Source of the DNA: an uncultured Eubacteriales bacterium
GTDB taxonomy: Bacteria; Acidobacteriota; Aminicenantia; Aminicenantales; Aminicenantaceae
Assembly (NCBI GenBank): GCA_964611275.1
Contig: CAZSZS010000040.1
Coordinates: 2,992-66,991 of the forward strand
Length of the DNA: 64,000 bases
Direction of reading: 5' to 3'
Part shown: positions 1 to 64,000 of the stretch, one piece after another
Layout: the number at the start of each line of letters is the position of its first letter
How positions within the stretch are numbered: position 1 is the stretch's first letter
The notes under the pieces: model-generated
What the model was told of the DNA's origin: nothing
Database searches by the model: none
What the model saw: only the letters and a program-made list of their open reading frames with translations
Position numbers and translations under genes: made by a program

Positions 1-1
1 C

Positions 2-1240
2 GTTCGGTTCCGGTTTGATGATTTGAGTTTTAGAAGAGAAACAGAGATCGAGGAGCGGTATATCGATCTCTCCTCCCCCGTCATTTTATCCGCTTTCAAC
101 ACTATGAACAAATACGCCGGGTATTTCCGGTTGGAGAATGGCGCGTTAAAGGAACTCATCTACGAGCCGGCGTCCTTCTCCGGTTCAAGATGGCGGAGCG
201 GGTTGATTCGATCAAAAAAATCAGATGCCCTCATCTTCATGATGGGGGATTACCGGAACTTCCCCGAGGCGTATCTGAGCCGTACCGATTTCTCGGAACG
301 AAAAAAAATCACGACCACCAATCCGCAGCAGGACCAGTATAAGTGGGGGCGCCGTATCCTGATCGATTACACCAACGACGACGGAGTCCCGCTGCAGGGG
401 GTGCTGAGTATTCCTGATGGTTATCAAAAGGGACGGAAACTCCCGATGATTGTGTATTCCTACGAAAAAATGTCACAAACCCTGTACAATTACGCCGCCC
501 CACGACTGTCGGGTTCCAGCATCTGTGAGATGATGTATGTTTCCGACGGTTATCTTGTCCTTCGCCCTGATATTCATTTTAATGTCGGGACACCTCACTC
601 GGATATGCACAAGTGCATTGACGCCGCCATCGAGAAGGTCATGGAACTGGGATATGTGGATGAAAAACGCATCGGATATGAGGGATTCAGCTTTGGAGGC
701 CACTGCGGTATGTTTATTTCGACCCAGGATAATAAGTTTGCTGCCATCGCCGCGGGGGCGGGGGTCAGCAACTTGGTTCAGGGATTCAACATTGATATTG
801 TAGGGGACGGCAGCAATGAACAGGATTACTACATGACCGGACAGGGACGACTGGCAAACGATCCCGTCAGCGACACCGGGATGTTCCTCTCGGAATCCGC
901 GGTTTTTAACGCCGGAAACATGAATACACCGCTGCTGCTGTTTCACGGGAGCGTGGACACCGTCGTGCAGTGGGAACATTCCTTTGGTTTCTACAGCATC
1001 CTGCGTTATCTGAAAAAGCCGGTCGTCTTTTTGTCCTATCGCGGCGAGGGCCATGGCCTGAGAAAAAAGAGCAACCGCCTGGATATCCAGAAACGGTTGA
1101 AGGAATATTTCGACCACTATCTGAAGGGCCGGGATGCTGGAAAATGGATAACCGACGGACTGCCTTATTCGCTGAAAAAGAAATCAGATAAAAATGGCGA
1201 CAAAGACAAAGACAGGCCGAAACTCCCGGTGTGGAAATAG
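2..1240 (+). CDS. S9 family serine peptidase (prolyl oligopeptidase / acylaminoacyl-peptidase type), C-terminal part; 5' end lies outside the window
   Basis: The frame stays open from nt 2 to the TTG at 23 with no stop. Alpha/beta-hydrolase triad in S9 order: nucleophile elbow GFSFGGH, Asp in FHGSVDTVV, His in GEGHGL. Confidence 0.8.
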   Translation, partial: VRFRFDDLSFRRETEIEERYIDLSSPVILSAFNTMNKYAGYFRLENGALKELIYEPASFSGSRWRSGLIRSKKSDALIFMMGDYRNFPEAYLSRTDFSERKKITTTNPQQDQYKWGRRILIDYTNDDGVPLQGVLSIPDGYQKGRKLPMIVYSYEKMSQTLYNYAAPRLSGSSICEMMYVSDGYLVLRPDIHFNVGTPHSDMHKCIDAAIEKVMELGYVDEKRIGYEGFSFGGHCGMFISTQDNKFAAIAAGAGVSNLVQGFNIDIVGDGSNEQDYYMTGQGRLANDPVSDTGMFLSESAVFNAGNMNTPLLLFHGSVDTVVQWEHSFGFYSILRYLKKPVVFLSYRGEGHGLRKKSNRLDIQKRLKEYFDHYLKGRDAGKWITDGLPYSLKKKSDKNGDKDKDRPKLPVWK

Positions 1241-1287
1241 CCGCCTGATCCAACAATAACAGACGGGGACATCCTATAATTTTTTTC

Positions 1288-1316
1288 TTGACAAAGCTTT
1301 GCTTTGGGATTATCTT
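1288..1316 (+). promoter_or_regulatory. Candidate sigma70-type promoter of lexA, with a 10-bp palindrome CAAAGCTTTG (1292-1301) overlapping the -35/spacer
   Basis: TTGACA (1288-1293), a 17-nt spacer, then TATCTT (1311-1316), about 20 nt upstream of the lexA ATG. The palindrome sits where a repressor operator would. Confidence 0.35.
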
Positions 1317-1336
1317 ATCTAATACAGGTGAACAAA

Positions 1337-1951
1337 ATGGTGAACAGACAAAGGCTGGAATTGACCGAAAGGCAAAAAAAGGTTCTGCAGGCAGTGGAGG
1401 ATTTCATCCGGAAGCACGGCTATGCGCCTACCATACGGCGGCTGGCCGGGATACTCGGCATTCAAAGCCCCTCCGCCGTGTTCAAGCATATCTCCAGTAT
1501 AGAGAAAAAGGGTTATCTGAGAAAAGAGGGAGGGGAGCTCAAGCTCGCGGGAGCCTCTTCTTTGGAGCCTCATGTCCAGGTGCCTTTGGTCGGCCTGGTC
1601 CCTGCCGGAGATCCCAGGGAGGTCTTTGACAGCAGGGAAGAGGCCGTGGATGTTCCCGAGTGGATGCTGGGGCGCAAGAAGGGAAATGTTTTCTGTGTTC
1701 TTGTCGAAGGGAAAAGCATGGTGGATGCTTATATAGACGACGGGGACAGGGTTCTTTTGGAGAGGACCCATACGGCTCATTCAGGAGAGATGGTGGTGGC
1801 CTTTCTCGATGACGGTTCCATAACGTTAAAGAGACTAAAGATCGATAACGGGAATATTTTTCTGGTCCCTGAGAATCCTGAGTTCAAACCCATACAGGTC
1901 TCAGAACTGAAAATAATCGGGCGGGTTATCGGAGTCCTGCGGAAGTACTGA
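1337..1951 (+). CDS. lexA: LexA repressor (S24 self-cleaving peptidase)
   Basis: N-terminal winged helix (GYAPTIRRLAGILGIQSPSAVFKHI). Ala-Gly cleavage site in VPLVGLVPAGDP. Ser-Lys dyad motifs GKSMVD and LKRL. ATG at 1337 is preceded by AGGTGA; the ORF-track TTG at 1304 is less likely. Confidence 0.93.
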   Translation: MVNRQRLELTERQKKVLQAVEDFIRKHGYAPTIRRLAGILGIQSPSAVFKHISSIEKKGYLRKEGGELKLAGASSLEPHVQVPLVGLVPAGDPREVFDSREEAVDVPEWMLGRKKGNVFCVLVEGKSMVDAYIDDGDRVLLERTHTAHSGEMVVAFLDDGSITLKRLKIDNGNIFLVPENPEFKPIQVSELKIIGRVIGVLRKY

Positions 1952-1997
1952 CCCGGTCGGCCCGGCTTTCCGAGTTTAAAAATAAGGAGCGATAGAA

Positions 1998-3221
1998 TTG
2001 AGAAGACGGTGTATTGTCCATATTGATATTGATGCTTTCTTTGCCTCTGTGGAAAAGCTTCTGGACCCCTCTCTTGAGGGAAAACCTGTTATCGTGGGCG
2101 GACTTCCTCATGAAAGAGGCGTTGCGTCCACAGCTTCCTATGAGGCCAGAAAGTACGGGGTGCATTCGGGCATGCCGCTGCAAAAGGCTTATCAGCTCTG
2201 CCCTAACGGCATATTTATAAGGGGCGACCACCGGGTCTATACGGCTTTTTCCAGGAATTTCCGTCGGATCCTTTCGCGGTACACTCCGGATATGGAGATG
2301 GCTTCCCTGGATGAGGCTTATCTGGACCTCAGCCGCTGTGGCGCGCTTTATTCCTCATTCTCAAGAACGGTCGCTCAGATAAAGCAGACCGTGGAGAAAA
2401 AATTAAGACTCTCTGTGTCCGTGGGCGTAGGGCCTAACAAGACTATAGCCAAGCTGGCAACCAACAGAGCCAAACCCGGGGGGCTGGTGGAAGTAAAACC
2501 GGGCTGCGAGGAGTCCTTTCTTAAGGAGCTTCCCATAGAGGCTCTTCCGGGAATCGGCTTCAAAGCCCGGGCTGAACTTGATATGCTCAACATACGGAAG
2601 ATCAAAGACCTCTGGGGGCTGCCCAGGGAGGCTCTGAGGACACTTTTCGGATTAAGGGGAGAGGAGATCCGTCTTCAATCCCATGGTATTGACGACCGGC
2701 CTCTGGAGTCATCCGGAGAGCAGAAATCGATTTCGCGTGAGACCACATTTCTCAAGGATATATGGGAGAGGCGGCTCCTTCTGGCTCACCTGGCCTATCT
2801 TTGTGACCGTTTGAGTTTGGCTCTGAGAAAAGACCGTTGCTTCAGCCATATCATAGAGGTCAAGGTCAGGTGGTCTGATTTCAAGACCGAAGTCCGCCGC
2901 AGGCTTCTGGTGAATCCGGTCCAGGAAATGGATGATATCTACCGGATAGCCCGGGAGCTGTTTTTAGAGCTTTTTAAGGGAGCTCGTTTGTCACTCCGTC
3001 TGGTGGGAGTCAAGTCTTCTGACCTGGTCAGAAGCCGGACCCTTTCGCTTTTTGAGCCTCACTCTCTCCATAAAGAACGTCTGGGCACGGCTGTTTTCGA
3101 AGTGAGAGAGAAATACGGGTTTGGCTCCCTTCTTACCGCCAGGGAGAAGATGCTGGACGATGTGTACGGCTTCACAAAGAAGCGCGGTTTTATACTGAAA
3201 ACAGCTTCTCTCACCAAATAG
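1998..3221 (+). CDS. dinB: Y-family DNA polymerase IV (DinB-type), catalytic residues intact
   Basis: N-terminus IVHIDIDAFFASVE and SLDEAYLD (catalytic Asp/Glu), LPGIG helix-hairpin-helix. TTG start follows AAGGAG (1984-1989). Confidence 0.9.
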   Translation: MRRRCIVHIDIDAFFASVEKLLDPSLEGKPVIVGGLPHERGVASTASYEARKYGVHSGMPLQKAYQLCPNGIFIRGDHRVYTAFSRNFRRILSRYTPDMEMASLDEAYLDLSRCGALYSSFSRTVAQIKQTVEKKLRLSVSVGVGPNKTIAKLATNRAKPGGLVEVKPGCEESFLKELPIEALPGIGFKARAELDMLNIRKIKDLWGLPREALRTLFGLRGEEIRLQSHGIDDRPLESSGEQKSISRETTFLKDIWERRLLLAHLAYLCDRLSLALRKDRCFSHIIEVKVRWSDFKTEVRRRLLVNPVQEMDDIYRIARELFLELFKGARLSLRLVGVKSSDLVRSRTLSLFEPHSLHKERLGTAVFEVREKYGFGSLLTAREKMLDDVYGFTKKRGFILKTASLTK

Positions 3222-3283
3222 CCTCTGGCTTTTGTCATTTTTAACGGAACAGGTCATGGTTTTTGGAGGTCAATGAGAAAGTG

Positions 3284-6088
3284 ATGTTTGTTCCCCTGCG
3301 GGTTCACTCCGTGTACAGCAAAGGCAAAGGGAGTGTGCTTCCGGATGAGCTGGCTTTCTGGGCAAAAGACAGGGGAATGGCTGCGGCATGTCTTTCAGAT
3401 AGGGAGGTTTTTTACGCATGGGGACGCTGGAAGGAAGCAGCCCGCAGAAACAAAATAGTCCCTTTGTACGGCTGTGAATTGACCGTCCAAAAGAGAAAGC
3501 TTCTGTTTGTGGTTAAAAACCGGACCGGATACTGGAACCTGATGGAGATCTTTAACAGCAGGGAGATAAAACAGGTCCGGGGTCTTGTGGTGGTCTATAT
3601 CCCCCAGGCGGGGGAGAGTGAGTTTCCGGAGGGGCTCAAAGCCGCGGCTGGTCCGGATTTCTACCTGGGAGCGGATTTTCAAAACTTTGAAAAGGTAGTG
3701 CACTGGGCCGGGGTGTACTCTCTGCCCGGGGTTTGGGCCAATCCCCTGAAGTTTATTGGAAATCCGAAAAGGCTTATCCTTACTCACTCTATCCATGAAA
3801 AACGGCCTTTCCCTCCGGAATGGACAAAATGGAAGTCCCGGATGAAGTTTTTCGGCCCGCTCCAGCAGGAATTGGCACTGAAAAAGTTTGGCAGCAAAGT
3901 CAGTGAGTTTTTTAGAAGGACTCTTGAAGTGGCTGAAAAGTGCTCTTTCACTCTGGAAAACATCGTTCCCGGACTGCCTGAAGGCCTTTTCCCAGAGTCG
4001 TTCAGGGATATGGTCATGAAAACAATGCAGCAGAAGAAATCCCTGAGCTGGAGAGAGAGGCAGCGGGCGCGGATAGAGCTGCAGGCGGTTGAAAAAACAG
4101 GATTCGGTCCTTATTTCCAGGTGGTCCATGATGTGGTGCGTTTTGCACGGCGGGAGGGGATCCTTTATAATCTCAAAGGCTCCGGGGCCTCTTCTTTTCT
4201 GGCCTATCTTCTGGGGATCTCCCATATCAATCCGGTTGATTTTGACCTTTATTTTGCCCGGTTTTTAAACCAGGGCCGGAAGGACCCTCCGGATTTTGAC
4301 CTGGACTTTGATTCCAGATACAGAGACCGGGTGCTGGAGTATGTTCTGGAGAATTACGGAAAGGGAAAAACTGGGGCGGCTTTTGTGTGCAGCCTCAAAA
4401 ACTACCGGGCCCGTTCCGCTGTTTATGAAACGGCGCGGGCATTTGGCCTGCCTCCGGCAGAGTCGAGGGCGCTCAGCAAGAAGGTCCCCTATTTTGTGGA
4501 GCCTGATTATCTGAAAAAGCATCACCCTCCGCCCGGCTGTAAGGAGATCTGGAGGGCTGCCTCGGAATTGACTTCGGTCTACGGTGAAAGTTCTCTTCAT
4601 GTGGGAGGTGTTCTTTTGACACCCCCGCCGGTCAGCCGGTATCTTCCTCTGGAAAAATCAGCAAAAGGCCTCATCATGTGTCATTTTGACCGGGATGCGG
4701 TGGAAGATTTGAAGCTCATTAAGCTGGACCTTCTTTCCGTACGAGGGCTGGCCGCGATTTCCGGGACGAAAAATGAGCTGAACATAAAGGATATTCCATG
4801 GAATGACAAAAAGAGCTTTCTCCTTCTCTCCCGCGCACAGACCATAGGATGCTTTCAGGTCGAGAGTCCGGCCATGATGAATCTGCTTTCCCGAATGAAG
4901 CCGGATGATATCTACGGGCTGACCCAGGCTTTAGCGTTGATCCGGCCGGGGCCGACGCAAAGCGGGACAAAAAAGGCCGTGCTCCAGGCGCGTGAGGGCA
5001 GGTCATCTGCCAATGACCCGTTTTTCTCCGGAATCATTCCTGAGACCGGAGGGCTTCTCCTTTATGAAGAGCAGGTCATGCAGGTGGCTGAGAGAGTCGC
5101 CGGCATGAGTTCAGAAGAGGGAGACACACTGCGCAGGGAACTGAAAAAGAAATCGCCCTGTCCCGCCTTGAAAGATAAGTTTTTTCAAGGAGCGCAAAAG
5201 CGAGGATACACACGCACCGAGATAACAAAGATATGGAATCATATGGAGCAATTTTCTTCCTACTCTTTTAATAAAGCTCATAGTGCCTCCTATGCGTGCA
5301 TGGCTTATCAGTCCGTTTATTTAAAAGCCCATCATCCTCTGCCGTATCTCAAAGCTGTTTTGAATGCCGGCGGAGGTTATTACAGCCTCCCGGTCTATAT
5401 AGAGGAAGCCAAAAGGCTTGGGATCAAGGTTCTGCCCCCGGATGTCGCACACAGTGATTATGACTTCGAAGAGGAGGGCTCCTGCATAAGGGTGGGGCTT
5501 TTGTCCATAAAGCGCCTTAAGACCAGCACGGCCAAAAAGATAATAGAAGAACGCCGAAAAGGCCCTTACCGCTCTCTGGATGATTTTCTTGCCAGGGTTT
5601 CTGTGACCAGGGCGGAGCTTTTCTCTCTGGTCAAGTCAGGGGCTTTGGACCCGTTGGAGCCCCGAAGGGCAGAGCAGGTCCTGAATGGTTATAAAGGCAG
5701 CGGAGGAACAGAAAAGATTCCCGAGATGGAAAAGGCACGGAAAGAGAAGATGCTGATTGACTCTCTGGGGTTTGATCCCACAGGAGATGCTCTCAATCTT
5801 TTTAACGCGAAAAGGCCGGCTCTGCGGATCAAAGACCTGGAATACAGGGCCGGACAGATCGTGGAGCTTATGGTCCGGGTTATGGACGCGCGCAGGAAAA
5901 AGGTCAGGCAGGGGGAAACGTATTTCTTTCTTTTTTCAGACGAAACAGGCATGATCGAAGGAGCAGGCACAAAGAAATGTGTTCCTTTTGGTTCGCCGCC
6001 GGCCTGTTATGTGCGGGGCAGGATCCGCAGGAGCGAGAACGGGCGCGTCAAGATTTTCAACTGTGCTTTTCTCTCTTTGCACGAGTGA
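3284..6088 (+). CDS. dnaE2: Error-prone DNA polymerase III alpha-like subunit (DnaE2-type, short form)
   Basis: Pol III alpha core motifs: PDFDLDF, IRPGP, FNKAHSASYA. C-terminal OB-fold-like region. About 935 aa is too short for replicative DnaE. The PHP N-terminus is degenerate (PLRVHSVYS). Start is uncertain (ATG 3284, GTG 3281 or TTG 3263). Confidence 0.8.
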   Translation: MFVPLRVHSVYSKGKGSVLPDELAFWAKDRGMAAACLSDREVFYAWGRWKEAARRNKIVPLYGCELTVQKRKLLFVVKNRTGYWNLMEIFNSREIKQVRGLVVVYIPQAGESEFPEGLKAAAGPDFYLGADFQNFEKVVHWAGVYSLPGVWANPLKFIGNPKRLILTHSIHEKRPFPPEWTKWKSRMKFFGPLQQELALKKFGSKVSEFFRRTLEVAEKCSFTLENIVPGLPEGLFPESFRDMVMKTMQQKKSLSWRERQRARIELQAVEKTGFGPYFQVVHDVVRFARREGILYNLKGSGASSFLAYLLGISHINPVDFDLYFARFLNQGRKDPPDFDLDFDSRYRDRVLEYVLENYGKGKTGAAFVCSLKNYRARSAVYETARAFGLPPAESRALSKKVPYFVEPDYLKKHHPPPGCKEIWRAASELTSVYGESSLHVGGVLLTPPPVSRYLPLEKSAKGLIMCHFDRDAVEDLKLIKLDLLSVRGLAAISGTKNELNIKDIPWNDKKSFLLLSRAQTIGCFQVESPAMMNLLSRMKPDDIYGLTQALALIRPGPTQSGTKKAVLQAREGRSSANDPFFSGIIPETGGLLLYEEQVMQVAERVAGMSSEEGDTLRRELKKKSPCPALKDKFFQGAQKRGYTRTEITKIWNHMEQFSSYSFNKAHSASYACMAYQSVYLKAHHPLPYLKAVLNAGGGYYSLPVYIEEAKRLGIKVLPPDVAHSDYDFEEEGSCIRVGLLSIKRLKTSTAKKIIEERRKGPYRSLDDFLARVSVTRAELFSLVKSGALDPLEPRRAEQVLNGYKGSGGTEKIPEMEKARKEKMLIDSLGFDPTGDALNLFNAKRPALRIKDLEYRAGQIVELMVRVMDARRKKVRQGETYFFLFSDETGMIEGAGTKKCVPFGSPPACYVRGRIRRSENGRVKIFNCAFLSLHE

Positions 6089-6156
6089 TCTGGATCATTC
6101 CGGTCCTTTATTTTTTGCCTGTACCTTGTGTGGTTTTATTGGGATTCACTCCCGCT

Positions 6157-7803
6157 CTATTTTTCGGAGAACACAATGGCTACTGTTTTCCAGACCTTGA
6201 CTCTCACTCCGTTCTTGACAGCTGGTTTGTATTTCCACTTCTTTATGGTTCTTTCTGTATTTTCGTTAAGACCGTATGAATTCTCGATCCCCTGGACTAT
6301 TCTGGTCTCAATCACATCCCCTGTTTCAGAAACCAAAATGACCAGCACCACTTTACCGCTCACTTTGTATTTTAATGCAGCAGGAGTGTATTCCGGCTCG
6401 ACTCTTTTGACGAGCTCCGGCGGGCTGTCCACTTCATTCAAAGCAATGATATCCCCTGTTTCGATTTTTTTCTCAGGTGCAGGTTCGGGTGTTTCCGCAG
6501 GTTCTTGATCCTCGGTCTTTTGTTCCTCTTTGTTGGGTCTGGATTCCGGTAGGACATGATCTATAAGTTCTTCGATTTTGGGCTGAGGAATCTGTTTGAA
6601 ATCCGGAGGAGGCAGCGGGGTGATGCTCTCCTCCTGGCTTTCCCGGATGGTGTCTGCGGTTTTTGCCGGAGCTTCCACCACATCTTGATTTTGTTCTTCA
6701 GATGGCAAGGATTCCGGGGGAGAGGCAGGCCGCTCTGAAGCGATTTGGGTTTTTCTCTCAGCCTCTTCTCCTGGATCTTGTGGCCCGGCTGGATACTCTT
6801 CCGAGATGGTTATAGGTGTATCGACAGAGGCAGCATCTTCTATCTCCGGGTCGATTTGTTCTGCTGCAGCGGACTTATAAAATTGTTGAGAGGCTTCCTG
6901 TTTTTTATGGGAATTTTTAGGAAGAGCTACTAACAGAATAAGAGTCAATCCCAGAATGACAGAGCCAGATGCAAACAGTATCCACCTGGGTATCTTTTTT
7001 TTATTTTCTTCAGCAGAATATTCATTAAAAAGGGAAGCTCTTCTGTATTTTTTTTCAGGATCTTTGTGTTTCTTTTCTTCTTCTTTCCGGCTTTCCTGAA
7101 TTGTTTTCCCTTCTTTTTTTTCTTCCTTTATTTCTTCCTCTTGAAGAGGCGGTTTAACCGGAGCTTTCTGTTTGTTTGCGGGGTGGGCGAATTCAGCCAG
7201 TTTGCTTTTGAGGATCTCATCTATCTCTCTGCTTTTATCACTTGTGAGGTTTGTTGGCTGTGCTTTATCTCTCTTTTTAGCTAAATATTCCTCATACAGA
7301 CTATCAATCTCTTTCTCTCCGTTTAGTTTATTTTGTCTTTCCTGAGGTGAGGAACTCGCGGCTTTTTTCTCGGTTTCTTTCTTTTCCAGAAAAGCCTCTG
7401 AAGCTCTTTTATCTCTGGGTGACATTTCTGTGTCTATATTTAATAATTCAGATACCTTTGATATCATCTCCTTTTCTTTGTACGGTTTGGTAATGAAAGC
7501 GGAATTATTGAAATATTTAAGAACATAGCTCTGACAGGCTGCTTCAGAATAAAAATTAGTCATCATGAGAAGATTTATCTGTATGGTAAATGATTCGGAG
7601 ATTTCTTCAAGAAGGTCAAATCCATGGAGCTTTGACAGGAAGGGTTCCATGATAATAAGGTCAGGCTTTTCCTCATAGAATTGGGATTTGCCTTCCAGGC
7701 CGTCTTTGGCTGCTATCACCTGGTATCCCTGCTCTTGCAGAAGATTCTTGAGAGAGGATAAGGATGTCCTGTTGTAATCAATGATGAGTATCTTTTTTTG
7801 CAT
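6157..7803 (-). CDS. Atypical receiver domain - TM - Pro/Glu-rich spacer - TonB C-terminal domain fusion protein
   Basis: N-terminal CheY-like fold (KKILIIDYN...DLIIMEPFL...LLMMTN...ITKPY). Lys/Glu low-complexity stretch, then TM helix IPRWILFASGSVILGLTLILLVALP. C-terminal TonB_C-like YTPAALKYKVSGKVVLVILVSETGDVIETRIVQG...KYKPAVKNG. Start set at ATG 7803 (MQKKILIID); the ORF is open up to 7866. Confidence 0.75.
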   Translation of the reverse strand: MQKKILIIDYNRTSLSSLKNLLQEQGYQVIAAKDGLEGKSQFYEEKPDLIIMEPFLSKLHGFDLLEEISESFTIQINLLMMTNFYSEAACQSYVLKYFNNSAFITKPYKEKEMISKVSELLNIDTEMSPRDKRASEAFLEKKETEKKAASSSPQERQNKLNGEKEIDSLYEEYLAKKRDKAQPTNLTSDKSREIDEILKSKLAEFAHPANKQKAPVKPPLQEEEIKEEKKEGKTIQESRKEEEKKHKDPEKKYRRASLFNEYSAEENKKKIPRWILFASGSVILGLTLILLVALPKNSHKKQEASQQFYKSAAAEQIDPEIEDAASVDTPITISEEYPAGPQDPGEEAERKTQIASERPASPPESLPSEEQNQDVVEAPAKTADTIRESQEESITPLPPPDFKQIPQPKIEELIDHVLPESRPNKEEQKTEDQEPAETPEPAPEKKIETGDIIALNEVDSPPELVKRVEPEYTPAALKYKVSGKVVLVILVSETGDVIETRIVQGIENSYGLNENTERTIKKWKYKPAVKNGVRVKVWKTVAIVFSEK

Positions 7804-7968
7804 CCCGCTGCCAAACATCTTTTGAATGAACATATATAAATTACGTCTTTGAAAGAAACCGGTCAATCACCTTTAGGGGTGATTTAAGAGGTGAGATTGT
7901 TAATCTGCAGCAACCTTGACTCGTTCATCACCCGGGTTGGCCTGCAGTGGATTAAACTTTCTAATGTC

Positions 7969-8880
7969 TTAATCTTTACCAAACAAATCGCTCTGGCCTT
8001 TAGCAATATCTTTGATGACCTTTTTGAGCTCAGGATAGGTTTCGACCAGCTCTCTGGGCACATCCAATTTTTGGTTCGTCAGTTTGTTTTTTATCTGTAT
8101 GGCATTTGTCAGGGCCTGTCCCCTGTAGTGATTGTTGGTCACCACAAAGGTCTTTTTGGATTTTCCGCCCAGGTTTTTTATGCGGTTGATCCACTGATTG
8201 AGCTCTTCGTCAGGGTAAAGATAATCATAACGCGCATCCCTACCTGCATTTTTTCTGAACCAATTTTTATAGTTTCTGCCGTGAAGCCTCACATAGGTGA
8301 AATCAGGATTTGTGGCATAGGATGTGGGTTTGATTGATGACCGGAACACAGGCTGGTCGATGTTGCAGAAAGCCACTTTATGATCGGAGAGGAATTTTAG
8401 AAACTCGGGATTATCCCAGGAACTGTGCCTTATTTCCAAAGCAAGAGGCAGTCCGGAAAACATGCGGAACAAACGTTCCAGATAAAGTTTGTTTTTGGTG
8501 GAAAGGGAGAAAGACCAGGGAAACTGCATGAGTACAGCGCCCAGGCGGTTGTTTGCTGAAAGCGGTTCGATCCCGAATCTGAACTCATCTGCTTGTTTTT
8601 GAGAGGGATTTTTATCTTGATGGGTAAAGTCTTGATGGAGCTTGACAGCAAACAGAAAGTCCGGATTTTGTTCGACTTTTTTAATCCAGGAAAGAGCAAA
8701 GTTGAACATGGGCATCCGGTAGAACGTGCTGTTGATTTCCATAAAATCAATATACTGGGATAAAAACCTCAAGGCATGAAAACCTGATGGCTTTTTTCTC
8801 GGGTAAACGATCCCTTCCCAGTCTTTATAGCTCCAGCCGGCCGTCCCCACATTGTATTGAGCCATAGCATTATCCATCAT
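7969..8880 (-). CDS. DUF72 (YecE-like) family protein
   Basis: The characteristic N-terminus GTAGWSYKDWEGIVYP and overall length match the DUF72/UPF0759 family. Confidence 0.8.
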   Translation of the reverse strand: MMDNAMAQYNVGTAGWSYKDWEGIVYPRKKPSGFHALRFLSQYIDFMEINSTFYRMPMFNFALSWIKKVEQNPDFLFAVKLHQDFTHQDKNPSQKQADEFRFGIEPLSANNRLGAVLMQFPWSFSLSTKNKLYLERLFRMFSGLPLALEIRHSSWDNPEFLKFLSDHKVAFCNIDQPVFRSSIKPTSYATNPDFTYVRLHGRNYKNWFRKNAGRDARYDYLYPDEELNQWINRIKNLGGKSKKTFVVTNNHYRGQALTNAIQIKNKLTNQKLDVPRELVETYPELKKVIKDIAKGQSDLFGKD

Positions 8881-8911
8881 AAACTGACCTATTCATAAAA
8901 AAATGGCAATG
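8881..8911 (+). repeat. Copy A of a 31-nt intergenic motif AA(A/C)CTGAMYYATTCATAAAAAAATGGCRATG
   Basis: AAACTGACCTATTCATAAAAAAATGGCAATG. By hand alignment, 27/31 identical to copy B (12471-12501) and 28/31 to copy C (58174-58204), all in the same orientation. Confidence 0.8.
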
Positions 8912-9122
8912 TTCATTGTAACAAAAAAACAGGAATTATTCTGTTTTTTGTTCTTAGCCAAAGCCTTTTTTTCAGATTGAAAAGACGGCAGGTTTGTGTT
9001 ATAAATATCCTTCTTGATCTATATGGATATGGGGAGGGCAGAGGAAGTCTGTGATAAAATACGGGGGAGATAAAATCCACACAAAAAGGCTTCGAATGTG
9101 AATTTTTACAGGAGATATTGAT

Positions 9123-11234
9123 ATGGCAGACAATTTGTATGTGACGTCAACGGAAAGAAAAAGCGGCAAATCAGTCATTTCACTCGGTCTGACAGAGATG
9201 CTCATAAGAAATGTGGATAAAGTAGCTTTTTTTCGCCCTCTTATATACGTGGATTCTAATAAGAAAACAAAGGATGATGATATCAATCTGATGTCAGGTT
9301 ATTATAATCTTGATATCCCTTATGATAAGATGTACGGCTTTTCCACTGATGAAGCCAATGAAATGCTGTCTCAAGGAAAATATGATGAACTGATTGAGAA
9401 GATTGTAACCAAGTATAAATATTTGGAAGAAAACTATGATTTTGTTTTGTGCGAAGGGACTGACTTCGAAGGGGCCACATCTGCTTTTGAGTTTGACATC
9501 AACGCGGACATCGCCAACAACCTGGGATGTCCTGTGGTTTTATCCACGAATGCCTATAACAGATCTGAGGAAGATGTGATCAGGTCAGTTGAGACCTCTC
9601 TGGAATCCTTCATTGAAAAACACTGTAAAGTAGTGGCTATCATAGTGAACAGAGCTGAAAAGGGGGATAGGATCGTATCTAAACTGAAAGGCAATCCTCT
9701 TGTGAAAGACAGTCTTGTGTTCAGCATTCCCAATATCAAGTCCCTTCAGTATCCCACTGTCGGGGAAGTGGCCAAAGCACTGAATGCGCGGGTTGTTTCC
9801 GGACAGGTGAAATTGAACCGACATGTTGGGGGATTCGGTGTAGCAGCCATGCAGTTGTGGAATGTTCTGACCAGGGTTTCAAACGGAGATATCGTCATCA
9901 CTCCAGGAGACAGGGCTGATGTCATTGTCGGCTGTCTGTCAGCGCTCTCGTCTTCCTCTATGCCCAGTATATCAGGGATTATTTTGACGGGAGGGCTGAT
10001 ACCTCAGGAACCGATCCTTAAATTGATCGAAGGCTATGACGAGAAGATCCCTATTTTAAGTGTCAAAGAAAATACTTTTGAAGCAGCCCGTATGGCTGAT
10101 AATATCCATGCGGTTATAGATCCGGATGACACCATTAAAGTGGCTCAAGCACTTGAGGCTTTTGAAAAAAATGTTGAACTTGAAGAGTTGAGAGAAAAAA
10201 TCATCAAAACAAAAGTATCCATAGTGACTCCCAAAATGTTCGAATACAGGCTTATTAAGAGGGCCCAAAGCCGGAAACAGCATATTGTCTTGCCTGAGGG
10301 AGAGGATGAGAGAATTTTACAGGCCGCAGAGATATTGTCCCGGAGGGATGTGGTCGACCTGACATTACTAGGAAATGAAAAGGTCATGCGTGACAAAATA
10401 ACAAAGTTGGGGCTGCAGCTTGATAAAGTCAATATAGTAGATGTTCCGAACAATGGTAGATTTGAGGATTACGCACAAACCTATTATGAGTTGAGAAAGC
10501 ACAAAGGGTTGGAGATGGATAATGCGCACGATAATATGAGTGAGCTCAGTTATTTTGGCACGATGATGGTCTATAAAGGGGATGCAGACGGGATGGTCAG
10601 CGGAGCCGCGCACACCACAAGAAACACCCTTCGCCCTGCGTTTGAATTCATAAAAACGAAAAAAGGTTTTTCTATCATATCGAGCGTATTCTTTATGTGC
10701 CTTCCTGACAGAGTGTTGGTCTATGGAGACTGCGCCGTGAATCCTGATCCAAATGCGGACCAGCTTGCCGAAATCGCTATCGCATCCGCTCAAACGGCTG
10801 TCACTTTTGATATCCAGCCTATTGTGGCCATGCTTTCCTATTCCACAGGAGATTCGGGAGTGGGAGAGGATGTGGAAAAAGTCAAGGAAGCCACAAAAAA
10901 AGCCAGGGAACTGGCAAAGAACTATTCCATGGATTTGAAGATCGAAGGTCCGATCCAGTATGATGCGGCCATTGATCCGGGTGTAGCGAAGGCAAAACTT
11001 CCGGGAAGTGATGTGGCCGGAAGAGCAAACGTTTTCGTTTTTCCTGACCTCAATACAGGGAATAATACATACAAAGCTGTTCAGAGATCAGCCGGAGCTG
11101 TGGCCATTGGCCCGGTCCTTCAGGGGCTTAACAAACCAGTCAATGACTTAAGCCGGGGATGCACTGTGACAGATATCTTTAATACAGTAGCCATAACAGC
11201 CATTCAGGCTCAGGCTGAAAAGAAAAAATCTTGA
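9123..11234 (+). CDS. pta: Phosphate acetyltransferase, long form (N-terminal P-loop-like/DRTGG region plus PTA_PTB domain)
   Basis: 703 aa. The C-terminal half has typical Pta blocks (IVLPEGEDERIL, VSGAAHTT, YGDCAVNPDP, PDLNTGNNTYK). Sits immediately upstream of ackA. Confidence 0.92.
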   Translation: MADNLYVTSTERKSGKSVISLGLTEMLIRNVDKVAFFRPLIYVDSNKKTKDDDINLMSGYYNLDIPYDKMYGFSTDEANEMLSQGKYDELIEKIVTKYKYLEENYDFVLCEGTDFEGATSAFEFDINADIANNLGCPVVLSTNAYNRSEEDVIRSVETSLESFIEKHCKVVAIIVNRAEKGDRIVSKLKGNPLVKDSLVFSIPNIKSLQYPTVGEVAKALNARVVSGQVKLNRHVGGFGVAAMQLWNVLTRVSNGDIVITPGDRADVIVGCLSALSSSSMPSISGIILTGGLIPQEPILKLIEGYDEKIPILSVKENTFEAARMADNIHAVIDPDDTIKVAQALEAFEKNVELEELREKIIKTKVSIVTPKMFEYRLIKRAQSRKQHIVLPEGEDERILQAAEILSRRDVVDLTLLGNEKVMRDKITKLGLQLDKVNIVDVPNNGRFEDYAQTYYELRKHKGLEMDNAHDNMSELSYFGTMMVYKGDADGMVSGAAHTTRNTLRPAFEFIKTKKGFSIISSVFFMCLPDRVLVYGDCAVNPDPNADQLAEIAIASAQTAVTFDIQPIVAMLSYSTGDSGVGEDVEKVKEATKKARELAKNYSMDLKIEGPIQYDAAIDPGVAKAKLPGSDVAGRANVFVFPDLNTGNNTYKAVQRSAGAVAIGPVLQGLNKPVNDLSRGCTVTDIFNTVAITAIQAQAEKKKS

Positions 11235-11270
11235 TTTGACTAGCCTGGATTATTCACAGAAAGGATAAAA

Positions 11271-12488
11271 ATGAAAATACTAGTGATCAATACAGGAAGT
11301 TCCTCTATTAAATATCAATTATTTGATATGGATCAAAAAAAGGCATTGGTGACGGGACTGGCAGAAAAAATAGGTGAAGAGACAAGTATTCTGACGCATG
11401 AATTACTAGACAACAAGGGAAAGGGAAAAGAAAAGATTGAAAAGCAAAGGATTAGCGATCACGAGCAGGGCATGGAGAGAATCGTCAATCTTCTTATCGA
11501 TCAGGAATGGGGAGTTATCAGGGATAAATCTGAGATCAATGCCGTAGGACACAGGGTTGTCCACGGGGGAGAAGCTTTTAAATCTTCCACGGTTATTACA
11601 AGTGAAGTGATCTCCGCAATAGAAGAAAACATACCCCTGGCTCCTTTGCACAATCCGCCGAACCTCACGGGGATCAAGGTGGCCCGTTCTTTATTTCCAG
11701 ATGCCCCGCAGGTTGCTGTGTTTGATACCGCGTTCCATCAGTCAATCCCAAGGAGAGCTTATCTTTATGCTGTTCCTTATGAGTTGTACGAAAAGCACAG
11801 AGTTCGTAGATATGGATTTCACGGGACTTCGCATGAATATGTGGCACAGGAAGGCGCTGCTTATCTGAACCGGCCTCTTCAGGACTTGAACCTTATCACC
11901 GTTCATTTAGGTAATGGAGCCAGCATGTCAGCGGTTAAAAAGGGAAAGTGCGTGGATACTACCATGGGCATGACTCCTCTGGAAGGGCTTGTGATGGGAA
12001 CGCGCTCTGGTGATATTGACCCGGCCCTCCCTTATTTCTTGTCCAAAAATCTCAGTCTATCCATTGATGAGATTGATGATCTTTTAAATAAGAAGAGCGG
12101 ATTAAAAGGTATCTGCGGCATAAATGATATGAGGGAGATCGAGCAGAGAGCCGCTGCAGGAGATCAGAGAGCGGTAACGGCCCTGGATGTCTACACTCTT
12201 CGGATAAAGAAGTACATCGGCGCTTATTATGCTGAACTCGGGCACCTGGATTCCGTGATATTTACAGCCGGCATCGGTGAGAATTCCCCAAAGGTACGCC
12301 ATATGAGCTGTGAGGGTTTAGAGGATTTGGGTCTCAAGCTGAACCCGGAAAAAAATAAAGTAAAGGCCGAAACCACAAGAGAGGTCAGCCGTGAAGATTC
12401 AAGAGTGAAAATTCTGGTTGTGCCCACCAATGAAGAGAAGAAAATAGCTTTAGAGACAGAAAAGGTGATCAACCTGACTCATTCATAA
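11271..12488 (+). CDS. ackA: Acetate kinase
   Basis: MKILVINTGSSSIKYQLF N-terminus, GHRVVHGG, LAPLHNP, FHGTSH, TVHLGNGAS, FTAGIGENS. Confidence 0.95.
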   Translation: MKILVINTGSSSIKYQLFDMDQKKALVTGLAEKIGEETSILTHELLDNKGKGKEKIEKQRISDHEQGMERIVNLLIDQEWGVIRDKSEINAVGHRVVHGGEAFKSSTVITSEVISAIEENIPLAPLHNPPNLTGIKVARSLFPDAPQVAVFDTAFHQSIPRRAYLYAVPYELYEKHRVRRYGFHGTSHEYVAQEGAAYLNRPLQDLNLITVHLGNGASMSAVKKGKCVDTTMGMTPLEGLVMGTRSGDIDPALPYFLSKNLSLSIDEIDDLLNKKSGLKGICGINDMREIEQRAAAGDQRAVTALDVYTLRIKKYIGAYYAELGHLDSVIFTAGIGENSPKVRHMSCEGLEDLGLKLNPEKNKVKAETTREVSREDSRVKILVVPTNEEKKIALETEKVINLTHS

Positions 12489-12501
12489 AAAAATGGCGAT
12501 G
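12471..12501 (+). repeat. Copy B of the 31-nt intergenic motif; overlaps the last codons and stop of ackA
   Basis: AACCTGACTCATTCATAAAAAAATGGCGATG. The ackA TAA stop (12486-12488) lies inside the motif. Followed by AGCATTTTTTT. Confidence 0.8.
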
Positions 12502-12576
12502 AGCATTTTTTTGTGACATTATGTCATAGTTATCAATTTGAAGAATTTTTTATTATTTTGTTAAGGAGGGAGAGGG

Positions 12577-14157
12577 ATGAAATGCTTGAAGGGGATAGTC
12601 CTGGGTATTGTTCTGTGCTTTTTTTGTCTGAGTGCTGTGGCTCAAGACAATAATGATACCCTTTTCTCAGATTTGACTAAAGTGAAGAAGGCGCGGTCCA
12701 AAGCAGTGACTTCTTCGGCATCAAACGCCAACAGCAATCTCGACCGCCGCACCTATATCCAGTCCGATGAGACTTTTGTGATGGCTGATATAGAGGGACC
12801 CGGCATCATCAACCATATCTGGCTGACATTCAATGAAGCCCGGCCCAACTGGCTGGAGGAGCATGGATCAGCAAAGCCATCGGATATCGTGCTGCGGATG
12901 TACTGGGATGGATGTGAGGACCCGGCTGTAGAAGCACCTCTAGGGGATTTTTTTGCTGCGGGATTTGGGGAGCGCCATGAGATCCGGTCACTCCCGGTTC
13001 TCGTTGAAGGAGGAGACGGATACAACTGCTACTGGCAGATGCCTTTTTACAAGAGAGCAAAGGTCATAGTGACCAACGAAGGGGAGAAGAAGGTGCGGAG
13101 CTTTTACTATCATATTGATTATACAGAGGTTGAAAGTCTGCCCAAAGACACGGCCTATTTTTGTGCCCAGTACCGCCAGGAATTCCCGGAGAAAGAAGGA
13201 AGAGATTATTTGATCTGTGATGCGGAGGGATGGGGACATTATGTAGGAACGGTTATGTCGGTCCGGTCGCGTTCGCCCTTCTGGTTTGGAGAGGGAGATG
13301 CCCGGATTTATATAGATGGCGAGGAAAAGCCTTCTATTCAGGGAACCGGAACAGAGGACTATTTTCTCATGGCATGGGGATTGAATGAGGCTCTTTTTCC
13401 GTTTTTCGGCTGCACGTACCAGAGCTCCGGCTTTTCCGACCTCGGTGTTAAATATACGTTGTACCGGTGGCATATTGCAGATCCCATACGGTTTACAGAG
13501 TCTTTCCGGTTCGAGATCGAGCATACCGGTTGGATCACAGGCGACGAGACAGAGACCGGAGAGATAGACGGCCATGTGGAGCGTGAAGACGACGTCGCTA
13601 CAGTGGCGTTCTGGTACCAGGTCGGTCAGCCAAAGCGGTTCACAGAACTGCTTTCCCTCAAAGAGCGGGAGCTTCCGAATCTGGATATCATCATACAGAG
13701 CAGCGAGATGATAGAGACCGAAGAGCATTCAAAGGGCATGGTCACGCTCCAGGAGGGCTACGACTGGACAGAAGGCAGGCAGATGCTCTTTGACCCCGGA
13801 GCAGAGGACGGTTGTTTGGAAGTCAGTTTTGAAGTCGAAGAAGAGGACTACAGAGGGCTTATGCTCATACTCAGCCATGCTCCTGATTACGGGATCTACC
13901 GCATTTATCTAGACGGGGAAAATATCAAGCGTCCGGAGGATTACATAGACCCGGACAAACCTTATGAGATAGATTTTTTCTCCGAGCAAATGGATGTGAG
14001 AGAGATCTATATGGGGAGTCTTACCCTGCCTGTAGGCACACATACATTGCGTTTTGAGTGTGCAGGTAAAAATCCATATTCGAAAGGATATATTCTGGGG
14101 CTAGATTCTGTACGGCTCAGAGAGAGGTGGAAAAAGAAACGCAAATCCCTGCGTTAA
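12577..14157 (+). CDS. Secreted DUF2961 / glycoside hydrolase family 172-like protein
   Basis: Signal peptide (LCFFCLSAVAQ). DUF2961-type block IEGPGIINHIWLT and later GTGTEDYF. Confidence 0.65.
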   Translation: MKCLKGIVLGIVLCFFCLSAVAQDNNDTLFSDLTKVKKARSKAVTSSASNANSNLDRRTYIQSDETFVMADIEGPGIINHIWLTFNEARPNWLEEHGSAKPSDIVLRMYWDGCEDPAVEAPLGDFFAAGFGERHEIRSLPVLVEGGDGYNCYWQMPFYKRAKVIVTNEGEKKVRSFYYHIDYTEVESLPKDTAYFCAQYRQEFPEKEGRDYLICDAEGWGHYVGTVMSVRSRSPFWFGEGDARIYIDGEEKPSIQGTGTEDYFLMAWGLNEALFPFFGCTYQSSGFSDLGVKYTLYRWHIADPIRFTESFRFEIEHTGWITGDETETGEIDGHVEREDDVATVAFWYQVGQPKRFTELLSLKERELPNLDIIIQSSEMIETEEHSKGMVTLQEGYDWTEGRQMLFDPGAEDGCLEVSFEVEEEDYRGLMLILSHAPDYGIYRIYLDGENIKRPEDYIDPDKPYEIDFFSEQMDVREIYMGSLTLPVGTHTLRFECAGKNPYSKGYILGLDSVRLRERWKKKRKSLR

Positions 14158-14220
14158 GGAGCGGGAATGGGATACAGAAATCGATCTCTGAGACCGCCTA
14201 GAGAGAGTGGTTTTTATTAT

Positions 14221-14247
14221 AAAAATCTTGCTTGAAGATTTTTTTTT
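14221..14247 (+). terminator. Candidate intrinsic terminator after the GH172-like gene
   Basis: AAAAATCTT-GCTTG-AAGATTTTT hairpin running into a T-tract. The stem is AT-rich, hence weak. Confidence 0.35.
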
Positions 14248-14282
14248 GATTATCATTGTTATCTAAAACAAAAAATCGTCCC

Positions 14283-15275
14283 ATGAAAAGAGCTTGCTTT
14301 TTTTTACTTATTTTGCTTTTTATTTTTTTTAGCTGCGGAAAAAACAACAAGGAAAGCCTTTACACCATAGGGATATTTCAAGTAAACGATGCTCCCCATT
14401 TAAACAAGGCAGTGGAAGGTTTTTTAAGTTGTCTGCAGGACAATGGAATGGTCCACGGAGAAAACGTCACTCTTATACTGAAGAACGCGAAGGGAGATAT
14501 TTCTGAAGTTCACAATATTGTTGGGAGTTTTGTGAAAAACGATGTTGACATGATCGCTGCTTTTTCAACAGCCTGCCTTCAGGCTGCCCTTAATGCGACG
14601 AGCGAGATTCCCATTGTTTTTTCATCGGTCGCGAATCCTTATAGAGCGGGAGCTGGTTTTTCTCAAAAAGAACATCTCGGTCATGTGACCGGTGTATCTT
14701 CCAGGAGTCCTATAAAGGAAGGGCTCTATTTTTTAAAGGAGGTCCTGCCTGAATCTTCAAAAATAGGGACACTTTGGACTCCTTCGGAATTGAATTCCGA
14801 ATATTATCTTGAATTGACCCGTGAGAGCGCAGCTGAACTGGGTCTGGAAGTCGAGGCAGTACCAATAGCCAATTCAAATGAAGTCCTGCTTTCCTCACAG
14901 CTACTTGTCAGCAGAGGAGTGGATGCGATTTATCAGATATCTGATAATACCATCAATGAGTCTTTCGAGGCCGTGGCTCAGGTTGCTCTTGATAACGAAG
15001 TGCCTTTGTTTGGAGGATTCCCTGTTTCCGCAGAACAAGGAGCCTGTGCGGCATTGGGGTGGGATTTTTTTGATATGGGATATAAATCCGGCGAAATGGC
15101 TTTTGAGATAAAAAACGGAAGGAGCCCGGCTGATATTCCTTTTCAGTATATGAAAAAAGCCAGCCTTTTTATCAACACAGAAGCCGCATCAAGACAAAGA
15201 GTAAGGTTTTCAAAGGAAATCCTGGAGAGAGCAGATAAGGTCTACACTTCCATTGAAAATGGGAGTAATGAGTAA
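14283..15275 (+). CDS. ABC transporter substrate-binding lipoprotein (COG2984 / ABC_sub_bind type); no permease or ATPase adjacent
   Basis: Lipobox LFIFFSC after the ATG at 14283. Blocks IGIFQVNDAPHLNKAVEGF, NAKGD and DMIAAFSTACLQAAL match this family. Confidence 0.7.
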   Translation: MKRACFFLLILLFIFFSCGKNNKESLYTIGIFQVNDAPHLNKAVEGFLSCLQDNGMVHGENVTLILKNAKGDISEVHNIVGSFVKNDVDMIAAFSTACLQAALNATSEIPIVFSSVANPYRAGAGFSQKEHLGHVTGVSSRSPIKEGLYFLKEVLPESSKIGTLWTPSELNSEYYLELTRESAAELGLEVEAVPIANSNEVLLSSQLLVSRGVDAIYQISDNTINESFEAVAQVALDNEVPLFGGFPVSAEQGACAALGWDFFDMGYKSGEMAFEIKNGRSPADIPFQYMKKASLFINTEAASRQRVRFSKEILERADKVYTSIENGSNE

Positions 15276-15364
15276 GCGAAAGGATTAGCTTGAAGAGGGT
15301 CGGAGCAGGCAGCTTTCAGGAGGAACTTTACGATTGAACGTGATTTTTGTATAATGAAAAAAAG

Positions 15365-15640
15365 ATGATGGAGAGAGCAAGCATACTCATTTCAGGCCGG
15401 GTTCAGGGTGTTCTCTTCCGTGATTTTACACAGAGATGGGCCTCGTCCTTGGGATTGAAAGGATGGGTCAAAAATGTAGTTGGCGGGCGAGTCGAGGTCC
15501 TGGTAGAGGGAGAAAAGGATAAAATCAATCAGATGATAGGGAAGCTCAGACAAGGGCCCCAAATGGCACGGGTAGATGATGTTGAACTTGAATGGCAGGA
15601 ATATAAAGGAGAGTACGGGGATTTTCGTATCACATGGTAG
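15365..15640 (+). CDS. acyP: Acylphosphatase
   Basis: About 90 aa. ISGRVQGVLFRDFT and GWVKNVVGGRVEVLVEG are the acylphosphatase signature blocks. Confidence 0.85.
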   Translation: MMERASILISGRVQGVLFRDFTQRWASSLGLKGWVKNVVGGRVEVLVEGEKDKINQMIGKLRQGPQMARVDDVELEWQEYKGEYGDFRITW

Positions 15641-15690
15641 GTTTTTATTGCGAGCATGCAGTCAAATCCCTATAAGAAAGAGGAGAAGCC

Positions 15691-16014
15691 ATGTTTAAAC
15701 ATGCAAAAAAAGATCATCCGAGCGTAGAGGTTTTTAAGGGTGTTGTCCGAACGACCTTAGGGTGTGGAAAAGATGTTCTTATGGCTCGATTCGATTATAA
15801 GAAAGGCTCTCAAGTCCCCCCTCATAGGCACTCTTATGAACAAGTAACGGTCATTATTAAAGGGAAGCAAAAAGTCATTATAGATAACAAGGGGGAGAAA
15901 GAAGAGATTATACTGGAAGAAGGGGATTCCTATATGGTTCCAGCCTCATTTGAACACGAGCAATTCAATCTTGAGGATACGGTGACCATAGATTCTTGGA
16001 GCCTTGCTCCCTAG
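15691..16014 (+). CDS. Cupin domain protein
   Basis: 107 aa. PPHRHSYEQVTVIIKG ... YMVPASFEH (cupin motifs 1 and 2). Good RBS GAGGAG. Confidence 0.7.
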   Translation: MFKHAKKDHPSVEVFKGVVRTTLGCGKDVLMARFDYKKGSQVPPHRHSYEQVTVIIKGKQKVIIDNKGEKEEIILEEGDSYMVPASFEHEQFNLEDTVTIDSWSLAP

Positions 16015-16322
16015 GGGTTTTCGTTTTTCTTTCTGGACTCGAGAAATTTATTTCGACATTCCTTTGAACAAAAGTAATATTCTTTTCCTTTGTGTATTTC
16101 TTTTATGGCATCTTCTTTAGGAAGATACGTATTACAGACTTGATCTTTGACCATGATCCCGGGTTTTGAGCTTGGTTTTTGGGGAGGCTTTTTTGCCCGT
16201 TTTAATGACTGATAGGTTTTGACGACGATGTATATCAAATAGGCAATCATCGCATAGAAAATGACTTTGAATAATCCGGACATAATGGATATAAATTTAG
16301 ATGATTTAGCCTTGTATGTCAA
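16011..16322 (-). CDS. Membrane-anchored YHS/TRASH-type metal-binding domain protein
   Basis: N-terminal TM helix, then VCNTYLPKEDAIKEIHKGKEYYFCSKECRNKF (YHS-like Cys pattern). Confidence 0.6.
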   Translation of the reverse strand: MTYKAKSSKFISIMSGLFKVIFYAMIAYLIYIVVKTYQSLKRAKKPPQKPSSKPGIMVKDQVCNTYLPKEDAIKEIHKGKEYYFCSKECRNKFLESRKKNENP

Positions 16323-16402
16323 CTAAATCCTTCCTCTGGTTTTTACCACTTTTCACTGTTGACTGCTCACCTATTTTGTTATAATGAGTGGTTGAGAAAA
16401 AA

Positions 16403-17335
16403 ATGAATATCGTTCAAGAAATATTAAAGGGCAGTCCTAAAGCCATGGCCAGGGCTATTTCCTTGATTGAGAACAGAGATGTTCGTGCGCAGGAGATTCT
16501 AAAAGGGATTTTTCCCTATTCCGGAAAATCGATCATAATCGGGATAACCGGAGCACCAGGTTCTGGCAAAAGCACCTTGGTGGATCAGATTGTGACGGTT
16601 TTCAAAGAAAAACAAAAAAAGATCGGCATCATTGCTGTTGATCCCACAAGTCCTTTTAGCGGAGGGGCCATCCTGGGTGACAGAATTCGTATGATGCGCC
16701 ACAGTACAGATAAAGATGTTTTTATAAGAAGTATGGCAACCAGAGGACACCTGGGGGGGCTTTCGAAATCCTCAAGCGAGGCCATCACTGTGCTTGAGGC
16801 CGGAGGAAAGGATGTCATACTTGTGGAGACAGTGGGAGTCGGACAGGATGAAGTCGAGGTGGTTAAACTTGCGGATTTGATACTGGTCATACTGACACCT
16901 GGAGCCGGAGACGATATTCAGGTTTTTAAAGCAGGGATCATGGAGATCGCGGATATATTTGTTCTCAACAAAGCAGACTCCCCGGAAGCAGAGAGAACAG
17001 AACGGCATCTGAAAGCCATGCTGGATTTAGGACTGAATAAGGAAGCCGTACCTCCCATAGTCAAAACAATCGCCACTACAGGGGAAAACATTGGTTCTCT
17101 TGTTAAGCACATAGAGAGCTTTACGTCCGGGAAGAAAGGGAAGCTGAAGACGGCGAGAAAGAAAAGGCTGATCTTATGGATGCTGAAGGACATCATTGGC
17201 GAAAAAATTCATCAGTTGATCACCCGCAGTATTAAAGAAGATGAACTTGAGGATTATGTTGATCAGATATTTAAAAGGGAGACAGATCCTTATACTATAG
17301 CTGATGGTTTTATCCAAAAGTTAAAGGATTCTTAA
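16403..17335 (+). CDS. meaB: Methylmalonyl-CoA mutase-associated G3E GTPase (MeaB/ArgK)
   Basis: P-loop GITGAPGSGKSTL, VETVGVGQ, NKAD. Immediately followed by an epimerase gene. Confidence 0.85.
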   Translation: MNIVQEILKGSPKAMARAISLIENRDVRAQEILKGIFPYSGKSIIIGITGAPGSGKSTLVDQIVTVFKEKQKKIGIIAVDPTSPFSGGAILGDRIRMMRHSTDKDVFIRSMATRGHLGGLSKSSSEAITVLEAGGKDVILVETVGVGQDEVEVVKLADLILVILTPGAGDDIQVFKAGIMEIADIFVLNKADSPEAERTERHLKAMLDLGLNKEAVPPIVKTIATTGENIGSLVKHIESFTSGKKGKLKTARKKRLILWMLKDIIGEKIHQLITRSIKEDELEDYVDQIFKRETDPYTIADGFIQKLKDS

Positions 17336-17743
17336 ATGACAGAAAAAATACACCATATAGGCATTGCGGTCAATGACATTGAAGAGAGCCTTACCAAGTG
17401 GGGGCGGTATGTAACATTTGAAAAAGGAGACATAGAGGAAATAAAGACAAGAGGCGTGAAAGTGGTGACTCTGGGATTTGAGGAAGGGCCTTTGATTGAA
17501 CTTCTTGAGGCAGTGGGAAGTGAATCTCCTATAAGGAAATTCATAGACAAACGCGGGGAAGGAATTCACCACATTTGTTTCAAAACGGATGACCTGGACC
17601 TTAAAGTCAGGGAGCTCAAGAAAAAAGGAGTCCGATTTGTTCAGGAAAGACCTGTTTCAGGAGCAGGGGGGAGCCGTATTATTTTTATACATCCGGATAA
17701 TCTCAATGGAGTGCTCATTGAGCTGAAGGAAGAGAAAGAATAA
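17336..17743 (+). CDS. Methylmalonyl-CoA epimerase (VOC/glyoxalase fold)
   Basis: 135 aa. IHHIGIAVNDIEESL ... GEGIHHICFKTDD ... IFIHP; typical MCE length and motifs. The ATG directly abuts the meaB stop. Confidence 0.8.
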   Translation: MTEKIHHIGIAVNDIEESLTKWGRYVTFEKGDIEEIKTRGVKVVTLGFEEGPLIELLEAVGSESPIRKFIDKRGEGIHHICFKTDDLDLKVRELKKKGVRFVQERPVSGAGGSRIIFIHPDNLNGVLIELKEEKE

Positions 17744-17749
17744 TTCAGG

Positions 17750-20700
17750 CTAATTATTAGGCTTTGTTTTTTTCAGTATGATGGATATTTTCAGCCCTGA
17801 AGGTGTGTTTGGAGAGGCTTTGATGCTTCCTCCGTGGTCTTCAAGTATTTTTTTTGCAATGGGAAGGCCTAATCCTGTTCCTCCTTCCTTAGTTGAAAAA
17901 TAAGGCCTAAAGATCTCATCCAGCATATTTTTTTTGATACCCTGTCCGGTGTCACTTATTTCAAGATGGATTTCATCATTCTTGGAAGAAGCTTTGATCT
18001 CGATCACTCCCTTGTCTTTAATGGATTCTATGGCATTTGTAAGAATATTTCTGAAAACCGTTTTGATTTTTGCTTTATCTCCGGAAAAAAACATATCCTG
18101 TTTTTGGAATGTTTCTTTAAATGTGATTCTTTCGGACAAAATGCTTTTGTAGGGATCTATGGTCTCTTTTATGGTTTCTTTCAGATTTAAAGTTTCCTTT
18201 TGCAGCGTGCCCTTTTTGGATGTTTCTAAGAAATCCTGGGCTATTTTTCTTAGATTCTCCACTTCCGTGACTATGTATGATGTTGATTCTTTCAGAACTT
18301 TTTCGAAATCCTCTTTATTGTCTTCATATACGGTTAGAAGGTGTTCGGCGGATAGCTGTATCGGAGTCAGCGGATTTTTTATTTCGTGGGCCACTTTTCT
18401 GGCCATTTCAGCCCATGCTATTTTTTTACTGATGTCTGCAAGTTCCTGCTGGTGTTTTCTGAGGCTTTTCACCATTGTATTGAAGCCGTTTATCAGAGTT
18501 TTCATCTCGTCTTGCTTTTTGTAATCAATGGATACTTTAAGATTTCCTAAACTGACTTCTCTGGTCCCCGAAAGGAGTCTTTTGATGGGATTGAGAATCA
18601 TATCTCCAATTCCTTTTGCAACAACGAGGACAGCAGCGATGAAGAAAAATGAAATGAACACAAGGAATTCGAACAGTTCATAAGAAAATGTTGATATTTC
18701 TTCTTGTTCAAGGGGAAAGGGAAGAGATATCAGAAAGAAAGAATCCTGATATTCATAAGGAATAGTCAGGGTATGAAAGGAATATTCTCCAATTTTTTGG
18801 GTCTGCGTGTAAAACGGATTGTTCTCATAGAGGGCTTTATAATACACACCCCCGTCAATGAGTTCAGGAAGGATACCGTAGTCAAAAAATTCCCTGTGGC
18901 TTGAAGAAACAAGTTTTCCGTTTACGTAAAGGTTTACGTCATTTGATATGGTCGAGCTGATCCACATGACCATTTCGTCCGGAGGTATGGTCACACTAAG
19001 CTCTTCTTCGTTCTGGAAAAAAATAAAATCTTCCATGACACTGTTGGCGAATTTTGCCTGAACCTCTGCTTCTTCGGTTATTTTCTGGGTGAAAATCTGT
19101 GAAAAGTAACCTCTGGTTAAAAGAGAAAACAGAAGAAGGGGAAGAAGAGACACAGCGATAAAGGAGATATAGACCTTGTTAGAGAAAGACCAAAAAGGGT
19201 TTTTCATCTTTTTTTTGTGAAAAAATGAAAAATAGGCAAGGGCAGCTATGGATAGAAAGAGAAGGTAGAAAAAGAATATGACTAGAAATTCGACTGAGTG
19301 AGTGATAAAGGATTTTATAGGTATGAAAAGCGAATAAATAGAACCTTCCTTTACAAAATAGATGCTTTTGAATTTTTTCCCTTTATCTGAAAAAACAGCC
19401 CAAACAGGTTGGTCTGAAGAGTGGATCTCGTCAAGATATTTTGAGGGAATGCCTTTCGATATATTGTTCGGATTGAATACGGGTTTTCCTCGAGGATTGA
19501 AAATGGCAAATCCCAGTTTGATGTGTCTTAGAGAAGGAATGGAAGTAGCTCTTGTGAGCTCAAAATATGGATTTGCAGAATAAAGAAACGGAAGCATCTC
19601 ATGACCGACAGAGAGAGAAAGAATGGTTCTTCCTATCCCTTGATCGTTCTCTATCCAGTCTTTATATCCTGTAAGAAAACGCTTCTCCTCTCCTAAAAAA
19701 GGAACACTCTGGCTTATGATGGTCCAGCTCTCACTAAGAGGAAGGGCCACTCCGTTTTGCAGATTCGGGATATTTAGGGAAAATCTGGAAAGGATATTTC
19801 CCTCGGGACCGAGCATCTCAAAGCTTGAGTACCAGTTAAATTTCGAGATGAGAGTCCTCTCCCAGAGCGAGGCAGCCATTTCCGAAGGATTTTGGTGATG
19901 AAAAAAAGACAGTATCTGGTTTTGGTTTTCATTTATTTCCTGTATTGATTCTTGAATAAGAAATACAGCCCAGTCTTCCAGTGTTGTGATTGTGTATCTT
20001 AGAGAATGCTCTAAAATGGCTTTCTTTTTATCAACACTTGTGAAATGAAGGGAGGAATGGATAAAAAGAACGGATATCACAAACGCAGATAACAGAAATC
20101 TTTTTCTTTTTTGGAGACCGGGGAAATAAATCAGGACAAAAAGGAGAAATAGGACGGCTGCCTGAAGGCCAAAGATAAGGGCAGGGTTTTTCCCCAGATG
20201 AATAATTACGTAAGCGCCTATCGTGACAAGCAGTGCGGTAAATGGGATGAGCTTGTTTGGAGAAAAGAAACAGGCTGTTCTCAAAGCCATGTAACCCAGG
20301 ACAAAGAAACTGAAAGAAAAGAGTATGATACTGATATGCAGAAGAATAAAGCTGGGATGTAAAGACAGACTCAACAATGCCTGTTTTGTGTTGAAGGCCA
20401 GCCTGTAAAGCAGCTCATGCAGAAGGAAGATAAGAAATACGGATATAACCGAGGATAATAAGCTCAGGATGATGCTTAATGGAACAGATGCCTTTTGGGT
20501 CCATTTTTTTTTGGATCTGTTGAATAAAGACAGAAGAAAGATAAGGAGGGATGCGAGCAGAAGAGAGGATAGAAATATATCAGCAGGTGATTTTGTGAGG
20601 TTATCCAGGGAGATGAAGCTTGCTGAATCCGGAGAAAATATGGGCATGGATTGAACAGGTTCGAGCCTGCTTACGGGGAGAAAAATCAGGCGGATAGCGA

Positions 20701-21646
20701 TCATGATCGCTATGACGCTTATTTTCCGGGCCGGACTGAATTTTTTTGATAACCGGGAAGACCTTATGATGTATATGAGAAGCAGAATAAGAGAGAGAAT
20801 TGAGAGAAGATAAAATCCCAGCCGTATGTTCTGTTTTTGAGCGGAGATGATTGAAGTCAGGGGAGGCAGACTCAGAGTAACTGTGGCCATTATATGACCT
20901 TCTTCGTTCCTCAGGGGAAAAAACATGGTCTGTATCTCATTTTGAAGCCTCGGCTGTCCTATATATTCATCTTTATATTTGCTGAATATTCTTTCAAAAC
21001 CGGAAATGTCATCCCTGAAATCCCAGTAGTCGATTTTGCAGTCAGCCATCAGCTGGTTCCTAAGGAAATGATGCTCCTGCAGATACTGGGCCTTAAACTG
21101 GGGCAGAAACGCCAGCAGATAATAGAAGACGACGGAATGCCCTCCACTGTCGGTACTAACGGAGACCACATATACGGATGCTTTGTCTTTTATTAAGAAT
21201 GTTTGTTTGTCCCGGTAGTGTTCATTGTTATCCGAATAAAGGATTTGCCGGACGTCTATGACTTTGCCGTCCCACATTTCAATCTGTCCAAATGCGTCAT
21301 ATAAGGCTATTCCCTCTTTGTTCTTATCAATTTGGAATTTCTGAAAAAAGGTGAAGATTTTTTCTTCTTCCGGCAGGGCCGTGCGGTTAAGGATATCATG
21401 TTTGCTGAGGATTTGATTGATAATGGAAGAGAATTCCGTTTTTATGGCATGAGATTTGTTCCGCAGCCGGGCCAAGCTTTTTTGATGGTAATTTGGAGAA
21501 ATCAATATCGGGTAGGCCAGCCATAGAAGAAGAAGGAGAACACAAAGGGCCGTTGATGTGAAAAAGCTGAACAGCAGAAATCTGTATTGTTGTCCGCTTT
21601 TGTTTTGATTCAAATTCTTGCTGCTTTTATTTCTATGATTTTCCAT
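17750..21646 (-). CDS. Very large multi-pass sensor histidine kinase, NtrY-like transmitter (HAMP-HisKA-HATPase_c)
   Basis: H-box HEIKNPLTPIQLSAEHL, N-box RNILTNAIES, DTGQGI, GGTGLGL. Many hydrophobic helices separate at least three extracytoplasmic segments. Alternative TTG start at 21613 forms a TTGA overlap with the upstream stop. Confidence 0.9.
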   Translation of the reverse strand: MENHRNKSSKNLNQNKSGQQYRFLLFSFFTSTALCVLLLLLWLAYPILISPNYHQKSLARLRNKSHAIKTEFSSIINQILSKHDILNRTALPEEEKIFTFFQKFQIDKNKEGIALYDAFGQIEMWDGKVIDVRQILYSDNNEHYRDKQTFLIKDKASVYVVSVSTDSGGHSVVFYYLLAFLPQFKAQYLQEHHFLRNQLMADCKIDYWDFRDDISGFERIFSKYKDEYIGQPRLQNEIQTMFFPLRNEEGHIMATVTLSLPPLTSIISAQKQNIRLGFYLLSILSLILLLIYIIRSSRLSKKFSPARKISVIAIMIAIRLIFLPVSRLEPVQSMPIFSPDSASFISLDNLTKSPADIFLSSLLLASLLIFLLSLFNRSKKKWTQKASVPLSIILSLLSSVISVFLIFLLHELLYRLAFNTKQALLSLSLHPSFILLHISIILFSFSFFVLGYMALRTACFFSPNKLIPFTALLVTIGAYVIIHLGKNPALIFGLQAAVLFLLFVLIYFPGLQKRKRFLLSAFVISVLFIHSSLHFTSVDKKKAILEHSLRYTITTLEDWAVFLIQESIQEINENQNQILSFFHHQNPSEMAASLWERTLISKFNWYSSFEMLGPEGNILSRFSLNIPNLQNGVALPLSESWTIISQSVPFLGEEKRFLTGYKDWIENDQGIGRTILSLSVGHEMLPFLYSANPYFELTRATSIPSLRHIKLGFAIFNPRGKPVFNPNNISKGIPSKYLDEIHSSDQPVWAVFSDKGKKFKSIYFVKEGSIYSLFIPIKSFITHSVEFLVIFFFYLLFLSIAALAYFSFFHKKKMKNPFWSFSNKVYISFIAVSLLPLLLFSLLTRGYFSQIFTQKITEEAEVQAKFANSVMEDFIFFQNEEELSVTIPPDEMVMWISSTISNDVNLYVNGKLVSSSHREFFDYGILPELIDGGVYYKALYENNPFYTQTQKIGEYSFHTLTIPYEYQDSFFLISLPFPLEQEEISTFSYELFEFLVFISFFFIAAVLVVAKGIGDMILNPIKRLLSGTREVSLGNLKVSIDYKKQDEMKTLINGFNTMVKSLRKHQQELADISKKIAWAEMARKVAHEIKNPLTPIQLSAEHLLTVYEDNKEDFEKVLKESTSYIVTEVENLRKIAQDFLETSKKGTLQKETLNLKETIKETIDPYKSILSERITFKETFQKQDMFFSGDKAKIKTVFRNILTNAIESIKDKGVIEIKASSKNDEIHLEISDTGQGIKKNMLDEIFRPYFSTKEGGTGLGLPIAKKILEDHGGSIKASPNTPSGLKISIILKKTKPNN

Positions 21647-22050
21647 TTATCAGGTTCATTTTTGCCGGTGGTTTCTGATTTTTTCAAAAGGAAAAACACA
21701 TGATAAACATACTGGTTGTTGTTTTTTTTGTCCTTAAAAGACCATCTTGATTTAAAAATTGTGTTATCGTTCTGTATCTCTCTTTCCTCCGACAGAGAGT
21801 AGAATTCAAAGGTCGGATAGTGTGAGAATATTTTCTGGAAGAGAAAGAAGGCCTGCTGGTCAGTGAGTTGATCGGAAAAAGAAATCGGCTCAGGGAATGA
21901 TAGATTGACATGGCCGTCTGAGGGGAAAAGCAAAGAGAGCATGTGGGCGTTGTTTTGAAGGAAGGCTCTTTCGATTTTATTGGAGACGGTATTTGATTGA
22001 GGGGCCAAAAGGGAAAAAATCAGGGTTAATATGACTGTTAACTGACTCAT
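21610..22050 (-). CDS. Small secreted protein, DUF4783-like
   Basis: Signal peptide, then a pattern resembling DUF4783 (…LSLLF…V.L…QAFFLFQKIFSHYP…FEF…VFFLLKK…WKIIEIK). Overlaps the kinase start. Confidence 0.5.
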   Translation of the reverse strand: MSQLTVILTLIFSLLAPQSNTVSNKIERAFLQNNAHMLSLLFPSDGHVNLSFPEPISFSDQLTDQQAFFLFQKIFSHYPTFEFYSLSEEREIQNDNTIFKSRWSFKDKKNNNQYVYHVFFLLKKSETTGKNEPDKWKIIEIKAARI

Positions 22051-22196
22051 AAAAATATATTAACATAATATGTTTCCTGTAGGAAGGCTCTCGTTATGTG
22101 CCTGGATTTTCGCTGCCGCATTCCCTTCCTTCACATCAAAAGGCAAAAGAGGTAGAATAAACAAAAACTGCGAACCGTATACTTAGGGAAGATACC

Positions 22197-22631
22197 ATGT
22201 CCGAAGAACTTTCTTTTGGCGTTAAAAAGTCAAAGGAAAGAGCTCTGCACAGGAGGATGAAAAGGCTGGAAATCTATGAAAAGGACCTGGTAGAGAATTT
22301 TATTCGTTCAAGCGGGAAAGGGGGGCAGAGGACGAACAAAGTGTCCACATGCGTTTATTTGAAACACATACCCACCGGGCTGGAAGTCAAGTGTCAAAAG
22401 GAAAGACAGCAGTCCATAAACAGGTTTCTGGCGAGAAGGCTTCTTGCTGATAAGATCGAATCCATGATTCTGGGAGAGAAGAGCAGGGAGAAGCAGAGAA
22501 TTGAAAAGATACGGCGTCAAAAAAGAAAGCGTTCCAAGAGAGCTAAGGAAAAAATGTTAGAGGAGAAAAAGAAGCAGGCGGAAAAAAAGAAAAGGCGCAG
22601 CTATAAGCCGGAACCTGAGGATTTTGAATAA
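22197..22631 (+). CDS. ArfB/ICT1-like GGQ peptidyl-tRNA hydrolase (RF-1 domain) with basic C-terminal tail
   Basis: SSGKGGQRTNKVSTCVYLKH contains the GGQ motif. Lys/Arg-rich tail. 144 aa. Confidence 0.7.
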   Translation: MSEELSFGVKKSKERALHRRMKRLEIYEKDLVENFIRSSGKGGQRTNKVSTCVYLKHIPTGLEVKCQKERQQSINRFLARRLLADKIESMILGEKSREKQRIEKIRRQKRKRSKRAKEKMLEEKKKQAEKKKRRSYKPEPEDFE

Positions 22632-22732
22632 CCTGAACAATTCAGCTCATTAAATTCACTTAAAAGGAATAAAGAGGACTTTATGTGAGTCTAATATAAA
22701 GAAGAGGTGAATTTCATACGGATTGAAACCGG

Positions 22733-22966
22733 ATGGATGAGAAGAAGCTCATATCTCTGGCTCGTGATGGTAATAAAGATGCATTTAGGGAACTTGTCAC
22801 AAAATACGAACCTCAGATAGCCGGTACTGTTATAGGCATGTTAGGTCCAGGCCCTGAAGCAGAAGATATCGGGCAGGAGACTTTTATAAGGCTTTACAGG
22901 TCTCTTTCAAAGTTTCGAGGAGAGTCTTCTTTAAGCACATATTTGACAAGAATAGCTATATTCTAG
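22733..22966 (+). pseudogene. ECF sigma factor remnant (region 2 only)
   Basis: FRELVTKYEPQIAGTVIGML...AEDIGQETFIRLYRSLSKFRGESSLSTYLTRIAIF then TAG. It stops right after region 2.4. No region 4 in any frame downstream and no SD upstream. Confidence 0.6.
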
Positions 22967-23016
22967 CCAAGCATGCAAAAACGGTCAGGGGCATAAGAGA
23001 GGACTACCAGAAGAAA

Positions 23017-23418
23017 ATGCAAAAGGCAAACCTATCCCTGTATAATGAGCTGACTCCTTTCTTGGATCCGGTCCAGAGAAGAAGATTCAACCGAAGATTG
23101 TTTATGCCGGGCATGCCTTTTCATACCCGCGGCCGTTTATCTGACAGTTACCTTGCGGGCGAGGCGCTTGATAAGGATGTTGAATTTATAAAAACAGAGC
23201 TCTCTTTGACAGAAGAGCAGACAGAAAAGGTGAGAGAGGTTTTCAGGAAATACAGGATCCCCTTATGGACACCAAGGCTGAAATACGGAGGAGTAAGAAA
23301 TTCCGAGATGCACAAGAAAATGCTCCAACGTGTTAAGGAAAGAGACAAGGCTGTGAAAGAGGTCCTGGATGAAAGGCAGAAGAAGCGCTATGATAAATTG
23401 AGAAAACAGGTCAATTGA
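23017..23418 (+). pseudogene. Spy/CpxP-like (LTXXQ-motif) periplasmic protein, N-terminally truncated remnant
   Basis: LSLTEEQTEKVREVF and LTPFLDPVQRRRF repeats. No signal peptide. The frame stays open upstream back into the sigma remnant (at least to 22921). Confidence 0.45.
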
Positions 23419-24091
23419 TATATTTTTCCACGGCTGATTTCCATAAAAGGTAGCCTGCTCCGGTCAGATGCAGGCCGTCATTCGTATAGTTCGGATCAAG
23501 CTTTTGGTCTTTTGTCGCAAAATGGGAATATAAATCTATATATGTGATTTTATTTATATCAGAGAAATTTTTTAAGGCCCTATTGATCCTGATGATCTCT
23601 TCTGTCTTGTTGACGTGATTTTCAAAAATTGTATAGTCCTTGTTAACCGGAAGCAGGCTCTGGAGAAAGATTTCCGTATCCGGCGTTTTTTTATGGATGA
23701 TTTTCACGATCTGCTTGATGTTGTAGACCACTTCTGTTTCAATTTTTCCGTCTGCCAGGTCGTTTATCCCTATCATTAGGAAGATCTTTAATGGTTTTGA
23801 TTCCACGACTTCGTCCAGCCTGTGAAGGACTCCGGATGTGATGTCCCCGCTGATCCCTCTGTTGATGATTCTTTTGTCCTGGAACATCTCACTCCAGTTG
23901 CATCCGTCTGTAATGCTGTCTCCTAAAAAAATAATCTCATTTTCTGCATTAGGAAGCATTTCAAATAAAGATACACGTTGATGCCAGTAAGGGTAAAATG
24001 TGTTTTCGTCTTCATATGGTTCCTGGCATGACAGACTGATGAAAACCATGAGAGCCGTAGCCAGTATTATTGATTGTTTTAAGTTCCGCAT
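23411..24091 (-). CDS. SGNH/GDSL hydrolase lipoprotein
   Basis: Lipobox ISLSC. Block I FLGDSITDG, block III GIND, block V DGLHLT. Confidence 0.8.
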   Translation of the reverse strand: MRNLKQSIILATALMVFISLSCQEPYEDENTFYPYWHQRVSLFEMLPNAENEIIFLGDSITDGCNWSEMFQDKRIINRGISGDITSGVLHRLDEVVESKPLKIFLMIGINDLADGKIETEVVYNIKQIVKIIHKKTPDTEIFLQSLLPVNKDYTIFENHVNKTEEIIRINRALKNFSDINKITYIDLYSHFATKDQKLDPNYTNDGLHLTGAGYLLWKSAVEKYIN

Positions 24092-24136
24092 ACTCTCCTC
24101 CTAAATAGATTATTTGCATTTGGCTCAGCGGCAGGT

Positions 24137-25378
24137 TTAAGCAGAGAGGTCTAACAATACACTGAGAAGCAGGTTAGCCGCTTTTTCCAGGTCTTCCCAG
24201 TCGATTTTCTCTTGCGGGGAGTGGCTTATTCCATCCTCACAAGGAATGAATATCATACCGGTATCAGATACAGAACTCAGGATCTGCGCATCATGCCCTG
24301 CTCCGCTGTTAAGGGTCATATAGGGATAATCCAGCTCCTTGCAAAAATGTGCCATAAGGTCTTTGAGCCGGGCTGAGGTTTTGACTGGTTCTGTTTTATC
24401 GATGATTTTGTAGTCAAAATGAAGTCCACGCGAAGAGGATATATCATTCGCAAATTCAAGCACTTTTTTTTCTATCTCTTTAAGGGTCTGGCCGGATTGG
24501 CTTCTAAAGTCGAGAGAAAATTCAACTCTGTCAGGGATGATACTGAAGGAACCGGGGTGAATATGAGCGTTTCCTATGGTAAGCATACTCCCGTAGTGTT
24601 CTTTGGCTACATAATGGGTCCCTTTAAGCGCAAAGTCAGCCAGGCCTAAAAAGGCATCATGACGGAGTTCAAAAGGAGTGGTGCCTGCATGACTGGCTTG
24701 TCCCTGAAAAAGGCACGTCCATAAGTTTTTCCCGGCGATGTTTTCAACGATGCCTATAGACTTATCTTCTGTTTCCAGTAAAGGGCCCTGCTCAATGTGT
24801 ATTTCAATAAATGCGTCGATTTCAGGCCGCTGTTCGCTGGCTTTTATGATTGTTTCTATGGTGAATTCTGTGTTTTCCAGAATATTTTTTAAAGGAGGGC
24901 CGAATTGAGTGTGTCCCTTTTCCAGCATTTCCCTTTGTATCATTCCAGTGAAGGCCCTTGAGCCTAAAAAATCTCCCGCCAGATTGCCTTCTTCATCAGT
25001 AAACGAAGCTACTGATAAGGGTTTGGTGTGCTTTATTTTTTCTTCATGGATTCTCTGCAGGCATTCAAGGGCTGAAAGAACACCGGCCGCGCCGTCAAAC
25101 ATACCTCCGTTTATAACCGTGTCTATATGGGAGCCTGCCATGATTGTTTGCCCTTTTCCTTCTAAAGAGCCAAAAATATTTCCGGCCCCGTCCTGGCTGA
25201 CACAAAGACCGGCACAGGAAATCTTATCTTTAAGCCATTCCCGTGCTTCGAGGTCAGCTTTGCTGAATGAGGGGCGGCTTATTCCTCCGGCAGGGTCTTT
25301 CCCTATTTCGGAAAGCTCCATCAGGTTGTTTTTCAGGCGTTCAAGATTGATTTTCATGTTCATGGGATGACTCCTCAA
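24137..25378 (-). CDS. M20 family amidohydrolase (allantoate amidohydrolase / N-carbamoyl-L-amino-acid hydrolase type)
   Basis: GGISRPSFS...EAREWL, GSHIDTV.NGG.FDGAAGV, FTDEEG, HAG, GAGHDAQ. The true start may be a few codons downstream (MNMKIN). Confidence 0.8.
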   Translation of the reverse strand: MRSHPMNMKINLERLKNNLMELSEIGKDPAGGISRPSFSKADLEAREWLKDKISCAGLCVSQDGAGNIFGSLEGKGQTIMAGSHIDTVINGGMFDGAAGVLSALECLQRIHEEKIKHTKPLSVASFTDEEGNLAGDFLGSRAFTGMIQREMLEKGHTQFGPPLKNILENTEFTIETIIKASEQRPEIDAFIEIHIEQGPLLETEDKSIGIVENIAGKNLWTCLFQGQASHAGTTPFELRHDAFLGLADFALKGTHYVAKEHYGSMLTIGNAHIHPGSFSIIPDRVEFSLDFRSQSGQTLKEIEKKVLEFANDISSSRGLHFDYKIIDKTEPVKTSARLKDLMAHFCKELDYPYMTLNSGAGHDAQILSSVSDTGMIFIPCEDGISHSPQEKIDWEDLEKAANLLLSVLLDLSA

Positions 25379-25394
25379 TCTATGTTGATTTTTA

Positions 25395-26105
25395 TCATTC
25401 CAGAAGATGAAGCATATCCTTGACTGCTTTTTCTAAGCCTACAATCGAGCTTCTTGCTATGATAGAAAACCCGATGCTGAATTCTTTGATCTCCTGGATC
25501 GCAGCTATGGGATGGATGTTCCAATAATCAAGACCGTGTCCTGCATGTACTTCGAGACCCAGGTCATGTGCTTTTTTAGCTGCGTTTATGATCTCCTGCT
25601 CCGCCTTTTTCCTCTCATCGCCCGGTTTGAGGTCAGCATACTTGCCGGTGTTTATTTCAATCAAGTCAACCTTTAATTCAGCGCATGTTTTGATCTGTTC
25701 GTCAGAAGGGTCAACAAAAATACTGACCTTGATCCCGTGCTGCTGGAGGCTACGGATATGAGGAGCCAGCTTATCTTTGTTTTTGATGACATCCAGCCCG
25801 CCTTGAGTCGTGATCTCGTGCGCCTCTTCAGGCACCAGGGAGACGACATCCGGCTTGATATCAACAGCGATCTTTTTCATTTCTTCTGTAGCAGCCATTT
25901 CTATATTCAGTTTTGTCTTTATGGTCTGCCTCAAGAGACGCAGGTCTCTCTCTTTGATGTGTCTTCTGTCACCTCGGATGTGACAGACGATACCCGAAGC
26001 ACCTGCCTGTTCAGCCAGAAGTGCGGCTAAAACAGGTTCCGGGACTATGCTTTTTCGTGCTTCTCTTAATGTTGCGAAATGGTCTATATTAACAGACAGT
26101 CTCAT
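25395..26105 (-). CDS. pdxJ: Pyridoxine 5'-phosphate synthase
   Basis: LSVNIDHFATLREAR, VCHIRGDRRHI, NIEMA, SLVPE, HAGHGL. Confidence 0.93.
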   Translation of the reverse strand: MRLSVNIDHFATLREARKSIVPEPVLAALLAEQAGASGIVCHIRGDRRHIKERDLRLLRQTIKTKLNIEMAATEEMKKIAVDIKPDVVSLVPEEAHEITTQGGLDVIKNKDKLAPHIRSLQQHGIKVSIFVDPSDEQIKTCAELKVDLIEINTGKYADLKPGDERKKAEQEIINAAKKAHDLGLEVHAGHGLDYWNIHPIAAIQEIKEFSIGFSIIARSSIVGLEKAVKDMLHLLE

Positions 26106-26117
26106 ATGAGGACTCCT

Positions 26118-27455
26118 TTAAGCTAATTCTTTGGAAATCGATTCGGCAATCATTTGACCGAGCCGCTCGATCTTTTCCTTGTTTGCTCCCTCTATCATCA
26201 CTCTTGCTACAGGTTCTGTTCCCGAATAACGGACTTTGATCCGGCCTTTTTCCATAAGCGCCTCTTCGGCTTTTTGTATGGCTTTCATGATCCCCGGGCA
26301 GTTTTCGAACTTTTCCCTTCTTGATATTTTAACATTTTTTTGTATCTGTGGGTATTCATGGAATCCTGAATGCAAAGAGGATAAGGGGCGGTCTTTATGG
26401 GCCATCGCCTGGATGACTTTCAGACTGGTGAGTATGCCGTCTCCGGTAGGGCATTCGTTGAGAATAATGGTGTGCCCTGATTGTTCTCCTCCCAGACTGC
26501 TGTTTTGTTTGAGCATTTCTTCATAGACGTACCTGTCGCCCACATTGGTCCGTATGAGCCGGAGCTCGATTTGCTTTAAGGCTTTTTCCAGGCCCAGATT
26601 ACTCATGATCGTCCCTATGATCTTATCCGATTTCAGTGATCCCTTTTCTTTCATATATTTGGAGAGGATGAAAAGAGTGTGGTCTCCGTTTAAGACAGTT
26701 CCTTTCTCATCTACGAAAATAGCCCTGTCCGAATCTCCGTCAAAAGCAACCCCCAGGTCAGCTTTTGTTTCCAGTACTTTAGCTGCAAGCGTGTCCGGAA
26801 ATAATGAACCGCAGCTTGAATTAATATTCGTTCCGTCCGGTCTGTCATTTATGGACAGTGTGTCGAAACCCAGATCTGAGAACACATCAGGAGCTATGTT
26901 TGAACTCGCTCCATTGGCACAGTCAGCAACGATTTTTATTCCTTGAGAAAAATCCTTAAAGGGAAAACTGCTTTTTAAAAATTCCGTGTATTCTGTTCTC
27001 AGCTCTTTACTGGGTATGGGGTCTGAACTGTCCGGGATTATTTTCTTTCCAGGTTTTTTGATAAGGTTCTCCAGTTTTCGCTCAAAAGAGTTTTTTATTT
27101 TTATCCCTTCTGAGGAAAATATCTTTATTCCGTTGTATTCAAAAGGATTGTGAGAAGCGGAAATGACAATGCCCGAAGAAAATGACTTTTTTTTGCTCAG
27201 TACAGCAATGGCGGACGTGGGGATCACTCCCGCAGATACGGCTTCTCCGCCGGAATCTCTGATTCCCTGAAAAAGAGCTTTTTGGAGCCATTCCCCTGAT
27301 GAACGGGTATCGCGTCCGATCAAAATACGGGGAGACAGGCCATCCTGTTTCAGCAAATCCGTAAGGTTTTTCCCTATTAGATAGACTGTGGAGTAATCAA
27401 GAGGATATTTTCCTGCTACAGCCCTTATCCCATCGGTACCGAAGAGTCTGTTCAT
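26118..27455 (-). CDS. glmM: Phosphoglucosamine mutase
   Basis: LFGTDGIRAVAG, active-site SASHNP, DGDSDR, GGEQSGH. Sits downstream of cdaA-cdaR. Confidence 0.93.
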   Translation of the reverse strand: MNRLFGTDGIRAVAGKYPLDYSTVYLIGKNLTDLLKQDGLSPRILIGRDTRSSGEWLQKALFQGIRDSGGEAVSAGVIPTSAIAVLSKKKSFSSGIVISASHNPFEYNGIKIFSSEGIKIKNSFERKLENLIKKPGKKIIPDSSDPIPSKELRTEYTEFLKSSFPFKDFSQGIKIVADCANGASSNIAPDVFSDLGFDTLSINDRPDGTNINSSCGSLFPDTLAAKVLETKADLGVAFDGDSDRAIFVDEKGTVLNGDHTLFILSKYMKEKGSLKSDKIIGTIMSNLGLEKALKQIELRLIRTNVGDRYVYEEMLKQNSSLGGEQSGHTIILNECPTGDGILTSLKVIQAMAHKDRPLSSLHSGFHEYPQIQKNVKISRREKFENCPGIMKAIQKAEEALMEKGRIKVRYSGTEPVARVMIEGANKEKIERLGQMIAESISKELA

Positions 27456-27477
27456 TTGGTTTTTATTTGGCTTCCCT

Positions 27478-28149
27478 TTACGTCTCCTCTTTCTGAATGA
27501 GCAGTTTCACGAGAGCGGTCGTTTTCGAACCCAGAATCGTTAGTTCAGGGGCGGGTGTGATCAGGTCTGCCTCAACCGCTGTGGTGTGTATAAAACCGGA
27601 AATGTCAATGGGACTGGTCCGGACAACCTCGTTCTCGCTGATTTTGCTTTCAGGCCCTTTAACGAGCACTTCAGAGGGTTCGACTTCGGTCTTTTTTAGA
27701 ATGTAGCCGGGAGGCAGTTCTCCATAGATATCCGGCTTTATGGAAAGCATCATTTCTTTGCTGTTTTCGAATTTAAGATTGACCAAGCTGGGAGAGATTT
27801 CCTTGACTTCAGCTCCGTCCGGGATACTCACCATGCTTCGGCTGAGAGTGTAATCCTGCTGGGCTGTTGTGGCTCTTCTTAAGTCCAGTACGGCATGGAC
27901 ATTTGCAGAGGATATCTGGTTGATAAGCCTCTCCGGTGCGCGTACGGTCACATGGACGGTCTGCACCGGTCTCTCGACAAGCTCTATGTTTGATGGGATG
28001 TTGTGGAGTTCAAGAGGAACATTAAGGCTCTTCTCGGAATATCTTTTTTCTTCCGGGATCAAAGAGAACCATAATATCAATGCCAGTAAAAAAGAGAAGA
28101 TCTTAAGTCCGAGATTTTTTGTGAATATTTTTTTTACGTTCGGTTTCAT
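27478..28149 (-). CDS. cdaR: YbbR-domain protein (CdaR-type regulator of diadenylate cyclase)
   Basis: N-terminal TM (LGLKIFSFLLALILW) followed by repeated YbbR-like beta segments. Conserved position between cdaA and glmM. Start set at ATG 28149, 4 nt after the cdaA stop. Confidence 0.75.
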   Translation of the reverse strand: MKPNVKKIFTKNLGLKIFSFLLALILWFSLIPEEKRYSEKSLNVPLELHNIPSNIELVERPVQTVHVTVRAPERLINQISSANVHAVLDLRRATTAQQDYTLSRSMVSIPDGAEVKEISPSLVNLKFENSKEMMLSIKPDIYGELPPGYILKKTEVEPSEVLVKGPESKISENEVVRTSPIDISGFIHTTAVEADLITPAPELTILGSKTTALVKLLIQKEET

Positions 28150-28153
28150 TTTT

Positions 28154-28921
28154 TTATATGAAATAATTTTGTATGCTTTCTTTGAGTTGGATTTTATCCA
28201 GGCCTCTTTCGAGCGATCCTTCGGCAGCCAGCGAGATGGTCCCGGTCTCTTCTGAGACCACAATAATGACAGCATCCGTTTCTTGCGAAAGACCGAGAGC
28301 TGCGAGATGGCGGGTTCTGGTTTTGAACTGTTTGCCGAGCTTGTGTGTGGCAGGAAGAGGGAGAAGGCATCCGGCAGCCAATATCTTGTCTTCCCTTATG
28401 ATAACGGCTCCGTCATGGAGAGGATTGTGGGGGAAAAAAATACTGACAATAAGGTCTTTTGAGAGCTGCGCGTTTATTCCGACCCCTCTTGAGGCATAGC
28501 TCTCCAGAGATATCTCTTTTTCAAGCGCGATCAGAGCGCCTATTCTATGTTGCGCCAGATAATCAACAGCCTGGAACAGGTCTTCAAATGTAAGGGTTTT
28601 TTCTTTTTTTATGATCGACCTTGAACCTATTGATGTGAGAAGCCTTCTTATTTCGCCCTGAAAAAGGACAATGATAGCAATGATTAAATAAGAGATAAAA
28701 CTTTTAATAAGCCTGTGTGAGACAAGGAGGTTTCCCCACTGAGTGATAAGATACAGGATAATGACGATTCCCAGGCCGATGGCCATTTGATAAGCCCTGG
28801 TGTCTTTTATGAGCCTGAAAAAGGAATAGAGGATGAAAGTCAGAAGAAGGATATCCAAAAAGTCAGCCAGCGTAAAACCCTTAATAGCGGTTATGACTTC
28901 TGATAAGACCTCAGCCAGCAT
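28154..28921 (-). CDS. cdaA: Membrane diadenylate cyclase CdaA (DisA_N/DAC domain)
   Basis: Three N-terminal TM helices. HDGAVII and TRTRHLAALGLSQETDAVIIVVSEETGTISL. Confidence 0.92.
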   Translation of the reverse strand: MLAEVLSEVITAIKGFTLADFLDILLLTFILYSFFRLIKDTRAYQMAIGLGIVIILYLITQWGNLLVSHRLIKSFISYLIIAIIVLFQGEIRRLLTSIGSRSIIKKEKTLTFEDLFQAVDYLAQHRIGALIALEKEISLESYASRGVGINAQLSKDLIVSIFFPHNPLHDGAVIIREDKILAAGCLLPLPATHKLGKQFKTRTRHLAALGLSQETDAVIIVVSEETGTISLAAEGSLERGLDKIQLKESIQNYFI

Positions 28922-29813
28922 GCAGCACTCTATCCTTTCCTCTGTCTCCGGATGATTGGATTGAAGCTCCTTCCTTGATTATGGCCTCAGCCACAGTCAC
29001 TGCCTTTTTTAGTGAAGAGACGTCATGGACTCTAAGAATGTGCGCTCCTTGAAGGATGCTGATCAAAGATGAAGCTATGGTCCCTTCGATCCTCTTTTCA
29101 GGAGAAAGAGCCAGAAGGTCTCCTATGAAAGATTTTCTCGAAACACCGATCAATATGGGAAATCCCAACTCGTTGAATGCGCTGAGGTTGCTTATGATCC
29201 TAAGATTATCCTTCAGCCTTTTCCCGAATCCTATCCCGGGATCGATAATGATCTTCTTCTTCTTTATTCCAGCGGTCAGTGCCTCTGTGACCCGCTGCTG
29301 CAGAAATGATTTGATCTCATGTATCACATTGCCGTACTCAGGGTTTTCCTGCATATTCCTGGGTGTCCCCTTCATATGCATGATGATAACGGGGATGTCT
29401 TTTGTTGCAACCAGTTCGCGTATTTTGGGGTCGGACCGCATTCCGCTTATATCATTGAGGATATCAGCTCCGGCATCCAGAGCAGATTTCAAGACTTCTG
29501 ATTTTGTGGTGTCCACGGATATCAAGGCATCTGTTTTTTTCCTTATCTCGGAAATAACGGGTAAGATCCTTTTCTTCTCTTCTTCAGAGGTTATGGGGTT
29601 GGATCCGGGCCTTGTGCTTTCTCCCCCGATATCAAGGATGTCAGCTCCGTCCTCGATGAGTTGAAGCCCTTTTCGGACCGCGTTTTTCTTATCCAGGAAT
29701 AGGCCTCCGTCTGAAAAAGAGTCAGGGGTGACATTGAGAATCCCCATAAGCCAGGTTCTCCGGCCCAGGATGTAGTTCCTCTCTCTGATCCGAATCGAAT
29801 ATTCTTTTCTCAC
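28911..29813 (-). CDS. folP: Dihydropteroate synthase
   Basis: MGILNVTPDSFSDGG, DIGGESTRPG, DPGIGFGK. GTG start. Confidence 0.92.
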   Translation of the reverse strand: MRKEYSIRIRERNYILGRRTWLMGILNVTPDSFSDGGLFLDKKNAVRKGLQLIEDGADILDIGGESTRPGSNPITSEEEKKRILPVISEIRKKTDALISVDTTKSEVLKSALDAGADILNDISGMRSDPKIRELVATKDIPVIIMHMKGTPRNMQENPEYGNVIHEIKSFLQQRVTEALTAGIKKKKIIIDPGIGFGKRLKDNLRIISNLSAFNELGFPILIGVSRKSFIGDLLALSPEKRIEGTIASSLISILQGAHILRVHDVSSLKKAVTVAEAIIKEGASIQSSGDRGKDRVLHAG

Positions 29814-29820
29814 TTTTAAT

Positions 29821-31713
29821 TTAGTTTGATGCTTTTTGCTTATTTCTTGCCGGTGATTCTTTTTTCTTTTTTTGAGAAGATGTTTTCTTTGCTTTTTTAG
29901 GACCTTTTCCGTTTAAAAAAGCTTCGATTTCCTCGGAAGTCAGGACCTCTTTTTCAAGAAGAGCCTCTGCTATGTTATTCAGGACATTTTTATGGTTTTC
30001 CAGCAGGCTGATGGTTCTTTTCAAATTCCTTTCCACTATTTTTTTGACTTCCGCATCAATGAGTTGAGACGTTTGTTCACTGTAGTTTCTGTCCGTGGAC
30101 AGTTCTTTTCCGAGAAAGACCATGTCGTCCTTTTCACCGAAGGTAAAAGGTCCCAGGGAAGACATCCCGTATTCACAAACCATTTTGCGGGCGATTTCCG
30201 TTGATTTCTCAAAGTCATTGGCCGCACCTGTGGTGCTTTTATTGAGAAAAATGTTTTCCGCAGCTCTTCCCGCCATCAATACGGAAAGTTGGGCTTCAAG
30301 ATATTCCTGTGAATATGTGTATCTGTCGTCAAGAGGAAGCTGCTGCGTAAGGCCCAGCGCCATTCCTCTGGGGATGATAGTGACTTTGTGCAGGGGATCT
30401 GCCTCAGGAATGAGAAGCGCCACAAGAGCATGCCCTGCTTCATGGAAGGCGGTTATCTTCTTTTCATCGTCGTTTATGATCATGCTCTTTCTTTCCACTC
30501 CCATAAGAACTTTATCCTTGGAAGATTCGAGGTCTTTCATGGACACTTTATCTTTGTTGTAGCGGGCGGCAAGGAGCGCTGCTTCATTAACAAGATTAGC
30601 AAGATCAGCCCCTGAAAATCCCGGAGTAGACCGGGCGAGAACAGAAAGATCCACATCATCGCTTAATGGGATGTTTCTTACGTGCACTCTTAGGATGTCC
30701 TCTCTTCCTTTGAAATCAGGCATGTTCACCACGATTCTGCGGTCGAATCTGCCTGGTCTCAACAGAGCACTGTCCAGGATATCCGGACGGTTCGTTGCCG
30801 CGATCAGGATGATGCCCTCGTTTGCATTAAACCCATCCATTTCAACGAGCAGTTGGTTGAGGGTCTGCTCCCTTTCATCATGACCCCCTCCAAGCCCGGC
30901 TCCTCTGTGACGTCCTACAGCATCGAGCTCATCGATAAAAATGAGGCACGGGGCCTGTTTTTTACCCTGTTCGAAAAGGTCGCGTACTCTGGATGCTCCG
31001 ACCCCGACGAACATCTCGACAAAGTCAGAACCGCTTATAGAGAAGAAGGAGACATTTGCTTCTCCTGCAACAGCTCTTGCCAGGAGAGTCTTCCCTGTTC
31101 CCGGCGAACCGACCAGAATGACACCTTTGGGAATACGGCCGCCTAATTTTTGGAATTTTTTAGGATCTTTAAGAAACTCTATGATCTCTCTGAGTTCTTC
31201 CTTGGCTTCCTTGACTCCGGCCACGTCTTTGAATGTGACTTTTTTCCTTGGACCAGTAAAAAGTTTGGCTTTGCTTTTTCCAAACGAGAGAGCTTTGTTT
31301 CCTCCGGACTGCATTTGCCTCATGAAAAACACCCAGAAGAGCACAATCAGGATTATCGGAAACCACGTGAAAAGATAGGAATACCATGGATTTTTTGTAT
31401 TGTCTTTCACATTGATATTGACATTATTTTCCCGGAGAATGGGAACAAGGCCGTCAAATTGAGGGGGATTCACTGTTTTAAACTCTGTCTGGTCCAGGTA
31501 TTTTCCTGTGATCTGACTGCCCGTGATGGTCACTTCTCCGACTCTTTCGTTTTCAACATCATTGAGAAATTGAGTGAAGGAGATGTCATTCTTTGCGGCT
31601 TTGGGGGTCTGCAGAAGACTCCAAAGAACGATGATGATGATACCGGTTATAAGCCAGAAGGCTAGATTCTTATATGCTTTTGGTTTTTTTCTCTTCTTAT
31701 CCATTCTTTCCAT
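29821..31713 (-). CDS. ftsH: ATP-dependent zinc metalloprotease FtsH
   Basis: Walker [18 protein letters not shown] region, zinc motif HEAGHAL. Confidence 0.97.
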
Positions 31714-31884
31714 TGTTCATCCTGTAACGAGTTATTTTAGCATTTTTTATAAAAATTGTTAACCCAGATTATTTATAAAAAACGCCGATACCTCATTTAT
31801 TAAGAACACAGCGGACATGTTTAAGTAAAATTTTTCGTATTAACTTGAATGAAGAAGCTGTTTCTATTTGTTTTTGAACAGTGC

Positions 31885-31913
31885 TTGACTGATGAGGCCC
31901 ATTTTATTATTAT
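31885..31913 (+). promoter_or_regulatory. Candidate sigma70 promoter for tRNA-Ala
   Basis: TTGACT (31885-31890), 17 nt, TATTAT (31908-31913). Ends about 15 nt before the tRNA 5' end. Confidence 0.5.
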
Positions 31914-31928
31914 TGATTAACCTAGCGT

Positions 31929-32004
31929 GGGGCTGTAGTTCAGTTGGGAGAACGCTTGACTGGCAGTCAAGAGGTCGTGGGTTCAAATCCCATCAGCTCC
32001 ACCA
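31929..32004 (+). tRNA. tRNA-Ala (anticodon GGC), CCA encoded
   Basis: Hand-folded cloverleaf. Acceptor GGGGCTG/CAGCTCC with the Ala-identity G3:U70 pair. Anticodon stem CTTGA/TCAAG with loop CTGGCAG. T-arm GTGGG-TTCAAAT-CCCAT. Discriminator A plus CCA. Confidence 0.9.
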
Positions 32005-32020
32005 TTTTTTTTCTGCCGCA

Positions 32021-32049
32021 TTGACTCTTTTTTTATTTTATTGATAATT
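32021..32049 (+). promoter_or_regulatory. Candidate promoter of polX; would give a very short leader
   Basis: TTGACT (32021-32026), 16 nt, GATAAT (32043-32048). The polX ATG is at 32062 with no recognisable SD. Confidence 0.4.
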
Positions 32050-32061
32050 TTATAGTTACGC

Positions 32062-33798
32062 ATGCCCATACACAATAATGAAGTAACCGATATTTTCAGC
32101 CAATTGGCTGACTTATTGGAGATCAAAGGGGCCAATCCATTCAGAATCAGAGCCTATAGGAATGCCGCGCGTACCCTATCCAGTCAGTCCAGGAATATAA
32201 GTGATATGGTCCGGGAGGGGGAAGACCTGACCCGTCTGCCCGGAATCGGCAAAGACCTTGCCGCAAAGATAAAAGAGATCGTAGAGACGGGTGAGCTTTC
32301 CAAACTGAATGACCTCAAAAAAGAACTTCCTGACGACTTGAGCAAGCTGATGAATATCCAGGGCCTGGGCCCTAAAAAAATCAAAGTACTGTTTCATGAT
32401 TTGGGGATCACATCTATCAAGGGGCTTAAAAGGGCAGCACAGGACCACAAACTGCGCGAACTCGAAGGATTCGGGGATAAAACCGAGCAGAATATCCTTG
32501 GAGAGATCCAGCGTATCGAAGAAGAGATAAAGAAACACGGAGGGAAAGAAAGAATCAAGCTGTTCCGTGCTGAACAGATCGCTGAAAATTATAGGGAGTA
32601 CCTGAAAGAACACAAAGATGCGGAAAAAATCCGGATCGCTGGGAGCTATCGAAGAAGAAGGGAGACTGTGGGAGATCTGGATATTCTGGCTGTTTGTGGG
32701 AAAGAGAATGACCTCTTGGATCATTTTGTTGCGTATGAAGATGTGGCGAAGATCATTTCCAAGGGCAAGACAAAATCCTCGGTAATGCTTCGAACCGGAT
32801 TACAGGTAGACCTCAGGGTCATACAGCCGGAAAGCGATGGAGCGGCTCTTCTCTATTTTACCGGCTCCAAAGACCACAACATAGCTGTCCGAAAAATCGG
32901 GGTCGGAAAGAATTTAAAGATCAATGAGTACGGGGTGTTAAAGGGGGATAAACGGATAGCCGGAAAAACAGAAAGCGAGATCTATAAGGCAGTGGGGCTT
33001 CCCTTTATTGAGCCTGAGCTCAGAGAAGACAGGGGGGAGATAGAAGCAGGGCAGAAGGGGAATCTGCCCAGGCTGGTGGAGCTTGATGATATCCGGGGGG
33101 ATCTGCATATGCATACCCGTTATTCCGATGGGAGATCCACCATAAAAGAAATGGCTGAAGCCGCTCGAAACAAAGGGTATGAGTATATCGCCGTATCCGA
33201 CCATTCCAAGCATCTTACGGTGGCCAATGGCTTGGATGAGAGGAGACTCGCAGAACAGATGCAGGAGGTCGACAGACTCAATCAGGAATTAAAGGGCATA
33301 CGCATTCTTAAGTCGATCGAAATGGATATTCTGGAAGACGGATCCCTGGACCTGCCGGATGAGATCCTCAAGGATCTGGATCTGGTGCTGTGTTCTGTTC
33401 ACTATAGATTCAATCTTTCCCTGGAAAAACAGACAGACAGGATTTTAAAAGCCATGGATAATCCCTATGTGGATATTATCTGTCATCCAAGCGGGAGGCT
33501 GATCAATGAACGCCCTCCGTATGAAGTCCACATGGAAAAGATCATTAGATCCGCAAAAGAGAGAAACTGTTCTCTGGAACTCAATGCCCATCCGGACCGA
33601 TTGGATTTGAATGATATTTACTGTAAACTGGCTAAGGAAGAGGGTGTTAAAGTGGCAGTGTCAACGGATGCGCACACGCAAAGTGACCTGGATTTTATGC
33701 GCTTTGGTGTAGGACAGGCAAGAAGAGGCTGGCTGGAGCCGGCGGATGTTCTGAACACAAGAAGCTGGGAAGATTTGGTTGGGGAACTGGGAGGATGA
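32062..33798 (+). CDS. polX: Family X DNA polymerase with C-terminal PHP phosphoesterase domain (PolX)
   Basis: HhH motifs (LPGIGKDLAAKI, IQGLGPKK). Pol-beta nucleotidyltransferase GSYRRRRETVGDLDIL. PHP HMHTRYSDG...SDH. Confidence 0.92.
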   Translation: MPIHNNEVTDIFSQLADLLEIKGANPFRIRAYRNAARTLSSQSRNISDMVREGEDLTRLPGIGKDLAAKIKEIVETGELSKLNDLKKELPDDLSKLMNIQGLGPKKIKVLFHDLGITSIKGLKRAAQDHKLRELEGFGDKTEQNILGEIQRIEEEIKKHGGKERIKLFRAEQIAENYREYLKEHKDAEKIRIAGSYRRRRETVGDLDILAVCGKENDLLDHFVAYEDVAKIISKGKTKSSVMLRTGLQVDLRVIQPESDGAALLYFTGSKDHNIAVRKIGVGKNLKINEYGVLKGDKRIAGKTESEIYKAVGLPFIEPELREDRGEIEAGQKGNLPRLVELDDIRGDLHMHTRYSDGRSTIKEMAEAARNKGYEYIAVSDHSKHLTVANGLDERRLAEQMQEVDRLNQELKGIRILKSIEMDILEDGSLDLPDEILKDLDLVLCSVHYRFNLSLEKQTDRILKAMDNPYVDIICHPSGRLINERPPYEVHMEKIIRSAKERNCSLELNAHPDRLDLNDIYCKLAKEEGVKVAVSTDAHTQSDLDFMRFGVGQARRGWLEPADVLNTRSWEDLVGELGG

Positions 33799-33876
33799 AT
33801 TTAAAAGGATTCCCGTAAAATAAAATGAAATATAAAGGAGAAATCAATTATAATAAACTGATGAAAAGGAGATAAA

Positions 33877-34335
33877 ATGCTTCCAATAAAGAAAATCCTC
33901 TGGCCGACAGATTTTAGCGAGCCTTCTTATGAGGCTTTGAAAACCGCTCAGGAACTAGCCGAACACTTCTCAGCAGAGCTTACCATAGTCCATGTCGTGA
34001 CCCCGATTCCCATGTTGACTTCCACAAGCGGGCCGAGTGGTTTCGATGTAGGCGTTTTTCATAAGCAGCTCATGGACACCTCAAAGGAATCCCTGAAAGA
34101 GATTGTCAAGGATAAGATAAGAAAAAAAATAAAGACTCACACCAAAGTGGTAATGGGCAGAGCCCCGGATGAGATTGTCAGTGTCGCTAAAAAGGGAAAA
34201 GCGGACCTGATCGTCATTTCAACGCACGGAGAGACAGGATGGCGCCATCTGGTCTTTGGCTCAGTGGCTGAAAAGGTGGTCCGTTTTTCCTCGTGTCCGG
34301 TTCTCACTATACGCGAACCTGATAAAAATCAATAA
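33877..34335 (+). CDS. Universal stress protein (UspA family)
   Basis: KILWPTDFSEPS...TIVHV...ADLIVISTHG.TG...FGSVAEKVVRFSSCPVLT. Confidence 0.88.
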   Translation: MLPIKKILWPTDFSEPSYEALKTAQELAEHFSAELTIVHVVTPIPMLTSTSGPSGFDVGVFHKQLMDTSKESLKEIVKDKIRKKIKTHTKVVMGRAPDEIVSVAKKGKADLIVISTHGETGWRHLVFGSVAEKVVRFSSCPVLTIREPDKNQ

Positions 34336-34375
34336 GGATTTCTGTCACCATAGGGAGAAAGAAAATAGGGTTTTC

Positions 34376-34404
34376 TTGACTAAATGAGTTATCAAGATTA
34401 GGAT
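34376..34404 (+). promoter_or_regulatory. Sigma70-type promoter of OMP paralog 1
   Basis: TTTTCTTGACTAAAT; TTGACT-17 nt-TAGGAT. The same layout is duplicated before paralog 2. Confidence 0.6.
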
Positions 34405-34437
34405 CGGCTCGAAAAGTCTGATATAGGGAGAACAAGT

Positions 34438-35316
34438 ATGAAAAAGGTTGTTAAAGTAATGGGCATTACTTTTCTGATTTTCTGTTTTGCTGCTTCCATT
34501 TCTGCTCAGATTAAAAGACCGAGCAAGCCGTTTAACATTGAAGTGGGCCTAACTTTTGGTTCTACGATGAATTACGATTATTATGGAAGTTCTTACTTCT
34601 ATGGTTCCTGGATTGCTAGGTGGTTTGATATTGATTCAGAAGACGGAAATATCCTTCCTGAACTGAGCATGCCCTTGCTCTTTGGTGCCAATATCAGTTT
34701 GATCACCAGGAAGGGCATCGGAGTTCAGTTTGCTTTGGATTACAACTCCAAGTCGGATATAACCGGCTCCAGCAACTATTATGCCTCTGGATTTGACTAC
34801 TGGTATTGGGAAGATATCAGCGAATCTAATTCATGGGATGTGACAGGGATTGTAAAAATGATGGTTCTGAGTCTGGATGTCATTTACAAATATCAAAGGG
34901 GGATGTTCAATCCCTGGTTTGCTGCCGGAGGATCTTATTACACGGGAAGCATAGAGGCCAGTTCGGAAGTCGGATGGGGACTTGAAGATCCATGGTGGGA
35001 TTTCGATTACCTTTCCTTGCCGGTGGAAATTAATGAAGATCTCAGCGGGATCGGATTCAACGTGGGGATTGGAGCAGACATTCAATTTACCCAAAATATC
35101 GCCTTTACCATTGAAGGAAGATATTTTATTCTCAAGAAGTATGAACTGCACTGGTTATCAGACGCCAGCGGACAATTCACATCTTATGTCTATGATGTTA
35201 CTTATACGTTTGCCAATACGTCTGCTTTTGAGGAAGGTATTAATGAGATAATCACGCCGTTTGAGTTCAATCCTTCTTTTGCGGAACTCGCCGTTGGAGT
35301 CAAATTCTCATTTTAG
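34438..35316 (+). CDS. Outer-membrane beta-barrel protein, paralog 1
   Basis: Signal peptide ending SISAQ. Alternating beta-strand pattern. C-terminal VGVKFSF (terminal Phe). Same length (292 aa) as the neighbour and clearly homologous. Confidence 0.8.
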   Translation: MKKVVKVMGITFLIFCFAASISAQIKRPSKPFNIEVGLTFGSTMNYDYYGSSYFYGSWIARWFDIDSEDGNILPELSMPLLFGANISLITRKGIGVQFALDYNSKSDITGSSNYYASGFDYWYWEDISESNSWDVTGIVKMMVLSLDVIYKYQRGMFNPWFAAGGSYYTGSIEASSEVGWGLEDPWWDFDYLSLPVEINEDLSGIGFNVGIGADIQFTQNIAFTIEGRYFILKKYELHWLSDASGQFTSYVYDVTYTFANTSAFEEGINEIITPFEFNPSFAELAVGVKFSF

Positions 35317-35374
35317 ATTTTAATACCAAAAAAGAATATTTTTCACTTTTAAGGGGTATTTAAGAAGAATTTTC

Positions 35375-35403
35375 TTGACTAAATTCAGTTTCGATACTAG
35401 AAT
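35375..35403 (+). promoter_or_regulatory. Sigma70-type promoter of OMP paralog 2
   Basis: TTTTCTTGACTAAAT; TTGACT-17 nt-TAGAAT, followed by the conserved ATCGGCTYGAAAA as in paralog 1. Confidence 0.6.
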
Positions 35404-35435
35404 CGGCTTGAAAATCCATTTAAGGGAGAATACGC

Positions 35436-36314
35436 ATGAAAAAATTTTTAAAGCTGTTAGGGGTTGCTTTTTTGGTTTTCTGTTTCACAGCTTCCCTTTC
35501 CGCTCAGATCCAAAGACCGAGCAAACCGTTTACAATTGATGTGGGCATTAATTTCGGCACTACGCTTGGATACAGTATTACGGAAAGCACGTATATAGAA
35601 CCCGAATGGAGCACAACTTGGTTTTATGTGGATGAATCCGGTGAGATCGCTCCTGAACTGAGCACACCCCTGTGCTTTGGTGGTAATATCAGCTTAATCA
35701 CCAGGATGGGGATCGGAGTTCAATTCGCTCTGGATTATAATTTCAACTCAGATATCACAGGGACAAGCTCCTATTTAGGAACCGGATATGACATTATAGC
35801 AGGAAATTTCGATTTTTCCTCTGATTGGGATGTGACAGGGACGGCAAAATTGATGGTACTGAGCCTGAATTTCCTTTACAAGTATCAAGGGGGGATGTTC
35901 AACCCCTGGTTTGCTGCCGGAGGATCTTATTACACCGGAAGTCTGGAAGCCAATACCCTGGCTGGATATGGAATAAGTTATGCTTCATATTTTTGTTATT
36001 TCGATGTGAATGAGGATGTAGAAGAGGATCTCAGCGGGATCGGATTCAATGTGGGAGCCGGAGCAGATATTAACTTCACACCGAATATCGCCTTTACCAT
36101 TGAAGCAAGATATTTCATATTAAAGAAATATGAAATGTACTGGTGGGCAGACTCAAGCGGAACGCGCAATCTTTACGGTTTTTACGAAGGTACAGTTCAA
36201 CTTTCGAGTTCTTATGCTGATTCTGTTAATGAGTATATGGATGACTTGATCGAACCGTTTGAGTTCAATCCTTCTTATGCGAAGCTGGCAGCTGGATTTA
36301 AATTCTCCTTCTGA
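35436..36314 (+). CDS. Outer-membrane beta-barrel protein, paralog 2
   Basis: Signal peptide ending SLSAQ. C-terminal AGFKFSF. Conserved blocks GIGVQFALDYN, GGMFNPWFAAGGSYYTGS, LSGIGFNVG.GADI.FT.NIAFTIE.RYFILKKYE. Confidence 0.8.
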   Translation: MKKFLKLLGVAFLVFCFTASLSAQIQRPSKPFTIDVGINFGTTLGYSITESTYIEPEWSTTWFYVDESGEIAPELSTPLCFGGNISLITRMGIGVQFALDYNFNSDITGTSSYLGTGYDIIAGNFDFSSDWDVTGTAKLMVLSLNFLYKYQGGMFNPWFAAGGSYYTGSLEANTLAGYGISYASYFCYFDVNEDVEEDLSGIGFNVGAGADINFTPNIAFTIEARYFILKKYEMYWWADSSGTRNLYGFYEGTVQLSSSYADSVNEYMDDLIEPFEFNPSYAKLAAGFKFSF

Positions 36315-36339
36315 TTCTTCTGTTGAGCTAGATTTTTAG

Positions 36340-36410
36340 AACCGGTGGCATAAGAGCCGTTTTTGGTTTGAATGCTTTTTATGTCACCGGTTTTCTGTGT
36401 GTTTTTTTTT
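36340..36410 (+). terminator. Candidate terminator region after OMP paralog 2
   Basis: AACCGGTGGCAT (36340-36351) pairs with ATGTCACCGGTT (36381-36392) with one mismatch and a large loop. Followed by TTCTGTGTG and a T9 run. Confidence 0.35.
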
Positions 36411-36594
36411 ACATTTAAGACATTCAAGCAGTCCCGTCTGAACTTCAGGCCTTGCCCGGGCTCTCTTCCAATCGTTTGCGATAAATCAAATAAACAAAAT
36501 GCAGGGAATAGGCATATTTAAATAAAATGATCTGCAACCAAAGGAAGAATCGACAGTTTATATATTATAAGCAAAGAAATCTAAAGGAGATGCC

Positions 36595-37803
36595 ATGAAA
36601 GTTAAGATCAGAGGGATGATCGCATGCCTCTTCATGATGTGCCTTGTGTTTGGCTGTACCGGAGAGAAAAAGGCGGAATCAGAATGGAGCGGCACGGTCG
36701 AACAGGAAAACGGAGTCAGGGTCGTGAACAACCCGGAACAGCCTTTTTACGGAAATCTTGAGCTTGTTCTGGAACAAGACCTGAGCGTAGGGAATGAAGA
36801 GGATGATAATTACTTGTTCTACAGGGCTTATGGGATGGATGTTGACTCTGAGGGAAATATCTATGTGATGGACACGGGCAACTTCCGGGTCCAAAAATTC
36901 GACAGTTCCGGAGAATACCTGCAGACCATAGGGAAAAAAGGCCAGGGTCCCGGTGAATTTGACCGCATGCAGAGCTTTTATATTGACGAAGAAAATAATC
37001 TGTATGTATCAAGCGGTATGAAAATCCAGCTATTTGATGAACACGGGGAATTTGTAAAGAGCATCCCTCTGACCTCTCAAATCTCTGATTTTTGGATCTC
37101 TCCGGATGACTTTATTTATTGCCTTGCGTATTCATTTACAGGGGGAGAGAGTGAAAGGAAAGTCCTTAAACTCAATATGGAAGGCAAGGAAATTGAGGAA
37201 ATCAACCGGTTCGGAGGCATGAAAATAGTCACCCGAAAAAGCGGGGGGCAAACCGCTGCGTTTATTTTATCCCACAGCTACAACCATTCTATGCATCTGG
37301 TTCCTTTTCAATACAGAGGTTTGATCTATGCGTATTCTGATGAGTATAGTCTTTCTCATCTCAACTCAATGGGAGAGCTTGATTGTATTATCAAAAAGAA
37401 TGAACCGTATCAGGCCATAAGCAGAAGGGAAAAAGACAAGATCATTCAAGATACGAAGGACTCTATGTCTGACAGGGGACAGGAATGGCCGGATGGTGTG
37501 ATAGAGGAGGCCTGTCAGTTTCCCGCAAACCGCCCGTTCTTTTCAGGTTTAGCTGTGGATGAGCTGGGAAGGATCTATGTGAGGAGAGTCAGATCCGTGC
37601 TTGACGAAAGGGAGACCAGTGAGTTCGATATATTCAGTGCGGACGGGTATTATCTCTATAAAACGGAAGTCGATTTCAATCCTTCTTTGATAAAGGATGG
37701 ATTCTTATACAGGATAAAAACAGATGAGGAAGCAGGCACGGTGAGGATCATTCGCTATAGAGTGAAAAACTGGGATCAAATAAAAACCACCCTACCTCAA
37801 TGA
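36595..37803 (+). CDS. 6-bladed beta-propeller lipoprotein (NHL-repeat-like)
   Basis: Lipobox LVFGC. NHL-like repeat DTGNFRVQKFDSSGEYLQTIGKKGQGPGEF and further blade-like repeats. Confidence 0.6.
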   Translation: MKVKIRGMIACLFMMCLVFGCTGEKKAESEWSGTVEQENGVRVVNNPEQPFYGNLELVLEQDLSVGNEEDDNYLFYRAYGMDVDSEGNIYVMDTGNFRVQKFDSSGEYLQTIGKKGQGPGEFDRMQSFYIDEENNLYVSSGMKIQLFDEHGEFVKSIPLTSQISDFWISPDDFIYCLAYSFTGGESERKVLKLNMEGKEIEEINRFGGMKIVTRKSGGQTAAFILSHSYNHSMHLVPFQYRGLIYAYSDEYSLSHLNSMGELDCIIKKNEPYQAISRREKDKIIQDTKDSMSDRGQEWPDGVIEEACQFPANRPFFSGLAVDELGRIYVRRVRSVLDERETSEFDIFSADGYYLYKTEVDFNPSLIKDGFLYRIKTDEEAGTVRIIRYRVKNWDQIKTTLPQ

Positions 37804-37844
37804 CTTTGCTTTTAAATATATAGTGTTACGCACTATCTTAACTT

Positions 37845-37978
37845 TCAGGAAGGCTGGGTGGTTCTGAAGTCATCCGGAGGCGTGCGGGCATGGTTCCTCG
37901 CAGAGGGGAGTGAGCCGAGGAATAAGCTGATTTTACTCGCGGGGAAAAATCAGCGGGCTGAAGAACCAGCTTGCCTGA
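37845..37978. other. Structured GC-richer intergenic element (candidate small RNA or 3'-UTR structure); strand unknown
   Basis: Long-range helix: TCAGG/CCTGA (37845-49 with 37974-78) plus TGGTTCT/AGAACCA (37859-65 with 37962-68). It encloses two perfect hairpins: TTCCTCG/CGAGGAA (37894-37922) and GCTGATTTT/AAAATCAGC (37926-37954). Confidence 0.3.
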
Positions 37979-38005
37979 TGAAGGTAGGGAGCTCAAGTCA
38001 CACCC

Positions 38006-40237
38006 TTAAAGAGTCCATGCATAGCCTATTTTGAGAAAAAACGTCCGGTCCGTCTGTGTCAAATTGATATCATAGAATCCCAGGTAGTTATCGCTGTATC
38101 CGAGAAAAAGCACAGTGCGGGGATTGAGTTTATAGGAAAAGAGAAGCTGTGAGAAGAGGGTTTGCGTCTTAGAGTCCACTTCATCCTCGTAGAGAGCGAG
38201 ATTCCTGTCAATGTCCTGATACTGAAGGATCGCGCGGAAAAAAGCCCTGTTGTTGAGATGGTAGATAAGGCTCATCTGCGGCAGTTGAGCCAGGAAAAGC
38301 CTTTCTCCGTCTATTTTCAGCCATCTGTATAAGTAACTTAGGTTGATATTGAAATGGGTTCCTAAGTTCCAGATCACTTCAGGGCTTATCTGGAAGTATT
38401 TCCCTGCCCTTACATGTGTGTAATCGATCTCGTCCCCGTAGCTTAATAAAACATCAAAGTAGAGGCTTCCGGCAGGACGGATTGAAAACATGATGTGATT
38501 GAAAAATTGGGAAAAAGATTCTTGTTTATAGATTTTTTCCCGAACTCCCACCACGGTCGTGAAGGTCGACTGCATGGGACCGTTCAGCGAGAGATTGGTT
38601 TCCAGCTCTTTTTCCAGAAGATCTCCCCGGTGGTCATTAGACTGGTCATAGTTGGCAATGGCAGTGATCTGAGAGAAAAAACTGTTTTCAGTCCCTACGT
38701 ATATGTATCCTCCCCCCAGCTCGAAATTACGGTAGTCGACTTGAGGCTCGAATCCCATATCAGCTCGGAAATCAGGGCTGAAATCTTCATAGGAGCCAAA
38801 AAGCACATAATTTTTTTTCTGCCTGGAGATCTCTATATTGGCTGCGTATCCATAGAGCTCGCCGGTATCCTGGTCATAATCTTCAGCCTGGGAGTCCGGA
38901 TAAGCGGTTTGAGAACCCAGAAACTGAAAGGTCACAACATCGGATTTACTCAGATGCAGAAGGCCGTCCAGTCCGGCCAGCCGGTTGTGATATTTATCGC
39001 CTTCCCGGTCGGTCATGAGAATACCAAGGGTGGAGCCTCCTCCAATGTCTCTCCGGTAGCGCAGGACATTGGAAAAAGAACGCTGGCCTAGGAAACCGGA
39101 ATTTGAACCCTGAGACCCCGGAAAAATCAGATTGGTCAGCTGGTCCTGGGCTGAGAAAAATCCGATGGTGTTTTTCCCTTCTTTCCCCGAAATCTTCACT
39201 CCCAAGGAAGGATCTGCAACGGAGCGCGTGTATAAAGCCTGGATGGGGGTTTCAAAAAAGTCCTGGCCTTCCAGGAAAAAAGGCCGCTTTTCCGGATAAT
39301 AGAGAGCAAATTGTTTGTTGATGTCAAGCTGCGCCACATCAGCTTCGACTTGAGAAAAATCCGGATTCAGAGCCGCGCTCAAGGTCATGTTATTGGTCAT
39401 TCCCCATCGTCCTGAGATGCCGATATCGCCAGAGGATTCCTCCTTTTTCATGGGCCCGTCAGGAAAATCTTCTCTCTCATCCGAATAAAGCCCCACAATA
39501 GTGGGGTCAAGTTCGATATTGCGCCCCGGCTCTGCTCCTGAAAATCCTTTGATCTTGGGAAGCTGGCAGAGGATGCACTGTTCGTTCCTGTCCAAAGAAA
39601 ATGAGCTGATCTGATGGCGCCGGCTTCTGGGATAATTCCGCACAGGAGCAAAACCCCATATCTGGTCTTCATCAGAAGGCTGAAACTGCAGAGCTCTAAA
39701 AGGGATGGCGATTTCGATCACATAACCGAAATCAGTGATCCGTCCCGCAGAATCCCAGATTGCATCCCAGGAATCATCTTCATATGAGCCGCCGTTGCTC
39801 ATGATCTCGTCTCCCTGAATACCTAAAGGATTTACAAAGAAAGCAAAGGCTCTGTTTTCATCATTAAAGGTATCGATGATAATTCCGATGCTGTCATCCC
39901 GCCAGGCCTCATCCCGGTCGGAAAGAAAAGCCCTTATTTTTTCAGGCTCAGGATCAAATGCGCGGCATGCAACATACAGGTTTTGGGAGTCATAGAGCAA
40001 ATAGCATTCTGTATCAACCGGGGCTGGTACATTTTCCGCAGGCATGACCTCTACATCCAGATGGAATGTCAGAGCATTTGACCATGCTTTTTCATCCAGA
40101 ATGCCGTTTATATTTATTTTAGAATCTGTTTTGAGTATCTCAAATGCTTTTTCTTCTTGGTTTTTGTTTTTGGCTAAAAGTGCCGGACTCATTATAATGA
40201 GGATACTGAGCAGCAGCCCTAAAAGTTTTTGTGACAT
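38006..40237 (-). CDS. CBM9-like plus DUF5916 outer-membrane-type protein
   Basis: Signal peptide after ATG 40237 (RBS AGGAG). N-terminal INGILDEKAWSNA...YLLYDSQNLYVACRAFD (CBM9/DOMON-like). Long beta-rich C-terminus ending GYAWTL. Confidence 0.6.
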   Translation of the reverse strand: MSQKLLGLLLSILIIMSPALLAKNKNQEEKAFEILKTDSKININGILDEKAWSNALTFHLDVEVMPAENVPAPVDTECYLLYDSQNLYVACRAFDPEPEKIRAFLSDRDEAWRDDSIGIIIDTFNDENRAFAFFVNPLGIQGDEIMSNGGSYEDDSWDAIWDSAGRITDFGYVIEIAIPFRALQFQPSDEDQIWGFAPVRNYPRSRRHQISSFSLDRNEQCILCQLPKIKGFSGAEPGRNIELDPTIVGLYSDEREDFPDGPMKKEESSGDIGISGRWGMTNNMTLSAALNPDFSQVEADVAQLDINKQFALYYPEKRPFFLEGQDFFETPIQALYTRSVADPSLGVKISGKEGKNTIGFFSAQDQLTNLIFPGSQGSNSGFLGQRSFSNVLRYRRDIGGGSTLGILMTDREGDKYHNRLAGLDGLLHLSKSDVVTFQFLGSQTAYPDSQAEDYDQDTGELYGYAANIEISRQKKNYVLFGSYEDFSPDFRADMGFEPQVDYRNFELGGGYIYVGTENSFFSQITAIANYDQSNDHRGDLLEKELETNLSLNGPMQSTFTTVVGVREKIYKQESFSQFFNHIMFSIRPAGSLYFDVLLSYGDEIDYTHVRAGKYFQISPEVIWNLGTHFNINLSYLYRWLKIDGERLFLAQLPQMSLIYHLNNRAFFRAILQYQDIDRNLALYEDEVDSKTQTLFSQLLFSYKLNPRTVLFLGYSDNYLGFYDINLTQTDRTFFLKIGYAWTL

Positions 40238-40498
40238 GAAAGATCTCCTCTTTTGATTGATGTACATGATTTGTTCTTGTTTAAACTTGTTCTCATTTAA
40301 ATAAACGTAAAGGAAGGGAAGAAGGTTCATTTTTTTTATTTTAAAAAAAATACCGAATCTTCATTCATATCTCCTGCCGGGAGGAAAGAGAAATCTCTTG
40401 AATTTTTTTCTTGATCGGCGACAAATGACTATAAAATCTATTGATTAAATAGGATAAATATATTAAAATAACAACATCCCTGACTGAGGAGGATAGGA

Positions 40499-43400
40499 AT
40501 GGGAACATTGAATAAAAACATGAAAGCATGGCTTGAGGAGAAATTCATTCAGAGAGTCAACTTCAACCCGTATGAAAGACTTCTTTACAGCCATGATATT
40601 GCGGCCATGCCTAAACTGGTGAAGCCCCTTATCGGGAATACGGTCCCTGATGCCGTGGTCCAACCGGAAAATGAACAGGAATTATCCGAACTTATCAGAT
40701 GGGCTGCAGAGAAGAGAATACCGCTGGTCCCAAGAGGAAAAGGGTCATCCGGATACGGAGGGATCATCCCGACAAAAAAAGGGATCGTCATCGATTTTTA
40801 CCGGATGAAGAGGGTCGTGTCAGTGGATGAAAAACAAATGCTGGCAGTAGTGGAACCCGGAATAACCTGGGAACAGCTGGATAGAGAGCTGGCTAAAAAA
40901 GGCCTCACCGTACGTCTTTACCCTACCAGCTACCCTTCTTCGTCCGCCGGGGGATGGCTCGCCCAGGGCGGAGCGGGCATAGGCTCTTTTGAGTACGGAT
41001 GGTTTTCAGACAATGTCAAAAGCGCGAGGATCGTCCTTCCTGATGGGAAGATAAGAGATCTCTCTGGAAAGGAGATGGAGCTTGTGGCTGATGCAGAGGG
41101 GACCACAGGAATTATAAGCCGGCTGACAGTTCATGTGCAGAAACTGGAAAAAAACCATGTAACTGCTTTTGCCTGTCCCGATGCTCATTCCCTTTCCCGG
41201 ATTTTTCAGGAAATCATAGACCGGAAACTTCCGGTCTGGTCTGTGGTTTTTATAAATCCACGCATGGCCGAAATGAAAAATCGATCTCCTCTGCTCGAAA
41301 AGCATGGTCACCCTGTAGAAGAGAGGGTGATACTTCCGGCCGCTTATATCACGACCCTTGCCTTCAGGGAAAAGGATCGTGATGAGATCATGGGAAAACT
41401 GGCCGGAATCATCAAGAAGTGCGAAGGAGAGATGCTCAGCCAGAGGATCGCCGACCATGAATGGAAAAATCGATTCAAATTGATGATCGTCAAGAGGCTT
41501 GGTCCCTCTCTTGTTCCGGCGGAGGTAGTGGTTCCTTTGGATAAATTAGGTGATGTCATGGAGGAGATCGAGAATAAAGTGAACCAGCCGGTGGTCAAGG
41601 AAGGCGTCATTATAAAAAAAGGAAGAGACGGAAAAGCCGAGGCTGTCATCCTGGGTTTTATCCCCAGTGACCAGCGGAAATTTTCCTATAATTTTGTTTT
41701 CGGGCTAGTGCTGACTATCATGAAGATCGCTAAAAAATACGGGGGGCGGCCTTATTCGACCGGATTGTATTTTTCCGGAGAGAAAGGCAAGGTTCTTGGG
41801 AAGAAGAGAAGCACAGAGATCGAAAAATATAAGAAAACAGTCGATCCGCATAAAATTTTAAATCCGGATAAGGTCGTGAAAAAGAATGCGGTAAGCAGAG
41901 CGTTGAGCTTTGCCAAACTTTTTGAGCCTTTTGTGAGACCATTCGGCAATACGGTGGTCACCCGAGTAGGAGAGTACTTTGAAAAACCGGTGAGAGGGAT
42001 TCCGGCCGATGTGGCCAGATATGCCTATGGCTGTTCCCAGTGCGGTTACTGTCTGGATGAGTGCGACCAGTTTTTTGGCAGGGGATGGGAGAGCCAGTCG
42101 CCACGCGGGAAATGGTACTGGCTTCGCGAATACATGGAAGGAAAGGTCGAATGGAACCAATTTATGGTCGATACCATGATCGCCTGCACGACTTGTGAGT
42201 TCTGTGACATTCGCTGTTCCGCATCGCTTCCCATAGAGTCATCCTGGATGAAATTAAGGGGAAAATTGATCCATGAAGACAAAAAGATGACCTTTCCTCC
42301 TTTTGAGATGATGGCTGCTGCTTCCAGATCTCAAGGAAACATATGGGCAGGGTATCGAAAAGACCGCACAGCCTGGTTTCCAAAAGAATTGAAAGAAAAA
42401 CACGGGCCTGGGAAAAAGAGCAAAAATATCTATTTTGCCGGATGCACGGCTTCTTATGTCGAACACGATATCGGAGCGGCTTCTGTGACCCTGCTGGATG
42501 CGGCTGGGGTAGATTTTTCCTATCTCGGGACTAAGGAAAACTGCTGCGGCACTCCCATGCTGGTGGCGGGGAAATGGGATGTGTTCAAAGAGATCATGCG
42601 CAGAAACATAGAAGCTGTCAAGGAAGCCGGAGCGGATACAGTGATCTCGTCCTGTCCGGCTTGTGACATGATGTGGCGTCACTATTACCCGCAATGGGCG
42701 GATAAACTCAATATGGATTACAACATAAAAGCCAAACACTACAGCGAAGTGATTTCAGAAAAGCTGAAAAAAGGAGAGTTTAAATTCACCCATGCGCTGA
42801 AAGGCAAGGTGACCTGGCATGACTCCTGTCATATCGGACGTGTCTCAGGAGTCTACGAAGAACCCAGGGATATTATTAAGGCCGTTCCGGGAGTTGAGTT
42901 TGAGGAGATGGCTCACAACAGGGAAGAAGGACACTGCTGCGGAAGCGTATTGACTTTACTAAAAGACCCTCCTATAGCGGCTGACATAGGAAAGTCAAGG
43001 ATGGAGGAAGCAAAGGAGATCAATGCAGAGACTGTTCTTGCTCTTTGCCCCTGCTGTGAGTTCCAACTAAGGGTCACAGAGGAAAAAAAGAAACTGGGGC
43101 TGGAAGTCAAAGACTTAGCCACCTTTGCCTGTAAAGCTTTGGGAAAGGAGTTTAAAGATCCGAGCCCCGAAGTGGCCAAGCAGTGGGCTGTTTTTGAAGC
43201 CATGATCGAGCTTATGACACCTGAGGGATTTGCCAGCCTTATGGCTTCCATGTGGCCCGAGCTCTTGGATGCCATGCCCCTGGGAATGGGGAAGATGATG
43301 CGGGCTATAGGGAAGATGGGAGTATTCGGTGGTTTTTTATTGGGTCTGATGAAACCGGTATTTCCTGTGCTGTTCCCAAAACTTCTGCCTGGCATGATGC

Positions 43401-43582
43401 CAAAAGTCATGCCCAAGATGCTGGAGAAGATAGAAGAAAGGATTCCCATGCCTGATTATATGGCAGAGCAAATGCCGGATATGATGCCCGGAGTCATGGA
43501 TAATCTGATGCCGCATATGCTGCCCGATGTGGTTCCTCTGGTTGTGCCTGAAATGATATCTTATCTTAGAAGCCGGGCTTAG
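40499..43582 (+). CDS. FAD-binding oxidase (GlcD-like) fused to a 2x[4Fe-4S] and double-CCG (GlcF/HdrD-like) module, with a Met/Pro-rich C-terminal tail
   Basis: FAD_binding_4 motif PLVPRGKGSSGYGG. CSQCGYCLDEC and CTTCEFCDIRC cluster motifs. CCG motifs (ENCCGTP, GHCCGS). The last ~126 aa are unusually Met-rich. Confidence 0.85.
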   Translation: MGTLNKNMKAWLEEKFIQRVNFNPYERLLYSHDIAAMPKLVKPLIGNTVPDAVVQPENEQELSELIRWAAEKRIPLVPRGKGSSGYGGIIPTKKGIVIDFYRMKRVVSVDEKQMLAVVEPGITWEQLDRELAKKGLTVRLYPTSYPSSSAGGWLAQGGAGIGSFEYGWFSDNVKSARIVLPDGKIRDLSGKEMELVADAEGTTGIISRLTVHVQKLEKNHVTAFACPDAHSLSRIFQEIIDRKLPVWSVVFINPRMAEMKNRSPLLEKHGHPVEERVILPAAYITTLAFREKDRDEIMGKLAGIIKKCEGEMLSQRIADHEWKNRFKLMIVKRLGPSLVPAEVVVPLDKLGDVMEEIENKVNQPVVKEGVIIKKGRDGKAEAVILGFIPSDQRKFSYNFVFGLVLTIMKIAKKYGGRPYSTGLYFSGEKGKVLGKKRSTEIEKYKKTVDPHKILNPDKVVKKNAVSRALSFAKLFEPFVRPFGNTVVTRVGEYFEKPVRGIPADVARYAYGCSQCGYCLDECDQFFGRGWESQSPRGKWYWLREYMEGKVEWNQFMVDTMIACTTCEFCDIRCSASLPIESSWMKLRGKLIHEDKKMTFPPFEMMAAASRSQGNIWAGYRKDRTAWFPKELKEKHGPGKKSKNIYFAGCTASYVEHDIGAASVTLLDAAGVDFSYLGTKENCCGTPMLVAGKWDVFKEIMRRNIEAVKEAGADTVISSCPACDMMWRHYYPQWADKLNMDYNIKAKHYSEVISEKLKKGEFKFTHALKGKVTWHDSCHIGRVSGVYEEPRDIIKAVPGVEFEEMAHNREEGHCCGSVLTLLKDPPIAADIGKSRMEEAKEINAETVLALCPCCEFQLRVTEEKKKLGLEVKDLATFACKALGKEFKDPSPEVAKQWAVFEAMIELMTPEGFASLMASMWPELLDAMPLGMGKMMRAIGKMGVFGGFLLGLMKPVFPVLFPKLLPGMMPKVMPKMLEKIEERIPMPDYMAEQMPDMMPGVMDNLMPHMLPDVVPLVVPEMISYLRSRA

Positions 43583-44352
43583 ATCACAACCGCATCCACA
43601 AACAGTTCATAGGTATTGTCTTCGTCAAGGTCGTGGATTTTTACCTTTTCAACTTCATTAAGGCCCATTATCCCGACAAGTTCGGATTCAGAGAGAATTT
43701 TAACATTTGCTTGTTTGAGCTCAGCCTTGAGATCGTCTGCAACATTTTTGGATTTTTTCTGAGTTAAAAAGACAACTCTAGGAGAATACTTGGCTAAGGC
43801 TCGGGCCAGCTCTCCGGATTCTTTTCCTTTATCCTGGATAAGAATCCTTTTTTCCTTTAATAAAGAAGGGTCTTTGATTTTATGATAAACTCCCTTTCCT
43901 GAGAAGTCTTTTTCTCCCGGGATTTTCTTCATGGAAGGGCTTTTGACCTCTTTTTCATTTTCCTTTTTTTCTTTTTGTTTTTCTTTGTAATTTTTTATGG
44001 CTGTTTTAAGGGCATCGGCAGCCAGATTTGAACAGTGCATTTTTACCGGAGGAAGCCCGTCCAGTTCATCCGCCACATCCTGTCGGGTTATTTTAAGGGC
44101 TTCATCCAGAGTCTTCCCTTTAGCTAATTCTGTCACCATAGAGGCGGTGGCCACAGCTGAACCGCAGCCGAATGTTTTGAATTTAATATCTTGGATCCGG
44201 TTGTTTTTGACTTTCAATGTGAATTCCATAAGGTCCCCGCACACAGGATTTCCGACCGTGCCTTTGGCTATATCTTTCCCTGTTAAAGTGCCCACGTTCC
44301 TGGGATTGCGGAAATGGTCCAAAACTTTTTTAGAATATGATGTTGATTTCAT
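43579..44352 (-). CDS. iscU: IscU/NifU-N Fe-S scaffold fused to a degenerate thioredoxin-reductase-like NAD(P)H subdomain
   Basis: IscU ligands GNPVCGD, FGCGSAVATAS, HCSNLA. Lys/Glu linker. The C-terminal ~105 aa align by eye to the TrxB NADPH domain (KRILIQDKGKESGELARALAKYSPRVVFLTQKK...VKIHDL...YELFVDAVVI). Confidence 0.8.
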   Translation of the reverse strand: MKSTSYSKKVLDHFRNPRNVGTLTGKDIAKGTVGNPVCGDLMEFTLKVKNNRIQDIKFKTFGCGSAVATASMVTELAKGKTLDEALKITRQDVADELDGLPPVKMHCSNLAADALKTAIKNYKEKQKEKKENEKEVKSPSMKKIPGEKDFSGKGVYHKIKDPSLLKEKRILIQDKGKESGELARALAKYSPRVVFLTQKKSKNVADDLKAELKQANVKILSESELVGIMGLNEVEKVKIHDLDEDNTYELFVDAVVI

Positions 44353-44379
44353 TTTTATCCTCCTCTCTTTTTTTCCTGG

Positions 44380-45531
44380 TTAATAGATCGGGGAAAGCTT
44401 TCTTAATCTGTCAACGACTTCAGGCAGAGCCTTTATGACAGAATCAATATCGCTTTCCTTTGTAAACCTGCCTGTGGTGAGTTCCAATGAGCCGTGTGCT
44501 TCTTCGTGAAGCAAACCCATGGCGATCAGTGTATGAGAGGGCTCCAGTGTTTTTGAGGAGCAGGCTGAACCTGTTGAAACAGCTATCCCCTTGTCATTCA
44601 GTGACAGAAGCAGTGATTCGCCTTCGATCCCGTCGAAACGAAAATGAGCGTTGTTGGGCAGCCTGTTTTCAGGGTGCCCGTTAAGATAGGACCTTGGAAT
44701 ACTTTCTAAGATCTCTTTGATCAGCCTGTCTCTGAAAGACTGTAATTTATGGGCTTCCTCTTTTCTTTCCTGCATCACGATCTCTGACGCACGGGCCATT
44801 CCTGCGATGGCCGGCAGGTTTTCCGTGCCGGAGCGGATTCCGTTTTCCTGTCCTCCGCCAATGATCTGCGGCATCAACTTGATTCCTTTTCTTACATAGA
44901 GAACTCCCAATCCTTTGGGTCCGTAAATATCATTCGATGATAGGGTCATCAGGTCTATGAAATCTTTTTGGACATCTAGGGCAAGGAGCCCTTCGGCTGC
45001 CACAGCATCGGTATGAAAAGCGATGTCTCTTTCTCTGCACAAGCGGCCTATTTCCTTTATGGGCTGGATCGTACCGACTTCATTGCTGGCATAGCCTATG
45101 GAAACAAGAAGGGAGTCATCTGTGAGCCGCTCAATTATTTTATCCGGATGCACTCTTCCGTAGTGGTCTACAGGGACCTTTGACACTTTAAATCCGGATT
45201 TCATGAGAAACTTAGCTGTGTTGTGTATGGATATATGCTCTGTTTCTGAGAGGATGATGTGCTTTCCCTTACCTTTGTTTTTGAGCGCATAGCCAATAAG
45301 CGCCAGGTTATTGGACTCGGTGGCACCTGATGTGAATATGATTTCGTCAGGTTCGGCTTGAATGAAGCCTGCGATTGTGGAACGGCTTTTATCAAGAGCT
45401 TCTGTGGCTTGGTCTCCTATGGAATGCAGCGACGATGGATTTCCGAATGTTTCATTGAAATAGGGATCCATGGCTTTAACGACCCTTGGGTCTACAGGTT
45501 TTGAGGATTGGTAGTCAAGGTAGACATTCAT
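44380..45531 (-). CDS. iscS: NifS/IscS-family (class V aminotransferase fold) protein lacking the PLP-binding lysine
   Basis: FTSGATESNN, SETEH, HTDAV, catalytic-loop SACSS, HGSLELT. The canonical SGHKIYGPKG is SSNDIYGPKG here (Asp codon GAT at 44929-44931). Confidence 0.85.
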   Translation of the reverse strand: MNVYLDYQSSKPVDPRVVKAMDPYFNETFGNPSSLHSIGDQATEALDKSRSTIAGFIQAEPDEIIFTSGATESNNLALIGYALKNKGKGKHIILSETEHISIHNTAKFLMKSGFKVSKVPVDHYGRVHPDKIIERLTDDSLLVSIGYASNEVGTIQPIKEIGRLCRERDIAFHTDAVAAEGLLALDVQKDFIDLMTLSSNDIYGPKGLGVLYVRKGIKLMPQIIGGGQENGIRSGTENLPAIAGMARASEIVMQERKEEAHKLQSFRDRLIKEILESIPRSYLNGHPENRLPNNAHFRFDGIEGESLLLSLNDKGIAVSTGSACSSKTLEPSHTLIAMGLLHEEAHGSLELTTGRFTKESDIDSVIKALPEVVDRLRKLSPIY

Positions 45532-45546
45532 TTGTTTCTCCTTTTT

Positions 45547-45906
45547 TTAAAACCACATGGTTGTGTCAGATTCAAGAGCCAGGTCATTCAATGTGCCGGC
45601 TCCCACGATCTTCAAACCCGGGATAAGGTTGGCCTTTTCCATGCCCAGCATTTGTTTGGAGGCTTCGCAAACGTATATTTCTATGCCCATATCAAGCGTA
45701 TTTTTAATGACTTCTGATAAAGCAGGAAAGGAACCGGCTTTAATTTTCTCAGCAGCTCCAGGCTTTAAAACTCTCAGTCCCTGGCCCAGATAATAAATCT
45801 TAGCATCAATATCCATGGCCTTTGCGGTCTGGGCTAGGACAAGTGGGGAGTACTGCCTTTCCGGGTGATCACTTGTTTGAACATAAAGGATTGAATCTTT
45901 TTTCAT
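45547..45906 (-). CDS. DsrE/DsrF-like sulfur-relay family protein
   Basis: 119 aa. DsrE fold pattern with conserved Cys in IYVCEASKQM. Adjacent to tusA. Confidence 0.7.
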   Translation of the reverse strand: MKKDSILYVQTSDHPERQYSPLVLAQTAKAMDIDAKIYYLGQGLRVLKPGAAEKIKAGSFPALSEVIKNTLDMGIEIYVCEASKQMLGMEKANLIPGLKIVGAGTLNDLALESDTTMWF

Positions 45907-45915
45907 TCTTGCCTC

Positions 45916-46158
45916 CTATTTTATTTTTTTTATCAAGAACCGCATGGATTCATCTCTTTTTTCGAATGAGATGATCTCATGGCCTGTTCTTTTTGCAAAC
46001 CTCTTTATATCTTCCTCAGCAGCCGGGTCATCTGCCAGAACTTCCAGGATTTCTCCTTTTTCGATGCTGTCTATGCTTTCTCTTGTCTGGAACAAAGGTT
46101 CAGGACAAAAAAGTCCGATACAATCAAGGGTTTTTTGGGGTTTATTTTTTGATGACAT
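45916..46158 (-). CDS. tusA: TusA/SirA-family sulfur carrier
   Basis: 80 aa. LDCIGLFCPEPL contains the CPxP active-site motif. Confidence 0.85.
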   Translation of the reverse strand: MSSKNKPQKTLDCIGLFCPEPLFQTRESIDSIEKGEILEVLADDPAAEEDIKRFAKRTGHEIISFEKRDESMRFLIKKIK

Positions 46159-46385
46159 CGCTTCACCCTCCTATGAGTTATAAATCCTATAGAAATTGTA
46201 GGATATGTATAATATAAGGCTTTTATCCCCCTTTGTCAACCTCATATTTTCTTATTTTTTTTATATTCCAGTCAACCTTTTTGTCGGGTTTTACGTCTTA
46301 TATACAGAAGTTCGAAATTTTCGAAGTGCTCATTGGGCATGAAAAAAATGAAATTTTCAAAAGAGTCAATAATAAGGAGCCAAGC

Positions 46386-46715
46386 ATGAAAACCTTTACC
46401 AAAAAAGAAGAGCAGATCCTCCTGGCAATTTACCATCTCAAAGATAAAGCCTATCTGATCCCTATTCGGGAAATGATAAAGAAATTTACGGGAAAATACT
46501 ATTCTGTGGGCACCATCTATGCCCCTCTGAACCGTCTCCATAGCTGTGGTTATTTGAAGACGTATGTGGAAAAGCCCGAATCCTCCTCCGGAGGCAAACC
46601 TATCAAATATTACTGCCTGACCAAAGACGGATTGGAAGCCCTGGAATCTCTTAAAAGACAGAATGAGTTGATGTGGGAAGGCTTTAAGGTGCCTGCTTTT
46701 GGCGACAAGAATTAA
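46386..46715 (+). CDS. PadR family transcriptional regulator
   Basis: ILLAIYHLKDKAYLIPIREMI...YYSVGTIYAPLNRLHSCGYLK (winged HTH). ATG 46386 preceded by AAGGAG. The upstream part of the track ORF is not credible. Confidence 0.85.
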   Translation: MKTFTKKEEQILLAIYHLKDKAYLIPIREMIKKFTGKYYSVGTIYAPLNRLHSCGYLKTYVEKPESSSGGKPIKYYCLTKDGLEALESLKRQNELMWEGFKVPAFGDKN

Positions 46716-46717
46716 TC

Positions 46718-49294
46718 ATGAAAAAAGCAAAACCCCGTATACCTGGATTGGCCTTTGGATTCCTTAAGCGAATTCTTCCAAAAGAGGACTCTGTATATTT
46801 GAGTGAAAATTTCAAGGAACTGTACGAGTACAGAGTGAAAACAGGGGGCCGGTTCAAAGCGGGGATATGGTTCTGGGGAGAAATTTTAAAATCCCTGCCT
46901 GGATTTTTATATTCAGCACTTTACTGGAGGTATATGATGTTTAAAAATTACTTTGTCGTTTCAATAAGAAATATCCGCAAACACACACTTCACTCCATCA
47001 TTAATATTGCAGGAATGTCTTTGGGCCTTTTTGTCTGTCTGCTCATTTTTCTCTGGGTTCAGAATGAAATAGGGTTTGACAGGTTTCATACACAAAGAGA
47101 CGACATTGCCCAGGTCTATTCCGAAACCCTGTATTCAAATGGAAGCACTCAGGTTTTCATGGGCTCTTACTATCCTTTGGCGAAGATTTTGAAACAAGAA
47201 TGCCCTGAGGTCAGGGAGGCGGTCCGGTATGAAACCGCAAACGGCATTTCCTTGAGATATAAAGATAAGCAATTCACCAATGATACCGTCGGCCTGGCTG
47301 ATCCCGCCTTTTTTGATATCTTTTCCTTCTCTTTTATCAAAGGCGATCCTGAGCTGGCCCTGCAAAACAATTATTCCGTTATTCTAACGGAAAAAATGGC
47401 CAGAAAATATTTCGGAAATGATGAGCCTATTGGAAAAACACTCACTTTGAACAACGAAGTGGATATCCAGGTCACAGGTGTCATCGAAGATGTTCCATCG
47501 CAGTCTTCACTCCAGTTTAACTGTGTCGCTCCTTATGTTCTCAAGTATGCTCCGGATTTTAAAGAGCCTGAACACTGGGGAGGAAATCCTCTTGCAACTT
47601 ACGTCCTGCTGCAAAAAAACAGTGATCCTTCTCAACTGGAACAAAAAATCACATCCATTGTGGACAAACACGCTCAGTGGGAAACTGCAGAGGTCTCTTT
47701 TTATTTGCATCCCCTGAAAAAAATGCACCTCTATTCTCCCCAGGGAGGCGGTTTGATCCAGTCCCTGTTGATTTTTTCCGCCATTGCCCTCTTTGTTCTC
47801 TTTATTGCCATCATCAACTTTGTGAATCTGAGCACAGCTAAAGCAGCCACCCGGGCCAAGGAAGTGGGAGTCCGCAAAGTAGTAGGGGCCAGGAAGAGAG
47901 AACTTATCCAGCAGTTCATGGGCGAATCCCTGATGATCTCTCTCATCACACTGATCATTGCCGTCTTACTTCTGGCCGTCTTTCTCCCCTCTTTTAACCA
48001 GTTTGCGGGAAAACAATTTTCGCTTCATCTTCTGCTCAAACCCGAAGTGGCTCTTGGGTTTTTAGGCATGGCCCTGATTACAGGATTTCTTGCCGGAGTG
48101 TATCCGGCTCTTTACCTCTCCAATATCCAACCCAGAAGTATCATGAAAGGTCTTGCTGGAGTACGGAATAAAGGTTCTTTACGCAAAATTCTGGTCGTGT
48201 CCCAGTTTTCTCTTTCCATTATCATGATCATCAGTACAGTTGTGGTCTTCAGACAATTAAACTATATGATGAGCACAGACCTGGGTTTTGACAGAGAAAA
48301 TCTGATCGTTCTCCCGATGAGCCAGAGAATCCAGGAGGGATTCGAACCTCTGCGGAACGAATTATTGAGCGATCCTCAGGTCGAAAGCGTGACAAAAAGC
48401 CTTCAGGGCCCATGGCATATCGGATCCACTGTACGTGCAGTGGACTGGGATGGAAAGCCTGCGGATGAGACGATCTATATGCATTGGGATTATGTGGGAT
48501 ACGATTATTTTTCAACCTTAAAAATGGATATCATTGAAGGCCGGGCTTTTTCCAGAGAATTTCCTACAGACCTCAAAGAGGCATACATCGTAAATGAGGA
48601 AGCCGTGAAACTCATGGGAATGGAATCTCCGGTCGGAAAGCGGCTTTCGGTTTTTCAGAATCAAGGTCAGATCATCGGCGTGGTGAAAAATTTCCACTTC
48701 CAGCCCCTTTATCATGAAATAAAACCATTTGTCTTTATGCTGAGGCCTGATTCCAGTTCCCTGGCTTTTATGCGGATAAGACCGGAAAACGTATCCGGAA
48801 CTCTGGAGAACATTCGGACCATTCTGGCCAAACACAATCCCGGATCAAAAGGAGATTTGCTTTTCTTTAATGATATTCTCTCCCGGTATATCTACACTGC
48901 AGAGGAGCAAACAGGAAAAATTGCCGGGTACTTCACTCTTCTTGCCGTGCTTATATCCTGCATAGGGCTTTTTGGCCTGGCTGCTTTTATGGCCGAACAG
49001 CGCACCAAAGAGATCGGCGTTCGAAAAATTGTGGGCGCTTCCATGAAGAATGTGGTGTTTATGCTGACCAAAGACTTCACCAAATGGATTTTGCTGTCCA
49101 ATATTATCTCCTGGCCCGTGGCTTATCTTATCATGAAAAACATTCTTGAAAAGTACTCTTACAGAACACACATCGGGCCGGAGCTGTTTATTTTGTCAGG
49201 TCTTGCCGCTTTTATCGTAGCTTTACTGACCGTCAGCTTTCTGGCTTTTAAAGCAGCACGTGCCAATCCTGCTGACTCTCTCCGGTATGAATAA
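46718..49294 (+). CDS. Duplicated FtsX/MacB-type ABC permease (ADOP-like); no ATPase gene adjacent
   Basis: 858 aa. Two MacB_PCD-like periplasmic regions and two FtsX 4-TM modules (…EIGVRKVVGA…, …EIGVRKIVGA…). Starts 2 nt after the padR stop. Confidence 0.85.
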   Translation: MKKAKPRIPGLAFGFLKRILPKEDSVYLSENFKELYEYRVKTGGRFKAGIWFWGEILKSLPGFLYSALYWRYMMFKNYFVVSIRNIRKHTLHSIINIAGMSLGLFVCLLIFLWVQNEIGFDRFHTQRDDIAQVYSETLYSNGSTQVFMGSYYPLAKILKQECPEVREAVRYETANGISLRYKDKQFTNDTVGLADPAFFDIFSFSFIKGDPELALQNNYSVILTEKMARKYFGNDEPIGKTLTLNNEVDIQVTGVIEDVPSQSSLQFNCVAPYVLKYAPDFKEPEHWGGNPLATYVLLQKNSDPSQLEQKITSIVDKHAQWETAEVSFYLHPLKKMHLYSPQGGGLIQSLLIFSAIALFVLFIAIINFVNLSTAKAATRAKEVGVRKVVGARKRELIQQFMGESLMISLITLIIAVLLLAVFLPSFNQFAGKQFSLHLLLKPEVALGFLGMALITGFLAGVYPALYLSNIQPRSIMKGLAGVRNKGSLRKILVVSQFSLSIIMIISTVVVFRQLNYMMSTDLGFDRENLIVLPMSQRIQEGFEPLRNELLSDPQVESVTKSLQGPWHIGSTVRAVDWDGKPADETIYMHWDYVGYDYFSTLKMDIIEGRAFSREFPTDLKEAYIVNEEAVKLMGMESPVGKRLSVFQNQGQIIGVVKNFHFQPLYHEIKPFVFMLRPDSSSLAFMRIRPENVSGTLENIRTILAKHNPGSKGDLLFFNDILSRYIYTAEEQTGKIAGYFTLLAVLISCIGLFGLAAFMAEQRTKEIGVRKIVGASMKNVVFMLTKDFTKWILLSNIISWPVAYLIMKNILEKYSYRTHIGPELFILSGLAAFIVALLTVSFLAFKAARANPADSLRYE

Positions 49295-49380
49295 GAGAAG
49301 CGGCTACCGAAGAACCTCGTTTTCCCAGATCGGGCTGGCAGTGCTGGAGCGGGATTCGTTAGCGTGGTGATAGGTGATGA

Positions 49381-50073
49381 CTATACGGGCTCAAATTCGT
49401 CCTTAGATGCCCCGCACACCGGGCAGACCCAATCGTCAGGGATATCTTTAAAAGCGGTTCCCGGCTCGATTCCGCTGTCAGGATCGCCCTTTTCCGGTTC
49501 ATAAATATATCCGCACACTGTGCATCTGTAAGATTTCATTTTTGTTTTCTCCTTTTTTTCCGTGTTTTTTTCTTTAACATAAGTGGGCGCATTTTTGTCT
49601 GTCTTGCCTTTTTTGACCTCATGATAATAGGAGTAGGTAAGGGGTTCCCCCTGTTTCAGTTTTTCTGCTTCAATCAGCTTTCCCACAAATGCAGTGTGAG
49701 TGCCCACGTCTAAAGCCTCTGTCACTTCACATAAAAGATACCCAAGAGTGTTCTCGGTCAGATAGGGGATGCCTTTTTTCCCTGTTTTGTAGCCGACTTC
49801 CTTGAATTTATCGAATTCACGGCCCGACCTGAAACCAAAAGTCCCGATAAACTTAAGAGGTGTGTCCTTTTCTAAAATTGAGACCGAGAAAACTTTGCTT
49901 TCAGTGATATAGTTATGTGTGAGATTTTTTTTATTGAGGCATACCAGAATTTTAGGGGGCTCTGCGGTGATCTGAGTCACAACATTTGCTATCTGGCCGT
50001 TGTATTTTTCTCCCTTTTTGGAGCTTATCACATAAACTCCATAGCTGATATCGAACAAAGTGGTTATATCCAT
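49381..50073 (-). CDS. Flavin reductase domain fused to C-terminal rubredoxin (high-molecular-weight rubredoxin type)
   Basis: Flavin_Reduct-like N-terminus. C-terminal [16 protein letters not shown]...[14 protein letters not shown] rubredoxin. Confidence 0.85.
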
Positions 50074-50240
50074 TGATCATTCTCCTAAGAAATGTTTCCA
50101 TATTGCGGTACTGCTCTTTATTATGCAACATTTTTGTATACAATGGAACAGCTGGAGTGGAAAGATAAATTGACAATTCCCTCTATAATGAATATTGTTA
50201 TGAAAAGTCAGAATCAGAATGCAATCAGGAATGTTTGGCG

Positions 50241-52589
50241 ATGAAAAATAACAGCACAGAGTTTAAAAGCAAAGCTCCCGGTACGGAACTGGCAAGGGAT
50301 ATGGGATTGATGCATGTCACGATGATCGGTGTGGGAGCCATGATCGGGGCAGGCATATTCGTTCTTACCGGGTTGGCTGCCGGTGTGGCAGGCCCAGCCT
50401 TGATTCTTGTGTTTCTCCTTAATGGAATTGTAACCGGATTTACCGCCATGTCCTATGCAGAGCTGGGATCCTGTTTTCCCGAGGCAGGGGGCGGATATCT
50501 TTGGGTTAAGGAAGCGCTGCCCCAGCCAAACGGATTTTTATCCGGATGGATCAGCTGGTTTGCCCATGCCGTGGCATGCAGCCTTTATGCCGTTGCCTTC
50601 GGAGCTTTTGCCGTTGATTTATTGAGCTTGGGGGGAGTGGATTTTGAACGGCTGGTCCCCTCTATCGTAAAGTCTCCGCCCCATTTGTTTTGGACAAAAT
50701 TGGTCGCTGTTCTTGTGGGTATTGTCTTCGTTTATATTAATTACCGGGGGGCTAAGGAAACAGGCCAGGCTGAAACATTCGTGACAATGGTTAAAATCAT
50801 TGTGATTGCTATGTTTATAGCCTTTGGATGCTATGCTATTTTCTCCGGGAATCTGGCAGAACCATGGCAGAGTCATTTTAGGGGGTTTTTTCAAAAAGGG
50901 CCTATGGGTATCATCATGGCCATGGGGCTGACTTTTATTGCTTTTGAGGGATATGAGATCATTGCCCAGTGTGGTGAAGAAGTTGTCAATCCTAAAAAGA
51001 ACATACCGCGTTCCATTTTTCTTTCTCTTATCATTGTGGTCCCTATCTATCTTCTGGTCGCTTTTGTTGCTCTGGGAGCTGTGACTCCGGAGGGAGGTAT
51101 GCCGAGCTGGCAGTATCTCGGGACAAGAGGCGAGCTGGCCATGATCGAGGCAGCAGAGCATTTTATGATGGGAAAAATCGGAAGGATTATTTTCCTCATA
51201 GGAGGTCTGTTTTCAACTATGTCTGCTCTGAATGCCACGATTTACTCTTCCTCAAGGGTCAGCTTTGCCATGGGCAGAGACCATAACCTTCCCGGAGTAT
51301 TCGGGAAAATTCATAAAAAAAAGAGAACTCCCCATATGGCCGTATTTATTTCAGGGGCTTTCATATTGTTTATGGCCGTAGTACTCCCGATCGAAGATAT
51401 TGCCAGTGCTACAGATGCGATGTTCCTGCTGCTGTTCATATTCGTTAATATAGCTGTTATTAACCTGAGGAAGAATCGTCCGGATCTGGACAGGGGATTT
51501 AAGGTGCCTTTTTCCCCGTTCATTCCTATCCTTGCTACTTTCCTGAATCTTTTACTGGCTGTATTTTTGTTTTTCTACAGGCCGTTAGGTGTGTGGGTCT
51601 GTGTTGGATATATTCTTTTGGGTGTTTTTATCTATTATATTTATTCCAGGAAGAAAGAGTTCACAGCCAAAGCGGCTCCTGCCATCCATATGGAGCGTTC
51701 GGTTTTCCTGGGAAATGAATCTAAATACCATATTTTAGTTCCGGTAGCGAATGAACAAACCGTAAAGCAACTGCAGAAGTATGCTGTTGAGATCGCGGAG
51801 AATCGCGATGCGGACATGACAGTGCTGAATGTCATCCGGGTCCCTTCCCAGCTTCCTCCCAGTATGGGACGCAAATATCTGAATGAATCAAGAGCTATCC
51901 TTGAAAAAGCCATTGATGCTGCGGAGGGCAAAAACATACCCATCTCTTCGGTTGTCAAAGTCACCCATAATATACCAAAAGCTATCATTGAGACATGTGA
52001 AGAGAGGAAAATTGATTTAATGGTGCTCGGTTGGGAGGGAGAGAAGGCGGCGCATAATAGAGTTTTTGGCACGATTTTGGATGAGATCATACTGAACACC
52101 GTATGTGATATCGTGCTTATTTGCCGTCCTCCGGCTAGAGAAGCCCAAGTATCGCGAATATTGATTCCGGTGAGCACGATAAAATACGCTGTTCTTTCCT
52201 TACAGATGGCAGAAATATTGGTCAAGGACAAACAGATCCCCATTGTTCTTTTTCATGCCACATACAGAGATGATATTGAGGAAATAAAAAAGTATTATGA
52301 AACTGAACTGAGGAAGCTGAACTGCGGAATAAATCCTGATAAATACAAGATCAAAATCAAGAAAGCATCCAGACTGTCGGATTCCATTCTTGAGGAGACC
52401 CGGAGTGATGACCTCGTGATTATGGGCGCTCCGGAAGAGGGATTGGTGCAGCGCGCCATGTTTGGAGATATTCCTGTGGAGATCGCCAAGAGAAGCAAAG
52501 CATCTCTTATTCTGACCAAGAAATATACGGGCCATGTGAAAACATGGTTCCAGAAATTTTTCGGCTCCAGGAAGACCATCCTGGAGTAG
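50241..52589 (+). CDS. APC-family amino-acid permease fused to two C-terminal universal stress protein domains
   Basis: About 12 TM helices with GAGIFVLTG and FEGYE blocks. Two Usp-like repeats follow (HILVPV...DLMVLGWEG; ILIPV...DLVIMGAPE). Confidence 0.85.
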   Translation: MKNNSTEFKSKAPGTELARDMGLMHVTMIGVGAMIGAGIFVLTGLAAGVAGPALILVFLLNGIVTGFTAMSYAELGSCFPEAGGGYLWVKEALPQPNGFLSGWISWFAHAVACSLYAVAFGAFAVDLLSLGGVDFERLVPSIVKSPPHLFWTKLVAVLVGIVFVYINYRGAKETGQAETFVTMVKIIVIAMFIAFGCYAIFSGNLAEPWQSHFRGFFQKGPMGIIMAMGLTFIAFEGYEIIAQCGEEVVNPKKNIPRSIFLSLIIVVPIYLLVAFVALGAVTPEGGMPSWQYLGTRGELAMIEAAEHFMMGKIGRIIFLIGGLFSTMSALNATIYSSSRVSFAMGRDHNLPGVFGKIHKKKRTPHMAVFISGAFILFMAVVLPIEDIASATDAMFLLLFIFVNIAVINLRKNRPDLDRGFKVPFSPFIPILATFLNLLLAVFLFFYRPLGVWVCVGYILLGVFIYYIYSRKKEFTAKAAPAIHMERSVFLGNESKYHILVPVANEQTVKQLQKYAVEIAENRDADMTVLNVIRVPSQLPPSMGRKYLNESRAILEKAIDAAEGKNIPISSVVKVTHNIPKAIIETCEERKIDLMVLGWEGEKAAHNRVFGTILDEIILNTVCDIVLICRPPAREAQVSRILIPVSTIKYAVLSLQMAEILVKDKQIPIVLFHATYRDDIEEIKKYYETELRKLNCGINPDKYKIKIKKASRLSDSILEETRSDDLVIMGAPEEGLVQRAMFGDIPVEIAKRSKASLILTKKYTGHVKTWFQKFFGSRKTILE

Positions 52590-52620
52590 GATCTAAAAGA
52601 AATTTAAAGACCTGTGGTTT

Positions 52621-53328
52621 TCATTTTGTGGTTTGTGTTTCACTTTTTTTAATGAGAGATTTGGTTTTTTTTATGAGCATCCCCGTAAGGGAAGAGATGA
52701 AAGGAAGGGCGACCAGAAAAAAGGTCACATACGTTGTTAATCCATGTCCGATCCTTTCAATGATTTTATAAAGCTCGTCAAACCATATGGTCCAGCACAC
52801 GACACCCACCCACATCGAGGGGATCGTTATGGTAAGTGATGGTATTGTTTTATATCCTTCAGCACGGGCAATGAGAAAACCCATTATGGCCCCGGTCATG
52901 GGAAAAGGCATCCATACAAAAACAACAATTCCTATCCAGCTCCATTTTTTCATTTTCTCAGCCCTTTTTTCGGCCTTTTGCATTCGGATCTCGACAAATT
53001 TTTTGAACAGTTTGAATTCCTTTGCTTTGACCCATAAGAAACCAACAATAGAGAGCATAATGAGGAGAAAGGCCGTGAGATAGGCGAGGATGATGAGCAT
53101 GATCGTGAGAGCAGGGAAATTAAATTCAAGACCCGCACCTATAATGGCAAGCCTTCCTCCAAGGTGGAAAGCGGTGACCATGGAGATTAACTTTAAAGCA
53201 AGGGAAGATTTAGAAAGGAACAAGACTATGATGACGCAGATCTCAATGGAAAGAAGGACCATTCCAATAAAAAAGGGGATCTTTTCATTATCAATACCAA
53301 GAATGTTTTTATCTTTGAATGAGTTCAT
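52621..53328 (-). CDS. Polytopic membrane protein, possibly small-multidrug-export-like (COG2426)
   Basis: Several TM helices. WMPFPMTGAIMGFLIA resembles the LP.PGTGAWTG block of that family. The family call is weak. Confidence 0.4.
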   Translation of the reverse strand: MNSFKDKNILGIDNEKIPFFIGMVLLSIEICVIIVLFLSKSSLALKLISMVTAFHLGGRLAIIGAGLEFNFPALTIMLIILAYLTAFLLIMLSIVGFLWVKAKEFKLFKKFVEIRMQKAEKRAEKMKKWSWIGIVVFVWMPFPMTGAIMGFLIARAEGYKTIPSLTITIPSMWVGVVCWTIWFDELYKIIERIGHGLTTYVTFFLVALPFISSLTGMLIKKTKSLIKKSETQTTK

Positions 53329-53487
53329 TTTTATTCCTATTCAATACATTTTTAGGGAAAAAATATCAAGATTTTTTAAAGAAAACAGATGAAACGAGAG
53401 ACCTGAACAAAGAGAATTGTTGAATAATTCCTCGTAAAATATTATCTTACTTAGGGATGAAATGATTGATGTAAGTAAAGGAGAACC

Positions 53488-55194
53488 ATGAGAAAATATG
53501 CCCTCGGACTGGATTTTGGAACCAATTCATGCCGGGCTTTGATCGTTGATATTTTGAACGGCAGGGAGGTCGCAACGCGTGTTTTTCCCTATCCATCCGG
53601 AGACGATGGTGTTATTCTCGATGAGAAAGAGCCTGATATAGCAAGACAGAACCCGGATGATTATCTCATCGGGATGGAAAGATCCGTAAGATCCGCTGTT
53701 GGTAAGGCTCAGACCAATGACCCGGAGTTTGATCCCCAACACATCATAGGCATTGGGATAGACACTACAGGGAGCAGTCCGATGCCCGTTGATGCCAGGG
53801 GAGTGCCTTTGAGTATGTTGCCTGAATTCAAGAACAATAAAGATGCTTTAGTCTGGCTGTGGAAAGATCATTCAAGTCATTATGAAGCCGCACAGATCAC
53901 GGAAATTGCTCGGGAGATGCGTCCTCAATATTTGGAGAGAATAGGAGGGGTCTATTCTTCAGAATGGTTTTGGTCCAAAATATGGCACTGCAGGAAGGTA
54001 GCTCCGGATGTTTTCGGCTCAGCGCACAGCTTTGTGGAGATTTGTGATTATTTGCCTGCTGTTTTGACGGGAGATACAAGACCGGAACATTTAAAAAGGA
54101 GTGTTTGTGCGGCCGGTCATAAAGCCATGTATAATGAGGAATGGGGAGGCCTTCCTGACAAGGATTTTCTCAAGGAATTGGATCCCGGACTGGCCGAATT
54201 AAAGGACAGGCTGTATGAACGAGCCTACCCTTCGGATAAACTGGCGGGTCGTCTTTGTTCCGAATGGGCAGACCGGCTTGGATTGAATGAAGGTACGGCC
54301 GTTGCTGTGGGGGCCTTTGATGCGCATATGGGCGGAGTGGGAGCCGGAGTCAAAGAGGGGACTCTTGTGAAAATACTTGGGACAAGCACCTGTGATATTC
54401 TGGTCAGCGCCAAGGAAAAGGGCCCCATAAATATTCCCGGAGTGTGCGGTATCGTGGATGGTTCGGTCATACCGGGATATTATGGCATTGAAGCAGGGCA
54501 ATCAGCGGTCGGGGATATTTTTTTGTGGTATGTTGAAAAACTCGTACCTGATAGATATGGGAAAACGATTGATGAAAAATTTAAAAATCTTGAGGCAGAG
54601 ACTCTCAAACAGAAGCCCGGTGAACACGGCCTTATTGCTTTGGATTGGAACAACGGGAACCGCACCATACTGGTCGATGTGAGGTTGAATGGACTTCTCA
54701 TCGGTCAGACGCTTCATACAGAACCACACGAGATCTACAGGGCTCTTATAGAAGCCACAGCCTTTGGTGCGTTGACCATCATCAACCGCATTCAGGAGTA
54801 TAATGTCACCATCAAGGAGATTATCAACTGCGGAGGACTGGCAGCAAAAAGTCCGTTTCTTATGCAGGTTTATGCTGATATACTTGGGCGTCCTATGAAA
54901 GTATCGCGGAGTGATCAGACACCCGCTCTGGGGGCCGCTCTTTTTGGTGCGGTGGCAGCCGGAGCAGAGAAAAGCGGATATACGAGTGTGGAGGAAGCTC
55001 AAAAGAAAATGACAGGCATTAGTAAGGTCACCGATCCGGATCCAGGATATCATGAAGTCTATCAGAAAATGTACGCTCTTTATAAGAAGCTTCATGATGC
55101 TTTCGGCACTAAGGAGTGGAAAGGAAGCCTTTATAATGTGATGAAGGACCTGATTGATCTCAGGGAGGCGCAGAGGAGGGGAAGAGATGCTTGA
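53488..55194 (+). CDS. araB: Ribulokinase (FGGY family)
   Basis: YALGLDFGTNSCRALIVD N-terminus, GIGIDTTGSSP, WFWSKI, EAGQSAVGD. Followed by araD. Confidence 0.88.
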   Translation: MRKYALGLDFGTNSCRALIVDILNGREVATRVFPYPSGDDGVILDEKEPDIARQNPDDYLIGMERSVRSAVGKAQTNDPEFDPQHIIGIGIDTTGSSPMPVDARGVPLSMLPEFKNNKDALVWLWKDHSSHYEAAQITEIAREMRPQYLERIGGVYSSEWFWSKIWHCRKVAPDVFGSAHSFVEICDYLPAVLTGDTRPEHLKRSVCAAGHKAMYNEEWGGLPDKDFLKELDPGLAELKDRLYERAYPSDKLAGRLCSEWADRLGLNEGTAVAVGAFDAHMGGVGAGVKEGTLVKILGTSTCDILVSAKEKGPINIPGVCGIVDGSVIPGYYGIEAGQSAVGDIFLWYVEKLVPDRYGKTIDEKFKNLEAETLKQKPGEHGLIALDWNNGNRTILVDVRLNGLLIGQTLHTEPHEIYRALIEATAFGALTIINRIQEYNVTIKEIINCGGLAAKSPFLMQVYADILGRPMKVSRSDQTPALGAALFGAVAAGAEKSGYTSVEEAQKKMTGISKVTDPDPGYHEVYQKMYALYKKLHDAFGTKEWKGSLYNVMKDLIDLREAQRRGRDA

Positions 55195-55882
55195 AGGATT
55201 GAAGGAAAGTGTTTGCAAAGCCAATTGTGATATAATCAAGTCTCATCTTGTCACTCTGACATGGGGAAATGTGAGTGGTTTTGATAGACAAAAAGAGCTG
55301 ATTGTCATAAAACCCAGTGGTATCTCTTGTGAAGAATTAAAGCCGGAAAGCATGGTTGTGATGGATCTTAAAGGCTCTAAAGTCGAGGGTGATCTCAAAC
55401 CTTCTTCTGATGCTCCCACTCATATAGAGCTTTATAAAGCGTTTGATGGCATCGGTTCCATTGTCCACACACACAGTGATTATGCATCCATGTTTGCTCA
55501 AGCAGGAAAGGAAATTCCCTGTTTGGGCACCACACATGCTGATTATTTCTATGGGAGTGTGCCTGTGACCAGACCCTTAAACAAGAAAGAAGTGGGGACC
55601 GGTTATGAGAAAAATACGGGGAGTGTTATTATCGAGACTTTCGAAAAATTAGATCCACTCGCTTGTCCGGCAGTGCTTGTTTCAGGTCACGGGCCTTTTT
55701 CGTGGGGGAAGACTCCTGATGAAGCTGTGGGGGTCAGCATAGCTCTTGAAAAGATCGCCAAAATGGCATGGGGGACCTTGGCTTTGACAGGCAAAGAGAG
55801 AGCCCTGCCCGATTATATATTAAAAAAACATTATTTGAGAAAGCACGGGCCAAATGCCTATTACGGTCAAAAAGGAGGCTAG
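55187..55882 (+). CDS. araD: L-ribulose-5-phosphate 4-epimerase (class II aldolase fold)
   Basis: MLEGLKESVCKAN...TLTWGNVSGFDR...VIKPSG...PSSDAPTHIELY...VHTHS. The ATG overlaps the araB stop (ATGCTTGA). Confidence 0.9.
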   Translation: MLEGLKESVCKANCDIIKSHLVTLTWGNVSGFDRQKELIVIKPSGISCEELKPESMVVMDLKGSKVEGDLKPSSDAPTHIELYKAFDGIGSIVHTHSDYASMFAQAGKEIPCLGTTHADYFYGSVPVTRPLNKKEVGTGYEKNTGSVIIETFEKLDPLACPAVLVSGHGPFSWGKTPDEAVGVSIALEKIAKMAWGTLALTGKERALPDYILKKHYLRKHGPNAYYGQKGG

Positions 55883-55886
55883 GCAG

Positions 55887-57368
55887 ATGAATAATATTCC
55901 GAAAATAAAGCTGGGAATGGTGGCTGTGAGCAGAGACTGTTTCCCTATTGAATTGTCGAAAAAAAGACGGGAAAAAGTCTTCGAAAAATGCAGGGATAAA
56001 AAAATCGATATCGTAAAAATCAATACCATTATTGAGAATGAACAGGATGTGATGAAAGCTCTCAAAGAGATCAAGGAACAGGGAATAAATGCGCTGGTTG
56101 TTTATTTAGGGAATTTTGGGCCGGAAGGACCTACGACCATGCTGGCTGAGAAATTCCAGGGTCCTTGCATGTTTACAGCAGCGGCCGAAGAGCCTGGGAA
56201 TAATTTGATCCAGGACAGAGGGGACGCTTACTGCGGCATGCTGAATGCGTCATACAATATGGGATTGAGAAATATAAATCCTTATATACCTGATTTTCCA
56301 GTTGGGACAGCTGTGCAGATCGCTGATATGATCAAGGACTTTATCCCTATCGCAAGGGTTGTAAATGGAATAAAAGGCCTTAAAATATTTTCATTTGGCC
56401 CTAGACCTCAGGATTTTCTGGCATGCAATGCTCCTATCAAAGCTTTGTATGACCTTGATGTGGAGATCATGGAAAACAGTGAGCTGGACCTTTATGATAT
56501 CTTTCGCAAGGCAGAAGGCAGCCCGGACATTGAAAAAATCACAAAGGCAATGACCGAAGAGCTTGGGGGAGGAAACCAGTATCCTGACCTTCTTAAAAGG
56601 CTGGCCCAGTATGAAGTGGCTCTCTTAAGGTTCTATGAAGACAATCTCGGTGCAAGTAAGTACGGGGTGTTTGCCAACAAATGCTGGCCTGCTTTTGAAA
56701 GCTATTTTAGATTTGTTCCCTGTTATGTGAACTCCAGGCTTGCTTCGAACGGAATACCGGTTGCTTGCGAGGTGGATATCTATGGTGCCCTGAGTGAATT
56801 CATGGCTGTGTGCGCTACAGAATTTCCGGCTACCCTTTTGGATATCAACAACACAGTGCCGGAAGATATGTATATAAAATCTGAGGAAAAGATAGGGAAC
56901 TATAAAACAAACGATCTTTTCATGGGTTTTCACTGTGGAAATACCGCTTCCTGCTGTTTGATTGATCCAAAGATGAAATACCAGCTCATTATGAACCGCC
57001 TTCTGGAGGGCGGAGAGAAGCCGGATATAACAAGGGGAACTCTGGAGGGAAGGATCAGGCCGGGCGATGTGACAATTTTCAGACTTCAGTCAACGGCGGA
57101 TACAACCCTGAAAAGTTATATAGCCGAGGGAGAGGTTCTGGATATAAATCCGGGCTCTTTTGGGAGCATAGGAGTTTTTGCGATCAAAGAAATGTCCAGG
57201 TTTTACAGATACGTGCTCATAGAAAAAAGATTCCCTCACCATACAGCGGTTGCTTTTAAACACACAGGGAAGATCCTGTATGAAGCCGTCAAAATGCTCG
57301 GGATAAGCGATATTTCTTTCAATCAACCAAAAGAAATGTTGTATGAAAGGGAGAATCCATTCTTATGA
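55887..57368 (+). CDS. L-fucose/L-arabinose isomerase family protein (FucI-like, COG2407), probable arabinose isomerase of this cluster
   Basis: RBS AAAGGAGG, ATG 55887. About 490 aa with FucI-family layout (…VVYLGNFGPEG…, …GFHCGN…). It is not the canonical AraA N-terminus. Confidence 0.65.
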   Translation: MNNIPKIKLGMVAVSRDCFPIELSKKRREKVFEKCRDKKIDIVKINTIIENEQDVMKALKEIKEQGINALVVYLGNFGPEGPTTMLAEKFQGPCMFTAAAEEPGNNLIQDRGDAYCGMLNASYNMGLRNINPYIPDFPVGTAVQIADMIKDFIPIARVVNGIKGLKIFSFGPRPQDFLACNAPIKALYDLDVEIMENSELDLYDIFRKAEGSPDIEKITKAMTEELGGGNQYPDLLKRLAQYEVALLRFYEDNLGASKYGVFANKCWPAFESYFRFVPCYVNSRLASNGIPVACEVDIYGALSEFMAVCATEFPATLLDINNTVPEDMYIKSEEKIGNYKTNDLFMGFHCGNTASCCLIDPKMKYQLIMNRLLEGGEKPDITRGTLEGRIRPGDVTIFRLQSTADTTLKSYIAEGEVLDINPGSFGSIGVFAIKEMSRFYRYVLIEKRFPHHTAVAFKHTGKILYEAVKMLGISDISFNQPKEMLYERENPFL

Positions 57369-57479
57369 AGGGAACTTGCTTAAGTGCTTCTCTTTTATCC
57401 TGGATAGGTCAGGTTATTTGACTTTGGTTAAATATTTATATACATATAATCCAGAATTTCATGTAAGGGGATTGTTCCG

Positions 57480-58166
57480 ATGAAGAGAGATACGATATTG
57501 AACTTGGCTTCCTTAAAGGACCAAGTGTATGAATACATCCGCTCTTTGATGAAAGTTGGGGAATTAAGACCGGGTTCGTCCATAGACATGAATGCCACGA
57601 GCCAGAAATTGGGCATCAGTAAAACTCCGCTCAGGGACGCGCTGATCAGGCTGGAAATGGAAGGATTTGTCAGTATTCTCCCCAGAAGGGGTGTGGTTGT
57701 CAATACACTGACAGTGCAGGATATCAAGGATTTTTATCAAATACTCGGCGCGCTTGAAAGCACGGCGGTTCTTACAGCTTCCTCCTCTTTTGGCCGGAGA
57801 GAGATGAACGAGCTGAGGAAGCTGAATGACCTGATGGATAAAGCCATAAAAAAGGATGATTTCAATACCTATTATGAAGAAAACCTTAAATTTCATGATG
57901 TCTATCTTAAGCGTTCAGGAAACAAGACGTTAAGAAAAACAGCAGATATTTTAAAAAAAAGGCTGTATGATTTTCCAAGAAGGGAAGGTTATATTAAAAA
58001 ATGGGAGGAATCTTCCATTAAGGAACATGAACAGTTCATGGAGATGATGGAGCGCGGGGCGTATCAGGAGGCCGCTGATTTTATCCGTGATGTACACTGG
58101 TCTTTTGAAGTACAGGAAAAATATATCCGCCAATATTATTCAGAAAATAAAAAGCCTGATAAGTAA
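57480..58166 (+). CDS. GntR family regulator (FadR/FCD subfamily)
   Basis: N-terminal wHTH LRPGSSIDMNATSQKLGISKTPLRDALIRLEMEGFV. All-helical FCD-type C-terminus. Confidence 0.85.
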   Translation: MKRDTILNLASLKDQVYEYIRSLMKVGELRPGSSIDMNATSQKLGISKTPLRDALIRLEMEGFVSILPRRGVVVNTLTVQDIKDFYQILGALESTAVLTASSSFGRREMNELRKLNDLMDKAIKKDDFNTYYEENLKFHDVYLKRSGNKTLRKTADILKKRLYDFPRREGYIKKWEESSIKEHEQFMEMMERGAYQEAADFIRDVHWSFEVQEKYIRQYYSENKKPDK

Positions 58167-58173
58167 GGAAATT

Positions 58174-58225
58174 AACCTGAACTATTCATAAAAAAATGGC
58201 GATGTATGTATGAATAATCCAGGTT
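58174..58225 (+). repeat. Copy C of the 31-nt motif (58174-58204) plus a matching right arm forming a long hairpin
   Basis: AACCTGAACTATTCATAAAAAAATGGCGATG. AACCTGAACTATTCATA pairs with TATGAATAATCCAGGTT (58209-58225) at 15 of 17 positions. Followed by TATTTT, so it is terminator-like after gntR. Confidence 0.75.
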
Positions 58226-58258
58226 TATTTTGATCATTTCTATGAAAGGAGTGAGGAG

Positions 58259-59866
58259 ATGAAAAAATACACATATGTCATTCTGATTTTGCTGTCCGTG
58301 GTTTTTTTATGGAGCTGTCAAGGGAACAAGGCCAAACAGAGCATTACACCGGGGGAGATAGAAGGGCATATCAGGTTCCTATCGGATGACCTCCTGGAGG
58401 GAAGGGCTGTTGGTTCAAGAGGCCTGAAGATCGCAGCTTTGTATCAGGAAAATTTCTTTAGAAGACTGGGATTAGAGCCCGCTTTCGGGGATAGCTATCG
58501 CCAAACAGTGAATCTTGTTGGAAGCCGGCCCGATCCCCTGGCGAGCATTGAGTTCCTATTTGAATCTCTTTCCATAAGACCGGCGATTCATGAAGAATTT
58601 GTCGTGGGCTCCGAAAGAAGAGACTGTCCGGAAGGTATAGAAGGAGAGCTTGTCTACGGAGGTTATCTTATTCAGGCGCCCGAGAGAAATTGGGATGATA
58701 TAAAAGGTACTGACCTCAGAGGAAAAGTCCTTCTTGTGGAGATAAATGAGCCCGGTAATTACCCTGATGGAATATTTGAGGGGGAGGACATGACTTATTA
58801 TGGGAGGTGGACGTATAAGTTTGAGAAAGCATCAGAGCTGGGAGCGGCTGGTGTTCTCATCATTCATAACAGAAAAGGAGCGGCATACGGATGGGATGTG
58901 GTCAAAAACTCCTGGTCGGGAGAGTCATTTTTTCTTCCTGATGTCAACAACAATCTTTTTTTCCATGGATGGATCAATAAAGAGACAGCGGAAAAAGTGA
59001 TCAAAGAGGCTGGATATGAAAGGCAGGTGCTGGAAGAGAGTGCCTCCAGAGAAGATTTCAGGCCGGTTTTTATGGGGGCAAACGTCAGAGTGAGACAAAA
59101 ACCTGAATTTTTCTCTGTAAAGAGCGAAAACATAGCGGCTGTTCTTAGAGGAAAGATCAAAAAAGGGGAAAGGCGGGCGGTTATTCTTTCCGCCCATTAC
59201 GATCACTTTGGGAAAGATGAGAGCAGAGAGGGAGATCAAATATACAACGGAGCGGTTGACAATTGTTCTGCTTCAGCATCCATGCTTTCACTGGCCCGTT
59301 ACTATGCGCAAAGCGGAAAAAAGCCGAAGGTGGATCTGATTTTCGTAGCGGTCACTGCAGAGGAACAGGGCCTTCTTGGGTCTGATTATTTCGCAAGGCA
59401 TCTTCCGGTCTCTTCATCATCCGTTCTTGCCAATCTTAATTTTGAGATGACAAATGTATGGGGAAGAACCAAGGAACTATACACCATAGGAGGCAGTCAC
59501 AGTGATCTGGGTGATATCTGTGCCAGGGCAGCGAATAATATGGGCCTTGAATATATTCCGGAACGGAATAAAGAACTGGGATATTTTTTCCGTTCTGACC
59601 AGCTGAGCTTTGCAAGGGCCGGTATTCCGGCCGTTTGGCTTCACGAAGGCATTACTTCTTTTGGAAAAGACAGTGATCATATCCAGAAGAAGAGCCAGGA
59701 TTACCGAGAGTTAAGGTATCATCAAGTGACCGATGAGTATGAAGAGGACTGGGATCTGGAAGGTACGGTACAGATCACAGAGTGGGCAAGAGAGATTATT
59801 TCCCTGCTGTCTGATTTGGATGAAATGACTCAGTTCAAGGAAACCAGCTCTTTTAAGAGAAAATAA
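58259..59866 (+). CDS. M28 family aminopeptidase lipoprotein with PA domain
   Basis: Lipobox FLWSC. Zinc-ligand blocks SAHYDHFG, AVDNCSA, TAEEQGLLGS, and later His/Asp blocks. Confidence 0.85.
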   Translation: MKKYTYVILILLSVVFLWSCQGNKAKQSITPGEIEGHIRFLSDDLLEGRAVGSRGLKIAALYQENFFRRLGLEPAFGDSYRQTVNLVGSRPDPLASIEFLFESLSIRPAIHEEFVVGSERRDCPEGIEGELVYGGYLIQAPERNWDDIKGTDLRGKVLLVEINEPGNYPDGIFEGEDMTYYGRWTYKFEKASELGAAGVLIIHNRKGAAYGWDVVKNSWSGESFFLPDVNNNLFFHGWINKETAEKVIKEAGYERQVLEESASREDFRPVFMGANVRVRQKPEFFSVKSENIAAVLRGKIKKGERRAVILSAHYDHFGKDESREGDQIYNGAVDNCSASASMLSLARYYAQSGKKPKVDLIFVAVTAEEQGLLGSDYFARHLPVSSSSVLANLNFEMTNVWGRTKELYTIGGSHSDLGDICARAANNMGLEYIPERNKELGYFFRSDQLSFARAGIPAVWLHEGITSFGKDSDHIQKKSQDYRELRYHQVTDEYEEDWDLEGTVQITEWAREIISLLSDLDEMTQFKETSSFKRK

Positions 59867-59935
59867 AGGATGAAATTCTATCCTAGATGATTTTTTACTT
59901 TTGAGCTTAAAAGTTTTGTGTTAAAATAAAACAAA

Positions 59936-60760
59936 ATGGAAAAAGAACCATCGAAAAGTTCCTATTTTTCAGATTATCTTAAACCCTCTCAAATTATTCT
60001 CGACTTGGATGCAACGGATAAAAAGGAAGTTCTTGAAGAGCTTCTGGAACTGCTGAAAAAACAAAAATTAATAAAGAACAAGAAACCGATCCTAACCAGA
60101 ATCATTGACAGGGAAAGACTCGAGTCGACTGGAATCGGCCATCATGTGGCTTTGCCTCATGCACGATTTAATACAGGAGTTAAAGATATCGCCGTGGTAG
60201 TGGGGAGACTCAATAAGGGCATAGATTTCGATGCCATTGATAAGAAAAAAGTCAAACTCATCATCCTTATTGTGTGGAATCCAGCTATTCCGGGCCTTTT
60301 CAATCATCTGTTTGCTGGATTAGCTCAATTCCTTTCCAGCGATAAGTTCAGGAAAAGACTTTTTACGGCTGAAACACCTGCCGAGTTGTATAAGATTCTT
60401 TCTGAAATAGAGCTGCATCTACCTCCCATTGAAGATAAAATCATTCATAGGGGAAGACTTTTATGGAAGCTGCAGGAGATAGAACTTAAAAAGAAAAAGG
60501 CGAAAAAGCAGGAGTTGGAAGAACTGAAGCAGCAGGCTGAATTGATCAGAGCGGAGCTGGATAAATCCCTTCTCGACCGGTTTGACAGGCTTATGGACAG
60601 ATATGGATTTGCTGTAGCTGAGGTTAAAGACGGAACTTGTATGGGTTGTTATATCAATATCGCCACAGGGATGAGTTCAGCTATCGAAGGCAGCAATGAT
60701 ATCTATGTCTGCGAAAACTGTGGCAAATTCCTTGTGTCTGCAGAGAGAGAAGAGAAGTAG
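59936..60760 (+). CDS. PTS EIIA-2 (PtsN-like) domain fused to a coiled coil and a C4 zinc ribbon (COG1579-type C-terminus)
   Basis: EIIA-Ntr-like N-terminus with GIGHHVALPHARF (phospho-His position). Lys/Glu coiled coil. RLMDRYGFAVAEVKDGTCMGCYINI...YVCENCGKFLV. Confidence 0.75.
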   Translation: MEKEPSKSSYFSDYLKPSQIILDLDATDKKEVLEELLELLKKQKLIKNKKPILTRIIDRERLESTGIGHHVALPHARFNTGVKDIAVVVGRLNKGIDFDAIDKKKVKLIILIVWNPAIPGLFNHLFAGLAQFLSSDKFRKRLFTAETPAELYKILSEIELHLPPIEDKIIHRGRLLWKLQEIELKKKKAKKQELEELKQQAELIRAELDKSLLDRFDRLMDRYGFAVAEVKDGTCMGCYINIATGMSSAIEGSNDIYVCENCGKFLVSAEREEK

Positions 60761-60826
60761 GGATTATAAGTAAAGGCTCTCCAATAAACCTTATTATCAT
60801 AGGAATAAATCCGTAAAATTAACTGC

Positions 60827-60855
60827 TTGACATGTAATTTAGCATATCGTATAAT
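60827..60855 (+). promoter_or_regulatory. Consensus sigma70 promoter of the RHH gene
   Basis: TTGACA (60827-60832), 17 nt, TATAAT (60850-60855). Both hexamers match consensus exactly. Confidence 0.7.
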
Positions 60856-60870
60856 GTATTTAAAATACAT
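60854..60870. promoter_or_regulatory. Perfect 8-1-8 palindrome ATGTATTTAAAATACAT overlapping the -10/TSS; candidate operator
   Basis: All 8 arm positions checked by hand as complementary. Overlaps the last 2 nt of the -10 hexamer, 16 nt upstream of the RHH ATG. Confidence 0.5.
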
Positions 60871-60885
60871 GTAAAGGAGTTATCA

Positions 60886-61281
60886 ATGACTGGAAAAAAG
60901 GATTCAGGCAGTAAAAACAGTGAGGAGACAAAAAAGGAAAAAAAGGGCGCTCTGGAAGATTTAGGAAATCAGGTCGAGAAATTTGCGAACAGAACGGCTG
61001 AGTCGATAAAAAAGGCTATTGACAGGGCGCTTTCTTCCAGAAACACGGTGCTGACTATCAGAGTCAATGATGATTCGAATGAAAAGATAAACAGGCTGGT
61101 AGAGTCAGGACTTTTTAAGACGAGATCAGAAAGCGCTGCTTTTTTGATCATGGAGGGGATCAAATCTCAGCAGGCCCTCTTTGATAAGATCGAGGGAAAA
61201 ATCAAGAGAATAGAAAAAATAAAGGACGAACTAAAGTCTATAGTTACTGAAGAAATTGATAAGGAAACTATTAAAAAATAA
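60886..61281 (+). CDS. Ribbon-helix-helix (CopG/Arc-like) DNA-binding protein with basic N-tail and coiled-coil C-terminus
   Basis: TVLTIRVNDDSNEKINRLVESGLFKTRSESAAFLIMEGI fits a beta-alpha-alpha RHH. RBS AAGGAG. Confidence 0.6.
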   Translation: MTGKKDSGSKNSEETKKEKKGALEDLGNQVEKFANRTAESIKKAIDRALSSRNTVLTIRVNDDSNEKINRLVESGLFKTRSESAAFLIMEGIKSQQALFDKIEGKIKRIEKIKDELKSIVTEEIDKETIKK

Positions 61282-61329
61282 AAAAATACTCTCCAATAAA
61301 AAAAGAAGAGTGATTTGAAGGATTATCTC

Positions 61330-61560
61330 TTATTCTGCTTTTTCTTCCTCCTCTACTTCTTCTTCAAGCTTTTTTGTCCTGGCTGCATCTTTTATGCTGC
61401 TTATGCCGGCCACTAAAGCGATGAGTCCCCCGAAGAATAAAATAGGAGGGATACAGCCAAATAAGAGGTCCAGAAATTCTTGAGTCCAAACCAGAATGAC
61501 AAGTACGATACCACCTGCCATAGCAATGAGTCCTAATAGGATTGCAAAAAACTTACCCAT
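61330..61560 (-). CDS. Small two-TM membrane protein with acidic C-terminus
   Basis: 76 aa. Two hydrophobic helices, then KKLEEEVEEEEKAE. RBS-like GGGAGG upstream. No family recognised. Confidence 0.5.
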   Translation of the reverse strand: MGKFFAILLGLIAMAGGIVLVILVWTQEFLDLLFGCIPPILFFGGLIALVAGISSIKDAARTKKLEEEVEEEEKAE

Positions 61561-61693
61561 AAGTAAGCCTCCCTTTTTTATCTTAATTTTTCTGGTTGAT
61601 TATATCAAAAAGTTATTAAAAACTCAAAAAAAACATTTCTCTTTATTTTAAGGAATATGCTTTATAATTACAGATGGAAGGAGGAATAGATGT

Positions 61694-62290
61694 GTGATGA
61701 GTGAAACACCAGAGATCAGATGTGTTATTTTTGATATGGACGGGACCATTGTGGATGTTCCCTATGACTGGGACCAGATTAAAAGGGAGCTGGATACGCA
61801 GGGGAAGCCTATCCTTAATTATCTGGAGGGACTGAAGGAACCGGAGAGGTCCGAGAAGATGAATATCTTGATACGACACGAGAGCGAAGCGACTCAAAAA
61901 GCTGTTCTCAAAAAGGGAATGGCTGGTTTTATACGATTCATCAAGGAAAAGGGGATGCTTGTTTCTCTCGTCACAAATAATTCAAGAAAAAATGTTTCCT
62001 ATTTACTAAAAAAGTTTAACCTGGAGTTCGATCTTGTGATAAGCAGGGAGAGTGGTTTATGGAAGCCTTCTGCTGAACCGTTATTGGAGGTTTTTGACAG
62101 ACTTTCCCTAAGGAAAGAGGAATGTTGTGTGATAGGAGATTCCAGGTTCGATATTATAGCTGCCAGAGAAGCCGGAGTTGAAAAAATATTCATCATAAAT
62201 AAAGACGTCAATAAATTAAAAGACGATGGTGTCGAAGTGTTCCCTTCTGTCAGGGAACTCAAAAACGGACTGATCCGAATGATTGCTTGA
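61694..62290 (+). CDS. HAD-superfamily hydrolase (phosphatase, subfamily IA-like)
   Basis: Motif I VIFDMDGTIVD, motif II VTNN, motif IV GDSRFD. Start is GTG 61694 or ATG 61697. Confidence 0.85.
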   Translation: MMSETPEIRCVIFDMDGTIVDVPYDWDQIKRELDTQGKPILNYLEGLKEPERSEKMNILIRHESEATQKAVLKKGMAGFIRFIKEKGMLVSLVTNNSRKNVSYLLKKFNLEFDLVISRESGLWKPSAEPLLEVFDRLSLRKEECCVIGDSRFDIIAAREAGVEKIFIINKDVNKLKDDGVEVFPSVRELKNGLIRMIA

Positions 62291-62455
62291 AAAGTCTGCT
62301 GCATTTGACAATTTCCAGGATTCGTTCATAATAAATGATTAAATTGGTTTGATCCAAAAAGGCAGAAAAGATGCTTTTTTGTATTTACTGCCCTGATGCT
62401 TTGATGCGTGAAAAGTCCTGATGAAGAAAGATGTATTATGATGCAAGAAAGTAAG

Positions 62456-64000
62456 ATGAAGAGGATTCTGAGTTTTTATCTGGTTGTGTTTCTTTTTTTC
62501 TTAGTTTTCTCTTTAAATGGATGTAAAGGAAAGAGGAGTAACTATATCCTTATTACATTGGACACCCAGAGAGCAGACTATTTGAGCTGTTATGATCCGG
62601 AAAATGCAAAGACGCCCCATTTCGACCTCCTGGCAAGTGAAGGCATATTATATGAAAACTGTTATTCTTTGACTCCCATCACCCTGCCTTCTCATGGTTC
62701 TGTTCTTTACTCCCAACCACCCCATCAATTAAGGTCATACAACAACGGACATGTTATTAAGGAAAAAAGGAACAGGCCTTCTTTTGTAAAAATATTCCGG
62801 AAAAAGGGCTATACAACAGCAGCCTTTGTCTCTTTGGGTGTTTTAGCATCAAGATTTGGATTGGATGAAGGATTTGACTTATATGATGACCAGTTCGCAG
62901 AGGGAAGATGGTATTTAACTGCTGGGGAGGTCAATCAGAAAGTTTTTCCATGGTTGGAAGAAAACAGCCAAAAAGATTTTTTTTTATGGATTCATTACTC
63001 TGACCCGCATGAACCCTATTATCCTCAGGATGCTCCTCCGGACCTTTCTCTCTTTTTGAACGGCCATCTTGTCGGCGAGTATAATTTGAACAAGACCACA
63101 TACTCGGTAGAACTGGACTTAGAAAAAGGGAAAAATAAACTCAAATTTGAATTGAAAAATAATTTTATTACGAGCACATTTCCTTTAAGGGCGAGGTTTG
63201 AAAACCTTACTCTTGCAGAGATGGAGGATGAACAGAACATTAAAATCGAATTCGGAGAAGGCTGGATATTTAAGAATGGGAATGATTCTGCTTTTATGGA
63301 CCCTGAGGCTGTTGTGAATATCTCAAGTCTTGTCGAACAAAGAAAAGCGGCTTTTTCTTTTAATGGAAATATACTTCTTCCTTTTGATGCAAAGAGGGAA
63401 AATTATAAATTAGATGTAGAATATATGGATAGGAAATTCGGGGAACTCATAGATAAGCTCAAAAACCTCGGCCTTATGAAAAACACACATATACTTGTGG
63501 TGGGGGACCATGGTGAGAGCCTTGGGGATTATATGAATTATGACGGGAAACCTCATTTTGGACACATATTTTTTCTCTATGATGTTTATATGAAGGTCCC
63601 TCTTATTGTCTATAATCCTTTTTCGAAAAAAAGGGGGATCCGGGTTTCAGACCCCGTATCTCTTTTGGATATTGCTCCTACCATAATGGATACTATGGAT
63701 TTTGGCCGTCTCCCTCACTTCAAGGGAGAAAGCATAAACAACCTGAGAGCGGAAAATAATGGTATTGTTTTTGAGGAGACATATAAACCTCAGGCGATCA
63801 GGAATAAATTTGCGTTGCTTCATTATCCTTTTCACTTGATCTTCACTCCTGATTCAGGAAAATACGAACTGTATGATTTGGGGACCGATCCGTGGGAAAG
63901 GAATAATATCTATGATGAGAAAAGTGAAGAGGATCAGATTGCCCGGATGAAAAGAATACTTGATGACACGGTGCGCAAGGTCATAAGGGATAAAATAGAG
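62456..64000 (+). CDS. Sulfatase-like (alkaline-phosphatase superfamily) lipoprotein; 3' end outside the window
   Basis: Absent from the ORF track because no stop occurs before the window end. My translation is open for 515 codons. Lipobox SLNGC, ILITLDTQRADYL, TPITLPSHGS (Thr at the nucleophile position), HYSDPHEPY, VVGDHGESLG. Confidence 0.8.
   Translation, partial: MKRILSFYLVVFLFFLVFSLNGCKGKRSNYILITLDTQRADYLSCYDPENAKTPHFDLLASEGILYENCYSLTPITLPSHGSVLYSQPPHQLRSYNNGHVIKEKRNRPSFVKIFRKKGYTTAAFVSLGVLASRFGLDEGFDLYDDQFAEGRWYLTAGEVNQKVFPWLEENSQKDFFLWIHYSDPHEPYYPQDAPPDLSLFLNGHLVGEYNLNKTTYSVELDLEKGKNKLKFELKNNFITSTFPLRARFENLTLAEMEDEQNIKIEFGEGWIFKNGNDSAFMDPEAVVNISSLVEQRKAAFSFNGNILLPFDAKRENYKLDVEYMDRKFGELIDKLKNLGLMKNTHILVVGDHGESLGDYMNYDGKPHFGHIFFLYDVYMKVPLIVYNPFSKKRGIRVSDPVSLLDIAPTIMDTMDFGRLPHFKGESINNLRAENNGIVFEETYKPQAIRNKFALLHYPFHLIFTPDSGKYELYDLGTDPWERNNIYDEKSEEDQIARMKRILDDTVRKVIRDKIE

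Follow-up and report, generated by a model that had tools for sequence, protein, structure and literature searches.

The IscS protein of Archaeoglobus fulgidus (AfIscS) lacks desulfurase activity because of a Lys-to-Asp substitution (PMC7585200; bioRxiv 10.1101/2024.03.20.586028). One of its cysteines serves as a ligand of the [2Fe-2S] cluster carried by IscU, and the A. fulgidus complex binds this cluster (PMC7585200; PMC13066941; bioRxiv 10.1101/2024.03.20.586028). Only the A. fulgidus proteins are known to form an (IscS-IscU)2 complex in which the IscS cysteine ligates [2Fe-2S] (PMC13066941). How such minimal IscS/IscU systems work is an open problem of the field. So is the finding that A. 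fulgidus iscS2U2 alone does not complement E. coli, not even when sulfide (Na2S) is added; the authors ask what is missing (bioRxiv 10.1101/2024.03.20.586028). Structures of the A. fulgidus protein, IscS2 (AF0564), are deposited as PDB 4EB5, 4EB7, and 4HVK, and 4R5F is its D199K mutant. The isc1 cluster of Methanosarcina acetivorans (MA0810-MA0807) encodes a SirA-like protein, a DsrE superfamily protein, an IscS1 without the PLP lysine, and an IscU1 of 24.2 kDa. In the paper that draws isc1, the neighbors are 'genes of unknown function' and the cluster is uncharacterized. The MIS system (MisS/MisU; Garcia et al., 2022, as summarized in PMC13066941) has two components and includes a cysteine desulfurase.

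We analyzed a 64-kb stretch of bacterial DNA (the window) which encodes a Lys-less, PLP-site-degenerate IscS/NifS homolog, hereafter the IscS homolog. Its gene is the third in the order tusA-dsrE-iscS-iscU, with gaps of 9 nt from tusA to dsrE, 15 nt from dsrE to iscS, and 27 nt from the iscS stop to iscU (Table 1). The cassette is a bacterial one, newly added to the known but poorly understood AfIscS kind.

Table 1. Coordinates of the cassette, its key codons, and its flanking elements in the window.
Feature	Position	Strand	Remarks
iscS homolog, Lys-less and PLP-site-degenerate	44380..45531	-	383 aa; ~55% identity to AfIscS2 (4EB5)
Codons AAT GAT, Asn200-Asp201, replacing E. coli IscS His205-Lys206	44929..44934	-	Clade members: N 240/240, D/E 240/240
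Codon GCA, Ala178, replacing PLP-O3'-binding Gln183	44998..45000	-	Ala in 232/240 clade members
Codon GAA, Glu350, replacing substrate-carboxylate-binding Arg354	44482..44484	-	Clade column L/E/Q/V, Arg never
Codon TGC, Cys324, mobile-loop cysteine (E. coli C328, A. fulgidus C321)	44560..44562	-	Kept in 240/240
tusA-like sulfur carrier, CPxP motif (GLFCPEP, Cys18)	45916..46158	-	80 aa; Pfam TusA PF01206, E 3e-25
dsrE-like sulfur carrier, active-site Cys80 (YVCEAS)	45547..45906	-	119 aa; Pfam DsrE PF02635, E 1e-16
iscU scaffold domain, residues 1 to ~130; C38, D40, C63, H106, C107, LPPVK	43963..44352	-	Pfam NifU_N, E 1e-50
IscU C-extension, residues ~142-257, degenerate thioredoxin-reductase NADPH-domain fold	43582..43929	-	phmmer, profile, Foldseek
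Candidate sigma-70-like promoter, TTGACA-17 nt-TATATT, 11/12	46211..46239	-	~50 nt upstream of tusA ATG; consensus match only
PadR-family regulator, divergent, possible local regulator	46380..46715	+	Pfam PadR, E 7e-7

The residues were mapped by a MAFFT alignment of the IscS homolog with E. coli IscS (from NC_000913) and A. fulgidus IscS2. The column of E. coli Lys206, which is Asp199 in A. fulgidus, holds Asp201 and no lysine; His205 corresponds to Asn200 and Gln183 to Ala178. The initial annotation had read these three replacements from the translation, which includes FIDLMTLSSNDIYGPKG and FHTDAVAAEG, and the alignment bears them out and adds a fourth, since E. coli Arg354 is Glu350 here and Leu in A. 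fulgidus IscS2. The Asp201 codon GAT was confirmed on the minus strand at 44931-44929, where it had been placed, next to the Asn200 codon AAT at 44934-44932. The annotation had also pointed to an inactive Lys-to-Asp IscS from A. fulgidus. The literature agrees (PMC7585200; bioRxiv 10.1101/2024.03.20.586028), and A. fulgidus IscS2 is the best PDB match of the IscS homolog (4EB5, E 2e-137), with an identical SSNDIYGPKG block at about 55% full-length identity. The two proteins have in common the Q-to-A, H-to-N, and K-to-D changes, the loss of Arg354, and the Cys loop.

The aminotransferase class-V fold of the IscS homolog is intact (Pfam PF00266, E 4e-73), and its PDB matches to IscS/NFS1/NifS all have E < 1e-74. 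Like E. coli IscS (1P3W/3LVL), to which it is 44% identical, it has the Aminotran_5 fold, the Cys loop, and an IscU partner. It keeps the equivalents of T76, H104, N155, D180, S203, and T243 as well as the catalytic C328 (Cys324, in the context STGSACSS), but K206, H205, Q183, and R354 of canonical IscS/NifS are lost. The scores stay below the NCBIfam cut-offs for NifS (TIGR03402, 470.8 against 530.75), IscS (TIGR02006, 398.8 against 643.2), and NF010611 (400.7 against 548). Of the hallmarks of a PLP-dependent group I desulfurase, the fold and the loop cysteine are present. The signature of the AfIscS2 type (Asn-Asp at E. coli positions 205-206, Ala at 183, a non-Arg residue at 354, and the Cys loop) is complete. 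Judged from these residues, the protein is very probably a PLP-independent IscS paralog of the A. fulgidus IscS2 type and no cysteine desulfurase. It has lost the Lys of the Schiff base and the residues that bind the phosphate (His), O3' (Gln), and the substrate (Arg). Public records name genes of this kind 'cysteine desulfurase', which is very probably wrong. A search for a second IscS-like gene within the window found none. In the Pfam annotation of the neighbors (~38 to 60.8 kb), hscBA, fdx, iscA, and iscR are also missing from the vicinity of the iscS-iscU pair.

The two genes upstream encode proteins of sulfur carrier families. Cys18 of the TusA-like protein is conserved in 86/86 cassette homologs, and the score of 69.1 bits against the NCBIfam TusA cut-off of 78 makes the protein a TusA family member but not an equivalog of E. 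coli TusA. The nearest structure to the DsrE-like protein is 3MC3 from S. solfataricus (E 1e-12), with the active-site cysteines aligned, and 3MC3 has been identified as DsrE3A (PMC11094781). We call the protein DsrE3A-like after this nearest structure; its score with the DsrE2 model is 36.6, far below 210. Its Cys80 is conserved in 83/83 homologs. Sigma-70-like matches are in total as numerous in the region as expected from shuffled sequence, and only its quality and position favor the promoter candidate upstream of tusA listed in Table 1. The PadR gene beside the cassette is conserved only in Aminicenantes, and it has the same place in loci L001 and L002.

The IscU protein consists of a scaffold domain and a C-terminal extension. 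Its ligand residues C38/D40/C63/H106/C107 (canonical Cys37/Asp39/Cys63/His105/Cys106) and the LPPVK motif are invariant in 49 homologs, and PDB entries 7C8M and 4EB5_C are structural matches. The score with TIGR03419 is 185.8, marginally under the cut-off of 187.9. The extension matches the thioredoxin reductase (TrxR) 3F8D in a PDB phmmer search (E 9e-5) and positions 115-231 of the TIGR01292 TRX_reduct profile (E 1.7e-11). Its AF2 model (pLDDT 80) retrieves TrxR 2ZBW/3F8D in Foldseek (E ~1e-10). The domain shares the NADPH-domain fold with low-Mr thioredoxin reductase at ~25% identity over ~120 residues, but it has DKGKES where the reductase has GGGNSA. There is no FAD domain, no Gly-rich dinucleotide motif, and no cysteine at all, hence no CxxC. 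The C-terminal domain is not a reductase. A 112-aa ORF after A. fulgidus iscU was considered as a split-off homolog of the extension and was rejected (BLASTP E 0.16, HTH-like).

The A. fulgidus locus has the order DsrE-IscS2-IscU, with iscU directly downstream of iscS2 and a DsrE-like gene (49% identical) directly upstream, as in the window. The A. fulgidus IscU differs in its length of 153 aa without the TrxR-like extension, and no TusA gene is adjacent, the one found being ~6 kb away, whereas tusA heads the operon here. The archaeal isc1 of M. acetivorans matches our cassette in gene order, in its IscS without the PLP lysine, and in the larger size of its IscU; the IscU1 extension is likened to the TrxR-like domain by size only. 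The resemblance to MIS, as far as the cited source describes it, lies in an IscS-IscU pair of anaerobes without chaperones, ferredoxin, or an A-type carrier. What sets the Lys-less subgroup apart is a MisS without catalytic function, a pair of sulfur carriers, and, in the subclade of our protein, a fused domain on MisU. The initial annotation had described a two-gene IscS/IscU arrangement with tusA and dsrE; iscU and both carrier genes are indeed adjacent, but the unit is a four-gene operon. Its emphasis on a bacterial occurrence with tusA/dsrE was sound as to the linkage, which extends to the A. fulgidus archetype. The variant itself is not rare and makes up a large cross-domain clade. The arrangement is not new either, because isc1 had already been drawn with this gene order and an enlarged IscU.

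In archaea and bacteria alike, nearly the entire Lys-less clade shares the linkage to TusA/DsrE. Among the 67 metagenomic Lys-less loci with at least 700 nt of upstream sequence, 66 have TusA and/or DsrE directly upstream (TusA in 65, DsrE in 59). The IscU C-extension is present in 65/65 metagenomic Lys-less loci. In a genome scan, TusA and DsrE were found at 8/8 Lys-less loci and at 0/26 canonical IscS loci. With six more loci looked up by protein, all 14 of these other Lys-less loci have TusA and/or DsrE adjacent. The order is TusA-DsrE-IscS-IscU in Bathyarchaeia-like and Hadesarchaea loci and TusA-IscS-IscU in Ferroglobus, each with the Lys-less IscS. In loci L039 and L041, IscU is directly followed by a glutaredoxin and an FTR-like gene; in L037/L038, L042, and L043, this pair is found 2.5-4 kb downstream. 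Promethearchaeota have a CoADR-rhodanese-TusA protein after IscU, a linkage that recurs in 10/80 metagenomic loci. Genes for O2/ROS and iron defense (rubrerythrin, FDP, desulfoferrodoxin, ferritin, Fur, Grx, FTR-like) are striking around the WOR-3/Stahlbacteria-type loci inspected. A universal defense context was rejected, since only 11/38 long metagenomic loci have any such gene within 4 kb; it is thus lineage-specific and lies outside the core of the cassette.

The IscS homolog probably works together with the adjacent TusA, DsrE, and IscU. In E. coli, sulfur passes from IscS to TusA and on to TusD. The E. coli relay from IscS through TusA to TusBCD and the Rhd/TusA/DsrE relays (TusA-DsrE3A; 3MC3) use the same IscS, TusA, and DsrE-type families, and the carrier cysteines are conserved here. 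In the relays of E. coli and sulfur oxidizers, however, IscS or a rhodanese makes the persulfide, which feeds tRNA thiolation or sulfur oxidation. Here the last gene of the operon encodes an Fe-S scaffold, and the IscS homolog would be unable to form persulfide, which points to a relay running towards IscS/IscU. We infer this direction solely because PLP chemistry has been lost. According to work of Shi et al. from 2010, W45, R220, R223, and R225 of E. coli IscS reportedly contact TusA; in the MAFFT alignment, these residues are not conserved in the IscS homolog.

On balance, we lean towards a non-catalytic IscS homolog that lends IscU a Cys ligand or a persulfide site, with sulfur supplied by a TusA/DsrE relay. 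For TusA/DsrE as the sulfur donors taken by itself, we put the chances slightly below even. From the published A. fulgidus structures, the IscS homolog is expected to dimerize and dock IscU, with the mobile-loop Cys324 reaching the IscU site as the fourth cluster ligand or as a hand-over point for sulfur. Protein-bound sulfane sulfur, not cysteine cleavage, would be the source, passing from TusA Cys18 to DsrE Cys80, to Cys324, and to IscU. TusA and DsrE3 proteins take sulfane sulfur from polysulfide and transfer it in vitro (PMC11094781). Here, polysulfide or sulfane sulfur derived from sulfide may load the carriers, or a rhodanese/Npsr-type enzyme may do so. More speculatively, the TrxR-like domain of IscU could dock a thioredoxin-/glutaredoxin-type reductant which reduces the persulfide to sulfide. 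Within the O2/ROS and iron-defense islands of some lineages, the cassette may serve as a stress-proof route of Fe-S assembly or repair. Against such a relay stand the 8/67 loci without DsrE and the 1/67 without either carrier, and also the published AfIscS model, which requires free sulfide only, in a probably sulfidic habitat.

We tentatively extend this relay to a broader proposal. Lys-less IscS, TusA, DsrE, and IscU, with the TrxR-like docking domain in the bacterial/Asgard subclade, may form a distinct and widespread cysteine-/PLP-independent machine for Fe-S assembly/repair. In this machine, sulfur would run from TusA through DsrE and the IscS Cys loop to IscU with thioredoxin/glutaredoxin-type reduction, and the whole gene set would have moved together between the archaeal and bacterial domains. 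The parts absent from the failed AfIscSU complementation could then be TusA and DsrE. The cassette would thus point to a sulfur supply for Fe-S assembly which bypasses cysteine desulfuration.

Another account, that of Pagnier/Fontecilla-Camps, has the IscS protein only stabilize IscU and lend a Cys ligand, with free sulfide from the environment as the source. TusA and DsrE would then serve another pathway (tRNA thiolation, Moco, or sulfur detoxification) and be neighbors for regulation only. For AfIscS, the published work arrives at this view (PMC7585200; bioRxiv 10.1101/2024.03.20.586028). It suits the anaerobic hosts in their probably sulfidic settings, whose minimal SUF systems use sulfide directly (bioRxiv 10.1101/2024.03.20.586028). 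It appears doubtful to us, however, since the carriers recur beside Lys-less iscS across archaeal (Archaeoglobi, Bathy/Hadesarchaea, Asgard) and bacterial (Aminicenantes, WOR-3/Stahlbacteria) lineages while none of the sampled canonical loci has them, and since the operon gaps are just 9-27 nt. The lack of E. coli complementation by A. fulgidus iscS2U2 with Na2S (bioRxiv 10.1101/2024.03.20.586028) also argues against free sulfide being sufficient.

The former PLP pocket raises the question of a remaining ligand. No homolog varies at the equivalents of T76, H104, and S203 or at the new Asn, 239/240 keep D180, and the Lys site is Asp/Glu in 240/240. This is far above the background, in which 24% of the alignment columns are at least 98% conserved. 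The conservation of T76/H104/D180/S203 hints at a ligand that is still bound in the pocket, a point which the relay leaves unexplained; in a mere relic, these residues would be expected to vary. The IscS homolog could have a different catalytic or metal-delivery role, with PLP/PMP bound non-covalently or with a metal, for example Fe2+, coordinated by His99/Asp175/Asn200/Asp201. We consider such a role improbable. The substrate-binding Arg is lost, and the D199K variant of A. fulgidus IscS reportedly binds PLP and stays inactive. The conservation could equally be structural, AfIscS is reported to be PLP-free and inactive (PMC7585200; bioRxiv 10.1101/2024.03.20.586028), and no metal in the pocket is known from the literature consulted.

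The cassette might also be a module for sulfur trafficking or persulfide detoxification in which IscU is a SufU-like sulfur acceptor and not part of Fe-S assembly. Two dedicated sulfur carriers are encoded, and the CoADR-rhodanese-TusA protein linked in Promethearchaeota and some metagenomic loci is persulfide reductase-like. We regard this as very unlikely because IscU retains the full scaffold signature including LPPVK and fits the IscU/NifU models far better than SufU (186 against 72 bits), and because the A. fulgidus complex carries a [2Fe-2S] cluster (PMC13066941).

The Asn-Asp or Asn-Glu pair was found in 120/120 of the best homologs of the IscS homolog and in 119/119 of the best natural homologs of AfIscS2; of the 240 natural homologs that are closest, every one carries it. 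Independent assemblies carry the same motif in proteins 83-91% identical to ours, and named Aminicenantes homologs are 91-92% identical, which makes Aminicenantes the likely origin of the window. That codon 201 reflects an error of sequencing or assembly, or that the gene is a decaying desulfurase which lost its activity recently, is conceivable a priori and is practically refuted by these comparative data together with four coordinated active-site changes, a dN/dS of 0.05-0.09 against orthologs, and an unbroken reading frame. As the initial annotation had held from the intact fold and loop Cys, the gene is not decayed. We are highly confident that it encodes a PLP-less protein of the AfIscS type under selection.

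The phylogenetic placement was examined in distance-based NJ trees with the signature columns removed. The IscS homolog clusters with AfIscS2 and apart from canonical IscS/NifS, inside a single Lys-less clade (bootstrap 77%). The clade includes Archaeoglobi, Bathy/Hadesarchaea, Asgard archaea, Aminicenantes, WOR-3, and Stahlbacteria. Within it, our protein belongs to a bacterial and Asgard subclade with long IscU (99%), whereas AfIscS2 belongs to an Archaeoglobi subclade (99.6%). The Fe-S field treats the Lys-to-Asp IscS of A. fulgidus as an exception, but Lys-less IscS is a large cross-domain clade, not rare, and under strong purifying selection. A set of 150 representatives at the 50% identity level shows two or more origins of the Lys-less state. 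Another Lys-less group, with QG/QQ/HT/HR/NQ at positions 205-206, lies elsewhere in their tree.

The Lys-less IscS/NifS homolog of the window (IscS*) was aligned by MAFFT with E. coli IscS (NC_000913) and A. fulgidus IscS2 (AfIscS2; AF0564), the latter sequence rebuilt from the PDB alignment. The Schiff-base Lys206 of E. coli IscS corresponds to Asp199 in AfIscS2 and Asp201 in IscS*. His205 is replaced with Asn200, Gln183 with Ala178, and Arg354 with Glu350 (Leu in AfIscS2), while Thr76, His104, Asn155, Asp180, Ser203, and Thr243 are unchanged. On the minus strand, AAT occupies 44934-44932 and GAT 44931-44929. The Lys-to-Asp and His-to-Asn changes and the altered Gln described in the initial annotation are thus borne out to the codon level, as is the Asp in the Lys206 column. 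The fold and the catalytic-loop Cys are conserved as it had stated (Pfam Aminotran_5, E 4e-73; Cys324 aligned with E. coli Cys328). The NCBIfam scores of IscS* are below the curated equivalog cut-offs for both NifS (470.8 against 530.75) and IscS (398.8 against 643.2). By its Lys, His, Gln, and Arg positions and these cut-offs, IscS* does not classify as a cysteine desulfurase. The replacements establish, at the sequence level, a protein that would be unable to perform the PLP chemistry of canonical desulfurases.

The best-matching solved structures are those of AfIscS2 (4EB5/4EB7/4HVK, E 2e-137) and its D199K mutant (4R5F), followed by canonical IscS, NFS1, and NifS at E 1e-99 and weaker. AfIscS has no desulfurase activity, owing to the Lys-to-Asp substitution (PMC7585200), as the initial annotation had stated, and it contributes one Cys to the coordination of the IscU-bound [2Fe-2S] cluster (PMC7585200; PMC13066941). 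Both A. fulgidus paralogs carry the substitution and were termed "exceptional" by the authors (bioRxiv 10.1101/2024.03.20.586028), and M. acetivorans IscS1 likewise lacks the PLP Lys (PMC7585200). IscS* is a bacterial case of these known, mechanistically unsettled AfIscS2-type proteins. From its sequence and phylogenetic placement, it is predicted to work as AfIscS2 does.

For the placement, the nearest 150 representatives were taken from 1.84 billion representatives at 50% identity. Most have the canonical HK or SK at E. coli positions 205-206, and several have no Lys. In distance-based neighbour-joining trees built with the four signature columns left out (500 bootstrap replicates), IscS*, AfIscS2, and the surrounding Lys-less sequences form one clade (77%), which provides the placement that the initial annotation had called for. 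Its subclades are Archaeoglobi (99.6%), Bathyarchaeia/Hadesarchaea (69%), and a third containing IscS* (99%), where sequences of Promethearchaeota and Thorarchaeota branch among those of Aminicenantes, WOR-3, Stahlbacteria, and an Actinomycetes-labelled MAG. The closest homologs with a name, from Aminicenantes, are 91-92% identical to IscS*, and L001 is an Aminicenantes MAG locus; the window most likely belongs to a Candidatus Aminicenantes genome. Asgard and bacterial members share 63-68% identity, and this, together with their interleaving in the distance trees, suggests that the Lys-less iscS moved between domains. Five other IscS-like proteins among the representatives (P0184, P0204, P0206, P0227, and P0233) also lack the Schiff-base Lys, with QG, QQ, HT, HR, or NQ at positions 205-206. 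In most of them, Gln183 and Arg354 are lost as well and the loop Cys is kept. They were placed apart from the AfIscS2 clade in the first neighbour-joining tree, and the bootstrapped tree does not unite the five (12.5%); this second group apparently arose independently.

Features of the cassette and its surroundings in the window
Feature	Coordinates	Strand	Length	Remarks
Flavin reductase-rubredoxin fusion	49381..50073	-	230 aa	3.2 kb upstream of tusA, same strand
tusA-like	45916..46158	-	80 aa	CPxP Cys18
dsrE-like	45547..45906	-	119 aa	Cys80
iscS*	44380..45531	-	383 aa	Lys-less; blocks FHTDAVAAEG and FIDLMTLSSNDIYGPKG
iscU	43579..44352	-	257 aa	C-terminal extension
GlcD-like fusion	40499..43582	+	1027 aa	FAD_binding_4, FAD-oxidase_C, 4Fe-4S dicluster, two CCG (HdrD/GlpC-like) domains

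The tusA and dsrE genes reported beside iscS* are indeed directly upstream, in a tight four-gene run (tusA-dsrE-iscS*-iscU; gaps of 9, 15, and 27 nt in order). A sigma-70-like candidate promoter, TTGACA-17-TATATT (a consensus match only), is located ~50 nt upstream of tusA, and a PadR-family gene is transcribed divergently from this region. The closest structure to the DsrE-like protein is S. solfataricus SSO1125 (3MC3, E 1e-12), with the active-site Cys aligned; SSO1125 is DsrE3A according to Tanabe et al. (PMC11094781). The FAD-linked oxidase fusion is convergent with iscU, with an overlap of a few bases at the iscU stop, and its C-terminal tail is rich in Met and Pro (…MPDYMAEQMPDMMPGVMDNLMPHMLPDVVPLVVPEM…). 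It accompanies the cassette in both Aminicenantes-type loci reaching that far (L002 and L020; 87-93% identity) and was not found in loci of other phyla.

Among one-per-species reference genomes, TusA and DsrE are directly upstream in 8/8 Lys-less loci (four Aminicenantes/Acidobacteriota, Thorarchaeota, Promethearchaeota, an uncultured archaeon, and an Actinomycetes MAG), and a long IscU follows in all seven with enough downstream contig. Neither carrier is encoded at any of 26 canonical loci (HK, Gln, Arg) from the same scan. In Methylophilaceae (L013-L017, L019), two canonical (HK) IscS paralogs stand in tandem directly upstream of iscU, an ordinary duplication that serves as a negative control for the linkage. 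The complete order with an IscU of 257-259 aa is found in a complete WOR-3 genome, a Stahlbacteria contig, and three more contigs; in Bathyarchaeia-like and Hadesarchaea contigs the IscU has 124-130 aa. Ferroglobus placidus has TusA-IscS*-IscU. In A. fulgidus, a DsrE-like gene (49% identical to that of the window, E 4e-40) immediately precedes AF0564, and an IscU of 153 aa follows. A metagenome scan with the clade alignment, biased to the query's own subclade, returned 80 loci, all Lys-less. Where at least 700 nt lie upstream, TusA is present in 65/67, DsrE in 59/67, and either in 66/67; TusA abuts IscS* without DsrE in eight loci. IscU carries the extension in 65/65 loci with enough downstream sequence, and every TusA (86/86) and DsrE (83/83) homolog keeps its carrier cysteine. 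The Lys-less IscS of A. fulgidus is already known, and the identical gene order has been drawn for M. acetivorans (MA0810 SirA-like, MA0809 DsrE-superfamily, MA0808 IscS1, MA0807 IscU1 of 24.2 kDa), where the neighbours are simply labelled "additional genes of unknown function". We found no paper linking TusA/DsrE to Lys-less IscS in the literature searched. Against that literature, three points appear to be new: how large the clade is and how widely it extends across domains, its near-obligate linkage to TusA/DsrE (A. fulgidus archetype included), and a thioredoxin reductase (TrxR)-fold domain on IscU.

Residues 1 to ~130 of IscU contain the full scaffold ligand set (C38, D40, C63, H106, C107) and LPPVK. 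Residues ~142-257 resemble the TrxR NADPH domain (PDB 3F8D, E 9e-5) and match TIGR01292 (E 1.7e-11, profile positions 115-231). In the AlphaFold2 model (pLDDT 80), the C-terminal half resembles the TrxRs 2ZBW and 3F8D over ~120 residues (E ~1e-10). The extension has neither a cysteine nor a Gly-rich dinucleotide loop and is therefore predicted to be TrxR-like in fold but not in redox chemistry.

We propose that IscS* docks IscU and that its loop Cys would ligate the nascent cluster, as in the published A. fulgidus structures, while TusA/DsrE would hand sulfane sulfur to Cys324 or IscU. Since IscS* should be unable to generate persulfide, these co-inherited carriers would be the most economical sulfur source. 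TusA and DsrE3 proteins load sulfur from polysulfide and transfer it in vitro (PMC11094781). The published model of a scaffold-only protein using free sulfide is a less probable alternative, though one to be taken seriously. A. fulgidus iscS2U2 alone did not complement E. coli, even with sulfide (bioRxiv 10.1101/2024.03.20.586028), a failure for which carrier-supplied sulfur would account. More speculatively, the TrxR-like domain may bring in a reductant of the thioredoxin or glutaredoxin type. Glutaredoxin and FTR-like genes directly follow IscU in two loci of the island type described below and are a few kb downstream in the rest. Like the minimal iron-sulfur (MIS) system, the window has an IscS/IscU pair without chaperones, but here MisS is predicted to be non-catalytic, and two carriers are added.

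SSN[D/E] occupies the PLP-Lys site in all 120 best homologs of IscS* and in all 119 natural best homologs of AfIscS2; NK occurs there once, in the engineered D199K protein. Among 240 clade sequences (identity down to 51%), position 205 (E. coli numbering) is always Asn, 206 Asp or Glu (236 Asp), and 328 Cys; 183 is Ala in 232, and 354 is L/E/Q/V and never Arg. Of the former pocket residues, T76, H104, and S203 never vary and D180 is kept in 239, against a background where only 24% of alignment columns reach 98% conservation. Window T71, H99, D175, and S198 and the replacement N200-D201 are thus essentially invariant in a protein not expected to bind PLP. No current model accounts for this retention. 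A different ligand, or a metal, may occupy the former pocket, although we regard a still functional pocket as an unlikely explanation of IscS*. A sulfur-trafficking cassette with a role other than Fe-S is very improbable. IscS* itself is under selection and retains the Cys loop, and its gene lies with those of two sulfur carriers and of a scaffold with its full ligand set. Sequencing or assembly error and gene decay are excluded by the universal SSN[D/E] and by dN/dS of 0.05-0.09 without stop codons against Aminicenantes orthologs from independent assemblies (Nei-Gojobori), in agreement with the earlier view that the gene is not decayed.

In WOR-3 (CP070664.1)/Stahlbacteria-type contigs (L037-L043), the cassette lies on the same strand in the middle of a long island, covered here over ~8 kb to each side. 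The islands encode Fur, Nfu, rubredoxin, flavodiiron protein, three to four rubrerythrins, ferritin/Dps, desulfoferrodoxin, hybrid-cluster protein, glutaredoxin, AhpC, a Cu/heavy-metal P-type ATPase, an FTR-like (FeThRed_B-rubredoxin) protein, and Thioredox_DsbH. Such an island looks like an anaerobe oxidative-stress/iron regulon with its own Fe-S machinery. This setting is not general: of 38 long metagenomic loci, no more than 11 have any O2-defence/iron-type gene within 4 kb. The only echo in the window is the flavin reductase-rubredoxin fusion, 59% identical to the Stahlbacteria island copy, which precedes the flavodiiron protein. In A. fulgidus (L044, AE000782.1), feoB fragments and a gene with a DtxR-type iron-dependent repressor domain (~3400..6000) lie upstream of dsrE-iscS2-iscU, which suggests iron-responsive control of that cluster. 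A 112-aa HTH-like ORF (7620..7958) is downstream, and a TusA gene, next to one for a Pyr_redox_2 protein, lies ~6 kb upstream. In Promethearchaeota, rubrerythrins and a 795-aa CoA-disulfide/persulfide-reductase-like protein (L006, 8125..10512, +; Pyr_redox_2, dimerisation domain, two rhodanese, TusA) follow IscU, the latter directly downstream. This protein may be the enzyme that loads or reduces the sulfane sulfur of the relay, and homologs occur in 10 of the 80 metagenomic loci.
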